A stretch of 63,805 nucleotides of DNA, the filler included, from Dirinaria sp. TL-2023a (Eukaryota): the NCBI GenBank assembly GCA_051941275.1. It is 3 parts of 3 records of this genome, joined end to end, with 100 filler letters (N's around TTAATTAATTAA, not from the genome) between each part and the next. Parts side by side here need not be neighbours in the genome. Positions count along the whole stretch, not along the records: positions 1 to 21,268 come from JAVEBF010000263.1; 2 more parts are not named here. The stretch is one strand, 5' to 3'. Below, one piece after another: positions 1-63,805 of this stretch. The notes under the pieces are model-generated. The model worked only from the letters and a program-made list of their open reading frames with translations. It was not told the origin of the DNA and did not search any database. The position numbers and the translations under genes were made by a program. Positions within the stretch are counted from its first letter, which is position 1; the number at the start of each line of letters is the position of its first letter.

Positions 1-705
1 TTGTGAGTCAGACGTTTTATCAGCTCTAGCAGTTGAATAAAAATAGCTTATATCCATATGTCCTAGCTTTCAGATGGGAGATCAACGATAAAAATTCCGA
101 AAACCGTTCTTGAACTCCATGTGTTAGTAATTCAATCGTCTAGAAGGACCGTATAATGTGTAGCATGACGGTGACAATTATGTAATCGCCCCCAAATGCT
201 CTTGATAGGTTAAATATTCAAATGCGCCAACGACGATCAACGACAAACTCCGAATACTTTCTTGAGGATGCTGCAGCAGTACCTTGTCAAACCGATGTTA
301 TCAGAAACAGGAGTAACTCGTAACCAAAATATCGGAACCCACGTGATCGTGATCATGACGACTTCTATCAAACTGATGCGGCCTGACGAGGTTAAGCCAC
401 AAACTCCGGATCCTGCTTCTTCTTTGTCACCATGATGTTATCAGAGATAAGAGCAATTTGTAGGTACCAAAAAACATCGAAACTCACGTGATCATGCGGA
501 CCATGCGAACTTATGCGCTTGGCGGGAATAGGCTGCAAACGCCGAACGGTTTGCTTGATAAGCGCATTCGATGGCGTGCGAGGATGCTGTTGTCACGGTG
601 ATGTTATATGTAAGTGAACCCCTCAACAACTGTTGCAAACTCTTGACCAAGCTTCTCCTGGAACGCGCAGACAATTTTTTGTGCACAGAGAACTCACCAA
701 CAAAC

Positions 706-1842
706 ATGTCTACGCAGATCAACGGTAACAAGGCCAATGGCGCTAGCGGAGGGATCAGCCCAAAGAGTAACTTGACCCGCCCCAATTCATGTAGAATCAA
801 GATAACAATCAAATTAAACCTCCTGCGATTTTTTAGTCACCTTCTATACCAATCACGCCTGCCCATGGGCCCAGCGAGCCCAGATCACACTCAAGGCCCT
901 GGGCCTATCATACGAAGAGGTCATCATACCCCTCGATCGGCCTCGCGAGCGTACGTATTTATTATTGCCCTAGAAATTATCCCTACATCCATCCGTAAAA
1001 AAGGGAAAACCTACCTAACCAAAGCAAACCCCCAAATCCCGCTATATAGAATGGTACCTCGAAATCAATCCTCGAGGGCTCGTCCCCTCCGTGAAGATCT
1101 CCAATGGCATTTTGCACGATGAGATCGTCACCGAATCGGCGATCGTGAGCACCTTTCTCGCGGATAGTTACCCCAGCTCCGCCTTCTGGCCCCCGAGCCA
1201 TGAGAGCCCCACGAGTGCGCTGACCCGCGCTCGCATCACCTTTTTCGTGGATACGTGGTTTTCCAAGGTCAGTAGCCTGTCGTATCCCATCATGAGAGCG
1301 GAGGGCAGCGAGTGGGATGAAAAGGCGAGGGAGCTGGTCAAGGCTGTTGAAAAGGAGATTGAGCCGCTTTTGGAGGGCGCAGCGCCGTTCTTCGGTGGGA
1401 GCACGGTTATCACTTTGGCAGAGGTAGGCTTTTTTTTTTTTTTTTTTCGTTTTACGAATGGGTTTTGACATATACACTGCCTGCTTTTTTGAAGAGGGGG
1501 GGAGAAAGGGGAAAGACAGAGTTTTCAACCAAATATTCCGCTGGCAAATGGAAGGTGCCATTCCATTTGTGGTTAACCCCGAAGAAAGGACGCGGCGACA
1601 ATGTCGAGAACAATATGAGACTGATATGTCGGCAGGCTTTGACGGCCCCGTTTGTGATCCGACTGCAGACGTTTAGCGAAGCCGGATACTTACCATCAAG
1701 TCTACTCAAGGACTTGAAGGCATTGCCCAACTACAGCAAGTGGAGCGAGGCACTCTCTACTGAGAAGAGTGTCACGTTGAATTATGATGGCCCCAGTATT
1801 GCCAAGTTGACGGCGCAAAAGATGAATCTGAAGGGCAAGTAG
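706..1842 (+). CDS. Glutathione S-transferase, omega/lambda-like (4 exons; introns ~767-836, 951-1049, 1424-1635)
   Basis: Spliced translation gives TFYTNHACPWAQRAQITL (CPWA active site), WYLEINPRGLVPSV, ESAIVSTFLAD and PFFGGSTVITLAE|ALTAPFVIR. GT..AG introns restore the frame. Confidence 0.88.
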
Positions 1843-2128
1843 GTCATAGTTTGCACACGAGAGAGGGTATGGCAGGATAATTATGATTACGAGATCCGAT
1901 CATTAGTCGACTGGCGTCAGCTTTCCTCACATTGAAAAATGAATGATTCAATCTTTTATTGATTGTCACCCTGGCACGTCAACCTGTACCGCGATCAATA
2001 GGGATGATAGCTAGCATGAAATTAATACTTTAGGGGCTGCTCTGCCCCCTATAAGCTTAGTTAACAACTACCAGGAAACGTCTCATTTCTCTAGAGGAAA
2101 ATTCATCTCTTGTTTCGACACCAAGTAC

Positions 2129-5100
2129 TTAGTGGTTTGCGTCAATAGTAGAAGACCGAGTTAGCTTCTCGTCCAATGACAGTGGAGTTAGCGAATCAAT
2201 CAAACGCCTCCATACTTGCGTGGCTTCATCCTCAGAATCGCCACCCGTCAATGTTGCTCTGTCACCAATAATAATGCAAGCACATCTGGCGCGGGTAAGC
2301 ACGACATTCAGCCGGCGCATATCTTTCAGGAAGCCAATGTCTGCATGTACATTACACCTGGTCGAAACAAAGATCACAACGTCTGCTTCCCGCCCTTGGA
2401 AACCGTCAATGCTATGGACAACCACAGCAGACTTTCGCAGCTCCTGCAGAAGCTCCACTTGCCGAGAATATGGAGCCAGGACCGCCACTGAAGGATGTGT
2501 AGGAGAGCTACCTGGGTCGCTTGACTCTGGCAGCAGCATCCTGCATGCTCTTTTGGTAAGCTCTGCTTGACCTTGGTTGCTTTTGGATTTGCGGCCTAGG
2601 TCTTCAGTGGCCGAACACTGCAGGAAGAACATGCGCGCAAGCTTTCCTTGCTCCTCGCAAGGCCATGGGAAGGATGCTGGGAGGAGAGGTCGGTCTTCAT
2701 CTTGAACAGCGGTCTTCAAGCGGCTTTCATAGAATTCTGTCGAACTGAACGCACTTATAGAGCTCTGCATCCGATACTGAGTATCCAGCATCACTTTGCT
2801 CAGAAATGGACGATGATTAGGTAAGGAATAGAGACGCTCGAACATGGAGACTTCAAAGCCGACGAGTCTGGCGTGGTGAATGACCGTGGCTCGAAGCTGA
2901 ACGTGGTCACCAACAAGGATGGCCTTAGAGCACCCCTTGGCCAGCGGAACGAGTGACTGTGGCTCCGTCTGTTGCGATGCCTCGTCGATGATCACAGTGT
3001 CGAACATCTCAGTTCGCAAAAGTCCAAGACCTGCGCCAATGCATGTTGTGAAGACCATGCGACACTGATTAATCTGCCTCTGGGCCTTTTTACGACCTGC
3101 CGGATTCTCGTTCAGGTCCTTACCGTACATAGCGTCACAAGTGTATTGCCTCAGATCTTCCGCAACCCTTCGAACCTAAAAAGATGGTCAATCTCCAGCG
3201 AGACGTTACGATACGTTGATCAGGGACTTACATCGGTCGAGACGCGCAGAGCATATTTCACACCTCCGCCCCGCATTCTTGCATGAGCCAAGTATTTCCT
3301 CATGATGTTATCCACGGCATTATGAGTGGGCGCTGTAACCAGTATTCGGCGCTCAGGGTTCGATGAAAGAAGCTCGAGAGCGACAGCAAGCGTATGAGTC
3401 TTGCCTGTGCCAGGTGGTCCCCAAACACACGTCAAGGGACTGGTCATAGCCAGCATAATTGCATCCTCCTGGCTCTGGTTGAGATCGTCACGCTGGAGCA
3501 CAGTGATGCCATCGTTGGCCTCATCCAGAAAGTGATCATCGTCGAGTGCTAACAGTCTCGATTGAAGGTTGCAAAATCGTGCTGGTGCGGTGATGAAATT
3601 ATTGAGTGCCTCGAACATCGCTTTGCTCGTCACAAAAGACCCACAGTGCTTCACCCTCCACGAGCATTCTTCGAGGAAAGGGGGGATGGGATGCAAAAAT
3701 CGGAAGGAGACATATCCTGGCTGCGCTGCCTCAACTAAGGCGTCGACTGAAGACGGTCTGGATTCAAGGCTGTTCGTCGGTAGAGTTGATGCCGTGAATT
3801 GGACGTGATCATTTGCATGGAATCGTATTGAGGAATGAGAGTCAATCCGGACATGACTTTTCACAAGTTCTGTCTCCACATCAAATGTTAGGTTGAGCAG
3901 ATCTTCCCGGACTGATAAAGACTCATTTGCTTCGTCAGCATGTTCGATAGCAATTCCAATACAGTTCTTGACAAAATATTGCACAAGCTTAGGCATTCCC
4001 ACTAGAAGTCGTGTGCTCTCTGGTTCAAGACAGCCGAGGAGAAGGTCAAGCACTACATCAGGCGTATGAACCATGAGAGAAATAGTCTCAGTCAAGTAGC
4101 TAAATGATGTGAATGAGAGTTGTGATACCTGTGATAAAGTGTATTTAAAAGGCTGGACCACAAGGAAGTTTACGTCATTTGCTGATGCTATGATGGAATC
4201 AAGGATATCCATCACCCTCTCATTCAAGAGTCTCTGAATAGGTTCACAGAGTTCTGCCCACAGCCCCAGGCGTGTAAAGGTTATCACCAGAGATGGCCGT
4301 TTTCGAAGAAAGTCCACCATCTTTTCTAGCACGAAAGGCTTTGGCTCTTGATGGGAACGGACCGTAACGGAAGATAGGAGATGCTCGAATACTGTCCGAA
4401 GCGTGACATTTTGACCATGACTCAGTAGCCATTCAAGCAGTTCGACCTGTTCTTCGGGCTGTTGCAGTGTTGGAAGTTTGAAGAATTGTGCATCTCGTGC
4501 TATATCGCAGATGAGTGCTGGTGTCTGAGCCCAGTCGACGTCTTTCATAGTTGGTAATGCATATTGCTTTTCTGTATTGTCGAACAAAGGCAATGTCTCA
4601 CGAGTATCAATCAAGCTAAGCCACTGATCCAGTATTTGTAGAGATCTACTGTCTCGATTACTGATGACGTAGACTTCTGCTCCGACGACGGCGTTTCTGT
4701 TAATCCTACCCACATGCTTGGTCAGGCTAGCGCTGAATTTGCCGAGAGCTATGCTCATGATCCAATCATGATTGGTACCTTGCTCGAGAGTAGCAAACCT
4801 GGCTCGTCTTCTATCCCCTTGGCCGGTAAGATCTCTATAAGTTGAATCATTAGAACCCGGTTTGGTAAGAAAGACCCAAGTGTTTGCTCGCTTCGTCTGG
4901 TAGAGTTGGAAGCCCCCGTCATCCAAGTACAGACGATAATCAATCTTAGTATTGAGAGAGAGTCGATGAGTAGTAGAGCTTTCCTGAGAATGAGGGAACG
5001 CAAAGAGGCGAACTCCATCGTTGACCACGCATTCTTGACTCTTTTGTACGCGACTTGGGATGTAGATTGCGAGGGTCAGCCTTGTGTCGGCTCGAATGAC

Positions 5101-7412
5101 GATCAGCTTTCGATGGAATAGTTCTGCGACTCGGCCTGTAGTCTCCATGAACCTACCCAAACGGTCAGTACTGGAGTCGAAGACGCACTTCCACCTGATC
5201 AAGGGGATATCAAGCTTGAAATATCGAAGCTCTTCCGTGGAAAGTAATTTGGAACCTAAAAGGGCGTTTTGAACCAAGCTGGGAATATATTTTTCAGGAG
5301 GCAGTTGTGCGACCACCCAGCTCTTCTCCTCATCCGACATTTGATTGAAATCAAAGTAGTCAAGAAAATCTTTCAGTGGATTTTTATTGCGAGCGCACCA
5401 CTCTGCTGTCATTTTGAAAAGCTCGAACTCGGAAAACGCTACGTTGTCTCTGCACAAGAGCACTTCTATCCCCTCTGTTGGCAGACCACTCAGCTGAGTC
5501 GCCAAGTGAAAACTAGACACTAAGACTTTAGCATCTTCGTGGAGAGCATCCAGAACGAACGGTGAAGCACTAGCAGCCGACTTCGGAGGCTCTTCTAAGT
5601 GGTGAGGGACCTTAATGCGGTTTCCGTCGACACACCTCGAGAAAAGATAGTTCAATTCTTGGCACTCTGAGCTCATGGGTCCGTTCAATCTTGCCCAATC
5701 CATGTAGAGATTTTTGACTCGACCGAGAGACGCATTCGTGTATGCCGCAAAGTATCTGAGCCGGTCATCATAGGAAATCTTGGCAAAGGTGACCGGTTCT
5801 TCCGCGCCCTGGTAACTAGCAGCTTGCGAGATCCTGCTTGGAATGAGATCGCTGTCCCAACATACAAAAACTGAGTTTTGGTCAGTGGATTGTTCAGCAT
5901 AGAGAATCATCTCTCACATTTGTCCCCATCGAGGTCTCCTCCTGACATCAGGTCGGCACTTGGACGCCGTCCTTGAGTAGGGAATGCTATGCAGTCCACC
6001 AGGTGCACAAGTTCGTCCCGCTGAACAGCTTTAAATTTCTGCACGTCTCCGGGATGCAGACAGGGATTTCTGGTCACGAGTACTTCCGTTCCCACAATGG
6101 TTCTCGGTACACCGTCTCCATCCATTGTGATTCTAAGAAAACATTCCCCGCTCTTCAACGAGGCTCTTGGGTCACATACCCCGAACACGAGCCTCGATTT
6201 TGGGATAAGAATTCGGCATCTTTGTTCATCTCTCTTGTTTATCATTCTGCTGTATTCGTTGTTGATGCGACCTCGTACTGTTGCTTCCACGGATTCAAGG
6301 CCTTCCATCAAGACTCTTTCGGCCAAATGTGGCTCATCGAGGTATGAAAGTAAACGGAAGGCAGATCTAGCGTCACGAGGAGCCGTAGAAAGGAAGTCCA
6401 GATACTCTCTTTGTTTTTGATGAAAGGTAGAATGTGGGATTCCCAAAGCCTCTAAAAGCAGAATAATCTCATCGTTTAGATAGCCAAAGCTGTACGGCTT
6501 GGAGTATTCCACAACGGAAAAAGTGAGATCAGGTGTATTCTCGATCTTCTTCATGGAATCTCTGAACTGAGCCAAAATCCGGCCCTTGAGGTTGGGTTCG
6601 AGCTCCAGTACTCCTTTGTACCCTCTATATCGAATCTGGAAAACAGAGGGCAAATATCGGTTGTTACGAAAGCGAATATCGAGCTTCTGTACCAACAGTC
6701 GGGCCAGGTGTGTTGAGATCAGGCCACAGCCGTCAGTAAATTTATAATTGCCCTGCGTAATATCTGGAATGTCTTGGCAACGGTCTGGCTGGAGCTGGCT
6801 TGCCACTTCGGCAGCAGAGAAGAGAAGGCCGATTCGTTTGGCCAACTTTGCGACCGTCTTGATTTTGGCAAAGTCTCCCAGAACATTGATTTTCCTTGAT
6901 ATTTCCTCTTTACTCGCCGCACAAAGGAAGCATGTCTTCGATTTCAGCTGGCTATTGCTGTGTCCATAGAAGCGATACTGAACATTGTTGATGTAAATCC
7001 CAGAGCTCAAAAGTCTCACGATATATTCGGTAGATTCTTTTGGTGGCGTTGGTTGTGACTCCTCGGGGCTTTTTGTTCGATATTCGTTACTCAATGGATA
7101 TTGGAGTCTGAATTTCTCAAAAGAGATAGATATGAAGCAATCTAATGCGTCCATGTCCACTGCCCTATTCGCAAACTGTCTCCTAAACCGCAGAGTAATT
7201 TCTTGCCTCTTTCGATCGGAGACGACGGCGATCGATTTGATGAAGCCAAGGTTATTGGTAATCGACGGTGACGGTAAATTTGGTACTGTATAAACCCATC
7301 GTTGATCATTAGGTCGAATCTCCCGCTGGAGAACGTAGCAGAAGTTTGATAGCGGGGTCGAAGCCATACTTATTGTCTGCTGCCGCGATAATCGTTCAGC
7401 TAAAGGTTGCAT
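2129..7412 (-). CDS. Fusion protein: cellular (RNAi-type) RNA-dependent RNA polymerase + BACK-like segment + UPF1/DNA2/NAM7-like SF1B helicase, ~1726 aa (exons 7412-5918, 5870-3232, 3175-2129)
   Basis: RdRP motifs: TDGCG, FQIRYRGYKG, RNPCLHPGD, SGGDLDGDK|FFVCWD. Helicase motifs: LNQSQ, GPPGTGKT, APTHNAVDN, IIDEASQ, GDHVQL, QYRM, DGFQGRE, RRLNVVLTRAR. Introns 5871-5917 (GTGAGA..CTGAC..CAG) and 3176-3231 (GTAAGT..TAG) join the three ORFs in frame (5181 nt). Confidence 0.88.
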
Positions 7413-7753
7413 TTACTGGAATTGCCTTCTCTGCAAAGCTCATAGGATACAACGGCCATGGCTCGTTGAAATGTGCAAAATCTCCCAGTAGGCAATCAAA
7501 CACAGGACGCTCTTCGTGCTATGCTGCGACGATCGCTGATACAACTTGTTGAGAGGTTGGGCGCATGCAGTGATAAATTCAGTATCTTGAAGGGAAAAAA
7601 GGGAGGGGTCATCGGCGATATGACGGACCGTCACTGGCCCTCGCTTGATCGTGAACCTCGACCATGTGAGGTGATATCCAACACAACCAAAGACTGTCAG
7701 CATCATCCACTCCCTGACCAAATCCAGTGAGTGATCTCTGCCCAAAACAAGCA

Positions 7754-8395
7754 ATGACGACCGGACGTCGTCTCGAAACGATGGCATCGAGACCACCTAA
7801 TATCTACATCATCGGCGCCCAAAGCACCGGCAAAACCACCCTAGTTTCTGCGCTGGGCCAGCACTTCAGTCAACCAAGAACCTACTGCGACGAGCCAGTC
7901 AGCCAACCGAGGATCATCAAGGAGGTCGCTCGTAATATCCTCCGCTCGCACCATTTCACAGCCTCCGATATTGCAAACTCTAAACACAGAGCTTTGGAGT
8001 TACAAAGTCTCATACTCGAGGCCCAATCCGAGCTCGAACGAGCCTCTTTACCAGATTGGTACATCTCAGATCGATCCGGTCTCGATCCGCTAGCGTACGC
8101 TCATCGATACGTAGGACACGAGGCGGCGAAGCAACTGAGACAAGGTGAGGCGTGGAAAGACGTCGAAAAGAGACTGGGAACGGGTCTGGTAGTCGTTTGC
8201 GCAACAGGAGGGGATTGGCTGATCGATGATGGGATCAGGCTGATGCCGAAGAGCAAAGATGACTGGATGGAGTTCCAGTCTATTTTTTGCTCTCTTCTTG
8301 ACGAGTTGGAAATGCAGTATACCATCTTGCCGAGTTCAATTAGGGATCTCGCGAGCAGGGTCGATTTTGTTCTTGAGAGATGGAAACATCGATAG
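7754..8395 (+). CDS. NadR/AAA_28-type P-loop nucleoside/nucleotide kinase-like protein (ATG at 7754 or 7781)
   Basis: NIYIIGAQSTGKTTL Walker A, IIKEVAR, ISDRSGLDPLAY (the DRxxxD motif of NadR/dNK-type kinases) and DDGIR. Single exon. Confidence 0.8.
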   Translation: MTTGRRLETMASRPPNIYIIGAQSTGKTTLVSALGQHFSQPRTYCDEPVSQPRIIKEVARNILRSHHFTASDIANSKHRALELQSLILEAQSELERASLPDWYISDRSGLDPLAYAHRYVGHEAAKQLRQGEAWKDVEKRLGTGLVVVCATGGDWLIDDGIRLMPKSKDDWMEFQSIFCSLLDELEMQYTILPSSIRDLASRVDFVLERWKHR

Positions 8396-9945
8396 ACATC
8401 GTCGATTCTGTGAATCAGATGAAGGACTAAATTCGGTCGCTACGGCAGGAGTGCTCATACCAATGTGATAAGGTCAGACATGCTATCTTTGGTAAAGGAA
8501 GACGGACACGGCTTGTGGGGAGAATCGACGAGGAGGATTGTGCAAGCGTAAGATGTCGAGGACTATACCCTCTTATCAGCCTTAGCTCTCTCCACATAAT
8601 GAGATGATACTAAACCTCCGAATACGTGAAGCTATCTTCACCTGGGTTGTCCAAGTCTTTCAAGCCTCCTTCACAGACTCATTTGATCTCAACTATCGTC
8701 CGGTCTCACACACCATGCAGAGCCCTGACCATAATCAGATACATTTTTACATTGGAATTGTAATGTTTTTCCGCTTCCACGCTCCTTAACATCCAAGCCT
8801 CTCCAACCTAACTCCGGAAGCCTGCACCATAAGGCCGACTCGAAACCTTGACTGATCCTTCCCCATCTTACTCTGGTCCAACGCCGGTGTATTTACTATA
8901 CTTTTGCTGCATCGGTATCCATCCATTTCGGATCCTTATGCTCTTCAGCCGTCCGGGTGGTAGGAGGACCTTCAGAGATCTCTGTCGCTACTTCCGGTCA
9001 CATTTGCGAAACTTGCAACAAGAGTCGAGCAAGAGTCTAATAACTTCTGCAGCAATTTTATGAGTCGGCAGTCAGGTGATGGCTTGGGTACAGCGAGTCC
9101 GCTGCGGTGGACTCATAGGGCGCACTCGCACGAAAGCCTCCTCCGCAAGGATAAAATTTTCTATATGATATCTGGGACGTGTCAGTCGATGAAACAAATT
9201 CTGTGCTTGTGAAAATCTGCATTGATTAAGATGGTGTTGACAGGTTAAAGCATCATTGCGATCGAACTCGTCGGCGCTGTGGTAAGCATCCACACACAAG
9301 AAGAAATTAGCGGAAGAGACTCGTTTGTTTGTTTACTAACGGAGATAAAAATTTTTCTCGGGCTTCTGTAATGCCTTACGTAAGCATCATCTTGCCTTAT
9401 TCGCCATCAAGGACGAGAAGGCCACAGACCGAAGCACATCTCGATTCCGTTTTCGGACAATTTAGAATCTCAGCCTTCCCACGCTTTCATACTAGCGATA
9501 TTATTGAGTTCCAAACGAAAAGAGGGTTGTTCCAATTAGAAAAGGGTTATTCATTGATCAATGACCCTTATTCAAGGCGAGTCTTACCTGCCGTTCACTG
9601 ACCGGCAAAATCGGTATCAGCGGCGTAGCTAGCATGCTTCACTAGGTAAGGGAGCCAGGTTCAGCTGGCAGCATCTTCCGTGTCACTCCATATACGACCG
9701 TCTCTTTTTAGGAGAGAAAGAGATATCAGCAGAAAATATGTTAGAAAGCCGCTTGTAGTAGAGGCTAGGGTTGGCAGAGGTGGAGGCACGGTTTGCGACA
9801 CGCGCGAAATAATACAAGCGTTATGGAGATTAGTCCTTATTTCGCTATCCATCAAAATTACCACACGTATGCGATAAGCAAGCTATACTTGAGAGGAGAT
9901 TGAGCTCGGAGTTGATGACTTGCATTGCATACTCTTCGCCCCTGC

Positions 9946-11247
9946 TCAAATAGCCTGACCAGCTCCAATCCATACTCGGTAGCTATACCACGGCCCTTCC
10001 CGTGCATCAACATTTCGATACTGGAAAGTCGGACTCAACTCCAGCTGATTTGTACAGAAATATAGATATCCGTCCCAAATCGCAGCCGAATCGGCATGCT
10101 GAATGAGTCCGCTTCGAACCAATGTCTTGACTACATAGTTCTCTGTAGCTACTGGCCCCTCTCCACCACTTTTCACACCATTGACCTCCTCTGTGATGTA
10201 CTGCTGCTGGGTCTGGACCTGGTAGATGGCGTTTTGCTCGCTCGCCATCATGTACAGGACCCCTTTGTCGTCCGCCGTAAAGCCAGCCTGCTCAGAGCCT
10301 AATTGACCAGGAAAGGCGACTGCATCTAGTACTTCTTGATCGCTGGCCGATAAATTGGCTAAGATGGACTGCGGGATGTAGTAAAATCTACGCGAGGCGA
10401 GCACGCCCCAGTACACGTTCCCAGACTGAAGAGCGATGCCGTCCGACCCAGTGTGCGTGAACATCTTCTGAGTCCCGTTCCAGCTATAGACAGGCTGCCC
10501 GTTATAAGAGCCCACATAGCCGGGGTCTGCTTTGACGACCGAGGTGTTGAATAGACGCCGTACAGCGGAACCACTATCGAGATCGATAGCAACGAGGGAG
10601 CCGTATTGGCTTTCATCGGTGATAAACGCAAAGCCACCTGTCCCGACGGAGTTATTGATACGGACGTCATTAGCATTCATGCCATCATGATAAAGCGCCG
10701 GAGGAATAGGATAGCTCCGGATCAGGCTTCCATTGTTGGTCAGATTGAAAGACATGACTTTTGCGCCGTTAGGAGTCGCGGCCATGGAGCCTGGAGGAAT
10801 GCCGCTGTCAACGACCCACATTACGTGCTCTGGGTCTTTTGGGTCAAGGACGACGTTTTGCACATTGATAAAGCAGGTAGAAGGATCTTGATTGCCTGTA
10901 CAATTCTGAATTTCCGCGTTCGGCCATGCTCTTTCGTCTGTGAAATTAGTGGCGATTACTACATTATTAGGAGTCGCTCCAGTGTTTCGAGGGTAGGTTA
11001 GATAGACGTTCAAGGAAGGGTCAACGGCAAAGCCGGTAGGCGGTCGCTCCACGCTGGCATGAACAGCTTGCAGAGGTGGTCCGATGATGTCGAATGACTG
11101 CGGTGTCCCACCAATACTGAGATTGTTACTGTATGTCTGACCGCCTTCGAAGGGTGGACACGCTAGAAAGGGACAATTGGTTGCAACAAGACTTTGGGCT
11201 GCTAGAAGGTTTGCAGCCACAGACAAGCATAAAAGAATAGCAATCAT
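9946..11247 (-). CDS. Secreted major royal jelly protein/yellow family beta-propeller
   Basis: Signal peptide followed by FINVQNVVLD, MWVVDSG, NANDVRI, FAFITD, SDGIAL and LYFCTNQL motifs; intact 433-aa ORF. Confidence 0.85.
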   Translation of the reverse strand: MIAILLCLSVAANLLAAQSLVATNCPFLACPPFEGGQTYSNNLSIGGTPQSFDIIGPPLQAVHASVERPPTGFAVDPSLNVYLTYPRNTGATPNNVVIATNFTDERAWPNAEIQNCTGNQDPSTCFINVQNVVLDPKDPEHVMWVVDSGIPPGSMAATPNGAKVMSFNLTNNGSLIRSYPIPPALYHDGMNANDVRINNSVGTGGFAFITDESQYGSLVAIDLDSGSAVRRLFNTSVVKADPGYVGSYNGQPVYSWNGTQKMFTHTGSDGIALQSGNVYWGVLASRRFYYIPQSILANLSASDQEVLDAVAFPGQLGSEQAGFTADDKGVLYMMASEQNAIYQVQTQQQYITEEVNGVKSGGEGPVATENYVVKTLVRSGLIQHADSAAIWDGYLYFCTNQLELSPTFQYRNVDAREGPWYSYRVWIGAGQAI

Positions 11248-12486
11248 TCTGAATGTAATTTTGTAGTCGATTTCAGTTGTTCACGAATGGCTGTTGCAAG
11301 AGCTGGTCTGAAAGTTTTGTTGAATTCAGTCTCGAAGTTGAGTGTGCAGCGTTTGGTCTCTGGGATACGTCATCATCCTGCGTCTAAGTTCCGGCAATTA
11401 TTCACAGCATCGCCGCGCTCAGCAAATGGAACTTAAAACTTCAGATACTCATGACGGATTATTCTGCATTGGAACTTCGTGACGGTATCTGTGCTAAACA
11501 CGCATCACTTATTGCCCGGTCCTTTAGCCACCGCTGCCTGCCAAGCTTATCTACGGTTGAACTGCATCGACCACAGATAATCGGCAATTCATGGAACAAT
11601 GATACCCATTCGATGTTATCCATGTGCTTGGCATGTGGTGGCAGTGAGATAAATATCAGTGTATAAGCGATGATAAAGCTGAGCAGATGAACATACGATA
11701 TGACGTTGTATATGTGGCGGTGGGGTGGCTGGGTATATGGTAGTAAGTAGACGATCAAAAATCACAATGTTTACTTCCAGATGTTGACTGAAAAAAAGCA
11801 GCTCGTTAAAACTCCCGCTCTCCATGACATAACGGCGCATAGCGGCTTAGGGCAAACGAATTTGAAGAACTGCCTGTTTCCGCTGGCCCGAGCTATGGTC
11901 CCTAGCGACGCTAATTAGTACGATACGGAGTACGGAGTACATACGCACTACGTACAGTAGTGAGGGGAAGCCAACGAAATCCCAGAAATAATGCCCCGGT
12001 AAATGGACCTGTCCCTGCATATATGCGACGCAAGATTGGTTCAAGACGGACATGCACAGCCGCCCTAGCAGACACCTGACCCTAGCCACCGCTGCTCTGG
12101 GCCTTGACATGCTGAAAATTCCTCACGAAATACAATTGCGATCTTTGCCTCCCTACTGCTTCAAAATGATTAGAAGCAAAGATCAGCAGATTAATCGAGA
12201 GTGTTCGGGGGGGGCCGGAAGAGGAACGGTAAGGATTCAGGATCTTTTGCAAGCGTACTGAGTAGTACGATCAGTGCCGACATCGGCACACTTTGCTTCC
12301 CGCATCCTTCCGCCAGTCATGCGACTGCCACTTCGTAAGTTTCTACCTTCTGTACCATCTTGTGCAGATTTCAATGTGTAATAATTTATCTCCTTTCTTT
12401 CCTTCGCCTCTCTCTTTTGGTTTCTTTTCGAGAATTCACTGCCTGCTTGTCGCATTGCAAGATAATCTCTGATAATTATCGTAAAA

Positions 12487-13671
12487 ATGCAGATTTTAAG
12501 CTTTGTGAATGTAGTCAATTTATTCCAAATATTTGCAAGTACAGTAATAGCGTGAGTTGCTCCTTACGCAGCTGTAGATGAACGAGACGATTGATGATTG
12601 GCGGCCACAGCGCGTCAGGACCCAGCAGTGCCTGGAACGCTTCACAGCCTCGATGGGAATGGAAACCACCCGCGGGTCCTCTTCTCAACGCCAACCGTGG
12701 GCGGTATTTGAATTTATCTTCTGGAGTCGATCTTTGGTACACCAGCTTCGGCTACACGCAGTCGCCGAAAACTCCCGTCCTGATCCTACACGGTGGGAAT
12801 GGCAACAGTAATCAAATGTTTAACCAAGCGAATTATCTGGCGATTTCCAGACAGGTGATCTTGCAGGAGTGAGTCTGACGCCTGTGCCTACAGTGCGTAT
12901 GGGCTGAATCTATAACTCTTTTTCAGCACAAGAGGACAGGGACGTTCTCCATATTCCAACTTCACCGAATTTCATTACGATGACTTCACACGGGACGCTA
13001 TTGCTCTGCTTGACCATCTCAACATCCAAAAGGTGGCCGTAGTAGGTTGGAGCGACGGCGCGATCACCGGCCTTGACCTCGCGATGAACTATTCATCCCG
13101 CATTGAGCGTGTCTTCGCGCACGGCGCGAATGTCCAGGCGAACATGAGCATCCCGGGCCTCGACGACCCGATCATCAATTCCGATACCGGGAGTCTGGAC
13201 TCGAGTATCGATACGCACGGGACAACGTATTCGACCAAAGGCAATTTAACTGCGAGAGCTGCTGACACAGACCCATACTCGTGCCAAAGCCTAAGTCCGC
13301 TGCCAGAGCGGTGCGGGGCGATGTCTCAGGGCGTGCAAAAGTCAGTATAGTCTAGTTCTACTAATTAAATTGGAGCATGAAAAAGGGAGTGGCTGACCAA
13401 ACGCTGTGGTAGGATGTGGGCTACTGAGCCCAACTGGGGTCCCGAGGCTTTGTCACAGATCAAGTGTCCTGTCTGGAGTGTAGATGGGGACCACGATCTA
13501 GAAGTGCAGAGGAACCAAGCCGATGCCATCGCTGCTTGGGTTCCGTTTGCAGGGCAGCTCATCTTACCCCAGGTCGGGCACACCGCGCTGTTGGAGGATC
13601 CGACTTTCTTTGATTTTGTAACAGAGTATTTCTTGGATATGAGCTACGATGGCCAACTGCCCTATTATTGA
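12487..13671 (+). CDS. Secreted alpha/beta hydrolase (multi-exon)
   Basis: Signal-like MQILSFVNVVNLFQIFASTVIA, PVLILHGG, TRGQGRS, nucleophile elbow GWSDG, GDHD and LPQVGH; GT-AG introns link the ORFs. Confidence 0.82.
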
Positions 13672-14866
13672 CGCAGGTGTGTCTCTTCTGAAAAAGAGAT
13701 TTTTAAAAGAATCATTTTGAGTCGGAAGAAGTACGTCTAGCCCTGGGATCGTAAATATCTAAGAAGTAGAGTGAGGTAAGAATGAGCGTGTCAGGGCTGA
13801 GTGGCGAGACACTGAGCCTAGTGAGGGGCCACGAGAGCCAGAGAACTAAGGCACAAAAGTTAGGATAGTATATTATCCTAGAAAAAAGACTGATGAGGTT
13901 TGATTTACTTAGGATGAGAAAATAATGCATTTCTCAAAAGTGGTGCAAGTGGACAGGAGAAAATTCGAATCACATATTCATCTCTCATGGACATACCGGC
14001 ATAACTTATACTTGCGTAAGTAGTGCCTTGATTTGAATCAGCGCTCTGGGACATTTGAGCCATTATGCTTACACTAAGGTCTCGACTAAGATTGTGTTTG
14101 CATGTTCGATATTTGTATCGATATTGGGAAATCCACACCTTGCAAAGACGAAATGAAACCTTTGGACGACTGCATTTGGCTCTTGGCTTTGAATATCCTT
14201 TATCGATACGCTAATTATTCTCTAATCGGTTTCAGATGTTTGAATATTACAGCAACGACTGATCAACAACGAATTTTATGCAGCTTTCGTTTCAGACGAT
14301 TTCGATTCTCTACCAGCTGGCAGAATGCATTGAAACAGTCACCTGTGCGCTTTGGGTCCTCATAAGTGCTAGATTCCGTAGGATTGATAAATCATCTGGA
14401 CACTCCGGTCATCTTCCAAATACTTCTAGCAGAATTTCAATCATCCAAAAAGAATGAAGGTTCTTATAGAGTTTAAGGCGAATTCATGAAACGATTAGTC
14501 ATTTACCAACGTAGGTTGAAAATCAGCTAACCAACGAAGTCACATATTTGAGGTACGATGAAATGGTATCCCGCGCTTTCAGTTTCACAAAATGCTGCAT
14601 GAAGCGTTCGACACTATCTCTAGAGTATGCAGTCAAATATTTGACCTATGCTACTTTAAGCACGACAGACAGACAGATTTTCGCCCACTGCGGAAATACC
14701 TCTGCAAGCGTCACATGTTCAATTGGCCGGATCCAGCGCCACGACAGCGCCTGCAGGCCACAAAAATGATGTACTGTACACCCGCTGTCAAGTCCTCCAG
14801 AACATCAGCACCACGTCTTCAAGGTCACATTTTCACTTGATATTCAATCATTAATGTCGCGCAACC

Positions 14867-16231
14867 ATGGACACGTTCTTGGTATTCCTCGCCTCTCTAT
14901 ACAGCTTGATTTTAGTGGCAACATCACTTCATATCCCTTTTGCCTCTACTCTCAATGCATCGACCGCATCGCCTGAAAACCATGCAACGGTGGAGTGCTC
15001 CGAGGAATATGGGGCGAATCTCGACGTCCTAGACTGCAGGAATGCGATCTCGCACTTCACTTCCGGGTCCACTCTCCTGCCACTTGCAGACCGAGAGCAT
15101 ATCATGCCCGGGGACGATGAAACGCTACCGCTGCCATTTCGAATGATGGGTAGTAAGTATTTTCCAATCAATCCCTTTTCTTCGCTCTCAATAAGCCTTC
15201 TCGAATCGAACGCACGCGGTCCGTTGTACTCTGCGAAGCTTATGAAGGCCCGTAGATACTGCGCACTGCTACGTCCAACCTGTCTTAGTCCTGGGCGCTA
15301 TTTCTGGAGAAGCAACGCTCGACCAAGTCAAAGCAGCAGCAGCTCGAATCGTAGCCCAGTGTGCGTTCCGTCCCAGCACAGGCGGTATCGCTTACAATAT
15401 CGGTGTGTTATTCCCTCTCTTCCCTTATCCTTTTGACTTACGCTTTTCTCTCCCCCCCCCTTTCCAACCCCGTCCAATGGACTAATCCTAGCCCCATGGC
15501 ATAGGAGGCGACGACAACATCGCCGTCATAGTAGGAAAGTACAAGCCGACAGTGACATGCCGCGGGTTGATTCCAGAATGGGAGACGTGCATTGGGATCC
15601 TGCATCAAATGCCGGCGGGGTTCGATGAGCTCGTTTTCGGGCCCCCGACAGATCCTCGTCATGATGTGGGTTTGCCGATTGCTATCTCTTCCGGTGAGTT
15701 TTTTTTTGGCATTGAGTGATTTCCCATCTCGCGGAGATTTTTGATGCTGATCATGAGAGGGATTTTAGATGTGGAGAAATGTCTGGGGAGGATCTTTACG
15801 ATGAGAGGCTCGGACACGACGACTTGGTATGAGCTTTGGGGTAAGATATTTTTATGACATCATTTCCTGTGGTTTCCCTGCTTTTTCTTCGATGCGTGCT
15901 CTGAGGCTTTCCCCTCAGACGCTATTGCATTGATGTTCTTGATTTCGATATAGAAAAGATTACAATTACAGAGACTAACTCACATCCTGAACCAGAAGCC
16001 TTAGTAGCCGTATATTCCGTATGCGCACGCCACGGTCTAGCAGGCATCCACTCCAGAATCGGTACTACCTCAACGCCCCAACCAATCAAACAAAACAAAA
16101 GCTGACAGACAATTTCAGGGGACGAAGGGCAATTGCTGGCTAGCTTGACCGCTCACGCTCCCCCCATACCACCCACTACTAACCTGACCATGGCGGCTAC
16201 CATTGGTAACCACAGTCGAGCAGTATCGTGA
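14867..16231 (+). CDS. Small secreted cysteine-containing protein of unknown function (multi-exon; 3' end approximate)
   Basis: Hydrophobic signal MDTFLVFLASLYSLILVATS and CSEEYGANLDVLDCRNAI; several short GT-AG introns separate Cys-containing exons. Confidence 0.55.
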
Positions 16232-16947
16232 TATTGAAAGCAAAGATTTAGGATAGTATCAAGAGCTTTTATATCATCGAAGACGGCCCTCCAGCTTGCT
16301 TGAAAAAAAAAAAAATTTTTTTCCAGTCCATACTTTTAGAATGAATCGCCGTCAGCCGTGGTAGTAAGCGAGGGATAGACACTCCGATTCTCGGAAAAGA
16401 CAGAGTGAGTTAATATAGCAACGATTTGCGTCCTTAAGTTGGTTTGGGAAGGGGTATCTCACAAAATTGGCATATTTTTCTTGAAAATTTCTGCGTAGCG
16501 GGTTGCCAGAGGCTGATATAGGTATGGAGATCATTCTATCTAAAGAAAACGCTGTATTTCTGGGTTTGAATAAAAGTGTTTCAATGAGCTTCATGATAGT
16601 GGATGAGAGCAGATACTGGGCTTGTTGTTGGAATCACAAAAGCATAGGAGTTTTAGTCTAAATAAAAGCAACTCGAAAAAACAGCCTTAGTCAGTAGTCA
16701 CTTCCAAAGAATAGGACGAATGATCAGCTTAACATTCTGTTTCTAAGGTAGGTAGAGACATAAAAGTGAGTTACTAGTCTATGAGGAGTTAGCTCTACTA
16801 TTTCCCAGAGTTGCTACCAAATAAATCAAATGCAAAGTATTGTGCATTATTTTCAGACAAGACTTCGAGGAGATGCACAGAGTTTCTTCCATCCACAGAT
16901 GTACACTGTCCCCCAGAGGATTCAGCTATTCCATGGACTTGATAACA

Positions 16948-18987
16948 CTAATAACCGAAAGTTTCACTATGCAAGGCAATACTCTCGACCTCTCCTCTCC
17001 AGATTCTAGCTTGTAGTTTAGCGCAAGCGTTGGATACGTCGATCTTGAGACTCTCTGGTCCACAGCCTATTCGTCAAGTCAGTCTGCTTGCACTTTTCCA
17101 AAATCTCATGTAAGTACGTTGACTGACCAATAACCATCGTTCGACCAGCTTCTACAAGTAGATTAGCAATCACCTCCTTCAAACACGGTCTTCCGGTTTT
17201 GTAGCCAGAGCCTCGGTCGACCATGAGATGTCCATTATCGTGCTCCAGATTTCTCAGTCCCGACGGTGCAGGCTGAGATACTGCATTATGGTTTCCCTTT
17301 TCCAGGTCGTTCTGAGAGGGTTTTGAGAAACTAGTAGCCTCTCTGGTGACATGGAAGAAATTCTCGACGAAATCGAAATCTTCTCCCAACACTTTATGAA
17401 CTTCATCGATGCTCTCCTCGATCCATTTCAGATGCTCCGCACGCCGAACTGCCCAGACCAGCTTAACAGAGGTCACTCGCATGCCTGTCCCAGCTGATCG
17501 TTTCATCGCTAAGTGTTCCATCCAAGGCAAACAGGCTGTCACCCCACCCCCACCAGCAACGAGCACGATTCTATCGAATGTGTTTTCGATTTTGTATGGA
17601 ATACCGCCAAAGGGACCCTCGAGTACAGCCGTTGACGGCGTTCTCGATTGGGACTGTGCGTGAGCCGCAAGTGCTTTGGTGAAGCCAGCATGGGTCCGGA
17701 TATAGAAAGTAACCTTCTGCGGATACGAGCCTCCGCTCTTTTCTCTGATATCATCAGCGCTCTTGAAAGCGGAGGCGGATGTGAACGGATGGTTTCCAAA
17801 CAGATCAAGGCCCGGGACCCGGACAAAGAAGTGCTGCCCGGGACTCCAATTTAACGTTTTTGGTGCAAGGATGTCAAGCCTTGTCATGCCACCCACCAAA
17901 TCCCTTTTTTGCATTGGTGAGCCATTTATCCAGCTCTCTCGAATATTGACCGCGCGGTTGAACCAGAAAACCCGCGCAAGCAGAGTAGCGAGCCAGATGG
18001 CCAACGTCGCCCACAGGTAATTCCAGGAGTCGCCTTCCCGGCCAAAATGCCAGAAGCAGAGGCCAATGTAGGTGATATAAAGGAGGATATGGAGGAAATA
18101 AAAGGATTCATAGAAGCGGTTGCGTATAAAGGGGATTGAAAAGACGGTAATGCCCGCCAGCATTGCTAGAGGAGGAACGCCGGTATACTACTCGAAGATT
18201 CTGCTGTTAGAAGGACATTCCAGCTAACGATGGATAGAAAGAGACATCGTAGGTGCAGGGGGCCAAAGAGGATATGTACCTCGAATGCGCCTGGTTTATA
18301 GAATTGCTTGTGCAGCGCTGCGTACCCACCATCCCTATAAGGAGCCACAAGAAAAGGCACCGTGTGTACTACACTTAGCCCCAAACACATATAGCCTACC
18401 CAACGATGGACGATGTTCAACCGTTCGTGGCTGATCCCTGTAAGCAGCGTGACAAGGTTTGCTTTTCCAGAGAGGACTACGATCAGTGGCGTGCAAGCTG
18501 CGGCCATCAATCCCGTACGGACAGCCAATGGAGGCGAGCCATACCCCCGATGTTGGCGGTAGTAGGGTCTGACGGAGAAAGTTAGTATGCAGAGGAAGAG
18601 CACACTCAGGAGTAAGATCGTGAGGAGGCCAAGAGAAGGTAAGCCCAGGCGGTCGAAGAAGGAACCTCGAAGACGGCGGTAACTCAAGAAGCGTACTGCT
18701 GCGACGGATTTTGTTTGTAACCTTGTCGAGAATGTTGGCCGCGTGCTCGACTCTGGTACCTTAGCAGTGATGAAGCGGTAGACGTTTAAGATAGTAAAGA
18801 CGAAAATGATGATTGCATAGTACCAAGTAGTCCAATGGCCGTATTCGTATTGATGGTAGTAGGAAACATGCTTTTGCGAGGCATTGTGCGCGGCTTGAAA
18901 GGCAGTACAAGAGTCGTTGTTGCATCTAGGATCCGAGAGTGTTAGATTCTCAATGGGATTCGGACCATAACTCGAGTGAATGCTCAT
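16948..18987 (-). CDS. Ferric/cupric reductase transmembrane component (FRE family)
   Basis: SHERLNIVHRWVG, YESFYFLH, WSPGQH, NHPFT (FAD binding), LEGPFGG, LVAGGGGVT (NADPH binding) and C-terminal LHSETFGY; two introns. Confidence 0.9.
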
Positions 18988-21268
18988 TGCGAGAGGCTCT
19001 CGGTGTGTTTGTGCAGCCTAGATCGGGTATTGATGCAAATAAAGACGAGTGTGGTATGAACAATGTAGTTTCTATCGATCTTGCACAACAGCATTCGGCG
19101 CTTCGAAAGCCAGTAACAGCGGTCTGTAAACTCCGTAGTGACAGGAGTGGATCTTCTCTGGGAAAAGCGAATTATTGAGATACTTCGACTTACTCGATGA
19201 TTATAAAGTGTTGTCTGGTAAACTGCAGCTGGGTGAGATGGAGGATAAACTCAAACGACTTGATTGTGCAGAGAAGATCCTGCAAGATGCATCGAAGGGG
19301 TTTGAATAGTCTTACATGAACATCAGGACCTACATTCGTGGAGGCTTAGGAGGTTGAGGATCGCCTGGAAGGCAATGACTGCATGGCTGTGATCCCTGCA
19401 ATGTGATCGTAAAATCTGCTCAAATTCACGCACTAATCTTGAACATCCAACTCCACAGAGAACAAACCCCAGACTAGCCAAGTGCTTCAGAAAAGAATGT
19501 GGACATGATCGTCGCAATGTTCTGCAGTGTGACCCAATAATGTGCTCAAACTCGCGCATTCTCCCGCCACTAGGCTTAGCGCGTTGCAGCTGGTAGTAAG
19601 AACACACATCAGGACTTGATGTCTGAGTTCAGCGAATGATGACCGCACTCGGCGCCTCTGACTTGAGTAGTGTGGCGAGGAACAAGCCTACCCCTTCTGG
19701 GCCTTCTTCGAGACTTGAATATTTCAATGGAGCTTGCAGCAGTTGCTTCGATTCACCGGCTCAAAAGATGTTTTTCACTGGCATCCTTTGTTGAAAATAT
19801 GATACCAAACAGTGTTGCACAAAACTCTTGAAAACATGCAGGCCGACCGGGTCAGCTTTAAGCCTGATCTCGATGCCAGCCCTTGAATAGCATTTGAATG
19901 TGGCAGCAGCTCCGCTGTGTTCGAACACCACCTATTGCGCAGAAGAGAATGATGTTCTGAGCAATGAGGCAATCCTTGCAGAGGCTTTATCTCTGCAATT
20001 TAGCACATCAACTTCGACGTTTCGATGTCGATTGCTTGGTCTGTGCACTGCAGTCAGCCCTCGTAAAAGCGCTATATTTGATCAATGTATTGTACCAAAA
20101 GCCAAACGAGATCTCCGTGTGTAACACTCATATCAGCAGGGATCGTGGGACTTGTGATCAGCTCGCGATCCCAACTTGCGTCCTCGAAAGCGCAGAATTA
20201 AATCTCACATTAGACTTGACGTAAACGTGGCGATAATTAGCATTTAACAATCTGTTTGTGAATGCTACTGGTGTCGGTATTGCTCTGACAGAATATTTAG
20301 GTGTTGACCCACGCGCTGCAACTCGACTTGATTGATAGCATCATAATGCTGGCCTTTCATTAGCACAATCGCATTGAGATTTGTATATTTCTTGATACAG
20401 TCATTGGAATTCTCGTTTTTCCACAAAGTTACCATATTTGGAGCGCTCAATAGCTTAATAGGCGAGCAGAGGAATAGCAACAACCTAATAGGAAGACTCA
20501 CGACAAGAACCTGAGAGGTTGATTTATTTCCTAGGGTCTTTGTGGGATATAGACTCGTCGCTTACTTGCTTTTAGCTTTGCTATATGCTTGAAACTTGAA
20601 TAGACAGCTGAAAGCCAAAGCTTACTAGATTTTTTGTACTATGCGAAACAAGATCAGGGCTGCTCATCGCTGTCGTCTTCACTAAGATACATTGATGAGC
20701 ATACCTTCTGCTGCTGGAATTTGCGAAGACAGAATGGCGAACGTAAGTTAATGACATTGTTCTGGATCACTGACAAGTTGCGGAGCGGACAAGGAACCCA
20801 AGAAATGATTTGTTTCCCATTTGGAACTGATTTCAAATCTTGAGGCGTGGTCAATTCTTTATGTCCAAGACTCCAAGCACTGAGACCAAGTCAGGATCTG
20901 GCTGCGATTCGAATACAATTGAGGTCGTGTGTCGACTCGAGGAAATAGCATACGCTGGTCAGATGTTCGCCGTAGATAAGCATGAGATACAAAATCTAAG
21001 GCGGTATGCGTTGTCGTAGCAATTGCTTCTTCCAAGTCCCAAGCTCGCCTGCAAGCCTTTTTCCTTTTCTTCTTGCCTTTGGTTGAATGAGGCTTTAAGA
21101 CCAGATCATTCAGCCATACCCGTGTAGAAGTAACAACACATTCCGGGCTCTAGACCACGTATTATATGACCGCCGGTAAATTGCAGCGCCGTCGCCAATG
21201 GCTCTGAGATTACTCGTATTCACCTACTTTGTTGCGTCACCTACTTTGTTGCGAGGGTTAGGGTTATC

Positions 21269-21368
21269 NNNNNNNNNNNNNNNNNNNNNNNNNNNNNNNN
21301 NNNNNNNNNNNNTTAATTAATTAANNNNNNNNNNNNNNNNNNNNNNNNNNNNNNNNNNNNNNNNNNNN
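21269..21368. other. Assembly gap (N run with TTAATTAATTAA linker)
   Basis: N run containing the artificial six-frame-stop linker. Confidence 0.97.
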
Positions 21369-21609
21369 CTACTACAAAGTCGCTCGAAAGTGCTTCGTGA
21401 ACAATGTCTGAATACAAGAGACAGACTATCATCTGATCACAGAATCTGATATCTCTCTTCGCGTCTTCTCTTCACAATTTGTCGTCGAAATATTAGCCGC
21501 GCGATTGAAGACAATGACTAAAGAAGATCTCAAATTCATTCAGCAACGTAAGAGCTTAGAGAAGAAGATTCAGAGCTTAAGACAAGAAAGAGCAATTCTC
21601 ACAAGCTAA
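21369..21609 (+). pseudogene. 3' remnant (GED domain) of an Mx-like dynamin GTPase; 5' part lies in the gap
   Basis: Translates YYKVARKCFVNNV*IQETDYHLITESDISLRVFSSQFV...QQRKSLEKKIQSLRQERAILTS*, collinear with the GED of the intact dynamin (YYKVARKRFVDCIRMQAADYHL...); internal stop. Confidence 0.8.
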
Positions 21610-22637
21610 AGTCGAGATTCATCATTGAATCTCTTTAATATCTTTTGCTTATCTGCAAGAATACATAAGCGAAAGGTCATGAGAGGCGAACAATGAATTC
21701 TGATGCTAGAGATTGACAGCCTTAAATCTAGCAGAGTCATTGAAAACAGACATATCAGATTCAGTCTCAAACACTACATTCTTAAGAATCGTAGCAATGA
21801 TGTGAAACCCAAAGATCTAAGATTTCGAAAATCTGCTCTCTCCTCTGATGAAAAATCGTCTCATAATCTCATGTCTCTTTGATGATCTGCTCAAAAAAGG
21901 CCTATCACAATTTAAACAGAATCAATATGTTTCTATCCGGCTTCGTTTTCATCTGCGAGATTTTTTTGACTTTATTTCAATGAGACAAAGTTCAGAGGCC
22001 CTTCGAAGGAAGCTCGAGCTCTTTGAAAGCTTTCACTTTTTCTTTTAGCGATTGATACAATCCTGTCGTCTTCCTTCTGTTGCGCTCTTTCTGAGTCTGA
22101 GACTGTCGTCGTTGTTATTTTCGAGCTTGCCAGTTCTTCTTCGTTTTACTTGAAGCTGAATCTGCTTCCCTCTTTTCATCCTCGCTAATCAGTCAGCTCG
22201 AACATCTTGAATCAGACTTCTAATCAGCTCATTATTCGTAAAGTTTCGATTAGAAGTAGCCATCGTCTTCTAGAGAGCCAAATTCTCTCTGCCCCGTTGG
22301 TACCTCCTCAAGTGTTGTAAAGGTGACTCGATGCGATCTTCTTTCTCAACATGCTCATCTTCTCTGACAAATACTTTGGCCAGCGCATTGCATAGCATTC
22401 GGCTATAATCATGCTCTGCAGTTCTTGAATCTTCGTCGATTAGGTTGCGCATATCCCTCGGTGCAAATCGTCTAAAGACTAATTCACAGGATCATCAATC
22501 AGACTACTGGGAGATCATAAATATTCATAGCAGTCTGGCATTAGTTCCTTCTGGTGGCTTGCTAGTACTGACATTGGAGGCTCCCACTACTGAAAGTATC
22601 AGTCAGGCTCCTCATGAGTCCATCAGAGAGTTTTCTA

Positions 22638-23495
22638 CTATTCAAAGAAGCTCTTGAACTTCTTCACCGCTCCACCTACCGCCCTTTTACAACTACTCAT
22701 CAGCCCGCCTATGGTCCTCTTCTTTGTGGTCAAAGCTACTGCAATTGTGATCGCATTACTCAAAACACCAATCCCCGTGATTGCACCCATTGCCGCTCCA
22801 CCCATTGCCGCGCTCTGCAAGAAGGCAAATGGGGTCCCAGCTGCCACTAGTCCCAACGATGAATGCCATCCTGTAGCGATACTTCCAGCGACAGGGCCGA
22901 GTGCACCGAAGCCCACTAGTTCGAGAAATACAGGGATCGCACAAGTCAGTCCAAGGATCGTGATGCCGCTGAAGACGCCGAATGCTCGATATGGATGGGC
23001 GCGAATCCAAGCGGAGATGTCTTTTAGGCGCTTGAAGAGTGCTGACTTAAGGCCATCGACTGCTCAGGGTCAATTCCATGAATCGTGATCGTAAGTAGGG
23101 AAAGATGTACTTAATTGCTGTAGCTTGAATGTAGACTTAATGCTTGCATAAGTGAGTGTGCCGAGCGCCGCCTCGAGTCCAGTCACATTGTTTGTCAAGT
23201 TGGCTTGATTGATGAGTCCGAGGCTTTGTGTTCTATTGGAGATGTACGAGTGGTCCGAAGATGTTGATGCTTGGGTTGACAAGGCCATGGTTGGCTCTTT
23301 AGCTTCAAGAGCCTCGATAGCGTCTGTCAGAGGCTGATGATGAGCTGAGGGACTTCCGATCTCTGAATCATCTACATCGTCCCACACAAAATCTTGTCGA
23401 AGGTTGGCTGGCTTTGTTCGAACGAAGCCCATGTGGAAATGTGTGGTGTCGTCTTCTTCAAAAGATTCTCTGCTTTGGAATTGCTGATTTAACCC
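22638..23495 (-). CDS. Membrane protein with ISG12/IFI27 (Ifi-6-16)-like Gly/Ala-rich motif; 5' end uncertain
   Basis: GFGALGPVAGSIATGWHSSLGLVAAGTPFAFLQSAAMGG preceded by a TM helix; intron ~23059-23109 (GTACAT..TTGAC..GCAG) joins the 23070-23432 and 22638-22916 ORFs in frame. Confidence 0.6.
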
Positions 23496-24526
23496 TAGTC
23501 AGCCCTATGCTAAGCGAGATGTATTGAAGCCACCCGCACCTCCATAGTATTTACAAACCAGTCACCAGTCGTTTTCCAACAGGAAACGGCACCGAATATC
23601 ATTGAAAGCTGTTTCTAGTTACTGAAAAAATGTACGGATGTTAATATGCTTTGAAACTGCGTTAGGATTGTTTCCAGTAAGGAAAGTAGGGTGTTAGCTT
23701 GGTAGAAATGTGTGGCATCTAAGCCTAACTCAGAACTCGTTTTCACCGTTTTTCCCGAACATGATCCGCTGACAACACTAGTGAGAATACGAGCTTCTGC
23801 AGGTAGACAGTTTAGTAGCAATAGGAGGGGTCTTGGCGGGGTATGTATCATCCGTTTCCCCGGCCCTAACGCCATTCGCTACCATTTATGCCCACTACAC
23901 CTCTATCCTAGCCAACGTCGCTTGAGCAGTCGATCATTAATGAGGCAGGCTTGATCTTCAAGAGGGAGCAGAGAACAACTCGTGCAGGGTGTCAGTACAA
24001 CGAATGATAACCCAGCAAGTTCGACCATTCCTGAGACCATATATAATTGCTCGTATGTGTCGGCTTCTTTAGTTTTTGACCTCAACCCCTTAGTTATACA
24101 TTTGCCATACAGCTCTCATCAACATGTAAGGAGCTATGAGGCCAATCATACTGAGAACCACCATTCCGCTAGACTCAAAGCAAAGATTTAGGTACCATTA
24201 CACAGGCTGTGTCAATTCGCTTTGGTCGATTTACGTATGCAGTATGGCCCCCGCATATCCTGCGCTCCCCTACCCCTCTATCACCCCTAGCAACATGACT
24301 CGTGTGATTCGTTCCTTCCTGCTGCACTGATAACGCATACTACGCAATGGCGTTGCCGTCACACCAGGATCTTTATACCTGAAAATCTACCCGCCCTTGA
24401 GATCAAAATTAGCCTTTGTAACATTTCAAATTGTCAGGGTCCTTTCCTTAGCGCACATTGAAACATCAGTCTCTTCCGCTTTGACCAACGTTTATATAAA
24501 GTTTTGCCTATCAGGGTCGGTTGCAA

Positions 24527-25050
24527 ATGTCAAGCCCCTCGTTCTTTATTGGACCGCCTCTATGTCCCAGATGCGGACAGGGCACATCACACGCAATAAC
24601 CAACCCGTCCCCGAAGCCCGAACGTGATATTGGAAACAATGGTCGTCCTTATTACAGATGCGAAAATCAGGAATTTAAAGCATTCTATTGTTTCGACGAT
24701 TGGCCGGGGGTATTCTCGATGCCAAACCCCCATGCCACTATAGGGGACCCTGTCGACGGATTGCAGTGAAAATATGTTCGGACTCTTCACCCATGGTATT
24801 GCAATTCCAATGTGGAATAGCCAGATGCGAATATGTAGTCCCAGAACTCGATCAATACGGCTGCCAAAGGAAGATCCCCGTGTCGACACTCCAGAGTGGA
24901 TTCGATTGGGTAAACTATAGGCGTTCGCTCCAGGCTTTGTCCGAACAGTGCGCTTTCCTGGCGTCTCTCACAAATATCTCGAACAACAGCACGGGCGGAA
25001 ACATTTATGGCGGATGGAGACGGTGTATGTACTTGCGTGGTGGAAGGTAA
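24527..25050 (+). pseudogene. GRF-type zinc-finger small protein, apparently frameshifted
   Basis: CPRC...NNGRPYYRC...FYCFDD in one frame; the continuation PPCHYRGPCRR...FQCGIARC is in another frame with no evident intron. Confidence 0.5.
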
Positions 25051-25360
25051 GGTCAAAGAGGTGTTGAATGACTATCGTCGAGCGGAAACGGACTGGATAC
25101 CACTTAAACCTAATTCAAAGACCGGGGCGAGTGATCAAGAGGATGAGCTTACAATGTCTTACATGGGATCGAAATTGATTAGTTCCTCATAATGATCTTA
25201 TGCATATAGAAACATTTAAAGAGTTAAGATGTCTCAACCAATCGTGTCATATACCGCTACAGCTTAGCTTATTAATCGTGTCTCGCTCTTTTCTATTAAT
25301 CAACCGCCCCTCCTAGACTTTCTTTTAGACGGCAACTAGTCCATTTAAATTTTGTTCAGT

Positions 25361-26470
25361 ATGACTGCCAGCTCTACTAATGACATGTCTGCAACTGAGG
25401 CGGCACTTCCATTCCAGCCGAAAGGATTTCAGCTACCAAAAATGCCGTTATTCGAACAGAATTCTGTATCAAGATATCTCTTTCGTGTCTACAGTCCGAA
25501 CACCGCAGATGAAACGACAGATTCCAACATCATCCCACCAGCGTCGACTTGTGATCAAGAAAAAAGGCAAGACATATTTAGGCTGCAGCCCGAGAAGGCG
25601 GCAAGTCGTTTGAACGAGCATTTTCGGTGGTGGCGCTCCCATGAGCCGGAGTGCAATCTGATGAGCTGAACCTGCTCCTTGCTCTTTGCGTTACAACACG
25701 GTCTGCGCCGGCATCACACTGATCACAACAAGCCGCACTTGTCCCAGGTCTCTCTCCTTATCCTCGACACTCGCGATTTCCCAAGAGGTACATTTGTCAA
25801 AGACTTGGAGATCATGAAGGTTTTTGCGCCGGACACGGATCATTATCAAGAACTAAATCTTAAGAACCTCCTTCAACTTCGAACGAGCGGCATGAGATAC
25901 TACTTTGAGGAGTATCTGACGCAAGAAGAGATAAATGTCAAAGACAGATGCGTCGCAACAAATATGCAGAGTTTGATGAATGTTGACTTATTCGAACTCA
26001 AATCTGAGTTGAAAGACAAAAGCAAATGAGATGAGTGAGCTAAAAGAGTTCTCTGTCTTCGCAAGTCGTTCAAAGCTTCTCAAGACACTTCTATTGCAAC
26101 TCACGTCGAAGTTCGCAAAGTAATCGCTATTGCAAGTGTCTGTTTTGAGGATTGTTGAGATTTTTCAGTGACGGCTATGTTACTTGCTCTCAAGTCTCGC
26201 AAAAGCAAGAATCGAGTTATGATTGATGAATTTGCGACTATGTTCTCTGGAAAGTGCTCAATTCTTTACTATTAATCTCTCGACCTCTAACATCATTTAG
26301 AGAAGGAGATTAAGCATTTTCACTTAACGTACATAAGATTTAACGCTCATCAATTATCAGAGGTCGAGTAATTTCAATGTCTCATCGACGATATTTTCGA
26401 TCGCTTTGCTGAGAAGGAGATCGATACTGTATCAAACGACTTTAATGATGTTACGTTAGGTCCATCTTGA
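25361..26470 (+). pseudogene. Decayed fungal hypothetical gene (DUF7587-like, possible ART-like fold)
   Basis: RYLFRVYS, LMS*TCSLLFALQ, ILDTRDFPRGTFVKD and YYFEEYLTQEE; TGA stops where Trp is expected (e.g. 25667-25669, 26027-26029) and Gly->Glu/Asp changes. Confidence 0.65.
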
Positions 26471-28202
26471 CGTATCTTATACAATTGCTAGATCCTTCGC
26501 CACAAAAGCCCCTCAAGTAACATTAGACAGCTACAGTGTTTCCCTGCTAGTTAAGCTCTGAAGAAACTATATCTTCTTGAAGTATTACCTAAGAGTAATT
26601 GGCTCCTAAATCAGCTCCTAAATCTCGCAGGCCACAACTCAAAGCTACACGTCAACTGACATACTAGAATTACCACCAAGCCATAGTATTTCGTCCTCGA
26701 TCTCAGACTAGGCGATCAGTGAGTAAACTCCTGCATGGTTATATAGCAAAACCTCCGAATTCAAGATATGAGAATTATGCAACTATTGAAGACGTGCACG
26801 AAACTATCGTTCATTGCCCACCTGGATTCCGTTGTTGACCAATAAGCACTCATAGTCCTCCTTGAAATCCAACCCAAGGGGTTGAATACAGGAGGAACTT
26901 CAGAAGCAAATTGAATCAAAGCCTTGGAAGTAATGCCATACCGGCCTGACTTGAATATTATGTAAACCCATCGAAGTAGTGTTTAGGCTGTAGTGGAAAT
27001 TTTACCTTTTAAGAATTCGACACGATATCGCTTGGCACCCTGGGCCCACTATATGTGATGAACCAGGATCTTGGGTCTGGACCGGAAGCCAGGTTCTTGA
27101 TTGAGAACACATACTCGTACCATTCTAAGAAAATTCTGAAGCAATGGGCTTATGATCTAACAGTGCTAAATTAGCACGCAACTAGACCTGCAGCTAGAAT
27201 GAGCTATAAAATCCCTTTTCTGCTACAACGGCCGAGGGGGCGGAACTCTACCGGGTACGATTTCCTCTCCATATGGAAGCATAACTACTTCGTCCACCCA
27301 CTGAAGGGCTTGAGCTTGCTGAGCTAAGCAATGCGGCCTAAACGCCAGCGGAGTCCCTTCAACTTCCAACGCGCCCTTCTGAAAGAAGCATTCGGCTTCG
27401 ACTGCAACTAGAAAAGTACGAATTATGGCGTTTTGCTTTAGACGCCTACATTGCGCATTTCTGGGCCCCACCATCTGAGAAAGATCTTTTGCAGAAGCCA
27501 GAAAATGACCGACACAGGATAGATGTGTCTAGTCTAATCACAATCATACCTCATACAGGATTGAGCAGTTGATGTACACACGACACGATCGATCATCTTG
27601 GTTGCGTACAGCCTGGGGGAGCTCGTCGCTGCAAATGCATGTACTGAATTAATTTCGATCTGCTGACGCTCCACTATATTTTGCTCAACGAAGACGCTTA
27701 TACAGCAGAGGACCCGATGGGTTGTGCAACATGATGTCAAAGCCAATAGATCTCTCATCGACGGCTCGTGTATATGTGCCCAAGGTCTAGCATGTGAATG
27801 AAGCAACGATGAGCAAGTCCTTGATGCATTACCATGCATAAGTATCGGATCTTGGATTCCTGCATCCGCGAGACACATGGCGGGTAGTCTCCAGTTACTT
27901 ATTTCTTTGGCTCTAGGACCACAAGATAAGCGTTGCTATGTAGATATTTGCTTTTACACCAACCTGCCGAATTGGATGCCTGAGCCACCCAAACCGAAGA
28001 TGCAGACTTGTTGCACACAGATGCTTACCCTCTAATCATCCTCGGTGTCGCCGCGCAGCGTGCGGAACAAGTACAATGTCAATGCTAATGCTGTGGGGTA
28101 TTCCATTGACTCTGACAACTGTGCAAAAAGCGTGTTCCCCCCATTGTAGATCATTACTCTCCAAAGTTCTCTTGTCGCTTCAGGAAGTCAAAGTACACCA
28201 CC

Positions 28203-28526
28203 ATGCCTTTCAAGCAAATGGGAAAGTCCGATTCTTCTCGAATACAGTCCTCACGGGTAAAGGCAATCAAGTCCCACCCAGTCTTCTATATCCACAGTCT
28301 TAACCACATTATAAACATGCCAAAGGTGGTCTTGACATGTCATCACATGGCTTTGCAGCGCGCGCAATCCGCAGCTGACCGGAATAATAATGTATCCATC
28401 GGCGGTTACCAAGGCGGAACAGGCGGCGGGACAGGTGGTAGCGGTATTTCGAGAGGTGGATTTTTGGGCGGCGGAGCTGGTAACGGGCAAGGATCAGGAA
28501 GTCAACAGGGAAGTGCATGCAGATAG
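28203..28526 (+). CDS. Small glycine-rich, seed-maturation/LEA-like stress protein (possibly degenerate)
   Basis: SDSSRIQSS ... RAQSAADRN followed by a Gly-rich tail, matching small fungal SMP-like proteins. Confidence 0.5.
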   Translation: MPFKQMGKSDSSRIQSSRVKAIKSHPVFYIHSLNHIINMPKVVLTCHHMALQRAQSAADRNNNVSIGGYQGGTGGGTGGSGISRGGFLGGGAGNGQGSGSQQGSACR

Positions 28527-29223
28527 CGAGGTGCCTGCATTGACGACGGGCGAATAATCATTTGTATTGGGGAGATTAACAAAAGATGGTGTGGTGGAGA
28601 CACGAAAGCTTTTCCAAGATGCACTGTTGGTAGGTTAGCGTCAACTGTGACCCCGCGGCTAGCTCATGAGCATATGCAGGCTTGGTGGTTTTGAAGTGAA
28701 TGGTGAAGGGTTGGGAAGGATGAAACGCAAGCGCCGGGCGACATTCTGGATGACTAATACATTGTTAAGACAACCAATCATTCTGCGCCAGAAGCTTTGT
28801 GCATACTAGGTTCTCAACTAGACCAGAATAGGGTCATGGCTAAATATTGAGCTAGAAAATTAATCAAAAGGTCCTAGTCATCATCCCATTTAGGAGCAAC
28901 GATTGCGAGCCAATACTACAAGTGAATTGAATCCCAGCGCACCTTCCAGTTGATAGTACGCGTGGACGAATGACGAGGAAGCGGCCATAGCGTATAATGC
29001 ACGAGATAATACGACTAGTCGAGCTTTTGTTACACTCCTCCTCTTGTCAAAGCCGCCCATACCTATTGTCGATTCCTCGGTAGATTGTGGAGCTTGAAGT
29101 GCACCTATATGAGCCGTCGAGTGCGATTGGTCAAGAGCGTTCCAGTAACGTATGCTTACGTATCCAATACTTGTGAAAAATATTTCAGATCTTCACTTCC
29201 TGGTCTTGTACTTTTGTCTAAAT

Positions 29224-31529
29224 TTAGCTGAGAATCCTTTTACCATCCTCTAGGTTTTTGAGCTCTCTTTCCAGTTGTGCCCTCCTCCGCTTCAATGTCA
29301 GATCCTCTCCAGCCACTTCCTCAAGCTGCGTAGGAGTCATCTCCGCCACGAATGCTGGCGAAAACAACGTCAACGGTGTGCGTGGTCCCGTTGTCAAATG
29401 ATAGTCAGCTGCCTGCATGCGGATGCAGTCAACGAATCTTTTGCGGGCCACTTTATAGTACGATTGCAAAATATCATGAAGATCTTGGATCGAGTGGTTA
29501 TCGTTGCTCATCGGATGATTTTGAACAACGTCGTCAAGCCTGACAACTTCGTGTTTGCCGTTAGAGAATGACTTCTCTTGCATAGCGGCGTGAAGTCGTT
29601 GCTGACGACTAGCAACATATCAGCTGGTCAGCCTTGCTAATACAAGCGGATCTTCACTCACCATTTTTGCAAATTCTCATTAAAGTAGTGGTTCAGCGTT
29701 GCTGGAGTACCGTCGAGCTCTACCTCTAATAAAAACTTGACGTGGGAAATTGCGGACTGATATCTCTCTAACAGTCGATCTATAAGCAAAGACATGATGC
29801 CCGTTCGAATCCTTTCGAATGGACAGACCACACGTAAGAGCTCAACGATAAAGTTGTGAACCATTGTTATAATGTCTGAGATGTAACCCAGTGCCAACTT
29901 CTTCCACTTTACGGACTGATGCTTCATGGCCACTGCCAACAAAGACAAATTGAGAGTGCCGATTTCGAAGCCTCGAGAGTTTCGATATACGTGTTCCAGC
30001 CAAGCGCGAAATCTCCCGCTGTGCGGTTCGGGCAGCTTTTGTGCAGCCGAAACTAGATCTTCGAGCTCTGGGTGGTCGCTGGTTGTACGGATATCAACTA
30101 CGCCTTCAGCGTTCCCATCTTCTATACCCATGGCCGAAATATCGATGACTAGAGAATCGACATCGTCGGAGGCATCTGATTCATCTTCGTCCCCAGCCTC
30201 GAAATGAAAGGTATGTCCTTTCGTTGCGATGGTGTCAGACATTTGTTTGCTGCGATTGACCACAGCGGTTGCAAGTCGGAGGGTTGGGTTCTGGTCAAAG
30301 ACATCGGTGCATCCGTAATTGGATAGCAATGCTTCTCCAGATAACTTCTGAAATTGCATGGCAGCTTCCATCAGATATTGACTCTGTTGCGCTGAAGTCT
30401 GGCGGCTTGTTCCCAGAGCCTGCAAGTCTTGCCGGCACCCTTTTAATTTCTTGGTAATTTCTAGTTTCACCTGACTATTGAGCATCGATATCCAAAGAGA
30501 CCTATCAGGCAGGCGAGCTTACCTGGGGAAATTCGCGACGGGTGTTATCTGCAAGAACTTCCTGTAAGCGAACCCGGAAGGATTCAATGCCCACTTTATC
30601 TTTTTCCAATCCGTTCCATGGTGCCTTCTGGAAGAAACTCTTCCCTAGGGTTTGACGTTCAGTGACGGGCTTGTGAAGTTCCGCTTGATCAGCGTTACGG
30701 AGTATATGCCAACCAAGTTTGAGCTGATGTGTTCTGCCCTCGATCAAATCTATCACATTCTTTTCCGCACCTTTGTCGACTAAATCCGGCTTCGTGAGGA
30801 CTCCAAGAGTCCTCGTCCCCTCCGGATCCAATTCTTCAGCTCTCTCAAGGATCTCTTGGGTAGCGATATCGACGTTTGCCGGCACCACGACCAGCATGAT
30901 ACACCGCGCGTTCTTCATATAGTTATGGACCATGCCTTCCACCATTTCTATATCTGCCTTGGTCGTCACTCCTAGTGTAGTTCTCTTAAAGATGCCAGGG
31001 ACATCAATGACGCTTAAATGCTCTTGGTTAGGACCGGTCATCTCAATGCGTAAGACGTCGTTAGAGAATGTACTCTTTAGGCCAGACTCATCGCATACGA
31101 GGCCCATCACGACATTCACCTTACCGGGTTAGTATTACGGTTAGCCTTAGAGATCTGACATACCTGCTTCATAATATTGGCAAACGATTCTGCGTCTAAT
31201 GATTGCAATTCATTCGGAGTCCAAGAGCAACAGGCTGCTTTGTGTTCCTCGGTTGCGTTCTCGGCCGGAATCACTGAAACTGAAACATGTGTCTCTTGCG
31301 ACCGTCGAAAGATGATTTGAGTTGCGAACCGCGTGCACAACCCGCTCTCTCGAGGGAATGGAAGATTCGTCAGGGCTTCTAGGACAGAGCTCTTGCCACT
31401 TGACTGGTCACCAACGACGACCAACTGTGGAAGATCGACATATTCTCCAACGTTGCAGGCGAAAAGCCCATCGATCTTCTCGAGAAGATCTGGGCTTGCG
31501 AGCCCAATACTCAAACCATCGCTTTCCAT
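29224..31529 (-). CDS. Mx-like dynamin family GTPase, intact, ~718 aa (exons 31529-31164, 31119-30523, 30470-29662, 29608-29224)
   Basis: LPQLVVVGDQSSGKSS (G1), LCTRFAT (G2), IDVPG (G3), LTKPD (G4), C-terminal GED; three canonical introns give a 2157-nt open frame. Confidence 0.92.
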
Positions 31530-31852
31530 ATTTTCGGGTCAATCGCGAAGGGATCCGAAGGCGAGATTGGAAACTTGGAAGTCTAGATGAATTTAAAACC
31601 ACAAAGAAAGCTGGGCTCGAGATCGTTAAATTAAAATCCAGAGATATTTGAAGAACGCAGTCGATCTCCTTGTATGCGCATGTCTAAGGGATAAAGCTAA
31701 ATTCCTGTGTAGTTAGCGAATACAAGGCTCCTCCGGCTGGAGAGTTGCATCTGAGCGCAACTACAGTATACGTCCATCGCCAGCACCGGGGCAGTGGAAA
31801 TAGTCGGCCATGGAGGCGTTGTAACACGGCGTGGAGAAGCGACTGCATGAAG

Positions 31853-32015
31853 GCGCCCGGACATTACGGATCCTGCATCCGGTAGACCCCTACAGGTCGA
31901 GTGCCCAGGCCGCGAACTCAGAATCGTCTGCGGTGGAACACCGGACGACAGTCTTGTTTTATGGTTGGACTGCGGTAGGGGTCTGCTGGATGCAGGATCC
32001 CGTGAAGCCGGGCGC
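31853..32015. repeat. Inverted repeat/hairpin (core arms 31868-31893 and 31975-32000)
   Basis: GGATCCTGCATCCGGTAGACCCCTAC versus the reverse complement of GTAGGGGTCTGCTGGATGCAGGATCC (24/26 identical); outer GCGCCCGG/CCGGGCGC extends the stem. Confidence 0.8.
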
Positions 32016-32204
32016 TTTTAAACGTATGCAAGATATTGTTGGCTGGTCCTGCTTCTGCTAAGAGTTCCAGCTTGCCGTTCCAATTTCTTCTCGCCAACAT
32101 TGATTTTAGATGTCCCACAATGTAATTAATCTCCCATGGGTAATTGGTGAAGTACAATCCAGTCGTACATGATTAGGCCGATCATGCACTCTTGTCTCGA
32201 GATC

Positions 32205-34668
32205 ATGGGCAAGCAAAATGTATATTCAATCTCCGTGCTAGATTGTGCTTATTGCTAATCCTTCATGGTTGGCATGATCAGACCCCGAATTTGATAACAC
32301 GCTCGGTCTGGGATGGTATAGATAGGCGGTCCTTTTTTGAGGAAGCTATTCTCCTCTCTGATGAAAAGTATCGCTCTCAAGGCCATCCTCTAAAGCTGCA
32401 AAACAGGAAACCAGATGCAAGCTCAGATCCTGCGGATCAAGCGGACCAGCTCCTGCAAATGACGCCTGACTTTCTTAACGACCTCGCTCTCGTCGCATCT
32501 GGGCAGGGTGGGCCCGATAATGTAACCGCAACGTGTTTGGAACTGAGCGACGATGGGCAAACACATATACTGCGAGTGGCCAGAAATGGCGGCGGTCACG
32601 GCGATTTCCTCGCAGGGATGAAAGATATAATTACAGCTGCGGGTGAGGAGTCTTTTACCGGTTCAGAAAATCCAGAAAAAAACTTATTTGTTTTCGTGTC
32701 CCAGCAAGTGATTCAGGTCTACTGAAACCGCTAGCCATCGAAAAGATTCTTCTCAGATGCAAATCCCGCGTCAAAGAACAAGCTTTTCGGTTGAACAACC
32801 GATTTCAATTTGTCTACGGACACCATCACAACCACTACATTCATCCGGGGATCCAGGCGGGATCTTATGTCGACGAATCGTCGCAGGATATCGAATGCCT
32901 TGGTCAGTACTGCCATGAAACACATGAGTCTTATATGTGTCTCTGTGAGGAGCGTGTCAGGCAACTGAAGAGAGCCACCGCCGAGGTCATTCACCCGTCA
33001 ACGATCGGTGAACTCAAAGGGCTTGTTGATTTGAGTCGATTGGCCTACAGTGTCCGCCGGTCGAGCAGCTTCAAGCATTTTCTACAAGCGAATTTGAACA
33101 GGCGGCCGGAGCCAGGTATCAGTTTACCAACTATGCTGAAGATCATCGAACGCTTGGGTAAAATCTCCAAGATCTATCGAGCAGCTTTGACAATAAACGA
33201 CTTTGTTGCCAAGACCAAAGAGCTCGGTCGAAAGATCGTCATCGAAGCGATCCCGGCGACGAGAATCCCAATACCTGAACTGGCTGATCGAACTGCTACT
33301 CAATTGCGTGAACGGGCGGGACTGCGATTCAGACGGGGCAATTCTGACAAGGTTGAGCGTATGCTCAAACGCTGGCCACTATATCGACAGCACGCGGAGA
33401 TCCAACTAATAATTTTTTACGAGGAACATCCACATATCCATGTATACAGCAATCACATCGGATGTAACAAATATGCGTGCTACCTTTGCTTCAATTTCAT
33501 CAAATATCACGCGGTATTTCAAGTCGACGGCGGCCACCAATCTCTGTATTCTCTGTGGACAGTAAAAGATACCATCAGTTTCAGCACTCGGGAAAGAGCC
33601 GAGGCGTTCCAATCTGCGCTAAAGAGAGTCAGTCTTGATGTTGAACAGAAATTTCAACAGCTCAAAGCAACACGGTGGAGCCGTTTCGGTTTTGCTACTG
33701 CAACTGAGTCTCCGACCAATCTCTCGCGGATCTCGTTGTTCCCTGCGCTATCTCATAGTCAAAAGACACTCAAAGAGATGAGCATCTCAGCTGCCGTCTC
33801 GCAGGTGCAGCTGGCTTCAATACGAGAAGCTCCACTCGAAGACCTTGCTGAGGTTGAAGGCCATCGCAAGCAGACGGCTGTCGAACAGCCGAATTACGAC
33901 ACAACCCAACCCGAAATTTGTTCCTCGTCTCCTCTAGCCACAGTTCGTGCCCCGTCTTTTACCCCGACAAGCAAAGTTCTACATTCGTCGTCACTTAATG
34001 CCCGCATTTCATCTCCTAACGATTCCAACTCTTTTTCCGATATCTTTCAAACGTCAGGATCGCCGCTCGACATTACAGGCGTGTCCAGCGACGTCCAGAG
34101 CATCGCCTCCAAGAATCTCGTCGTCGAGCAACGGCGTGAAACGCGAATTACCCAGCGTAATATTCCGCCTTCCGCTACGAGTAGAGTGGTATCGCCACAA
34201 GCCTCAGGAGCTTATTCGCTGGATGAATTGGAAGTTCCAAATTCTGAGGAAGGTAGCCCTGCCGGCGTGGTGCGGCACCATGAGCATCGCCGACGATATC
34301 GACGCTTTCGCGGTGCTACATCGCCTCATAAGGGGATGACCGCAGAGCGCTGCACAATACTTCTTAGTCGACGAACTCCGATGCGCCAACATAAAGATTC
34401 ACCCGGTGAACCTGGAGAATATTGTCGTCGGAGGCGGAGAAAGGTTCGCAGGGTACGACATCAAGCACCTGAAGTATCGGCGCGAGATGTGGGCCACCCT
34501 CCGACGACACTTCCGTCTAGGAGAACGGATAAGCTTCGAAGTAAGCGGGTTCGAAGGCACAAGCGTGAACGGCGGAAAGAGCAAGGATGTTTATCAGGGC
34601 TTATCATATTCTTCAAAGAATTATTGCATATTGAAGTAATGAAGTCTATACGGTCCAGGCAAAAGTGA
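32205..34668 (+). CDS. OTT_1508-like nucleic-acid deaminase with a long disordered, basic C-terminal tail (multi-exon)
   Basis: HAEIQLIIFYE...HIGCNKYACYLC zinc-deaminase motif and HQSLYSLW; N-terminal LALVASGQGGPDNVTATCLE and LRVARNGG are typical of the fungal members. Probable first exon ATG at 32205 with intron ~32220-32281. Confidence 0.78.
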
Positions 34669-35442
34669 GAAGCGGGCGGCGGACGAGATCAGAATGATTC
34701 AGCCGATATACACAAACCAAGGTTCCTGAATTGGCCTAGATGACCAGTCCTTTTAAATTAGTGACCAGTCTCCGATTCTCCATCCAACCGGATGCCGTAC
34801 ATAGGAACCGATGCCAATGCCCAAGGTGGGGAGTATGGCAGCTCACTGCACATGGCATGAGAAACAGGTCCTAAAAAAAGCGGTGCAGATGCTACCCAAA
34901 TAAATGGAAGCTGTTGTCAGGCATGAGTAGATTCAATGTGCACTATTGTGGTTAGTTTGGGCTGTTTCCGCTGAACAGGAGGCCTAATGTCAAGATTCAA
35001 GCCGTTACGAAAAGTGCAAAGCGTAAATCAAGGTGCTTCCAATGAGGACGGCACGGCGTTATTACATTAAGCTATTGTAGAAGAACGTGTAGAAGACTAG
35101 CGAGATCCAGCTCACTGCCTCAGCAATCTTGTCATTGGCCAATAGGGGATTTTAAGTCAATTTAGATTCAATGCGTATTCCAGAGGTGCTCTCTTTGCTC
35201 CCTCACCGCTCACAGAGCATGCACTCAAGGTTTTCCATGTTATTTTAGCAGAAACCACACTGGTCTCGTCGCCGCAATTGTTCAGACACCGATAAGGTGG
35301 CAACTTCCCCGCACCTCCCTACTTTTAAGCGACCTCTTAAGCTTTTTGCTCCACGTTTGCCCAACAAAACTCGTCACGCACGTCATAATAAAAAAAAAAT
35401 GAGCGAACTATCAAGCTTAACTTGAATAGTTACTAGTAAAGA

Positions 35443-36190
35443 TGCAGGAAAACCATCCAAAGACGCACACCCCAACCCTCGTCTAAACAGTTCTTCTGGC
35501 AAATCTCCCAGCATTTACGCATCAACACCATCCACGTTTATCGTCGAGGGAACCTCGTTCTACCTTCATGCTGGTCTGTGTCACACCAATGCAGACCCTT
35601 GGATCGAATGATCAATGACAAGATGTCAGGTGTCAGAAGAGTTATGCAGTCCTCGAAGGGGTTGAGGAAAGTACCTTTGCTTGATTCGCTGGGTAGACTC
35701 ATCAGAGATATCATACTCCAGCGGTAGTTATCTGTTGATCGCTGGATGAATCACGATCGGAAAAGAGCCTGTCAGAGGACGGCGGCTCTGAGAAGTGCAA
35801 GGAATCACCACATTACACATCTCAACCCGGCGAAGAGCTAAAATGGCCAAAGATTTCCCCGTTCAGCATTTTAACACGTAGAATCTTGGCATCTAGCGCT
35901 GATACCTATGGTGTGGTGAGCTACAATGCTTCGACGGTGGCTTGGTCGACCTTAATCATCGTGGTCTTGTCATGCATAAGCAGCTCAGACCAGAATTGCT
36001 TGGTGTAGCGCAGATAATGTACAATTTCCTAGCAATCGATGAGCGCATTCATACGGTCGGCGACGGAACATTTACCTCATCGCATCTCATCGCGAACATC
36101 TTATGTAGGTTACTAATTCTCATCCCCGTTAAGAGCGCAAGTATCCAAGAAGTTATCAAAGGCAAGGGTGAATTCCCGGCGCCGGAGTAG
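35443..36190 (+). pseudogene. Degenerate BTB/POZ-domain gene fragment
   Basis: Fragments YASTPSTFIVEGTSFYLHAGL, RPLDRMINDKMS and LEGVEESTFA* resemble fungal BTB proteins; frameshifts and stops; boundaries approximate. Confidence 0.45.
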
Positions 36191-37162
36191 TTGTTGTAAA
36201 TTTCTGGCTCTATGTGGGGAGAAAAGAGTCCGCCATTGCACTTCCAAACTGGACTGCTTTTGGGACTGACAGTTGCGTATCTTCCCACAATATTCCCTGG
36301 GGTGATTTCCTAAGCCTATCCCTCCAAGAGCTTTAAATACCTTGGATCAAACTGAGCCAATACCGGCTCATCCAAGCTGGCTCAAGACTTAGGCAACTTT
36401 TCTCAGGAGGAATTACCTAGCAGAGTCAGAGTTTGATGCCAGAACAGAAGCAGGGGGTCAGAATTGGAAGAGTTGGTTCGGTTTGCACCGCCATATGTAC
36501 TGGGAGATTTATCCGGAGCGGATCTATCTAGGACCATTAGCACCGCTTGACCGTCATTGGCCCTGCACCAGCCATCCTGGATGCCTCCTAGCCCCAGGAG
36601 GATTGTCCGGGGACTTTCTGGAAGAGACAGAATTATTAGACAGCGAATCGCTCCAATGCGCCATGCCAAATCGAAGCCGAGTGCCAGCATTCAAGGGCAG
36701 GCCATTCTTAGCTTGTTCTGGCTGTTTCGCTTTTCCCTCTGCTTCCACCACCGAAGGCATTTACGCTCGAACCCAGACATGATCAATCAACGAGAGGCTT
36801 CTATCGCCTGACCTTGAAACTATCGATACTATTTTTAGTAGACCTTTTCAAAAAGACTGAATTAACCTGTCTTTGCTTGAACAGTTATTTTCGTTTGATG
36901 CAATATTGAACCAGCGATCTGGAGTGAAGTTCCCTTATACTCGAAAAGGGGCCGATTGTGGCTTCTGTGACAAACATTTACCACGACCTAAGAAAAAAGC
37001 CTTTTTAAGAAGAGAAGACGACCGTCCTAAAAGGCCAGTCCGACATCCCAAAAGTGGTGCTCTTCCGAAATCTAATTTCTGAGGATCACTGCTTATTTCT
37101 GAGGAAGATCATGTATCTCTCAGAGCGCTGTCAAATTTTTAGCATCTTGACATGAGAAGGAA

Positions 37163-37486
37163 TTGTTGACAATGGAGCTGGACACGACTTGGAACTCAAC
37201 AAGTCTCAATGCCAGCGTACAAGTGACAATACCAGAGCCAATTCCAGAAGCTATGTTCGCGAACTCTTCGGTCTGTCAAGTTGTCTTGAACCCGGACGAG
37301 GAGACGGTATTCATGCCAGTCACGTTGAACGCGTCTATTGGTGATACTGTTCTATTCACCCCAGTGAACTTTGGGAGTCGCATATGCCGGATCGCTTTGG
37401 ATCAGCCTTGTCAGGTAGATGACTCGTTAGACGCTATCAACTTCTCGAGATTGATTTTCCCTTATCTTGACAATGGGAATACCTAA
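37163..37486 (+). pseudogene. Possible degenerate cupredoxin-like secreted protein fragment
   Basis: VFMPVTLNASIGDTVLF...DQPC resembles the fungal extracellular cupredoxin pattern; copper ligands are not evident. Confidence 0.3.
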
Positions 37487-38352
37487 AAGCGCCCTATCTT
37501 TGCTCAAAGTGTACTAACTCTACTCTGTCATAGGAATTTTGTAATATAGATCACATTTTGGCAGATTGGTTCCAAGCCATTTTGGTTTTCATTGCTGCTT
37601 ATCTGATGAAGTATTAAAGCCTGTAATATTTAGCATCCTCTTTGTCCATGATAGGACTTCTTCTGAAGTTTCGGATAGCAGTGCCTCCGTCGGCGATGGC
37701 TGCAGAGCGGAATGATCGTCACCGGCTGACCTCACCTCATCGGGGCTTTTTGAAATCTTGTGTTGTGGATCAATAGGCCCGCCCACCTCCCTCGAAGATT
37801 CGGAGTCGTACTCGTCTTGAAGACCGGATTGGGGTGGTCGTCCTCTTGGAGCGTCGGCGCGAGCTTGTTCCAGCCGAGAACGATTCACCTTGAGAATCGT
37901 CAATAAGTGAAGGGTTCCTCGTTGGCGACGAAGGTAGGAGGTATAATTTAGAGGAGAATGACTGAGTTATGGTTAATGGTGCTGATGGGGGGCTTCTATG
38001 GTATTTGTTAGTCTCTCATTCTCATGGTTCCAGAAAGTCCAAGACCTCTAATGCTATGGGAAGCAGCAGAGAATCACGCCAGCTTTGCACCTGTACATAA
38101 ACAAGCGTCGCGTCTCACCACAATTTCAGGCTCGCTAAAGGGTTTTATACTGTAAGGAAGGCTATTTCCTACTGTTTTAGGGGACTTTTATCTCAGGATT
38201 TTGCTTACTGTAGGGCCTTGCTTGTCGCAGGATTTTGCTAGAGCCATAAATAGATCTAGTAGAATCAAAATGTAGATATAGTGAGCCATCGGCATTTCAG
38301 TGGGACCAAGCTGCTTATGTGCCGACACTAGGGCTCCCCGGGCTCGCTGGGG

Positions 38353-38568
38353 TCACTTTGGCAGTTTTGACGTTCTAGAGTTCCTCTGGAACGCTGGAAA
38401 TGGGGCCTGAATCAATGGCCGCTCGAACATGATTCTGGTTCCGTACTTAGGATCTCGAAAAGCAAAGACACCAGGGCCTTTTCCGGCGGCTGCTTTGATC
38501 TCATAAAGCTTGATTGAGGTTGATGCGCGCATGAGGTTAGCACCGTGTCGTCTACTGGCTGGGTACAC
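38353..38568 (-). pseudogene. SET-domain N-terminal fragment
   Basis: LYEIKAAAGKGPGVFAFRDPKYGTRIMFERPL matches the start of fungal SET5/SMYD-like SET domains; the rest is missing. Confidence 0.55.
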
Positions 38569-39545
38569 TAACAGAATTCTGATGTTGCATCTAACCCTTC
38601 GCCAGCATCAATACCAACAGTATCGCCTCTGTGGTCCATTATGGCACCCTTCCCTTACTCCCGGCGGTAGTGTCTTGATTAACCGCTTTCGGGCCCTTTC
38701 TATCCTTTTTCCTTTGGCCACCGCGGTGGTTTTTGCGTTTGCTACCCTTGGTCGTTTTGAGTTCTCCCTCCTTTGACAGATCGGAAGGATTCTCGTTAGG
38801 GCCAAAATTTTCGGCCTCCATGGCACTTGTGAAGTCTTGTTGAGGAAAATCTCTCCAAAAGAAGGGCGAGACGTCGAGAAGGTGAGAACGAGGCAGGCCG
38901 TGGCTGCTCCGCTAAGCGAACTGTCCTTGAGAGCCGCGTGCCACTTCAAATTTAGCCCGCAGACAGGTGGCAAAGTTCGACACCCAAATATCCGAGCTCA
39001 TTCGACGGAGAAAACAATCCTTACGATCCCGTCTGAAGAACGATTTGTACTAAATAAGCTTATCATACAGCGGCGAGTCGTCAATAAGACTGCAGGTGCT
39101 GATCAGCTCGAAGCTAGCGTCATGAGCAAGCGATCATAACGAGGCACTAATCAAGTCGAGATTGTTCAACACCAAATACACAGCATTCACTTGGGCTCGG
39201 CAGAGATGCTGCTACTAACTCATTTAGGGAAATAATGCTCTAGAACGATACTACTAGATGTTCTCTGAGACTAGGGATTTCGCCGTCGATATGGTGAATG
39301 AGCTTGCAAAGGGTTAGGATTTCAGCAGCATAGATTCTGGTTGGGCATCTCTTAGGATTGTTCGGCACTGCTCAATGGTGGGCTTAGGTCAATCTGGATC
39401 TGATATAAAAAAAAGCTAAAAGCCCTTTTTTTTGGTCTGGGGATTTGCTGGGAAACTAAGCAGAGGCTATAGAAATCAATACCGGAGCAGTGATCTGGTG
39501 ACAGTGGCGAACGTCAACCACTATCTATTAGTGGCATAATACTCT

Positions 39546-41950
39546 CTACGGTGCAGCACTCCTCATCACACCACGAAAAATACATCTTCCATCATTCAAC
39601 TTCTTGATCTTGTTTTCAAGGAGATCTCTCTGTCTTCTCGCCGACGGAGGCTCGGAGGCGATTGCTTCTGTCTCCGTGTCAGACAGCCCGTTCACTGTGA
39701 CGGGAGAAAATATTTTCTCCAGGCCGCGCACGATGTGCCGCTCTACCGTCTGGGTGATGATGTTATCGATAAAAGTTTTTTGGGAAAGCTAAGCAGAGTG
39801 GGTGAGTGGTAATCGATCAGGTGAGTGCACAAGCTCACTGACCTTGTAAATCGAATATAGACAGTCCAGAGCTTCTTCACAGCTGTGATTCTTCATGTCC
39901 GGATCTACCTCGTCAGTATATTCTCGCGCCGCTTTTCCAGCATCGACTTGTGCGCTTGTATGATTCGAGTTACATCTTGGAAGCATGACATGTTGGGTCG
40001 CGTTGTCGATGCAACTGACTAATGACTTTTCGCTTCTCTCTCGACGTCTTTTCTTGATCGTATCCGTGTAATAGTGATTGTATGTTATCGGGTAGCTTTT
40101 AATGTCTTTCATAATCTTATCCATTTCTTTGAGCGAGCCGTCTAGTCTCAGCTTCAGAGCATCTTCGATTTTGGGTGACCATAGACGGGCGTATACGTCT
40201 TTGGGACATTTCTCTTTCAGCAAATCATCAAGGAATCTGTGGCAGACGTCCGCAACATCCTCAATGTGAAACTCGGCCATTTTTTGCCACTTGCTTGATT
40301 GCTCCCAGAAGAGCTCGCCAACCAACAGTGGATTGAAATTACCGAGTAGCTCTTTGCCACGGGTGCGAACAAGAACACTTCGGACCCAGCCCATCGCTCT
40401 AGGTTTAGACCAACGAATGGACGCCGCCAGCTCTGCCGTTGAGGTAAGAGGAGCTGCATCTGTCTCAGCTACTTCACCGTCAGTCTCCGCATCCTGTTTG
40501 CCGATGTGATATTTGTAGCCGCGCGTGCGCAAACGATTGAAAAATTGGCCGTTCTTGGACTGAATAACAGCCCTCAGTCTGCGTCTTTCCAAGAAAGATT
40601 CTGCTGCGAAGAAACGATCGATGTTATCAGCAAAGTATTCTCCTTCGTAGTGCCCGTTGACTGCGGCTTTGCAAACCTCATAGAAATCTAGGCTGAGCTG
40701 AGTCAAAAATGCTTTACACTCCTGCGGCGTAGCTCTTGAGATACTCATCGCCGCTAGAAAAAGCTGTGTCTTCGTAAAAGCATCTTCGAGATCTTTTCGT
40801 AGTTTCGAGAGCTTCTGCTTCACGTAATCGAAGAGCAGCTGACTCAGACAATTTCTCAGAGACGTGATTCCCACGTATTCTTTGAACAGAGTGGAAAAAT
40901 TCGATTTTCGAAAATACATCGTCTTCGAGAAGTTGCGTTGTTCAAACGAGTTCGAACCCTTTTTATAACTTCGATTCTTCAATACGTATCAACTCAGTTT
41001 GAAGAATATGTTCTCGTTACGTGCTAAACCGAGAAAGGCTTGTTCGCTGTCGAAGCCGCGAGGCAATCGATCGAGCTTGAGGATGATATCAAACGTGCGA
41101 TCTCCTTTGAGATCAATTTTTCTGATCTTCTTCAGAATGTCTTGATTAGCATAATCATTGATCGTCGAGATCACAGTCAGACAAATCGTACGAGATTGAG
41201 AAATATAATGATCGATGATCTCGATGATCAGCTGAACGTTTTTTTCGATCACTCTCTTGATCTCAGTCTAAATTAGATTCGAAAGATCGATCAGCGTCAG
41301 TTGAGATCTGAAACGTCCTCCGATTTCGATACTCAGAACATTTTTGACGAAGACCCTAGACTTAAAAGCAGATATGTTTTTGAGACTCATAAAAGTCGTT
41401 GTCTTGTTCATCAATAAAGATAGCTCTTCAAAGTCCGAGATAAATTCTTTGAAATCTTCGATAAGAGCTCGTTCTTCGACGAGCCTTTTATTATTCGATA
41501 TCACTTTGACCGTGATAACGTCGTTCGTCGCACGACGTAAAATGATTTCTGTGACGAATCGCGTGCAAAGATTATCATTTTTTGAGAATAAGATTTTCTT
41601 GAAAGCTTCGAGAACGAAGCTCTTATCAACTCATTGATCGCCCCAAACAACGAGCTGAAATAGACAGCGTGCTTTCAAAATCATATTAACGAAACTGATC
41701 GACAATATTGAGTACGTTTCGTTGCTCGACGCTTTGAAGATCTTTAAGAGACGAGTTTATCTTTAACGATTGAGACGAATTATTGATCTCAGATTTCATA
41801 AAGCTGTCAACGTCGAAGAGATTATCTAATTTGTTCGATATCAGTAAAGTACAACTGAGACTAGCGTATACAGAGACGTGAGCATTTACTCAGAGATCTG
41901 ATCGAGAAATCTCAATGTGATGAGTCGAACTCTGAGCACGATGAAGACAT
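39546..41950 (-). pseudogene. Mx-like dynamin GTPase pseudogene (GTPase half heavily mutated, stalk/GED half nearly intact)
   Basis: LFQLVVWGDQ*VDKSFVLE, LCTRFVTEIILRR, LTLIDLSNLI* and ILKLD are damaged G1-G4 motifs with stops. The 3' ORFs RGKELLGNFNPLLVGELFWEQS, YPITYNHYY and the GED remain open. Confidence 0.88.
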
Positions 41951-42029
41951 GTTGAATAACCCGACTGCGTTGATTTGAAACAGTTACAACAATTGACAAT
42001 CCTCGAATGTCTACGAAATACTAAATTTC

Positions 42030-42546
42030 TGTTACGACCCTGGAACACCTAAGTAGTCAGATAGGCACCAAGTCCCTTGACTTGGTTTAGTTAGTCTTTT
42101 GGCGCTGCCGGGACTTTTATCATTGAGAAATCTATCTAATCAAGGTTGAATCTTTGACATTAAACCAAGTCAACACGATCGCAAGATTCTGAGTTCGATT
42201 TTCAGCTCGAACGCTTGAAGAATTTTCGAGTTTCGACGAGAACTTGTGGCTGAGAGCTTATCTAAACTCGAGACGACTACTGTTTTCTGTCAACAACACT
42301 TTAGACTCTCTCTGAAATCTCGCGCGTCATGACTCGCTCTGATTAGTCTTGCTCATCGCGGAACGCGATTTCTCTAAAGAGAGAGGTAGTGTTACGACCC
42401 TGAAACATCTAAGTAGTAAGATAGACATCAAGTCTCTTGACTTGATTTAGTTAGTCTTTTGGCGCTGCCGGGACTTTTACCATTGGGAAACCTATCTAAC
42501 CAAGGTTGGGTCTTTGACATTAAACCAAGTCAACCCGGTCGCAAAG
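42030..42546 (+). mobile_element. Miniature LTR retroelement (TRIM-like) or tandem LTR: LTR1 ~42030-42298, short spacer with PPT, LTR2 42390 into the gap
   Basis: Direct repeat 42030-42184 vs 42390-42544 (15 differences), both starting TGTTAC; LTR1 plausibly ends ...CAACA; purine tract AAAGAGAGAGGTAG directly precedes LTR2. Confidence 0.7.
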
Positions 42547-42646
42547 NNNNNNNNNNNNNNNNNNNNNNNNNNNNNNNNNNNNNNNNNNNNTTAATTAATT
42601 AANNNNNNNNNNNNNNNNNNNNNNNNNNNNNNNNNNNNNNNNNNNN
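42547..42646. other. Assembly gap (N run with TTAATTAATTAA linker)
   Basis: N run containing the artificial linker. Confidence 0.97.
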
Positions 42647-43190
42647 CTCTTAATCGTACTCGTGACGTGTTGAATATCGAGGAGGACTTGCTGCAGTCTA
42701 TAAAACATAGTACTGTAGCTGATGAAGGATGGCGAATCGAAGAGGATGTTCTCGGCAGTAACAGTATCGATGTCGCTGAAGGCGGAGTCGCGTGAATCAA
42801 ATCGTACCCTTTTTTTTCTACCTTCTCTCTTGACTTCGTGTCAACGTAAACGTCAATCACGCAGAACAATCGACGTTGACGACGCGGATTTCGAGTTCAG
42901 ACGCGTGTAGCAGACCAGGCCACAGTTGTCACCAAGAGGACACACTGCTCCCACTATGCCCTCATCGTCAACAGGAGGATACTTGGCTCTATTGACATTG
43001 CAATAGGTTCGTAGCCGACACCACGTACAGGTGATCCTCATCGTCGGCCGCCTCGTTCGTGTTGGTGTTGGAGGTGCAGTTACCTTTTTCGGCAATACCT
43101 CGGGATCGACCCCTAGTGTGATATTATTGTGTATTTAGGCCATACTGGCATCCTTCTTCTTTTAATAATAACAAGCATGCAAGTTGACCA

Positions 43191-44466
43191 TCATACACGA
43201 TGTAGCCAGTTGCTGCCTGCGCCATTGCCGTCAGGCACACACTGACAGTTCGCTTGGTATTGGCGTTTTTCCTTGTCGTAAGAGGCAACGTCGTTGACTA
43301 TGGATATTTGGTGGCCCAAGTACCGAAGAAACCGGCTGAACTTGGGGCTGTTCTGGTCCACACTCGATCGAATCGAGAACTTGGCGCATGCCCACGTGAA
43401 TCTTCGAATAGTCAGCACGGGCATTGGAAACAGCGGAACTGTTACTCTACCCATGAGCGGCATCCTCCCACCGGTAATTCAGATAGTCAAGCACACATGC
43501 GTGCTCGATAATCGGAGGGTGATGGCAAAACTCGATCAGATGTTGCAATACATCGCTACCTCCGTTGCCTCCCTCTTCATCACTTTCCAGAAAACCTTTC
43601 CGGATTTCACGCATCCGCTGCTGTAGCGGGGTCTCCGTTTCAGAGTCCGGCAATGCAGCTGTCAATCTGGCGACAAAGCCCTCTCGAAGCTCTCTAAGCT
43701 GGTCTGGGCGGTTAGTTGATCATCTGGGAAAATAGTTCACAACGGACACGAGGAAACTGACCGTTTCAACAGTCGATCCCTTTTCCCACATCTCTACTCG
43801 CACGGTTAGCCTAGGAGTTCGTCCCGCAAATGTGAAAACATTTGGGACATGTCGGTATGATGGATGCGCAAGCCATTTACCATCAAAGACATATATAAGC
43901 ACGAACGCTTGTGCAATCAGCTGTGTTCTCCTTTCATCTGCTTTCGCGAGCATATACATGCTGAAACGCGCATACGTGTCCGGCACTGGAGTTTTGAGTT
44001 GTTCTACGACCTGGCTGGCCATCGAGTGGCCATTGCCGATGACTGTTTCTGCACAGCACGGATCTCCTGCAAAAAGCTCGAGGAAGCGTGTCGCTGCTCG
44101 GATATTGGCCTTCCAATACCTAGTTTGCCCAAGTTGGGTGAGCCCCGTATGTATCGGGAGACTTATCTACGAAACACTAAGCTTGATGATGATGCTGCTG
44201 CTGCTCGCCGTAGCGCTGCTTGAGTCGGAAATTCGTCGTTTTTCTGTCCACGAGCTGGGTAGAATCACGGCCTGAGGCTTCAACCATTCTATGCCTTGGG
44301 GAAGGCAGTTGTATACGTATCTGATTAGGCATAGTAGGTCCCGGTCGCCATGCTCCACTATTCGAGCAATACAATAATTGTCCTTTGGCGCATTGAATTC
44401 AGTGTACTTTGATGCAATCTCGGCTTTATGGTGAGCCATTGCGAATCCCATCTTGCCCGTGGTCAT
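43191..44466 (-). pseudogene. Class I terpene cyclase (sesquiterpene synthase-like), probably pseudogenised; limits approximate
   Basis: FVLIYVFD|EMWE (Asp-rich motif split by an intron), YLNYRWED and NSE motif IVNDVASYDKE; in-frame TAG at 44167-44169 and a truncated or frameshifted C-terminus. Confidence 0.7.
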
Positions 44467-45006
44467 GCGTAAGAAAGGGAAGAGAGGTGCCGCATGTTTT
44501 TAAGTACAGGCGTGCAGATTCTCGTTCAGTCGGAATCCAGCCCCTCATGGTGAACGTTGACAACCACTCACAGACTGCATATACGTACGGGACTCGGTAC
44601 GAAGGATACACTATGCTTTCTTTATGTACCTAATGACAGCTGCAAAAGGTGCATAGGATCGGCAGGGAGCTCTACGTTAATCTCGACGCCGAGCCGACGG
44701 TGATCACAACTCATCGGCGAGCCGTCAAGTCGGAAGTGGAACGATGTGACTTCAGCAATCATTGCGATGATTAGTGCCTTGACATTTCCTTGCTCGCGGT
44801 CGGGCGCACTTCATCCCAGAAGAACTAGTAGCGCTGTACAATGCTACAAGGCCTTGTTGTCGCGGTTGAAACTAGGGAACAGCCAAACCAAGTCAGAGAG
44901 AGTGTGCGACGCTAGCTGCAGGAACAATAATGACTCCCACCATTTTCAATTCGCACTCCTAGACCAAGGCTGCGACCTCCGTTGACCAGCAATTAGAATC
45001 CCCTCA

Positions 45007-46955
45007 TTACGGCCGTACGCCGACTACTTTGACCCTGATACCTTGGCTTTGCGGGTGAAACTCGCCGACGAAGGCATCCTTATGAAAGTCAACATCGAGT
45101 TCTCTAGTAGTATTGTGGAGCTCGAAGTCGTAACGCCTGATCAGCATTGCTATGGTAAGGTATAGCTCCATGGTCGCGAGTCTTGCATAACCGGTTAGTA
45201 AATATCGATTATGAAGGAGGAATTAACATCACGAGCTTCAAACTCGATAAATATTAAAGACCTACTTCCAGCCCTGACACATGCGCGGCCCCTTACCAAA
45301 AGGTACGAAATATTTATCATCTATTGTAGTTTCCAGCCACCGCTCCGGTAGAAACGTGTGTGGTTCATGAAATATTCTTGCATCGAGCAGGGTGTCATGA
45401 ATCGTCATACTAGTCGGCGTCTGAAGGAATTTATTCGAAACAGTTTTTGATAAATTGAGTTTCAAACCTACGTTTGGGGGGATCCTCCAAGACTTGTAGG
45501 TCAGCTCAGTCTTAGCTAGTAGCGGTAGCCTAGACGTTACAATCGCCGATATTCTCAGAATCTCTTTTACAACGGATGGCTAATATATGATTAGTCTTGA
45601 ATTAGGCGTATGTTGGGTAGAGCGATACCAAGTAGAGTAGCTGCTTCAGGGCATATTCCGATGGTATTTGCGATGCATCCGGCATGACGGTTGTTATCTC
45701 ATGCCGCAGGCGTTCTAAAACGTGGATATTTGATAAAATATGAAACATGCCTATCGCCAAAGCCCGGGCCGGCGTGTCACCCCCGGCTCCAAAAACGACA
45801 AATGCTTCGTGAGCTAGGCGTTTGGCGTTCTTCTCGCAGGGTGGAAGAGAGCTATTGTGGATTGACTGGAAGAGCCGTGCATCGAGATGGTCCGACGGTG
45901 TATCCGCGTTACTGCTTTCTTTCGAGGACAAGAAAAAGCGTTGCGCCTGGCATGTCATGTCCTAGTTTTATCCATCATCAGTTCAATTGGCTTCAATAGG
46001 TAGGCCATGTACGGTATTAAGTGCGCTGCTAAATACAAATTCCGAGCATTGGGGTATCTTACTTGATGTACCTGCAGATATCTGGCGAATTCCGGCAGGA
46101 AAAAATGGACTAGAGAGACCGGTAAATGGTCGAAGAAGCTTGTAATCCAAGGAAATTGTTTCACTAGAGGTGTCACAGCCCCAACTGCGTTGGCAGTTTC
46201 AAGCCACTGTTCTGATTTGTGTTGGTCATCCTGGAAACCTGTGGACTGACCCAGTGCATAGGAAGCAATTACGTCGGTAGTAAAAGCTAAAAATGTTGAG
46301 CGGAGCTCCACGACATCACTTTCTTTGAACGAATCTCTGAAGGTATTTGACAAATTCTCAATGTGGGTTCTCATGACTTGTTCCGCACTGGTCATTGATA
46401 GGGTTGAGAATAAATGGCTATTTGCAGCCCGCCGCTTCCGGTGAAGGTCGTGCTCCACCGTTCCGAAAGCTGTAATTAATCATCAGTCAAAGCAGATTGA
46501 TGACCCATGAATCGTACTTCCTAAGGATGTACCAACTATCTGAGCAGCTGGAGGCCACTTATCTCTTTTTGCTGGGCTAGGAGCGTAAAGTGTCCCGTGC
46601 CAGTCAGGATCATCCACGTGAAGCTCTTCAGGGTTGATTCTTATGATAGGTCCTGTTTATCCATTTGAAGACAATTAGGTAAAAATGCATTCGTTTTGAG
46701 GTGCATGGTGTCTTTTTTGGATATACCATAGATCCTGTGCATCCGCCTGATCTCTGAAGCATATTGACCACCGTGGCCTTTGCATACATCGAAGTAAAAC
46801 TCATACCAATGCGTTGCAGCGGCTAGTTTCGGGCCCGGAAATCTTGCAAGCGGATGCAGGATTAATCGATATATGATCAGAGCGAAGGCATAAAGGAAGA
46901 ACATGGTGCCAACAATCAACCAAGGATGGCCAGGTGGACTGATAGGATGAATCAT
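45007..46955 (-). CDS. Cytochrome P450 (trichodiene oxygenase/CYP58-like group), multi-exon
   Basis: [37 protein letters not shown]-helix FGAGGDT, KEILR (ExxR), FLPERW and [13 protein letters not shown] heme motif. Confidence 0.88.
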
Positions 46956-48008
46956 GTTGAGCAGAGCCAACAAAGGAAAAGATAGCACAAGCGCTGTACA
47001 GAATGGAGTAGATGTATCGAACCTCTACTAGAAGTCAAAGACGACCTTGAAGTCTGCCACCTTAATGTCAAGAGGCCAGCCAGCTGACAGCAGCTTACAA
47101 TTTCTGTATTGATCAGCAGCTGCAAGATCATCTATACACCGTTAGAATGAAATCAATTACCGTTGACGTAAATAAGAGTAGCACTGACCAGGCCAGGCCA
47201 AGTGACTCAAGAAGCATGAGGCTTCCCCTGCTCGGAGTGAATGCCAATGCATAATGTACACTAGCTTTCCAACTCGATTAATGCTGATACTTGAGTCGGG
47301 TATCGTTGGGCTCGGGCTTCTTGGCCCGCTTTTACTTCTTTAGCGGGCCAGGCTAGTGTCATGGCAGCTTGCTTCGAAAGGTAAGGTAAGTAAGGTATTC
47401 ACGCTGTGGTGCTGCAGGCTGCAGATCAGAGCCACACCACTTTCGATGCATCGGATAGAGACATTGGTCAGTACTCTGTAGAAGCAGAACTAGAACATCA
47501 AAGTGTCCGCATTTGGCTACAAACCGCGAGACGCATCTCAGACAAGCGACACGCTGTACTCTAGTAGGTATGCGCACACGAGGAAAGTGTGACTGTTCGC
47601 TACAGGTGCATCAATTAGCTGCAGTGGCCTTCGGACACTTGGGTTTCTTTTTCCGTGGGGGACGGTCACGTGACAGTCTCACCCCACGCTGGTTCAATTT
47701 TCAGTAGATCTCCTCATATCAATACTACTATATGCTCGAACTGTCCTTTGACGTTGAGATGAGCTTCTGCTGTAGCCAACGGAGAAAAAATCACCGATGC
47801 GTAAACAAGCTGACCAAGCGAAGGTACGGAGGTCAAATACTGCTAGCTGTACATCAACAGGTCGGTGATGGCCGATTCATATGTGATTGTAACATTAGCG
47901 AAGGGATAATGATAAGCCCGAGCTGCAGAGCCTAGAGAAGAGGGGCTCGGAGAATAATGTGGCTTGAATAACTTTAAACAAGTAGTGGTTCTCGTCCATC
48001 CTCTAAAG

Positions 48009-49785
48009 CTAACCTTGAGGTTGCGCATCCACCGTGGATGGCTGAAGATCTGCTTCGCAGCTGACCTTTTCGCGATACCAGAGGTGCCTTAGTGGTTCTT
48101 GATGGTCTGCCCTAATAATGATACGGAACAGAAAGCTGCTTGCTCCAATCCAACTGCAATTCATTCCGCGGTTCTTTTGCCTCAAAGACTGATACCGAAT
48201 TGGCGTGCCATTCATGCAAATCTTCCCGAAATCCGAGTAGTCGTTGCGTCCACAGTCGGTCGCAGCGACTTGATGACCTTCAGTGGGGAGTCTGAAGGTG
48301 TCGAGCATGAAGGTCGCTGCCTATAAGATTGAAATCGGGCACATCGACTGGGAATGCTCTCGGAGCAGCCTTGTAAGGATTCGTCAATGCTGCGACCAGC
48401 TAAGCACTGCTTTGGGTGGGCTTAAGTATATTGTCGTCTCATCCCAGTGTTTTCTTAAGGATGTATCACCTCATCCTGTGCGATCAGCAAAATCGTCCAA
48501 CCACCACCTGCTGGTACCGAAAATTGTCGAATGATTGGCAACGCAGCTTTTCATCGCTGCGATCGTCCGAACCGCGCATCGTAGCCGGCGTCGAGGGCAT
48601 TATCTGGTCCGTAGCCGTAGCTGAGGGCCCTTCTGCGGGCCTGACTATCCCCCAAAGCTTCGGCATACGCAGCCATTGCCAGCGTCAATTCACCTTCGTC
48701 GTGAGATCTCCGAGAGATCTCGGTGCGACGAGCGAAGAAGCCTTCGGTGGAAACTTTCATCGCGCCGCACAGGTGCTTTCGGTCCTCGACAGGATTGCAC
48801 ACCAAGCTGGTGGCGCGCCTCTGGAGCAAGGCATGAAGCCCTACTCTAAGCGGGGATTGCGGCGTCAGCCGGGCGATATATGCCATTATGGCGTTAGCGA
48901 TGGCATCGCAGGCGTTCGGGGTCTCCCCAACAAAGGCCAGAAAGTCGATGTTGCAGGTGGAGATGAACTGGCGCACGGTAGGGAGACGCAGCGCATTGCG
49001 GCCGGTAAGGTCGAGCTCGGTCCACAGTCGCCCGGCAACAGGGGCCTGCTGCCTAAGCAGCCAGTCTGTCTTGGTCGGCCCATCCAGGCTATTATCTTCC
49101 ATACCTTCTATCTCCCTCAGGCTGTTCCCAGGTGCGCTGCTCGGCTGCTCCAATGGTCTTCCCAGCTGTTCATCTGGGACCAGCCCCGTCCCAAGTTCTC
49201 CTGAGGTGCCATCCAATGCAGGATCTGAAGACCGCACAAGTTAGAAACCTGTGATCCATTCAAGCAAAGTGAAAGGGGTGAACACTCACCAGTGATATTC
49301 AGTCGGCCAGGGGCACTTCTCCGAAGCACCTCCTTTATGTCATCGCCCTGTGCGGTCCACCACCACCACCACATCCCCAACTTCTTCACCTCCTGCTTCG
49401 CCGCATTCTCAGTAGACGTCAATACCTCCACTTGCTGCATGTAGTCCTCCACATCATGCTGATCCGGCCCTTCCGCTCGCTTGGCGCCCAAAAGCGCATT
49501 CTGTCCCTCCCAAGTAAATGCTTCCGTTGCTGGCCAGCAGCTCGGATGTGTATATACAGGTATTTCTTCTGCCCTGCTCAGATTATATGGTATAGTCGCG
49601 TGGGATCGAAAGTGGGTCTTGGCCCAGCCTCTGCTCCGGAACCTTCGCTCACACAGAACACACTCGTACTTCGGCGCTTTCGGGGCCTTCTCGATTTTGT
49701 ACGGCAGCGATCTTAAGGTTCCGGTGTAAGTTGACCGTGTCTTGCGGTATTCCGAGCGCTTTCCAGACCGAGTAGCTGGTCCCAT
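48009..49785 (-). CDS. Hypothetical multi-exon protein with an N-terminal C2H2 zinc finger; 3' end uncertain
   Basis: YECVLCERRFRSRGWAKTHFRSH; a GTGAGT donor near 49289 leads into the 48551-49237 ORF. Confidence 0.45.
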
Positions 49786-51313
49786 GATGGTGAAGAAGAG
49801 CTGAAAATGGAAGTCGCTGTCTCTTTGCAAAGTAGTTGATGAGCTGTACGAGCTATTTTTTGGAGTACCGCTGAGACAGAGTAGATTCCAAAAAGCGATA
49901 TCTCGTTCCCTACCGACCGGATAAGATGTTTCTCATGAAAGCCGAGCAGAGGTAAAGATGAAAGATGTTCCAAAGAAAGTCGATCAGTCGAAACAGCCGG
50001 GGCTTCTTCTCCAAGGGTGCAGCTAGCTGTACGAGATAGACGTTGCCGACGGGAATTTTGAGTGAAAAGCAAGATGAAACCGGGAAATTGCCACCAGGGC
50101 CAACCAGAGAGGACAGCGTCGGTACAACAATTCGAACAAGAGATAGCGATATATATCAAGGGCAGTCGAGAGCAAGATGACACAGAATCAAAAAAGAAGA
50201 AAAGAGAGAGAGAAACTTCCACGAGCAAATATATACATCGAGACCTGGGACTAGCAACGCCAGCACGAACGGGATTCCTATTGTCAAAATCTTTGCTATT
50301 GTGATTATTTCTCTATAGGGTGGAGGCCTGTTATTTTTGCGGAGTTTTCTATTGTTCAAATATATGTTTCATGCTGGCTAGTGCGGATGGAGACCCACTT
50401 ATCTAGGAATCTTAGTGTTGTTGATTTTCATTGTTGTGGAATATTCACCTCTGTTTCAGGTGAGATGGGTGGTATGACCGGGTTATTGATTCGCTCTTTA
50501 TTACCAATTGATTTGAATTGGATTGAATTGGATGACAGTTCTACGATTAGGGAATAGGAAAGGAGTACTCATACCTTGGCGGGAGGGCTATTTATGTCGA
50601 TGAGTACGAACTTGGAAGTTGTGTGAAGTTCATTTTTAGGTTAAGGTTTGAGAAAATGTCCAATGACAACACTATAGCTGAGCAGGAGGACGACGACGAT
50701 GCGGCGCTGAATCAATAATAACATAAAGGCAAGATAACTATCACTGCAATTCCGAGAGTCGAAGCAAGCGAGCAAACATCTTGGAAATTTGCGGAACTGG
50801 CAATAAATGTGAGCCTTGATCTGCTTGCAATACATGTTTTGGGCCATGATCCGCCTAACCCAGTTCGATAATTTTCCTCTCATGTCTTCAGTATCGTTTA
50901 CATTTTGCTTCGAGAGCATTTTAATGAGGCTCAGGGAGTCGTTGCTGCTGCTGCTGCGGTGGCGGCGGCGGTCTTTCTTTTCTTTGGCCAGCATCAAACC
51001 GCCGGAGAGTCGTTTTCAATGTGCATGCTGGCGCTGGCGATGTTTACGGGAAACCGAACATTGCCACACGGGGAGATTGGCAGAGTGACCTGCGAAGATC
51101 CAAGGGCGAGTCATGATGAGATCTAATCTTCAGCTAGGACAAGTGTAAACGAGACGCAACGGGATATTGCAGCGGCATCTCGACTGCTGCAGGAGCCAGT
51201 AGACCGATGATCGAGGCTGTAAGGGTGGCAGTTTCTCCCCTCTTTCTCGATTACCACGAGCCATGGTATCTTCATGTTTACCCGCAGAACCAATTTACTT
51301 TAATATTGTGACC

Positions 51314-52385
51314 CTAGGCATTCGTAACACCCGCCCCCGTAGGTATGATTCTGATCTGCAAGCTCGCTTCATGGGTGCCGCCTTTCTCTATCAAGCCCCA
51401 TCCCTCTTTCCACACATCTCTCTGAGCCCACTGCCGGAGGATTATCAGCAGACCCAAAACCACGTCCTCCACAAACATGGGGGAAGGGTACAGAGCCGCG
51501 TCGTAGAACTGAAGCGTCATCTGCACTGTACCGCGCAGATCGTTTGCTGACCAGATCCGGGATGGAGGGAGCAGGTCGCGAATTTTTCGGAATCGATCGT
51601 ACACGAAGCACCGAGAGATGATGGAGTGGAATGCTCCGAGCCAAACCTTGTCCGGGATGAGCTGGCCTGCCGCAACAATTTCTACCGGCTGGCAGAGTCC
51701 CTTCGTATCTTTGCAGATGGGATTGAAGTTTGCAATGCCTTCACCAGTGCTCCCCGTGATTGTGCTGTCGTTGCCATTAGTGGCATTGGATATCGTGATA
51801 TTCTCATTCGCAGGTGGATCAGATGGAGGACTATCAGTGATCATAATTATACCAACATATTCTGATGAAATCCGATCCACGATACGTGCTGTCACAACGG
51901 ACGGCCAGAAGGACTGCTCTTGCAAGTGTGATGCGATAACGACAAGACCGAATTCCATCTTTATGAGCGTCAGAGCTTGACGACTGAAAGGAACCGCTGA
52001 TACAGTGATGTCGATGTTGGGAAAGGCTGATCCGTGGTAGCTTGCTGAGGTTCTTGTAATTGGATTATCGTATCGTTTCCACATCTGATTGATTACAGTA
52101 TACAGGGTGTCAAGGAGTTGACCACCTTTCATTAGAGGATATCGACTCTGAAAAGAGGTCTCCACTGTGACACCAAGAATCGTCATGGGGTTCACTGGAA
52201 TCTTCAAAGGATAATAGCCTCTGTTTAGGTGAGCATAAGGCTGCCTCCGTTTGTGCCTAGCGACAGTCTCACCCCGATATAGAATTGTTGACCATCAAAT
52301 TCTGCGATGATGACGTGAGAACATCAACTGGTAGCGACAAAGCCGTGCAGGCCACGATTGGGATTGCGGCCGACAATAGATACAT
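51314..52385 (-). CDS. Secreted protein of unknown function (2 exons)
   Basis: Signal exon MYLLSAAIPIVACTALSLP..., GTGAGA donor, then a ~297-aa open exon. Confidence 0.6.
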
Positions 52386-53443
52386 GGCGCAGACAGAACG
52401 GTAAACAGAAGGCTACTCATGGTAGTTGGTTGAGTCGATCAGCTGGCAAGTTTTGTTCAGGCTCAAATTATCCGACCTAGATAAAGTTGAACGATGATGT
52501 GCCATGATAATCACCTCAAGCTTCTCGACAAATGACGCTCATGACGTCTCGTTAGACAGTAAGATCCAGTAGATAGCTAGTGTCGCGGGTCGAGGGAATT
52601 TCCGAAGCAACGTCGCATGCGGCAGGCGCATGGAGTAGAGATAGCGCGGAGAATTTGATAAGCACCACACAAGCGACTCTGAGAAGAAACATAGCTGCCT
52701 TTGTTTATAGAGCATTGCCGTGTGAGGATGATGGAATGGCCTTCGCTCAACAATATTTAACAAGGCTGTCAGGAGAGATCAAGCCAAATTGCCCAAAGGC
52801 GTTTCCTGCAGTCCAATACAGTCTCTTGCTACCGGCTCACTGTGAAATCATGAACTGCCTTTCGAATATAGTATCACTCTCCTCACTGCGCGCTTGCTTT
52901 TGTTGGCATGCTTAAATAATCTTCCAGAAATCGCAGGAGCCGAAGATCCAGGACGTACCTCCTTGACTGGTTGATGTATGAGTACCACAATTACCACGTT
53001 ACTGCTGCTGTAGGTTTTCCAAGGAATGTAAGAGGGTGGAGGATGATGATTAAATGCGGAGAGGCAAAGCGAAAGTTGTCTTCAATCGCAAGGCGTAAGT
53101 GGTGCTTGATATTTTTCTCCAGACCTAGGCTTTTAGGAGTTTCTTTGTCCAAAGAGTGAGCCACAGGAATACAGGGCCGTGAGAAAAATTGCGCTCACTT
53201 TTACTCTTTCTGTTCCAAAGCTTTGAAAAGACCGCGAAAACCAGCGACAAAGACACGGTGACCGTTCGCAACCGCATGGTCTCCCAGTATCCGACACTAG
53301 TACATGCATGTGAGGTATGCCAACCCCTTGTTATATGTGACAGCTAAATGCTGAGCAACGATGATATGGTAACAAGACCTACAGGAATCCAGAAATGTAT
53401 CCATTGGGCTGCCAGTCGGCAGCCACCGAGTATTTTCCGGGGT

Positions 53444-55177
53444 TCAACTCTTTCTTGTCGCCGACCACGCCCCAATGAATGCGAAACAGATCCCTGTAGC
53501 CAAAATCATGGGAACTGCAATCTGCCAGAAATCGAATAGGGTGGCAGTAGCGCCAGGAGTGAGCTCCTGAACATTCATACCATAAAAACTAGTCAATAAG
53601 CTCGTCGGTGCGACTATGCCCGCGACCGCAGCAAGGAACAATCCAATCTTTGCGAACTGATCAGCGACCAGTCGTCCCTGATCCAGTCGCTCGTTGATCT
53701 GCGTGGCACTGCATGAGACAATCTAGTCCAAATCAGAATCAACCTTCGACAGCGATTTTTGACGCTACACTTACTAATTGTACCAAAGTATCGAACTGCC
53801 TCAGATATGCCTTACAGAGTCGTTGCTCATGTTCGATTTTCCGTTGAGCCCTTGATGCTTCCAAGTTCGCAGATCGAACGATGTGTTCAGAGAGGCACGG
53901 AAGCGGCGGCGAAGATGAATGGCATGATGTTTCTATCGGGAATTCTTGCCGTACTGAGATAAAGAACGTGGCAAATTCTTCTAGGCTTGACAGATACCTG
54001 TCAATGCGGGCGAGTCTGTTGGATTGCTCAAGAACCATGGGTATGTCACTGAGCTGGGGACTACATGCGAACTAAACACTGTTAAGATCGTTGAGAATCG
54101 ACGCACGAGAGAAACTTGCCTTTGACGAGGACTCGATCGGGTCAAAAAGCTCAAATGCAAAGTCTAGTTGCTCTGCCATCGTTCTCAAAAATGTGAACGC
54201 AAGCACCCACGCACAGCCAAGAGACTGCCGTCCCATTGGGTGATCTTCAATGAGGCGCTCGGTAAAGACGTTACTTATTTCGTCTGCGAGTCGGAATGGC
54301 CCTAAGAAATTCGTAATCAACGTGCCTACAAAACTTCAGCGTTAAGAACGGTCTCCATTTGTACGAGTCAGCTATCCTATACCTGCACACTCTGTGGTTG
54401 GTAGACAGATAACCATTCGTAACCGCAGTTGCCGCAAGGAAGCCCAAATCGGAGATCGTTTTCCAACAAACCATAGCTGAGCTTGTAGCCAGATGACTGT
54501 CCTATCAGTGAGTCTTCCTAATGGAGTCTGGAGATTGACAAACATTTGCTACTTTTTGGTGCTGTGGTGGGACCACCAAGCATTTGCTTGGAAAGGTTTT
54601 CCAGCCCTAGGCAGTTGTGATTTCCAAGATGTGAGGCTCTGATTTCCTTCGTTGCGTCAGCTAAATGCCCGTTGTATCCAGATTTTCTCTCCTCTTCCTT
54701 TTTATGTAGTGCTCATTCGACTCACATCAATAATAGGTCTAGACCATCCCATCACATTGCTAAAATATATTCAGATGTGTTGCTAAAGGGGTGAGAAATG
54801 CAGAATATTACATCCATCGTGTTCGCATCGCATCGCGGGCCTTCGCAAATCAATTAGGTTCCATCACAGCAACAAAAACAGGATACCGAGTTACTTACAT
54901 CAAGACACTCTCTAAGCTTGTTTGGACTGCTTATCGTGGTTCTTGCCGGTGTACCATCACCTGCGTCTTGGTCGGCAGGTTCAGCCGCTTTTCGGAAAGG
55001 TAGATCATCATGAACATGTACGGTGCAGTCCTGCGTCTGCTGGTAAAAGTTGTCTTCCAGGCTTGAACGTAAAGAACTAAGGCCAGAGTCTCCATGGTCA
55101 GAATCTCGAAACGGCGCAGCGTGCGTCAGAGAGGCAAGTTCCACGTCGTCATCGTTGCGTAGTTGATTGTTCTCCAT
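53444..55177 (-). CDS. CorA-like Mg2+ transporter domain protein (multi-exon; limits approximate)
   Basis: C-terminal TM pair FLAAVAGIVAPTSLLTSFYGMNVQEL...FWQIAVPMIL with the GMN signature; upstream helical exons. Confidence 0.65.
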
Positions 55178-55831
55178 ACCCAACTCAATCAGACCGAAGA
55201 TACTATGGGGAGAAAAAGTTTACTTGAGGATCGTTCATAAAGGAGATTTGTCCTTCCATCAAATGGTCCAGAACCATCTTTTCGAAGGAGGCTCTGTAAG
55301 GCTGAAATCTTTTTTTAGAACCTCCTGCCGCTCGGGTTTTAATGAGACTCGAATCCGGGGGGTGCCCAGCAAAGATGCCTGATAGGCTTCTCAGTTTAGT
55401 CGAGCTCAGGCAGGTCAATGCAAGTAGACATGGGTCCACACCCGCTCAGAGGGTATTCAGCGCGAACACCTGTGCTCGGTTTCGCAGCCGATTGCTTAAG
55501 TATACCTCACAGCATTGAGCTTGGGGATCTGTAGCACTCCGAAAAATGTCGGAGAATATGGTGCTCATTACGGCACGATGCGCTCCATCTAGAGGATCCA
55601 TACTGAACAGATTCGAAGCATGTAGATCGTTCAACATATCCACTTAGTCATTCCAGTGCATCGCAAATCGAACAGGAATGCTTTCGCCTTACACGCAGAG
55701 CACGCATGACTCTTCAGCAGTCCTCACCAGTGGTGTGGCCTTATTGTCCTTCAGCAGCATCTTCACTCTCATCCAAAATGTTCTTTAGAGCGAGAGAATT
55801 ATTTAAAATATATCTCCTATATTTAGGCCCA

Positions 55832-57579
55832 TCAAACCTGCAGCTTTGCCCGAAGATCATTGAAGCGTTGAATACAACATGGCGCTAACGCAAGCAATCC
55901 ACTTGCCATGGTCATACCTCCAGCATAAGCCACCAAAGGCTGTTGGATGGAATCAACAGGATGAGACAAAATAGAGTGATTTTTGCTGGACGTACCCTGT
56001 ATTTTCCAATGGCATAGGCCCGGATAGTTATCTCTGGTGAGAGTTTAAGCAACGCAGTGCCAACAGGACCGACCGACAAGATTGCGACTCCATCAAAGAA
56101 ACTGAAAACACTGTGAATTGCTGTGAACAGCTCGTTACTTCCGGCTGAGATTTCGGAATAGTATGCGAAAAGGCAGTTACGGAACCCTGGAAATTAGCTC
56201 AGTCTTGACCAATGCTCACAACAGTCATACGGTAGCTTACCTCCACTCGTGATACCTACGCAGATGGCATATCCGAACAGGCCATGTTTTTCTTTGACGA
56301 AGCCCCAAAAGAGGAAATGCAAGAGTGACGTAGACACAGCAGAAGCGCCCATCATCGAAGGGTAGAAGCCACTGTCACTGAAGCGTCCGAACAAAAACGG
56401 CCCCAGCATGTTGCCTAAGAAAACCAATGATAAAGCTAGGGCGCGATCGGCGCTTCCTAATATAAGATCTGCTGCAAATTTAGTGATGAACATCATTGGT
56501 ACGTTTGTCACAGCCGCGAACAGAACAGCTATGAGCAGATAGAATGGCAAGCTCGGAGTACGAAGTGCTGCTAACTTGGACCTTGGCTGCTCGATAGGCT
56601 TCAACTGCACGATCGATACTGGGTAGCGGCCTCGAAAGAGAACCACAGACGGCAGAAGGAGCGCGAGCATTGGTGCGATCAGAACCCGCAGTGTCTTCTG
56701 ATAGCCATGCTTGTCAAGCAGCCACTGGCAGATTAACGGGAAAGTCAGACCCCCAAATCTGAACCCAAACCAAATCAGGCCCATTGCTTGGCCTCGTTTC
56801 TGATCAAACCATTCCGAAAAAACAGAGACATGCACGAAGTTGAGCAATATACCACCTAGACCAAAAAGAATGCCTTGTGTTGCCACGATCTGTAATGCCG
56901 TGTGTGCAAAACTAGCAGAAATCATAGCCGAAGTTATAATTATGATTCCTGCTGCCACTATAGCTTGACGATGTTTTGCAGACTTTGGTAGAAATTGGAA
57001 CAGTAAGCCTTCTTGGATATTTTGCAGACCAGGAGCCAACAATGGCAATATCATAGAATCGGAGAGCTGGGCCGTTTCTCGAGAGGAAAGGTAGCTTTGA
57101 AAGATTGGAAAGGACTGTGGAAATCCTGGGAAGCGTAAATAATCAGCGCATGAGTTCTTCAGCAAAAGAAGTTTTAAGGAATCGCTACGCATCATACCCC
57201 ATACAACGATATACATTGCGAAGGCGCTTGCAACATAGCTCCAAGCACCGAAACCCTTGTCAACAGGCTGCAGATAATATGTATTTGCGGCGTCGTCATG
57301 ATCACCTAGCTCTAAGGATTTGACTGGTTCAGTGTTATCCGATCGCGACGGGGATGGCGAAACGCGATCAGGCACAGCTCTCGGATTCAGTCTCGGCTGG
57401 ATTGTGGTTGCAGACCCGCCTACGGCAGATCGCTGTGACTGCTCGTTCGGAGAAATGCTCGCTTGTTGAATGGGCTGATTGGAGTTCGGACTACCTGATC
57501 TCTGCCCCAAAGCACTATCCAAGACCTGTGCTGCGGTTGCTTCTGGTTTAGCGAGATCAACCTCGAGGGCGCTGTCCAT
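55832..57579 (-). CDS. MFS transporter, monocarboxylate (MCH)-like
   Basis: VDKGFGAWSYVASAFAMYIVVWG, TQGILFGLGG, SEWFDQKRGQAMG and FGRFSD; multiple TM helices; introns. Confidence 0.85.
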
Positions 57580-58728
57580 TGCGGGCGCAACTAGTCGAGA
57601 AGAAAATAAGGGGATGACATGGAAGCTAAGAAGCACAATGGCCACTCATGCCAGAGAGCAGGGGATCTCATGCACATGAAGTATTCTTTGGTTGAAAATC
57701 TGCTATTATTCGGCAAGTAGTAAGGCGGTATTAAGGCGGTGCTTTACCCCCTTTCCGCGGTTCTGGCCCCTGCGCTCCACCCATGTTGTCGGGTCTCAAC
57801 CTATCAAATCGAGCGAATGATCCCTGCGCAGTCCATCTTTCAAAACTGTGACATGTAACAAGCTGAAGCGCAATAGGGCTTGCATTCGTCGTTCCGTCCT
57901 TGCCATGAGAAAGGGGAGTGCTGTACTCCTGCTATTTATAATGAATAGAACTATTATGAATAGAACTATTTATTAACCGGCGCGTAATTAAGGTAAGGTA
58001 GTCGCTGTCACTATTACAGCGACTAGGGAAGCGCAGGTTATAGGGTCCATAGCCAGCCGCCGCGATCAACGCTGAAAGCACTCCCTGACTCCTCATCAGT
58101 CTAGAAGACTTTTAACATCGATATATATATTGCTTGTCATCTACTTGATTGAGCAACAAGTTTAATTACAATGCCGCTGTGAGCTCCGGAGGACTGGAAG
58201 CCAAGGCTAAAACATTTCGTCATGCCTTCACTTGGCTGCACATCCACCTTGAGGCCCATACACCATTCCCATACATACACAAACGCTGATCTCCCAGACA
58301 TCCCAAAATATCGGCGTGAGTCCGTGGTTGAGCATGTCTTACAATATTTCAATCAGGAGCTACGAAAAAAGAGACAAAGGTTCAATGTAAATGCAAATTC
58401 AATAGGGAAAACTCGATTACCTCATAGACCTAGACTTTTCGATGCTGACTATTCGTCTACCGACTTTGGTAGCCGCAAATGGAGTGAGGGGCAGGATCAA
58501 AAAAGAATGTTAAAGACAAGCCGGCGATTTTTCTATTATGTACTGTAAATCCGAACCTAAGGTATGGTTACCTTCCCGAGGTAAGATACATGCCTGGTAA
58601 GTTTCGTCTACCTTGGTCTCTGCATTTGCCCCGCCTATTCAGGTACATCATGCAGGCATCACCTCACTGCTGTGCCGCGCTTTCTGCACGATGTTGCCCA
58701 TGAGCCACAACATGATAAACATCCAAGA

Positions 58729-60890
58729 ATGGCATCAAAATACTTTCGAGCCACTTTTCCGTTAGCAAATTCCCATACGATGTCTTCGAAGGGCCCAGGA
58801 AGGAGTCTCTCACAGCAAGGTATACCAGAGGACTTCCGGATCCCCACGCTGAATTCTTTGGACCTATACGAGGTCACTGTGGATACGCTACAGTGCATTA
58901 TGTCTGAGGGTAACATGACATCTGTCGATTATGTGACGCATTGTCTTGAGCGTATACGTAAAGTTTGTCTCTCTCTTTTTCTCGTTAAAGCTAATTATTC
59001 AACATTGAAGAAGCTCACTAGAGTCGAGGAGCCGTCAGGTAAATCAATATCTTGAAGCGGTGATTGAGGTGAACCCAGATGCCTTAGCTATCGCAGCGAA
59101 GTTGGATGAAGAACGTCAAGCGGGCCATGTTAGAAGCATACTTCATGGCATTCCTGTCTTGGTCAAAGATGTGTGTGACCCGACTGCGACAGATGTCACA
59201 AGTCTAATAGCGGAAGAACATGGCCACCAAAGACAAGATGCAAACGACTGCTGGCTCATGGGCTCTATTAGGCAGCAAAGTCCCAAAGGATGCTTATGTG
59301 GTGTCTCGTCTTCGTGATGCAGGAGCTGTCATTCTGGGCCATGCCAATATGAGCGAGTGGGCTTCTGTACGATCGACTAAATACTCCACCGGTTACTCTC
59401 CTCGAGGAGGGCAAACCCGCAACCCTTTTGATCTTTCTCAATCACCATGTAGGATTCCAGCGTTTGCAATGCCAGAGATAGTTATCTTACTCATGTGTCC
59501 CTCAGTTGGCTCGAGCTCTGGATCTGCTGTAGCCGTTTCTGCAAATATTGTAAGAGGACCCTCAATGCTACATCTCACATGCTGGCGATTGTCGCCAAGT
59601 ATAGGCTCAGCAGAATGTCCACATTTTTAGACCTAAGTAAGGCCTTGTGCTAATATTGATCATCTCAGGTACCTATTTCTTTTGGAACAGAAACCGATAC
59701 ATCGATAATTGGACCTGCGGGTGTCAACGGCATCGTTGGTATCAAGCCAACTGTTGGGCTTACTTCAAGGACCGGTGTTATTCCCATAAGCAGGAACATA
59801 GATACTGTAGGCGCGTTTGGGCGGACTGTTGCTGATGCTGTGGCTGGGCTCAGCGGAATAGTTGGCCCAGACGAGGAAGACTTACTTACAGTTACTGAGT
59901 CAAGGAAAGATAAGGAGAAGGAGGCTCATTCGAAGTTTCTAGCAACTAGTGCCGCCTTGAAAGGAGCGAAATTCGGATTGCCATGGGCGCGTTGCTGGGA
60001 CTCAGTGGCTCAGCCGCGAAAGGATGTCGCTTTGCGAATCTTCGAGGCAATCGAGAATGCCGGAGCTGAGATCCTTCGTACAGAGTTCCCTTGCGCTGAG
60101 GATCGCATTGCACCCGATGGCAGCTGGGATTGGTGAGCTCGTCCAAATCTACCAGATCCAGCCTAGCTGAACGAAGCAGGAAGCGCGGTGGACCAGCCGA
60201 GTCGGAATTCACTGTAGTGAAAGTAGACGCGTACAATGACATCAACGCTTACCTATCAAAGCTCTCGAAAACTCCAATACGGAAGATAGAAGACATTGTC
60301 GCATTCAACACAAGGAACGCTGGTACAGAAGGCCCTGACCCGGGAGATATACCAGCGTTTCCCTCCGGACAGGTACTTGTACGGCGCCACTGTGCTCAAG
60401 GACCCGCAGCTAATAAAGTAGGATAACCTCCAAGAAATTGTCAGATGTGGTGGTTTAAAGGACGAGACATACTGGAAAGCTTTGGGGTACATTCAACATC
60501 AATCCCGTGCTCAAGGTATCGATGCCGCATTAAATTTCAACACCGAAGGCGGTAACATAACCGAATTCGATGCTCTGCTGCTCTGCGACCGCAAAGGCGC
60601 AGGCCAACAGCTGGCCGCACAGGCTGGTACGCGCTCACTTCTTGCCCTCATTCTTATTGCGTTGTCTAACCAGGCTCAAAGGGTACCCTATTATCAGTAT
60701 ACCCATAGGCACCGATTCTTCAGGCTATCCGGTCAGCCTTTCGCTGCAGCACAAGGCATGGCAGGAAGGGACGCTGATAAAATGGGCAAGCGCTATTGAA
60801 GATCTTGTACACCACATGTATGGCTGGCGGCCGACTCCAACGTATAAGATGCATCAGTCGAAAAACATTCCTCTTGACCCACTTCCTTGA
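58729..60890 (+). CDS. Amidase signature family protein (multi-exon)
   Basis: LHGIPVLVKD, TTAGSWAL, ILGHANMSEWA, GGQTRNPF, GSSSGSAVAV, GTETDTSIIGPA and GIKPTVGLTSR (Lys-Ser-Ser triad motifs). Confidence 0.9.
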
Positions 60891-62129
60891 TACGGGGAGT
60901 TGCATGCCAAGATGCATCTTTACTACCGACTATTTCTAAATGCTGCACAGTCACAAGATGCTGTCTCACACGCGGACATGGCATGATTGAGCAGTCTCCT
61001 AGTATTATGGGTTGATGCTTGGTGAATCATTCAAGACCCATAGGTAGCTGAGGTGCCAGACGGCTGTAATCGATGTAGCTTAGTAAAGCACCTGACGAAT
61101 TTGAAGACATTGAAATGGACGATTTAGAAGAAGTGGCTGTTCTAGATTAAGTGGATGTTGAATCTAAGGGAACCCATAGGGTGTGTTGTAGTATATTATC
61201 TAGCAGGCTCTGACAGTCTCTGAATCTCACTATGCAGGTAGTAGCAGCCTCAATCAATTACTTCGACGATTCTTTCTAAACTGCTATGGCTAAAGCTCTA
61301 CCTAACTAGCGCTGACTGGATTGACCATGATTCCCTTTCCGGATCTCGTATATCCTACTGCTGCAGTGATGAGACCCTCGTCTCGATCATTTATCCAGTA
61401 GTTCAGCGTACTTCAGTGCCATCTGCTCATTGCCATCCACAAGTCATGTTTTAAGGTTCGGATGCTGTGGCTGTAAGGAATTCTGCTCATATAATATGAT
61501 GGACATTTTCCTCATATATCGATGGTTTGAGATGTTACGTAGTCGAATATGGAGTACACCGAGATGCCAAATCAAACTTGTTACCTTATGGCTCAGTGGT
61601 AAAAATGTGGTTCGAGGGTTGTCATAGGGTTGTCGCAAGCCTAGCCTCATACAGCTTTGAGCGAGAGCGATGATGAAAACGTAGCACTTTTGACCACAGC
61701 AGTGTGTAGTCTACTGCTCTTGGTAAGCTGCAGATCTTATATCTACTATATTGTTATAGTATATCCTTGTTTGTTGTCCTCGAGCATAGCAATGGCACAA
61801 ATGATTGAGATGTTACGATGAATAGTGCAAAGACATAAACCTCCATGCCTGAACCTAGTCAAATGATACGATAGATCTTGTTGTCCCCTGGTTATAACGT
61901 TTACCGTGTCATGTGGGCAACGATCTCTCAATTCCAGCTCAAATGAGGCATGGAGCTTGCGCTACCAGGATCGAGATGACGTATCACGCAATGCCAGCAC
62001 GAGAAGGCAATTGCATACGTGATTTCTAATCCGGCTCTATTATTAATAATCCCCATTCTCTATTTTCTTTCCTTCCTGATGGTTCTTGTTGACGTTGTAT
62101 ACTAAGAAGACAAAGCGTCGCCATCAGTC

Positions 62130-63408
62130 ATGGCACCTATCCGCGTTGGCATCATTGGCCTTTCAAAAAGTTCTGCAACCTCATGGGCCAGTGCTGCCCA
62201 TTTCCCATATCTCGTCGCGTCTGAAGGCAAATACGAAATCAAAGCTCTGTGCAACTCCAGCATAGAGTCTGCACAGAAAGCAATTGAAGGTTACAGCCTG
62301 CCTTCTACAACCAAAGCATACGGCAACCCTCAAGATCTTGCTAATGATCCCGATGTAAGCCCACCTTAAGACTGTCAAATTATTGGAAAACCGTGCTAAC
62401 GGCTCGAATCCAGATTGACTTGGTAGTCTGCTCCACCAGGGTTGATGTCCACTATAAGACCATCAAGCCGAACGTCGAAGCCGGGAAAGACGTCTTTGTC
62501 GAATGGCCCCTCACGTCCAACGCGCAGGACAGTGAGGAACTAGTCCACCTGGCGAACCAGAAGAAGGTCAAAACCGTGATAGGCTTGCAAGGGCGGGTAT
62601 CCCCCATCTATCTCAAAGTGAAGGAGATGATCGAAGGCGGAAAAATCGGGGAAGTCTTGAGCAGCTCCATCACCGCCAGCGGCGCTACCAAGTACCGCGA
62701 CTCAATCGGCGAAAGCCTCGCATACTTCTTCGACAGACACGTAGGAGGGAATTTGTTTACGATCTATATCGGACACTGTAAGTGTCTATATCCCCCTCCT
62801 TCCACCCTCGCCTCAAAGAGTATCCATCTAACGCGAATCTCCCTCCAGTAACCGACTCAATCTCCAGCGTGCTCGGCCCCATCAAACCCAAAACATCCAA
62901 CCTCTCCCTCCTCCGACCGGACGTCAAAATCCTCTCCTCGTCAGGCGAAACCCTTCGCACCATTAAATCCGACGTCCCCGACCGTTTCCAAATCGAGGGA
63001 TCCCTTCCCTCCTTCTCCAACGCCCCGATATCCATCTCATTCCGCCGATCCGCCCCCTTCAAAGGCACCCCAGCTTACATCTGGAGCATCGAGGGCTCGA
63101 AGGGCGAGATCAGAGTCGAAGCCGACGGCACATCGATCCACGCCTTCGAGCAGAATGCCAGGATCTTGGTGGAGGATTTCGCGAAGAGTGGCGCGGAGGC
63201 CGCGAATGTACCTTGGGATGATCCGATGGCGGATCGAGGGTTTAAAGGTCCGGCGAGGAATATTGGGTCGCTGTATGAAGCTTTTGCCGCTGCTGCTGCT
63301 GCTGAGGCGGAGGGCGAGAAGGAGAGTGCGTCGTGGCCTACGTTCGAGGATGCACTGGAGAGACATCGCTTCTTGGAGGCAGTGTGGGGGGATTGGCATG
63401 CTGCTTGA
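62130..63408 (+). CDS. Gfo/Idh/MocA (Gal80-like) NAD-binding oxidoreductase (3 exons)
   Basis: IRVGIIGLS..SWASAAHFP, DPD|IDLVV, GKDVFVEWPL, IGLQGR and WPTFEDALERHRFL. Confidence 0.88.
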
Positions 63409-63805
63409 ACGGGGAACCTTTATATATATGTCTCATATTCGATTAAAAACCCACAGTTGACGCTCACCTCACCGATACCTAGACCAATAATACTTACTCA
63501 TGCAACGACTTCCACTTCCTTAGCCCCTGCTGAGGTAACTAATCCATAATGCTCATTCATCATTAGCTGAAGAGCGTTTTTCATACCTTGCCTTACCACC
63601 TACTCAAATCGCCCCTTGCGTCCCGTTCCCCTGCAATCAGTATAAGAATCCTAGTATACCAACCACAATAACAAGATAGCTCATATTACCCCCCGTAATA
63701 CCCATTAGTAAAAAAGCAGTGAATCACGAATTAACAAAAGTTCTCCAACTGGGATATATGTATGTATCCATCGCTAAACCGTGAAAGCGTGAAAACGTAC
63801 TGTAC

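Follow-up and report, generated by a model that had tools for sequence, protein, structure and literature searches.

An RdRP-helicase gene and an AAA_28 kinase-like gene form a conserved divergent pair in ascomycetes beyond background synteny, as confirmed here by comparing a locus of Dirinaria sp. TL-2023a with homologous loci from named species and metagenomes. The locus lies in a stretch of 63,805 nucleotides from assembly GCA_051941275.1 (hereafter the window, along which all positions are counted), in the part derived from JAVEBF010000263.1. While the RdRP-helicase fusion protein was known already, its conserved pairing with an AAA_28 gene is described in no paper found. The two genes occupy positions 2129–7412 on the minus strand and 7754–8395 on the plus strand and are separated by 341 bp from ATG to ATG, in agreement with the first-pass annotation of this DNA, which had described a tight head-to-head pair with about 340 bp between the starts.

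The RdRP-helicase gene

The structure of the RdRP-helicase gene (2129–7412, minus strand) was derived from ORFs, domains, spliced RNA contigs and the deposited model P0125. Three minus-strand ORFs (5907–7412, 3220–5910 and 2129–3130) are joined by two GT..AG introns into one gene with exons at 7412–5918, 5870–3232 and 3175–2129 (stop included). Intron 1 (5871–5917, minus strand; 47 nt) interrupts the codon after the catalytic DLDGDK and is documented by an RNA joint, 5870>5918, in run X3. Intron 2 (3176–3231, minus strand; 56 nt) lies within the AAA_11 region of the helicase and is documented by the joint 3173>3230 (cut +2) in X1, X2 and X3. Contigs from the RNA library of a lichen metatranscriptome carry both splice joints, indicating that the gene is transcribed. 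Translation from the first ATG gives 1726 aa, and a start at the second Met (7367) gives 1711 aa; P0125, with 1711 aa, starts at the second Met, is 100% identical to the window gene and has concordant introns.

The N-terminal part contains a cellular RdRP domain (PF05183; 5590–7148, minus strand) that scored 336.7 bits where the cut-off is 23.8, with E-values of 3.8e-100 on exon 1 and 6.7e-8 for its continuation on exon 2. Its catalytic DxDGD loop, GGDLDGDK, lies where exon 1 ends, and this GGDLDGD motif is nearly invariant among 44 sequences. An Upf1-like SF1 helicase core (2189–3495, minus strand) spans intron 2, with Pfam matches to AAA_11 (5.1e-16 and 2.6e-23) and AAA_12 (6.3e-46), a Walker A motif (GPPGTGKT), a Walker B motif (IIDEASQ) and a motif VI region; its fold matches are Upf1 and SETX. 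PADLOC yielded an MkoA-type helicase match to P0125 residues 1276–1692, its helicase matches being generic only. Between the two lies a beta-rich middle domain (4609–5190, minus strand; model pLDDT 81.8), whose best fold match is tentatively a TLDc domain (Foldseek 7obp_F, E 1.3e-2, TM 0.66 by target); the Pfam TLD model did not match it.

By sequence comparison, the large gene is the orthologue of Fusarium graminearum FgRdRP5 (FGSG_09076). The RdRP parts are 49% identical, both proteins combine RdRP with AAA_11/AAA_12, and FgRdRP5 has 1721 aa compared with 1711–1726 aa here. Most of the best 120 long homologues, FGSG_09076 included, are proteins of about 1700 aa with RdRP, AAA_11 and AAA_12. 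C. parasitica rdr4 and C. higginsianum RDR2 were considered as counterparts and set aside as irrelevant, since both group with RRP-3 and not with the window gene. The domain architecture of FgRdRP5 was published in 2015 (PMC4515635), and its deletion was reported in 2024 to reduce ex-siRNA and ascospore discharge (PMC11237814); the suggestion that the system was undescribed thus has to be dropped for the RdRP-helicase itself. In the available portions of both reports the gene is treated singly and the divergent AAA_28 neighbour is unmentioned.

The AAA_28 kinase-like gene

The partner gene (7754–8395, plus strand) encodes a P-loop kinase-like protein of 213 aa with no constitutive intron, as supported by Pfam, a fold model and RNA contigs, which come from the same RNA library and cover the gene. 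PF13521 (AAA_28, NadR/Ttd14 AAA domain) matched with 91 bits, above its cut-off of 27. The Walker A motif and DRxxxD motif noted earlier are both present: the P-loop GAQSTGKT (residues 21–28; 7814–7837, plus strand), in which G21, Q23, G26 and K27 are invariant in 19 orthologues, and SDRSGLD (residues 105–111; 8066–8086, plus strand), of the DRS type found in deoxynucleoside kinases and aligning with the LDTD of NadR. Both motifs are nearly invariant among the 19 orthologues. A third motif, DDGIRLMP (8225–8248, plus strand), is invariant across the family, aligns with DDGFRHME of NadR and served as a search pattern.

The proposed assignment to NadR/dNK-like kinases agrees with both sequence and predicted fold. 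The NadR RNK domains (PDB 6gye/6gyf, 8x7f and 1lw7) provide the best sequence match (E 1.2e-5) as well as the best fold match, the model (pLDDT 88.7) matching 8x7f and 6gyf with TM 0.66 and probability 1.00. NadR RNK and the fungal protein have the P-loop and the E-x-A-R, D-x-D/DRS and DDG-x-R motifs in common, but the latter stands alone, without the NMN adenylyltransferase or HTH domain of NadR. A full trifunctional NadR (regulator/NMNAT/RNK) was rejected, as the 213-aa protein corresponds to the RNK-like part only, and the NadR equivalog level was not reached (TIGR01526, 23.5 bits vs 341; NF005988, 17.4 vs 201). PF01712 (deoxynucleoside kinase) matched only the distant homologue at metagenome locus L034, with 22.7 bits against a cut-off of 27. 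PADLOC returned nothing meaningful for the kinase-like protein. The name "nicotinamide riboside kinase" that JGI gives to orthologues is an automatic annotation.

Of 1070 family representatives, the best 150 include no fusion of AAA_28 to RdRP or helicase; the long representatives in this set were P450 or ricin fusions, or unannotated. A quick and poorly resolved AAA_28 tree was used only to pick representatives to name. A possible alternative GT..AG intron of 56 nt (8059–8114, plus strand) is suggested by loose contig ends at 8114 (X1–X3) and contig breaks at 8059 and 8114; its excision would shift the frame and remove the DRS motif. Complex prediction between the kinase and residues 96–765 of the exon-2 region, covering the middle domains only and run without alignments, gave a score of 0.00 and is uninformative either way.

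Conservation of the pairing

In all 14 named species with both genes in one assembly, the locus tags or accessions of the RdRP-helicase and AAA_28 genes are consecutive. These are Gyalolechia, Wetmoreana, Calogaya, Flavoplaca, Cudoniella, Glarea, Nemania, Diplogelasinospora, Rosellinia, F. nygamai, F. gaditjirri, F. austroafricanum, F. poae and F. culmorum, representing Lecanoromycetes, Leotiomycetes and Sordariomycetes. This set speaks to adjacency only, orientation being known for 23 metagenome loci and the window. Eight further pairs were matched by size of contig alone, and no pair was seen apart. Eurotiomycetes and Pezizomycetes have the RdRP-helicase, and an AAA_28 gene occurs in a Chaetothyriales; the sightings of adjacency come from other classes.

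A metagenome search with the kinase alignment yielded 43 loci. The RdRP-helicase lies immediately upstream and divergent in 23 of these, which represent about 15 distinct lineages and are by best match Leotiomycete-, Sordariomycete- and Dothideomycete-like, along with a very distant pair (L034). The kinase ORF is intact in 23/23 linked loci. Sixteen loci were too short upstream for judging, two of which (L027 and L030) carry a stop. The remaining four had enough upstream DNA and were unlinked, and all four kinase copies are pseudogenes with stops, frameshifts or deletions. RIP was rejected as their origin, as their dinucleotide indices show no difference from those of intact copies. Flanking ORFs were common only to close relatives, with none common between lineages or with the window. 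The kinase-like gene is kept head-to-head with the RdRP gene across at least four classes and decays when separated. The first-pass annotation had made its proposal depend on conserved linkage and correlated expression of the two genes, and the linkage-based refutation fails because the pairing is conserved, in 14/14 species and in 23 divergent metagenome loci.

The shared intergenic region and expression under mycoviruses

The divergent intergenic region (7413–7753) is a putative bidirectional promoter, as judged from its spacing and from homologous spacers. It measures 341 bp between ATGs, or 386 bp with the RdRP start at the second Met (P0125); RNA contigs extend to about 7528 from the RdRP side and begin at 7696–7709 on the kinase side. 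Homologous spacers at 14 loci span 175–574 bp, making a compact version of the shared promoter that had been proposed plausible. An oriented GTTACACAA motif occurs in 9 of these 14 spacers and is missing from the window spacer and four others; in a control of 300 shuffles, no 8-mer occurred in more than five sequences.

Expression data for the F. graminearum counterparts are available in the supplement of PMC4071046. Under FgV1, FgV2, FgV3 and FgV4, the log2 change was −2.1, 4.78, 3.80 and 3.42 for FGSG_09076 and −1.28, 5.69, 5.25 and 2.52 for FGSG_09077, a pattern that the flanking FGSG_09075 and FGSG_09078 did not follow (PMC4071046 supplement). Both genes rise 14- to 50-fold with FgV2 and FgV3. 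Because the two genes adjoin in F. poae and F. culmorum, and FGSG_09075 is a Zn2Cys6 factor, we infer that FGSG_09077 is the AAA_28 gene; cluster look-ups, the supplements of PMC11237814 and PMC6028722 and identifier searches yielded no direct proof. FGSG_09076 and FGSG_09077 are co-induced by FgV2 and FgV3, which would extend to the AAA_28 gene insofar as FGSG_09077 is that gene. The kinase-like gene appears to be co-induced by mycoviruses.

Interpretation of the pairing

These data have led us to favor, as on balance probable, the view that filamentous ascomycetes carry an ancient two-gene unit whose members are inherited together and probably co-regulated. One gene encodes an RdRP5-type enzyme, which combines a cellular RdRP and an Upf1-like RNA helicase with a region between them. 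The other is read in the opposite direction from a short promoter that the two probably share, and encodes a small kinase-like protein with a P-loop. Both genes may be switched on together from this promoter under mycovirus infection, under stress or in sexual development, with both proteins acting in one RNA-silencing-related pathway. The kinase could then be an accessory enzyme whose substrate, a nucleoside, a nucleotide or the 5'-OH end of an RNA, is one that the polymerase-helicase uses or produces. Both the substrate of the kinase and a role in "defence" are matters that we infer.

Genes may come to lie side by side by accident, and gene order is retained among close relatives, but chance or residual synteny without selective meaning is exceedingly improbable in view of the same orientation and short spacer in the window and in 23 loci from about 15 distinct lineages, the adjacency in 14/14 named species from three classes, and the failure of any flanking gene to recur between lineages. 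Cis-regulatory hitch-hiking, in which an indivisible bidirectional promoter alone holds the pair together and the kinase belongs to unrelated metabolism such as nucleoside or nicotinamide-riboside salvage, is more probable than this but still unlikely. Promoter sharing by itself can keep short divergent pairs together, co-regulated gene pairs are known in general to keep their adjacency (PMC3500266), and the spacers are short (175–574 bp) with a conserved oriented motif. Hitch-hiking also predicts mycovirus co-induction with an RNA-silencing gene and accords with the lack of AAA_28 fusions to RdRP or helicase among the best 150 of 1070 representatives. However, promoter sharing alone leaves unexplained the death of 4/4 unlinked copies and the persistence of the pair beyond every flanking gene across four classes, and it is not obvious why a salvage enzyme should rank among the ten genes most induced by FgV2.

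A dedicated antiviral module as suggested in the first-pass annotation, in which virus induces both genes and a nucleotide or RNA end made or modified by the kinase lets the RdRP-helicase restrict RNA viruses, is possible, if on the doubtful side. The 14- to 50-fold rise of FGSG_09076 and FGSG_09077 with FgV2 and FgV3 is consistent with it, FgRdRp5 is placed under "roles in the antiviral defense" in a review table (PMC6764512), and OLD-ZAO offers a fungal precedent for conserved neighbouring antiviral genes (PMC12754623). On the other hand, neither gene is induced by FgV1, and PADLOC yields generic helicase matches only and nothing meaningful for the kinase. The available literature reports no antiviral phenotype for RdRP5 or the kinase, leaving the defence-module claim unsupported. 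A more elaborate version of the two-gene unit, quite unlikely when taken as a whole, would have RdRP5-type polymerase-helicases depend on the NadR/dNK-like kinase as an accessory enzyme induced together with them. The kinase would make the phosphorylated substrate by which the RNAs of the pathway are defined, perhaps a special initiating nucleotide, for instance of NMN/NAD type, or an RNA 5'-phosphate licensing templates or products for Dicer and Argonaute. The two would then make up a virus- and stress-inducible RNA-surveillance module older than the leotiomyceta radiation, and the 56-nt kinase intron, which breaks the frame, might serve as its post-transcriptional gate.

Relation to known systems and significance

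In the RDRC of S. pombe, composed of Rdp1, the Hrr1 helicase and Cid12, an RdRP likewise works with an SF1-type RNA helicase, and the third component is an accessory enzyme that handles nucleotides; in the window, polymerase and helicase are one polypeptide, the third component would be a P-loop kinase-like protein whereas that of RDRC is a nucleotidyltransferase, and a physical complex is hypothetical. The genes for vertebrate viperin and the nucleotide kinase CMPK2 also diverge from each other and are induced together. This parallel, drawn in the first-pass annotation, is an analogy only; the window pair has no radical-SAM enzyme, there is no homology and the kinase families differ.

In Neurospora, OLD-ZAO is a conserved pair of adjacent, mycovirus-responsive genes that act together (Honda et al. 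2025, via the commentary PMC12754623). Its proteins, a deaminase and a zinc-finger factor, are unrelated to the window pair, and it works through RNA editing of the transcript of the adjacent gene. The window also carries an OTT_1508 deaminase; no ZAO-like zinc-finger gene was found beside it among ORFs of at least 70 aa at 34.6–39.8 kb.

RdRP5-type enzymes are the least understood ascomycete RdRPs, with mild deletion phenotypes and, in the literature available, no named partners. The conserved pairing, the decay of the kinase when separated and the apparent co-induction make the kinase a concrete candidate cofactor that is cheap to test. Published RdRP5 deletions, or complementation constructs containing the promoter, may disturb the adjoining kinase gene. 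With OLD-ZAO as the first, the pairing would be a second case in which neighbouring genes of RNA-based responses in fungi are conserved, and suggests an unstudied partner in fungal RNA silencing.

The RdRP-helicase gene

The larger gene of the divergent pair (2129-7412, minus strand) is an orthologue of Fusarium FgRdRP5 (FGSG_09076). Reading of ORFs and splice sites resolves it into three long minus-strand ORFs joined across two short introns of canonical type (5871-5917 and 3176-3231, both minus strand), giving 1726 codons from the first ATG. Exactly these two joints are carried by RNA contigs from a lichen metatranscriptome, and since those contigs are spliced, the gene is transcribed. The four RNA runs (X1-X4) come from one sample of one study and are 95-99% alike, indicating a close relative as their source. 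The database protein P0125 (Dirinaria sp. TL-2023a Q9191_002589) is 100% identical and has this gene structure too, starting at the second Met.

Pfam places a cellular RdRP domain (3.8e-100) ahead of AAA_11 and AAA_12, which correspond to the two parts of an Upf1-like SF1 helicase, and the catalytic DLDGD loop, the Walker A motif GPPGTGKT and DEASQ are all present. The exon-2 region, when modeled (pLDDT 81.8), matches the N-terminal parts of the Upf1, SETX and Aquarius helicases. The best fold match of a beta-rich middle domain (4609-5190, minus strand) is a weak one to a TLDc domain (7obp_F, E 1.3e-2), with no Pfam match in its support.

The pair sits on the first of the three contigs, which are separated by N runs (21269-21368 and 42547-42646), so that linkage of genes across different pieces is not established. 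The same contig carries a major-royal-jelly-protein-like gene (9949-11280, minus strand) and a ferric reductase (17021-19017, minus strand), neither of which accompanied the pair elsewhere in a flank comparison of 16 loci. Elsewhere in the window, two further genes (29227-31538, minus strand, and 32647-34665, plus strand) include an OTT_1508 deaminase, with the domain found in Neurospora OLD proteins, which are described as antiviral RNA-editing proteins (PMC12754623); no zinc-finger ORF was found beside it at 34.6-39.8 kb (ORFs of at least 70 aa), and 39792-40988 holds a second ORF with a dynamin middle domain.

The AAA_28 partner

The smaller gene (7754-8395, plus strand) specifies an AAA_28 protein of 213 aa (91 bits; Pfam cut-off 27), is covered by RNA-library contigs, and starts 341 bp away from the RdRP-helicase gene's first ATG. 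It carries the P-loop GAQSTGKT and the motif SDRSGLD, the DRxxxD of the first-pass annotation, whose description of a divergent RdRP-helicase/AAA_28 pair is thus confirmed by ORFs, Pfam domains, introns and RNA contigs. The best solved relative of the family profile is the ribosylnicotinamide kinase (RNK) domain of Lactococcus NadR (E 1.2e-5), and the two can be aligned at the P-loop, E-x-A-R, D-x-D/DRS and DDG-x-R motifs. An AlphaFold model (pLDDT 88.7) likewise finds NadR RNK domains at the top (8x7f and 6gyf, TM 0.66), followed by shikimate, thymidylate and nucleoside kinases. NadR has an adenylyltransferase domain, whereas the fungal protein shares the RNK-like motifs and fold without it; because of this absence and equivalog scores far below cut-off, orthology to NadR is ruled out. 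The protein can be read at most as a small-molecule, nucleoside-type P-loop kinase of putative activity, for which an RNA 5'-OH may also be a substrate.

Nearly all family members stand alone at ~200-260 aa (132 representatives with E of at most 1e-30). Among the best 150 of 1070 family representatives, the few longer ones are fused to P450 or ricin domains or have no second domain, and none is fused to an RdRP or helicase. Three weaker relatives, carrying a cytochrome P450 (two) or a ricin-type lectin domain (one) (P0499, P0502, P0413), could reflect merged gene models or form a subfamily of their own.

In runs X1-X3, RNA contigs are interrupted at 8059 and 8114 (plus strand), and a contig starting at 8114 bears 28 extra letters matching ~8030-8057, implying a 56-nt GT..AG skip (8059-8114) within the kinase coding sequence. 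Splicing it out breaks the reading frame and takes the conserved SDRSG motif with it, and the skip may thus be a non-productive or regulatory splice form. A Stachybotrys gene model (P0308) likewise lacks the equivalent stretch.

Conservation of the pair

With 19 aligned fungal kinases (A1) as the query, 43 metagenome loci were retrieved, and these were searched by tblastn with the products of the window's four ORFs. In 23 of the 43, or ~15 distinct lineages after merging of near-identical loci, an RdRP-helicase lies immediately upstream of and divergent from the kinase; another 16, with less than ~610 bp upstream, fall outside the linkage call. Judged by the named RdRP-helicase that each matches best, the linked loci fall into Leotiomycete-like, Sordariomycete-like and Dothideomycete-like groups (L021-23, 67-69% identical to Pleosporales; L024, 54% to Venturia), with L003 ambiguous and L034 very distant (36%). 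This last pair, on a 2-kb contig (L034:57-1950), is divergent with a spacer of ~196 bp; its kinase and RdRP are 32% and ~35% identical to those of the window, and three stops in the RdRP match may be introns.

Four loci (L028, L032, L037, L038) have no RdRP-helicase despite at least 1.2 kb of upstream sequence. Their upstream neighbors are an NLR-like NACHT gene, an MFS transporter, a FAD-binding oxidase and nothing recognizable, and the kinase is broken in all four by in-frame stops, frameshifts or P-loop loss; in all 23 linked loci it is a single uninterrupted match without stops. Two short-upstream loci (L027 and L030) also contain a stop; these six are scattered, inactivated copies of the kinase gene, in which dinucleotide indices gave no RIP signal.

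Named species were surveyed with the kinase, the RdRP part (longer proteins allowed) and a Fusarium kinase orthologue, followed by comparison of locus tags, with accession look-up added for five more pairs and for F. poae. As the matches listed are the best 120 of 369, 674 and 597, they constitute a sample and not a census. Among them, the two genes have consecutive identifiers in 14/14 named species with both in one assembly: four Teloschistales lichens (Gyalolechia, Wetmoreana, Calogaya, Flavoplaca), two Leotiomycetes (Cudoniella, Glarea), five Fusarium (nygamai, gaditjirri, austroafricanum, poae, culmorum), Nemania, Rosellinia and Diplogelasinospora. No separated genes were seen among the matches listed. 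For eight further pairs (F. pseudoanthophilum, F. pseudocircinatum, F. beomiforme, F. longipes, Hypoxylon trugodes, Durotheca rogersii, Epichloe bromicola and P0028/P0130) the sole sign of linkage is that both genes lie on contigs of equal size; Seirophora lacunosa, F. proliferatum and Xylaria bambusicola, whose two proteins come from different assemblies, were left out of the count. Identification of ten family representatives by species showed that kinase orthologues also occur in Dothideomycetes (Mytilinidion) and Eurotiomycetes (a Chaetothyriales species).

As a synteny control, all flanking ORFs of at least 70 aa were compared between the window and 16 loci. Flanks are common to close relatives only (L003/L005 and L010/L013/L041), apart from two isolated matches at ~30% identity, and the window has no flanking ORF in common with any of the 16; the pair is therefore retained while its surroundings change. 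ATG-to-ATG spacers span 175-574 bp (14 cases with both starts placeable). The 8-mer GTTACACA occurs in 7/14 spacers, the best 8-mer over 300 shuffles reaching at most 5, and GTTACACAA, with one mismatch allowed, occurs in 9/14, in kinase-sense orientation every time; at that stringency it is not found in the spacers of the window, L001, L011, L013 and L034. Since the lineages are related, this candidate element is a lead and not a proven element.

Expression in Fusarium

The RdRP plus helicase architecture of FgRdRP5 was described in 2015 (PMC4515635). Its deletion reduced both ascospore discharge and ex-siRNA in a 2024 study, which also reports ~10-fold induction in sporulation and sexual development (PMC11237814), and it is described as "strongly up-regulated" by the mycoviruses FgV2 and FgV3 (PMC4071046). 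The supplementary table of that report gives log2 changes for FgV1-4 of -2.1 (ns), 4.78, 3.80 and 3.42 for FGSG_09076 and of -1.28 (ns), 5.69, 5.25 and 2.52 (ns) for FGSG_09077, which also stands beside RdRP3 in what appears to be its list of the ten most FgV2-induced genes. In the same table all changes of FGSG_09075, a Zn2Cys6 factor, are ns, and FGSG_09078 shows 0.006, 0.53 and 1.13 (all ns) and, with FgV4, -4.1, the opposite direction. FGSG_09077 is very probably the AAA_28 gene, given that the two genes lie side by side in F. poae and F. culmorum and given what FGSG_09075 is. In F. culmorum, the RdRP orthologue is among the 20 most raised genes of a tebuconazole-adapted strain (PMC6028722, Table 1), so induction is not virus-specific.

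The literature search, with preprint supplements and many subscription papers outside its scope, found no mention of the kinase being paired with the RdRP gene; the fusion enzyme is already known, and its conserved kinase partner appears to be new.

A model for the pair

Both genes are intact and lie divergent across a short spacer. They have been passed on together in, at a minimum, Lecanoromycetes, Leotiomycetes, Sordariomycetes and Dothideomycete-like lineages, and unlinked kinase copies decay. Chance adjacency is extremely improbable beside the consecutive identifiers and divergent loci. The first-pass annotation had named a lack of conserved linkage in other genomes as grounds for rejecting its proposal, and the linkage is conserved. 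Promoter hitch-hiking, with no shared function of the two genes, is unlikely: the short spacers speak for it and it would predict joint induction, but it does not account for the broken state of all four unlinked copies or for a pair that outlasts its flanking genes. A dedicated antiviral defense module, as first proposed, overlaps with a role in one pathway and is possible, if doubtful: of that interpretation the linkage and the probable co-induction under FgV2 and FgV3 (PMC4071046) hold, and the defense role and the mechanism are proposals.

We modestly favor the reading that the RdRP-helicase and kinase form a functional module in one pathway. The pair resembles known RdRPs with accessory factors, in that the RdRP here has a candidate accessory kinase, and OLD-ZAO (PMC12754623), in being a conserved neighboring gene pair. 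In the model that we propose, a bidirectional promoter common to both genes would respond to mycovirus, stress and sexual development, the two products would act in one RNA-silencing-related pathway, and the kinase would serve as an accessory enzyme whose target is a nucleoside, nucleotide or RNA end.

What the first reader, a model, noticed from the sequence alone, without database searches (positions are those of the whole stretch)
2129..7412. Single-chain RdRP-SF1B helicase fusion: a self-contained dsRNA synthesis/sensing machine
Seen: two short canonical introns fuse an intact cellular RdRP (catalytic DLDGD) to a complete UPF1-like helicase (motifs Q to VI) in one ~1726-aa frame. Established: RNAi RdRPs work with separate UPF1-like helicases, e.g. 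S. pombe Rdp1-Hrr1 in the RDRC, C. elegans EGO-1 with ZNFX-1, and Neurospora SAD-1 with SAD-3. Canonical fungal QDE-1, SAD-1 and RRP-3 lack a helicase. Inference: this is a divergent RdRP clade that hard-wires the RdRP-helicase partnership, plausibly for antiviral or anti-transposon RNA surveillance.
Basis: partly seen in the sequence, partly recalled or inferred. Interest (0 to 1): 0.85.

Follow-up and report, generated by a model that had tools for sequence, protein, structure and literature searches.

The report
Known fungal RdRP–helicase fusion gene
This is a real, expressed lichen-fungus gene that joins an RNA-copying enzyme of the RNA-silencing kind to an RNA helicase in one protein, but the same design is found across moulds and mushrooms and its Fusarium counterpart (FgRdRp5) has already been described and knocked out.

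Summary
A three-exon minus-strand gene (2129-7412) encodes a 1726-aa protein: a cellular RdRP (PF05183, DLDGD), then a complete UPF1-like SF1B helicase (AAA_11/AAA_12). It equals the public Dirinaria sp. protein from its second Met.

One correction: both introns lie inside domains. The RdRP end and the helicase start share one 2639-nt exon, so the fusion does not depend on splicing. RNA contigs of a related lichen sample show both splices.

The architecture is Dikarya-wide. The protein is 46% identical and colinear with Fusarium graminearum FgRdRp5. That protein's RdRP+helicase design was printed in 2015, and its knockout in 2024 lowered exonic siRNAs and ascospore discharge.

The RdRP is nearer plant RDR2 than QDE-1, and the helicase is nearer UPF1 than ZNFX1.

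New here: a conserved, divergent TLDc-fold domain sits between the two enzymes (Z 14), and I found no paper reporting it. Apparent stand-alone helicase forms in metagenome catalogues are gene-calling artefacts. An earlier report of this scan reached the same verdict on another genome. An antiviral role remains unshown.

The parts
2129..7412 (-). Whole coding region of the RdRP-TLDc-helicase gene (1726 aa from the first ATG; the public annotation starts at the second ATG, 7367)
   Evidence: TAA lies directly upstream of the ATG at 7412, and the TAA stop is at 2131-2129.
5918..7412 (-). Exon 1 (498 codons plus 1 base): N-terminus and most of the RdRP domain, ending in DLDGDK
5871..5917 (-). Intron 1, 47 nt, GT..AG, inside the RdRP domain
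   Evidence: Sequence. An RNA contig joint skips 47 nt in run X3. HSP breaks fall at the same protein position in 6 of 11 related loci.
3232..5870 (-). Exon 2 (2639 nt): RdRP tail, TLDc-like domain, helical region, beta-barrel and helicase start. The fusion itself is inside this exon.
3176..3231 (-). Intron 2, 56 nt, GTAAGT..TAG, inside AAA_11
   Evidence: Sequence. The joint is seen in 3 of 3 RNA runs. HSP breaks fall at the same position in 7 of 11 related loci.
2129..3175 (-). Exon 3: rest of the helicase (motifs II-VI) and the stop codon
5590..7148 (-). RdRP domain (PF05183, profile 26-541 of 582), spanning intron 1
   Evidence: 389.5 bits, cut-off 23.8; coordinates checked
5922..5936 (-). 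Catalytic loop DLDGD (residues 493-497)
   Evidence: Present in 142 of 146 family proteins.
4660..5271 (-). Divergent TLDc-fold domain (residues ~699-902)
   Evidence: AF2 model with pLDDT 92.8. VIA-align Z 14.0 to 4acj; the only 6 chains of 48,161 with Z>=8 are all TLDc. ESM Atlas gives 30 of 30 TLDc clusters. Pfam finds nothing on it.
3919..4521 (-). Helical region (residues ~949-1149). Its last part aligns to the stalk that precedes the helicase in Sen1/SETX.
3634..3918 (-). Beta-barrel (residues ~1150-1244), the 1B-type accessory barrel of UPF1-like helicases
   Evidence: model 587-879 aligns to SETX, Sen1, UPF1 and ZNFX1 at Z 8-9.4
2258..3483 (-). SF1B helicase core (AAA_11 + AAA_12), from LNQSQ to beyond motif VI, spanning intron 2
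3397..3420 (-). Walker A, GPPGTGKT
   Evidence: present in 141 of 146 family proteins
2972..2986 (-). Walker B, DEASQ
   Evidence: present in 143 of 146 family proteins

Best explanation
The gene is the Dirinaria (Lecanoromycetes) ortholog of Fusarium graminearum FgRdRp5. It belongs to a family that appears vertically inherited across Dikarya. One polypeptide carries, in order: an alpha-type cellular RdRP (DLDGD), a divergent TLDc-fold domain, a helical region, a stalk plus beta-barrel, and a UPF1-like SF1B helicase core. Shown here: the gene structure, its expression and splicing, the domain order, the conservation of both catalytic sites, and the orthology. Taken from papers on the ortholog: it contributes to Dicer-dependent exonic siRNA accumulation and to ascospore maturation and discharge. 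Inferred: the RdRP copies selected mRNAs into antisense RNA or dsRNA. The helicase, tethered in cis, would do what separate SF1 helicases do for other RdRPs, namely load on single-stranded RNA and strip proteins or structure. Because UPF1-like enzymes move 5'-to-3' while the polymerase reads 3'-to-5', it would either act on the product or displaced strand or hand the template over. The TLDc domain is probably a docking or regulatory module.
For: Gene model and identity to P0001. Domains. Splicing in RNA contigs. Orthology: 46% identity over 1720 colinear columns to FGSG_09076. All 98 long homologs list PF05183 with PF13086, and 119 of the 120 listed carry both enzymes, many of them Agaricomycetes. 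In a tree of 47 members every fungal class with 4 or more rows is one side of a branch (support 99-100), and the window protein sits inside Lecanoromycetes. DLDGD is kept in 142 of 146 members, Walker A in 141 of 146 and Walker B in 143 of 146. The RdRP is nearest RDR2 and the helicase nearest UPF1. The stalk and barrel match Sen1, SETX and UPF1. TLDc fold. Function of the ortholog: PMC11237814 (abstract and passages) and PMC4515635 (passages).
Against: No biochemistry exists for any family member, so polymerase activity, helicase polarity and any coupling between them are inferred. The FgRdRp5 knockout phenotypes are partial (discharge at 47.6% of wild type) and overlap with those of FgRdRp1 and FgRdRp2. 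The same paper also reports ribosome-biogenesis genes changed in the mutant. PMC4870495 says FgRdRp5 may not be critical for hairpin-RNA silencing. The N-terminus before the RdRP domain is short (about 88 aa, against about 450 aa before the aligned region in RDR2), so the RdRP may lack accessory domains. Nothing is known for the lichen fungus itself. The RNA contigs come from a related strain, one sample only.
Confidence: 0.75

Rival explanations
1. One reading: a self-contained dsRNA synthesis and sensing machine dedicated to antiviral or anti-transposon surveillance.
For: FgRdRp5 was predicted to be a target of hypovirus-derived siRNAs, and the authors suggested an antiviral role (PMC4870495, abstract and passages). 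A table in PMC6764512 lists 'roles in the antiviral defense' for it. Both catalytic sites are conserved.
Against: No virus-challenge or transposon phenotype of a mutant appears in any passage I read. The one functional study ties it to endogenous exonic siRNAs and sexual development. Nothing in the domain set is a known dsRNA sensor: no dsRBD or RIG-I-like domain appears in Pfam at E<=0.001. The tree mirrors the fungal classes at this sampling, with no sign of the turnover often seen in arms-race genes, though that is weak evidence.
Confidence: 0.12
2. The protein mainly serves RNA quality control or ribosome biogenesis rather than RNAi. The UPF1-like helicase would be the primary activity and the RdRP domain would be accessory or inactive.
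For: The helicase is closest to UPF1/NAM7 (E 1e-49). The ortholog's knockout changes ribosome-biogenesis genes, and a predicted interaction network links it to NAM7 and DBP4 (PMC11237814 discussion). The RdRP N-terminus is short.
Against: DLDGD is kept in 142 of 146 members across Dikarya, which argues for a working polymerase. The knockout lowers antisense exonic sRNAs. UPF1's own CH zinc-knuckle domain is not detected by Pfam, so this is not a UPF1 ortholog.
Confidence: 0.1
3. Gene-model artefact: two adjacent genes, an RdRP and a helicase, read through as one.
For: Protein catalogues hold helicase-only pieces of 806-907 aa and RdRP/TLDc-only pieces.
Against: The RdRP tail and helicase start share one uninterrupted 897-codon frame. 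The roughly 700 residues between them are conserved, with invariant residues. In 11 of 11 related metagenome loci examined, the RdRP-TLDc part lies directly upstream of the 'stand-alone' helicase ORF on the same strand, 16-60 nt away in another frame, which is an intron rather than a gene boundary. One helicase-only cluster also holds a 1664-aa full-length member. RNA contigs tile the linker apart from 4106-4211 among the listed rows.
Confidence: 0.02

Closest known systems
Fusarium graminearum FgRdRp5 (FGSG_09076; P0037)
   Same: Same length class (1721 against 1726 aa). 46% identity over 1720 colinear columns. Same order of RdRP, then AAA_11/AAA_12. The TLDc-like region is also conserved, at 52% identity.
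   Different: Different class of fungus (Sordariomycetes against Lecanoromycetes). The papers call its helicase a 'DEAD-like/DEAD box' domain. Here it scores as SF1B UPF1-like: AAA_11/12 at E 1e-42 to 1e-45 and UPF1 structures at E 1e-49, while Pfam DEAD scores 20.2 bits, below its 26-bit cut-off. The passages I read do not mention a TLDc domain.
S. pombe RDRC (Rdp1 with helicase Hrr1), Neurospora SAD-1 with SAD-3, C. elegans EGO-1/RRF-1 with ZNFX-1, Arabidopsis RDR6 with SDE3 (recalled; SAD-3 and Hrr1 are also named in PMC11237814's discussion)
   Same: A cellular RdRP works together with an SF1 RNA helicase.
   Different: In those systems the partners are separate proteins; here they form one chain. 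The fused helicase is nearer UPF1 than ZNFX1 among solved structures (E 1e-49 against 5e-21). No NFX1-type zinc fingers are detected.
Dictyostelium RrpA/RrpB/RrpC
   Same: A cellular RdRP and a helicase domain in one protein (PMC3661229, passages).
   Different: The helicase lies in front of the RdRP there, and by recollection it is a Dicer-type SF2 helicase. Here it lies behind the RdRP and is SF1B.
Plant RDR2 (7eu0, 7roz)
   Same: Best solved-structure match of the RdRP part (E 5e-59, query 115-574 to chain 453-929). DLDGD-type catalytic loop.
   Different: RDR2 has about 450 residues before the aligned region and no helicase. The window protein has about 115 residues there.
UPF1/NAM7 helicase core (2xzl, 8rd3, 2gjk)
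   Same: Best match of the helicase part (E 1e-49 to 6e-48). Stalk, 1B barrel and RecA1 align (Z 8-9).
   Different: No CH (UPF2-binding) zinc domain is detected. The N-terminal partner domains are RdRP, TLDc and helical instead.
TLDc domains of Oxr1/Oxr2, NCOA7, mEAK7, TBC1D24, Rtc5
   Same: Same fold over nearly the whole domain: Z 11.3-14.0, rmsd 2.9-4.2 A, 146-168 residues aligned.
   Different: 8-14% identity. The window's own sequence gives no Pfam TLD hit even at E<=10. Those proteins bind V-ATPase; none is known to sit in an RNA enzyme.
Nidovirus replicase (nsp12 RdRp followed by nsp13 UPF1-like helicase) (recalled)
   Same: An RNA polymerase and then an SF1B UPF1-like helicase encoded in the same order. 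nsp13 is a weak sequence match of the helicase (E 8e-5). It raises the same polarity puzzle.
   Different: The viral RdRp has a right-hand fold unrelated to the two-barrel cellular RdRP. The viral proteins are cleaved apart.

Membership tests
Eukaryotic cellular RdRP (PF05183) | Pfam match above the gathering score | tested here: met
   389.5 bits against a cut-off of 23.8, profile 26-541 of 582
Eukaryotic cellular RdRP (PF05183) | Catalytic DxDGD loop | tested here: met
   DLDGD at residues 493-497; present in 142 of 146 relatives
Eukaryotic cellular RdRP (PF05183) | RNA-templated RNA synthesis | not testable with these tools
   No biochemistry for any family member in the papers read
QDE-1 / SAD-1 / RRP-3 clades of fungal RdRPs | Groups with one of the three Neurospora RdRPs in a tree | not tested
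   I had no tool-given sequences of the three. Indirect evidence: QDE-1 structures match only residues 422-497 at E 3e-14, against RDR2 at E 5e-59. PMC11237814 states that FgRdRp5 is 'in a separate branch' (passage).
FgRdRp5 orthogroup (RdRP + C-terminal SF1B helicase of Dikarya) | Full-length colinear similarity to FGSG_09076 | tested here: met
   46% identity, 1720 columns, 3% gaps
FgRdRp5 orthogroup (RdRP + C-terminal SF1B helicase of Dikarya) | Same domain order and spacing | tested here: met
   DxDGD precedes Walker A in 137 of 146 proteins, with spacing 748-966 residues and median 827.
FgRdRp5 orthogroup (RdRP + C-terminal SF1B helicase of Dikarya) | Placement in the family tree matches the organism's class | tested here: met
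   The window protein falls inside a Lecanoromycetes group of 5 with support 100. Dirinaria's lineage was checked; the other class labels are from my own knowledge of the genus names.
FgRdRp5 orthogroup (RdRP + C-terminal SF1B helicase of Dikarya) | Role in exonic siRNA accumulation and ascospore discharge | not testable with these tools
   Known only for F. graminearum (PMC11237814)
UPF1-like SF1B helicases | AAA_11 and AAA_12 above gathering scores | tested here: met
   144.5 and 153.3 bits against a cut-off of 27
UPF1-like SF1B helicases | Motifs I, Ia, II, III, V, VI | tested here: met
   GPPGTGKT, APTHNA, DEASQ, GDHVQ, SIDGFQG and VVLTRA. The motif patterns were written from my own knowledge.
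UPF1-like SF1B helicases | Stalk helices and 1B beta-barrel in front of RecA1 | tested here: met
   Model residues 587-879 align to SETX (Z 9.4), Sen1 (9.3), UPF1 (9.1) and ZNFX1 (8.1)
UPF1-like SF1B helicases | 5'-3' ATP-dependent unwinding | not testable with these tools
   -
UPF1 proper (NMD factor) | N-terminal CH zinc-knuckle domain that binds UPF2 | tested here: not met
   No such Pfam family among the 11 hits at E<=0.001 on the whole protein. The region before the helicase is RdRP, TLDc and helical.
ZNFX1 / Hrr1 / SAD-3 helicases | Closest helicase relatives; NFX1-type zinc fingers (ZNFX1) | tested here: not met
   ZNFX1 core at E 5e-21 against UPF1 at E 1e-49. No zinc-finger family. 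Hrr1 and SAD-3 themselves were not compared because no sequences were at hand.
TLDc domain (PF07534) | TLDc fold | tested here: met
   Domain model with pLDDT 92.8. The 6 chains of 48,161 with Z>=8 are all TLDc (Z 11.3-14.0); the next best is 5.5. Whole-exon model: the top 10 rows are TLDc.
TLDc domain (PF07534) | Pfam TLD match above the gathering score | tested here: not met
   No family at all at E<=10 on window:4624-5286. 4 of 20 relatives' fragments give sub-threshold TLD hits: E 0.0012-0.11, 12.8-19.2 bits against a cut-off of 24.5. PF07534 is absent from the precomputed lists of all rows.
TLDc domain (PF07534) | Binding to V-ATPase | not testable with these tools
   -

The most novel reading that the evidence does not exclude
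The invariant-studded TLDc-fold domain wedged between polymerase and helicase is a working part, not a spacer. One possibility is that it tethers this single-chain RDRC-like enzyme to V-ATPase-bearing endomembranes. Another is that it regulates the RecA-type helicase in cis, in the way TLDc proteins grip the beta-barrel crown of the RecA-like V1 A/B subunits. The helicase's own 1B barrel has that same barrel fold (Z about 8). Either would make the Dikarya RdRP-TLDc-helicase family a mechanistically distinct route to siRNA precursors.
Probability: 0.12. Interest if true: 0.6.

Novelty: new member of a known kind. Interest (0 to 1): 0.3.

Why it matters
The fusion itself is not news. It is the lichen-fungus copy of a family already named FgRdRp5, whose architecture and knockout phenotype are in print.

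The follow-up adds several points:
- The fusion is present in both Ascomycota and Basidiomycota, and its tree mirrors the fungal classes.
- The helicase is SF1B UPF1-like, not the 'DEAD box' named in the Fusarium papers.
- A conserved TLDc-fold domain that Pfam does not detect lies between the two enzymes.
- Helicase-only relatives in metagenome protein catalogues are pieces of intron-split fused genes.

The family remains biochemically untouched. It offers a natural single-chain version of the RdRP-helicase partnership for in-vitro study.

Tried and rejected
- **Own genome:** none is held, so paralogs such as SAD-1, QDE-1, RRP-3, UPF1 or SAD-3 in Dirinaria could not be counted.
- two references were out of frame and were corrected. 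In one search my exon-2 reference began one base inside intron 1, which changes only the first residue.
- **Stand-alone forms:** I looked for unfused forms of the helicase half or of the middle module (242 proteins at E<=0.001 among 1.84 billion). Many hits begin at the TLDc/helical boundary or end there. This was rejected as evidence of unfused genes after (11 of 11 loci examined, out of 80 fetched, hold the RdRP-TLDc part directly upstream; a full-length member in a 'fragment' cluster).
- **Pfam on alignment A2:** I scanned 20 short fragments instead.
- **Literature searches:** wording such as 'RdRP-helicase' or 'RdRp fused', and two ortholog locus tags, gave only viral or unrelated papers (the Nematostella hit concerns a viral RdRp-eGFP construct). 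Searching TLDc together with 'RNA-dependent RNA polymerase' found 2 papers, unrelated by title and not opened.
- **Other fungi:** C. parasitica rdr1-4 (PMC4182546) and V. nonalfalfae RdRPs (PMC6572790) do not include this architecture in the passages read.
- **RNA coverage gap:** among the listed RNA contig rows, 4106-4211 is unbridged. Twelve rows were not shown, so nothing can be made of the gap.
- **Rooted RdRP tree:** a tree against QDE-1, SAD-1 and RRP-3 was not built, because I had no tool-given sequences of them.

Full report
**Observation**

The minus strand of 2129-7412 holds three long open frames. Reading the junctions gives two canonical introns. Intron 1 is 5917..5871: 47 nt, GTGAGA...CAG, with a CTGAC branch-like site. 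Intron 2 is 3231..3176: 56 nt, GTAAGT...TAG.

Joined by coordinates, the frame is 1726 codons with a single terminal stop. From its 16th residue it is identical to a public 1711-aa protein, P0001. That protein is named by its source as a hypothetical protein of a metagenome-assembled genome of Dirinaria sp.. Dirinaria is a lichen-forming genus of Lecanoromycetes. The first ATG (7412) sits directly behind an in-frame TAA; the public model uses the second ATG.

Pfam on the whole protein gives three strong matches:
- RdRP PF05183, E 3.9e-116, profile 26-541 of 582;
- AAA_12, E 7.8e-45;
- AAA_11, E 6.7e-42.

The catalytic DLDGD and helicase motifs I, Ia, II, III, V and VI are all present.

The introns do not create the fusion. 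Intron 1 falls right after DLDGDK, inside the RdRP domain, and intron 2 falls inside AAA_11. Exon 2 alone carries the RdRP tail (Pfam positions 442-541) and the helicase start (AAA_11 positions 2-79), about 700 residues apart in one uninterrupted frame.

**Expression**

Three RNA-seq runs of a lichen metatranscriptome hold 30-33% of the sampled words. They represent one sample and one study, are kept as contigs, and are 95-99% alike, so they come from a related strain.

Laid on the window, their contigs tile most of 2203-7221. They skip exactly 3176-3231 in 3 of 3 runs and 5871-5917 in 1 of 3 runs. The skipped ends read CT..AC on the plus strand, which is GT..AG on the minus strand. No single contig spans both enzymes, and among the listed rows 4106-4211 is unbridged.

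**How common the fusion is**

A search with exon 2 among longer proteins returned 98 proteins of 1555-2011 aa. Every row lists PF05183 together with PF13086. By my reading of the genus names, they come from Lecanoromycetes, Leotiomycetes, Sordariomycetes, Dothideomycetes, Eurotiomycetes and Pezizomycetes.

A second search, seeded with a distant member (P0096), found 924 proteins at E<=1e-20. Of the 120 listed, 119 carry both enzymes, and many are Agaricomycetes such as Pleurotus, Amanita, Mycena, Rhizoctonia and Auricularia.

Across the 146 proteins fetched by these two searches:
- DLDGD is present in 142;
- a Walker A motif in 141;
- DE[AS]xQ in 143;
- the polymerase motif precedes Walker A in 137, at a spacing of 748-966 residues.

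I built a FastTree tree of 47 members chosen for taxonomic spread (1644 columns). Each class with 4 or more rows, and Basidiomycota as a whole, falls on one side of a branch with support 99-100. The window protein falls inside Lecanoromycetes with support 100. This pattern fits old vertical inheritance in Dikarya. The tree has no outgroup and was rooted at the midpoint for drawing only.

**What is already known**

One member is F. graminearum FGSG_09076, known as FgRdRp5 (P0037). It is 46% identical to the window protein over 1720 colinear columns with 3% gaps.

- **PMC11237814 (2024, abstract and passages):** places it 'in a separate branch' from QDE-1, SAD-1 and RRP-3. It reports induction in sporulation and sexual stages. 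For the deletion mutant it reports ascospore discharge at 47.6% of wild type, abnormal ascospores, fewer sRNAs antisense to exons and altered ribosome-biogenesis genes.
- **PMC4870495 (abstract and passages):** predicts that hypovirus siRNAs target it and notes that it may not be critical for hairpin-RNA silencing.
- **PMC3661229 (passages):** shows that Dictyostelium RrpA-C also combine a helicase and an RdRP domain, in the opposite order.

That condition is met. An earlier report of this scan on another genome reached the same verdict; I arrived at it before seeing that note.

**Affinities of the two enzymes**

Against all PDB sequences, the RdRP part ranks as follows:
- plant RDR2: E about 5e-59, query 115-574 to chain 453-929;
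- QDE-1: E 3e-14 to 4e-12, over residues 422-497 only.

The helicase part ranks as follows:
- yeast NAM7/UPF1: E 1e-49;
- human UPF1: E 6e-48;
- SETX (Chaetomium): E 6e-38;
- IGHMBP2: E 4e-36;
- Sen1 and DNA2: E about 1e-31;
- ZNFX1: E 5e-21.

The Pfam DEAD family scores 20.2 bits, below its 26-bit cut-off. The helicase is therefore SF1B UPF1-like, not a DEAD-box enzyme as the Fusarium papers word it. It is also not UPF1 itself, because no CH zinc domain is detected. Among solved structures it is not closest to ZNFX1, the family to which, by my recollection, the classical RdRP partners Hrr1, SAD-3 and ZNFX-1 belong. Those three could not be compared directly.

**The 700 residues in between**

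I modelled exon 2 with AlphaFold, using 42 homologs as its alignment. The model has mean pLDDT 77.3 and pTM 0.54. Adding 499 to exon-2 numbers gives full-length numbers. In exon-2 numbering it shows:
- a helical stretch at 33-220;
- an alpha/beta domain at about 200-403;
- helical repeats at about 450-650;
- a beta-barrel at 651-745;
- the start of RecA1.

Residues 587-879 align to the stalk, barrel and RecA1 of SETX (Z 9.4), Sen1 (9.3), UPF1 (9.1) and ZNFX1 (8.1).

The alpha/beta domain is a TLDc fold, supported by several lines of evidence:
- The top 10 rows for the whole-exon model are all TLDc domains. The best is 4acj at Z 13.9, rmsd 3.0 A, 155 of 167 residues aligned.
- Folded alone with 48 homologs, including basidiomycetes, the domain reaches pLDDT 92.8 and pTM 0.88.
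- A Foldseek-independent comparison with 48,161 chains finds only six with Z>=8, and all six are TLDc: Oxr2 14.0, NCOA7 13.8, mEAK7 12.9, TBC1D24 12.3, Rtc5 11.5 and Oxr1 11.3. The next best is 5.5.
- The ESM Atlas feature search gives 30 of 30 named hits as TLDc clusters, at scores of 0.94-0.95. Its recognition value of 1961 is below the 2300 mark, so this is weaker support.
- Pfam finds nothing on the window's own domain even at E<=10. However, 4 of 20 relatives' fragments give colinear sub-threshold TLD hits at E 0.0012-0.11.

Most invariant residues of the middle region lie in this domain: N201, S206, W226, R263, L322, S372, L375, G387, N404 and D406 in exon-2 numbering.

PF07534 appears in none of the precomputed Pfam lists. 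A full-text search for TLDc together with 'RNA-dependent RNA polymerase' found 2 papers, unrelated by title. I therefore regard the TLDc domain as not yet reported for this family, within what could be searched.

**Are there unfused relatives?**

A full scan of 1.84 billion representatives with the middle region found only 242 proteins at E<=0.001. Many start exactly at the TLDc/helical boundary and run 480-500 or 806-907 aa. Others end at that boundary. The 806-907 aa ones are complete helicases by Pfam.

I fetched related metagenome loci (80 kept) and examined the 11 with a full-length match and upstream DNA. In 11 of 11, the RdRP-TLDc part lies directly upstream on the same strand and in colinear order.

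HSP breaks with a change of frame fall in three places:
- near P0001 residue 881/882 in 5 loci;
- near residues 483-485 in 6 loci;
- near residues 1362-1368 in 7 loci.

The last two positions correspond to this gene's own introns. One 'helicase-only' cluster also contains a 1664-aa full-length protein. The split forms are therefore products of intron-blind gene calling, and the window gene's two introns sit at positions shared across the family.

**Mechanism**

*Shown:* one expressed chain with two conserved catalytic centres and three conserved accessory modules.

*From the ortholog:* a contribution to Dicer-dependent exonic siRNAs.

*Inferred:* the helicase does in cis what separate SF1 helicases do for other RdRPs. 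UPF1-like helicases move 5'-to-3' on single strands, and a polymerase reads its template 3'-to-5' (both statements are established knowledge, not tested here). The helicase therefore cannot simply lead the polymerase along the template. More likely options are:
- selecting the template and stripping its proteins before hand-over;
- travelling on a displaced or product strand to release products or allow strand-displacement synthesis;
- braking or backtracking, as is discussed for nidovirus nsp13 with nsp12 (recalled).

The role of the TLDc domain is open. A dedicated antiviral role remains unsupported by any mutant phenotype in the passages I read.

**Verdict**

The family, however, is known and widespread. 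The new elements are modest: the TLDc domain, the helicase class, the Dikarya-wide spread, and the artefactual split forms.

Noticed in passing
P0106 and P0298: Two fungus-gnat assemblies (Bradysia odoriphaga and B. coprophila) carry a full-length 1732-1734 aa RdRP-helicase homolog on contigs of 2.8 and 15 Mb. One is a RefSeq 'uncharacterized protein'. In the tree they group (support 99) with an unnamed metagenome protein (P0105), outside both the Ascomycota and the Basidiomycota sets. Possible explanations are gene transfer from a fungus into a fungus-feeding insect, a wider animal distribution, or contamination.
   Followed up: partly
P0096-P0105: A group of unnamed metagenome proteins (1567-1714 aa, 30-37% identical to the fungal ones, on contigs up to 199 kb) has the same architecture and forms a third branch beside Basidiomycota. 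Their organism is unknown.
   Followed up: partly
L001-L029 against window introns at 5871-5917 and 3176-3231: The two intron positions of this gene, after DLDGDK and inside AAA_11, recur as frame-changing HSP breaks in 6 and 7 of 11 related loci. A third break at the TLDc/helical boundary, seen in 5 of 11 loci, is absent here.
   Followed up: partly
window 7718-8395 (+): The divergently oriented neighbour, about 300 nt upstream of the gene's start, encodes an AAA_28-type P-loop protein (PF13521, E 1.5e-25). RNA contigs cover it from 7709 onward.
   Followed up: partly
window 9946-11280 (-): An open frame of 444 codons with a major royal jelly protein / yellow-like domain (PF03022, E 5.4e-19).
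   Followed up: no
window 1800-2128: One RNA contig (run X2, 2877 nt) continues from the helicase exon through the stop codon at 2129 to 1800 and runs over the end of the stretch laid. This could be a long 3' UTR or an overlap with a neighbouring transcript.
   Followed up: no
window about 1430-1500: A homopolymer tract shows up as runs of F on one strand and K on the other in the ORF translations downstream of the gene.
   Followed up: no
window 20001-22000 and 48001-50000: G+C dips to 0.397 at 20-22 kb and peaks at 0.539 at 48-50 kb, against about 0.47 elsewhere.
   Followed up: no
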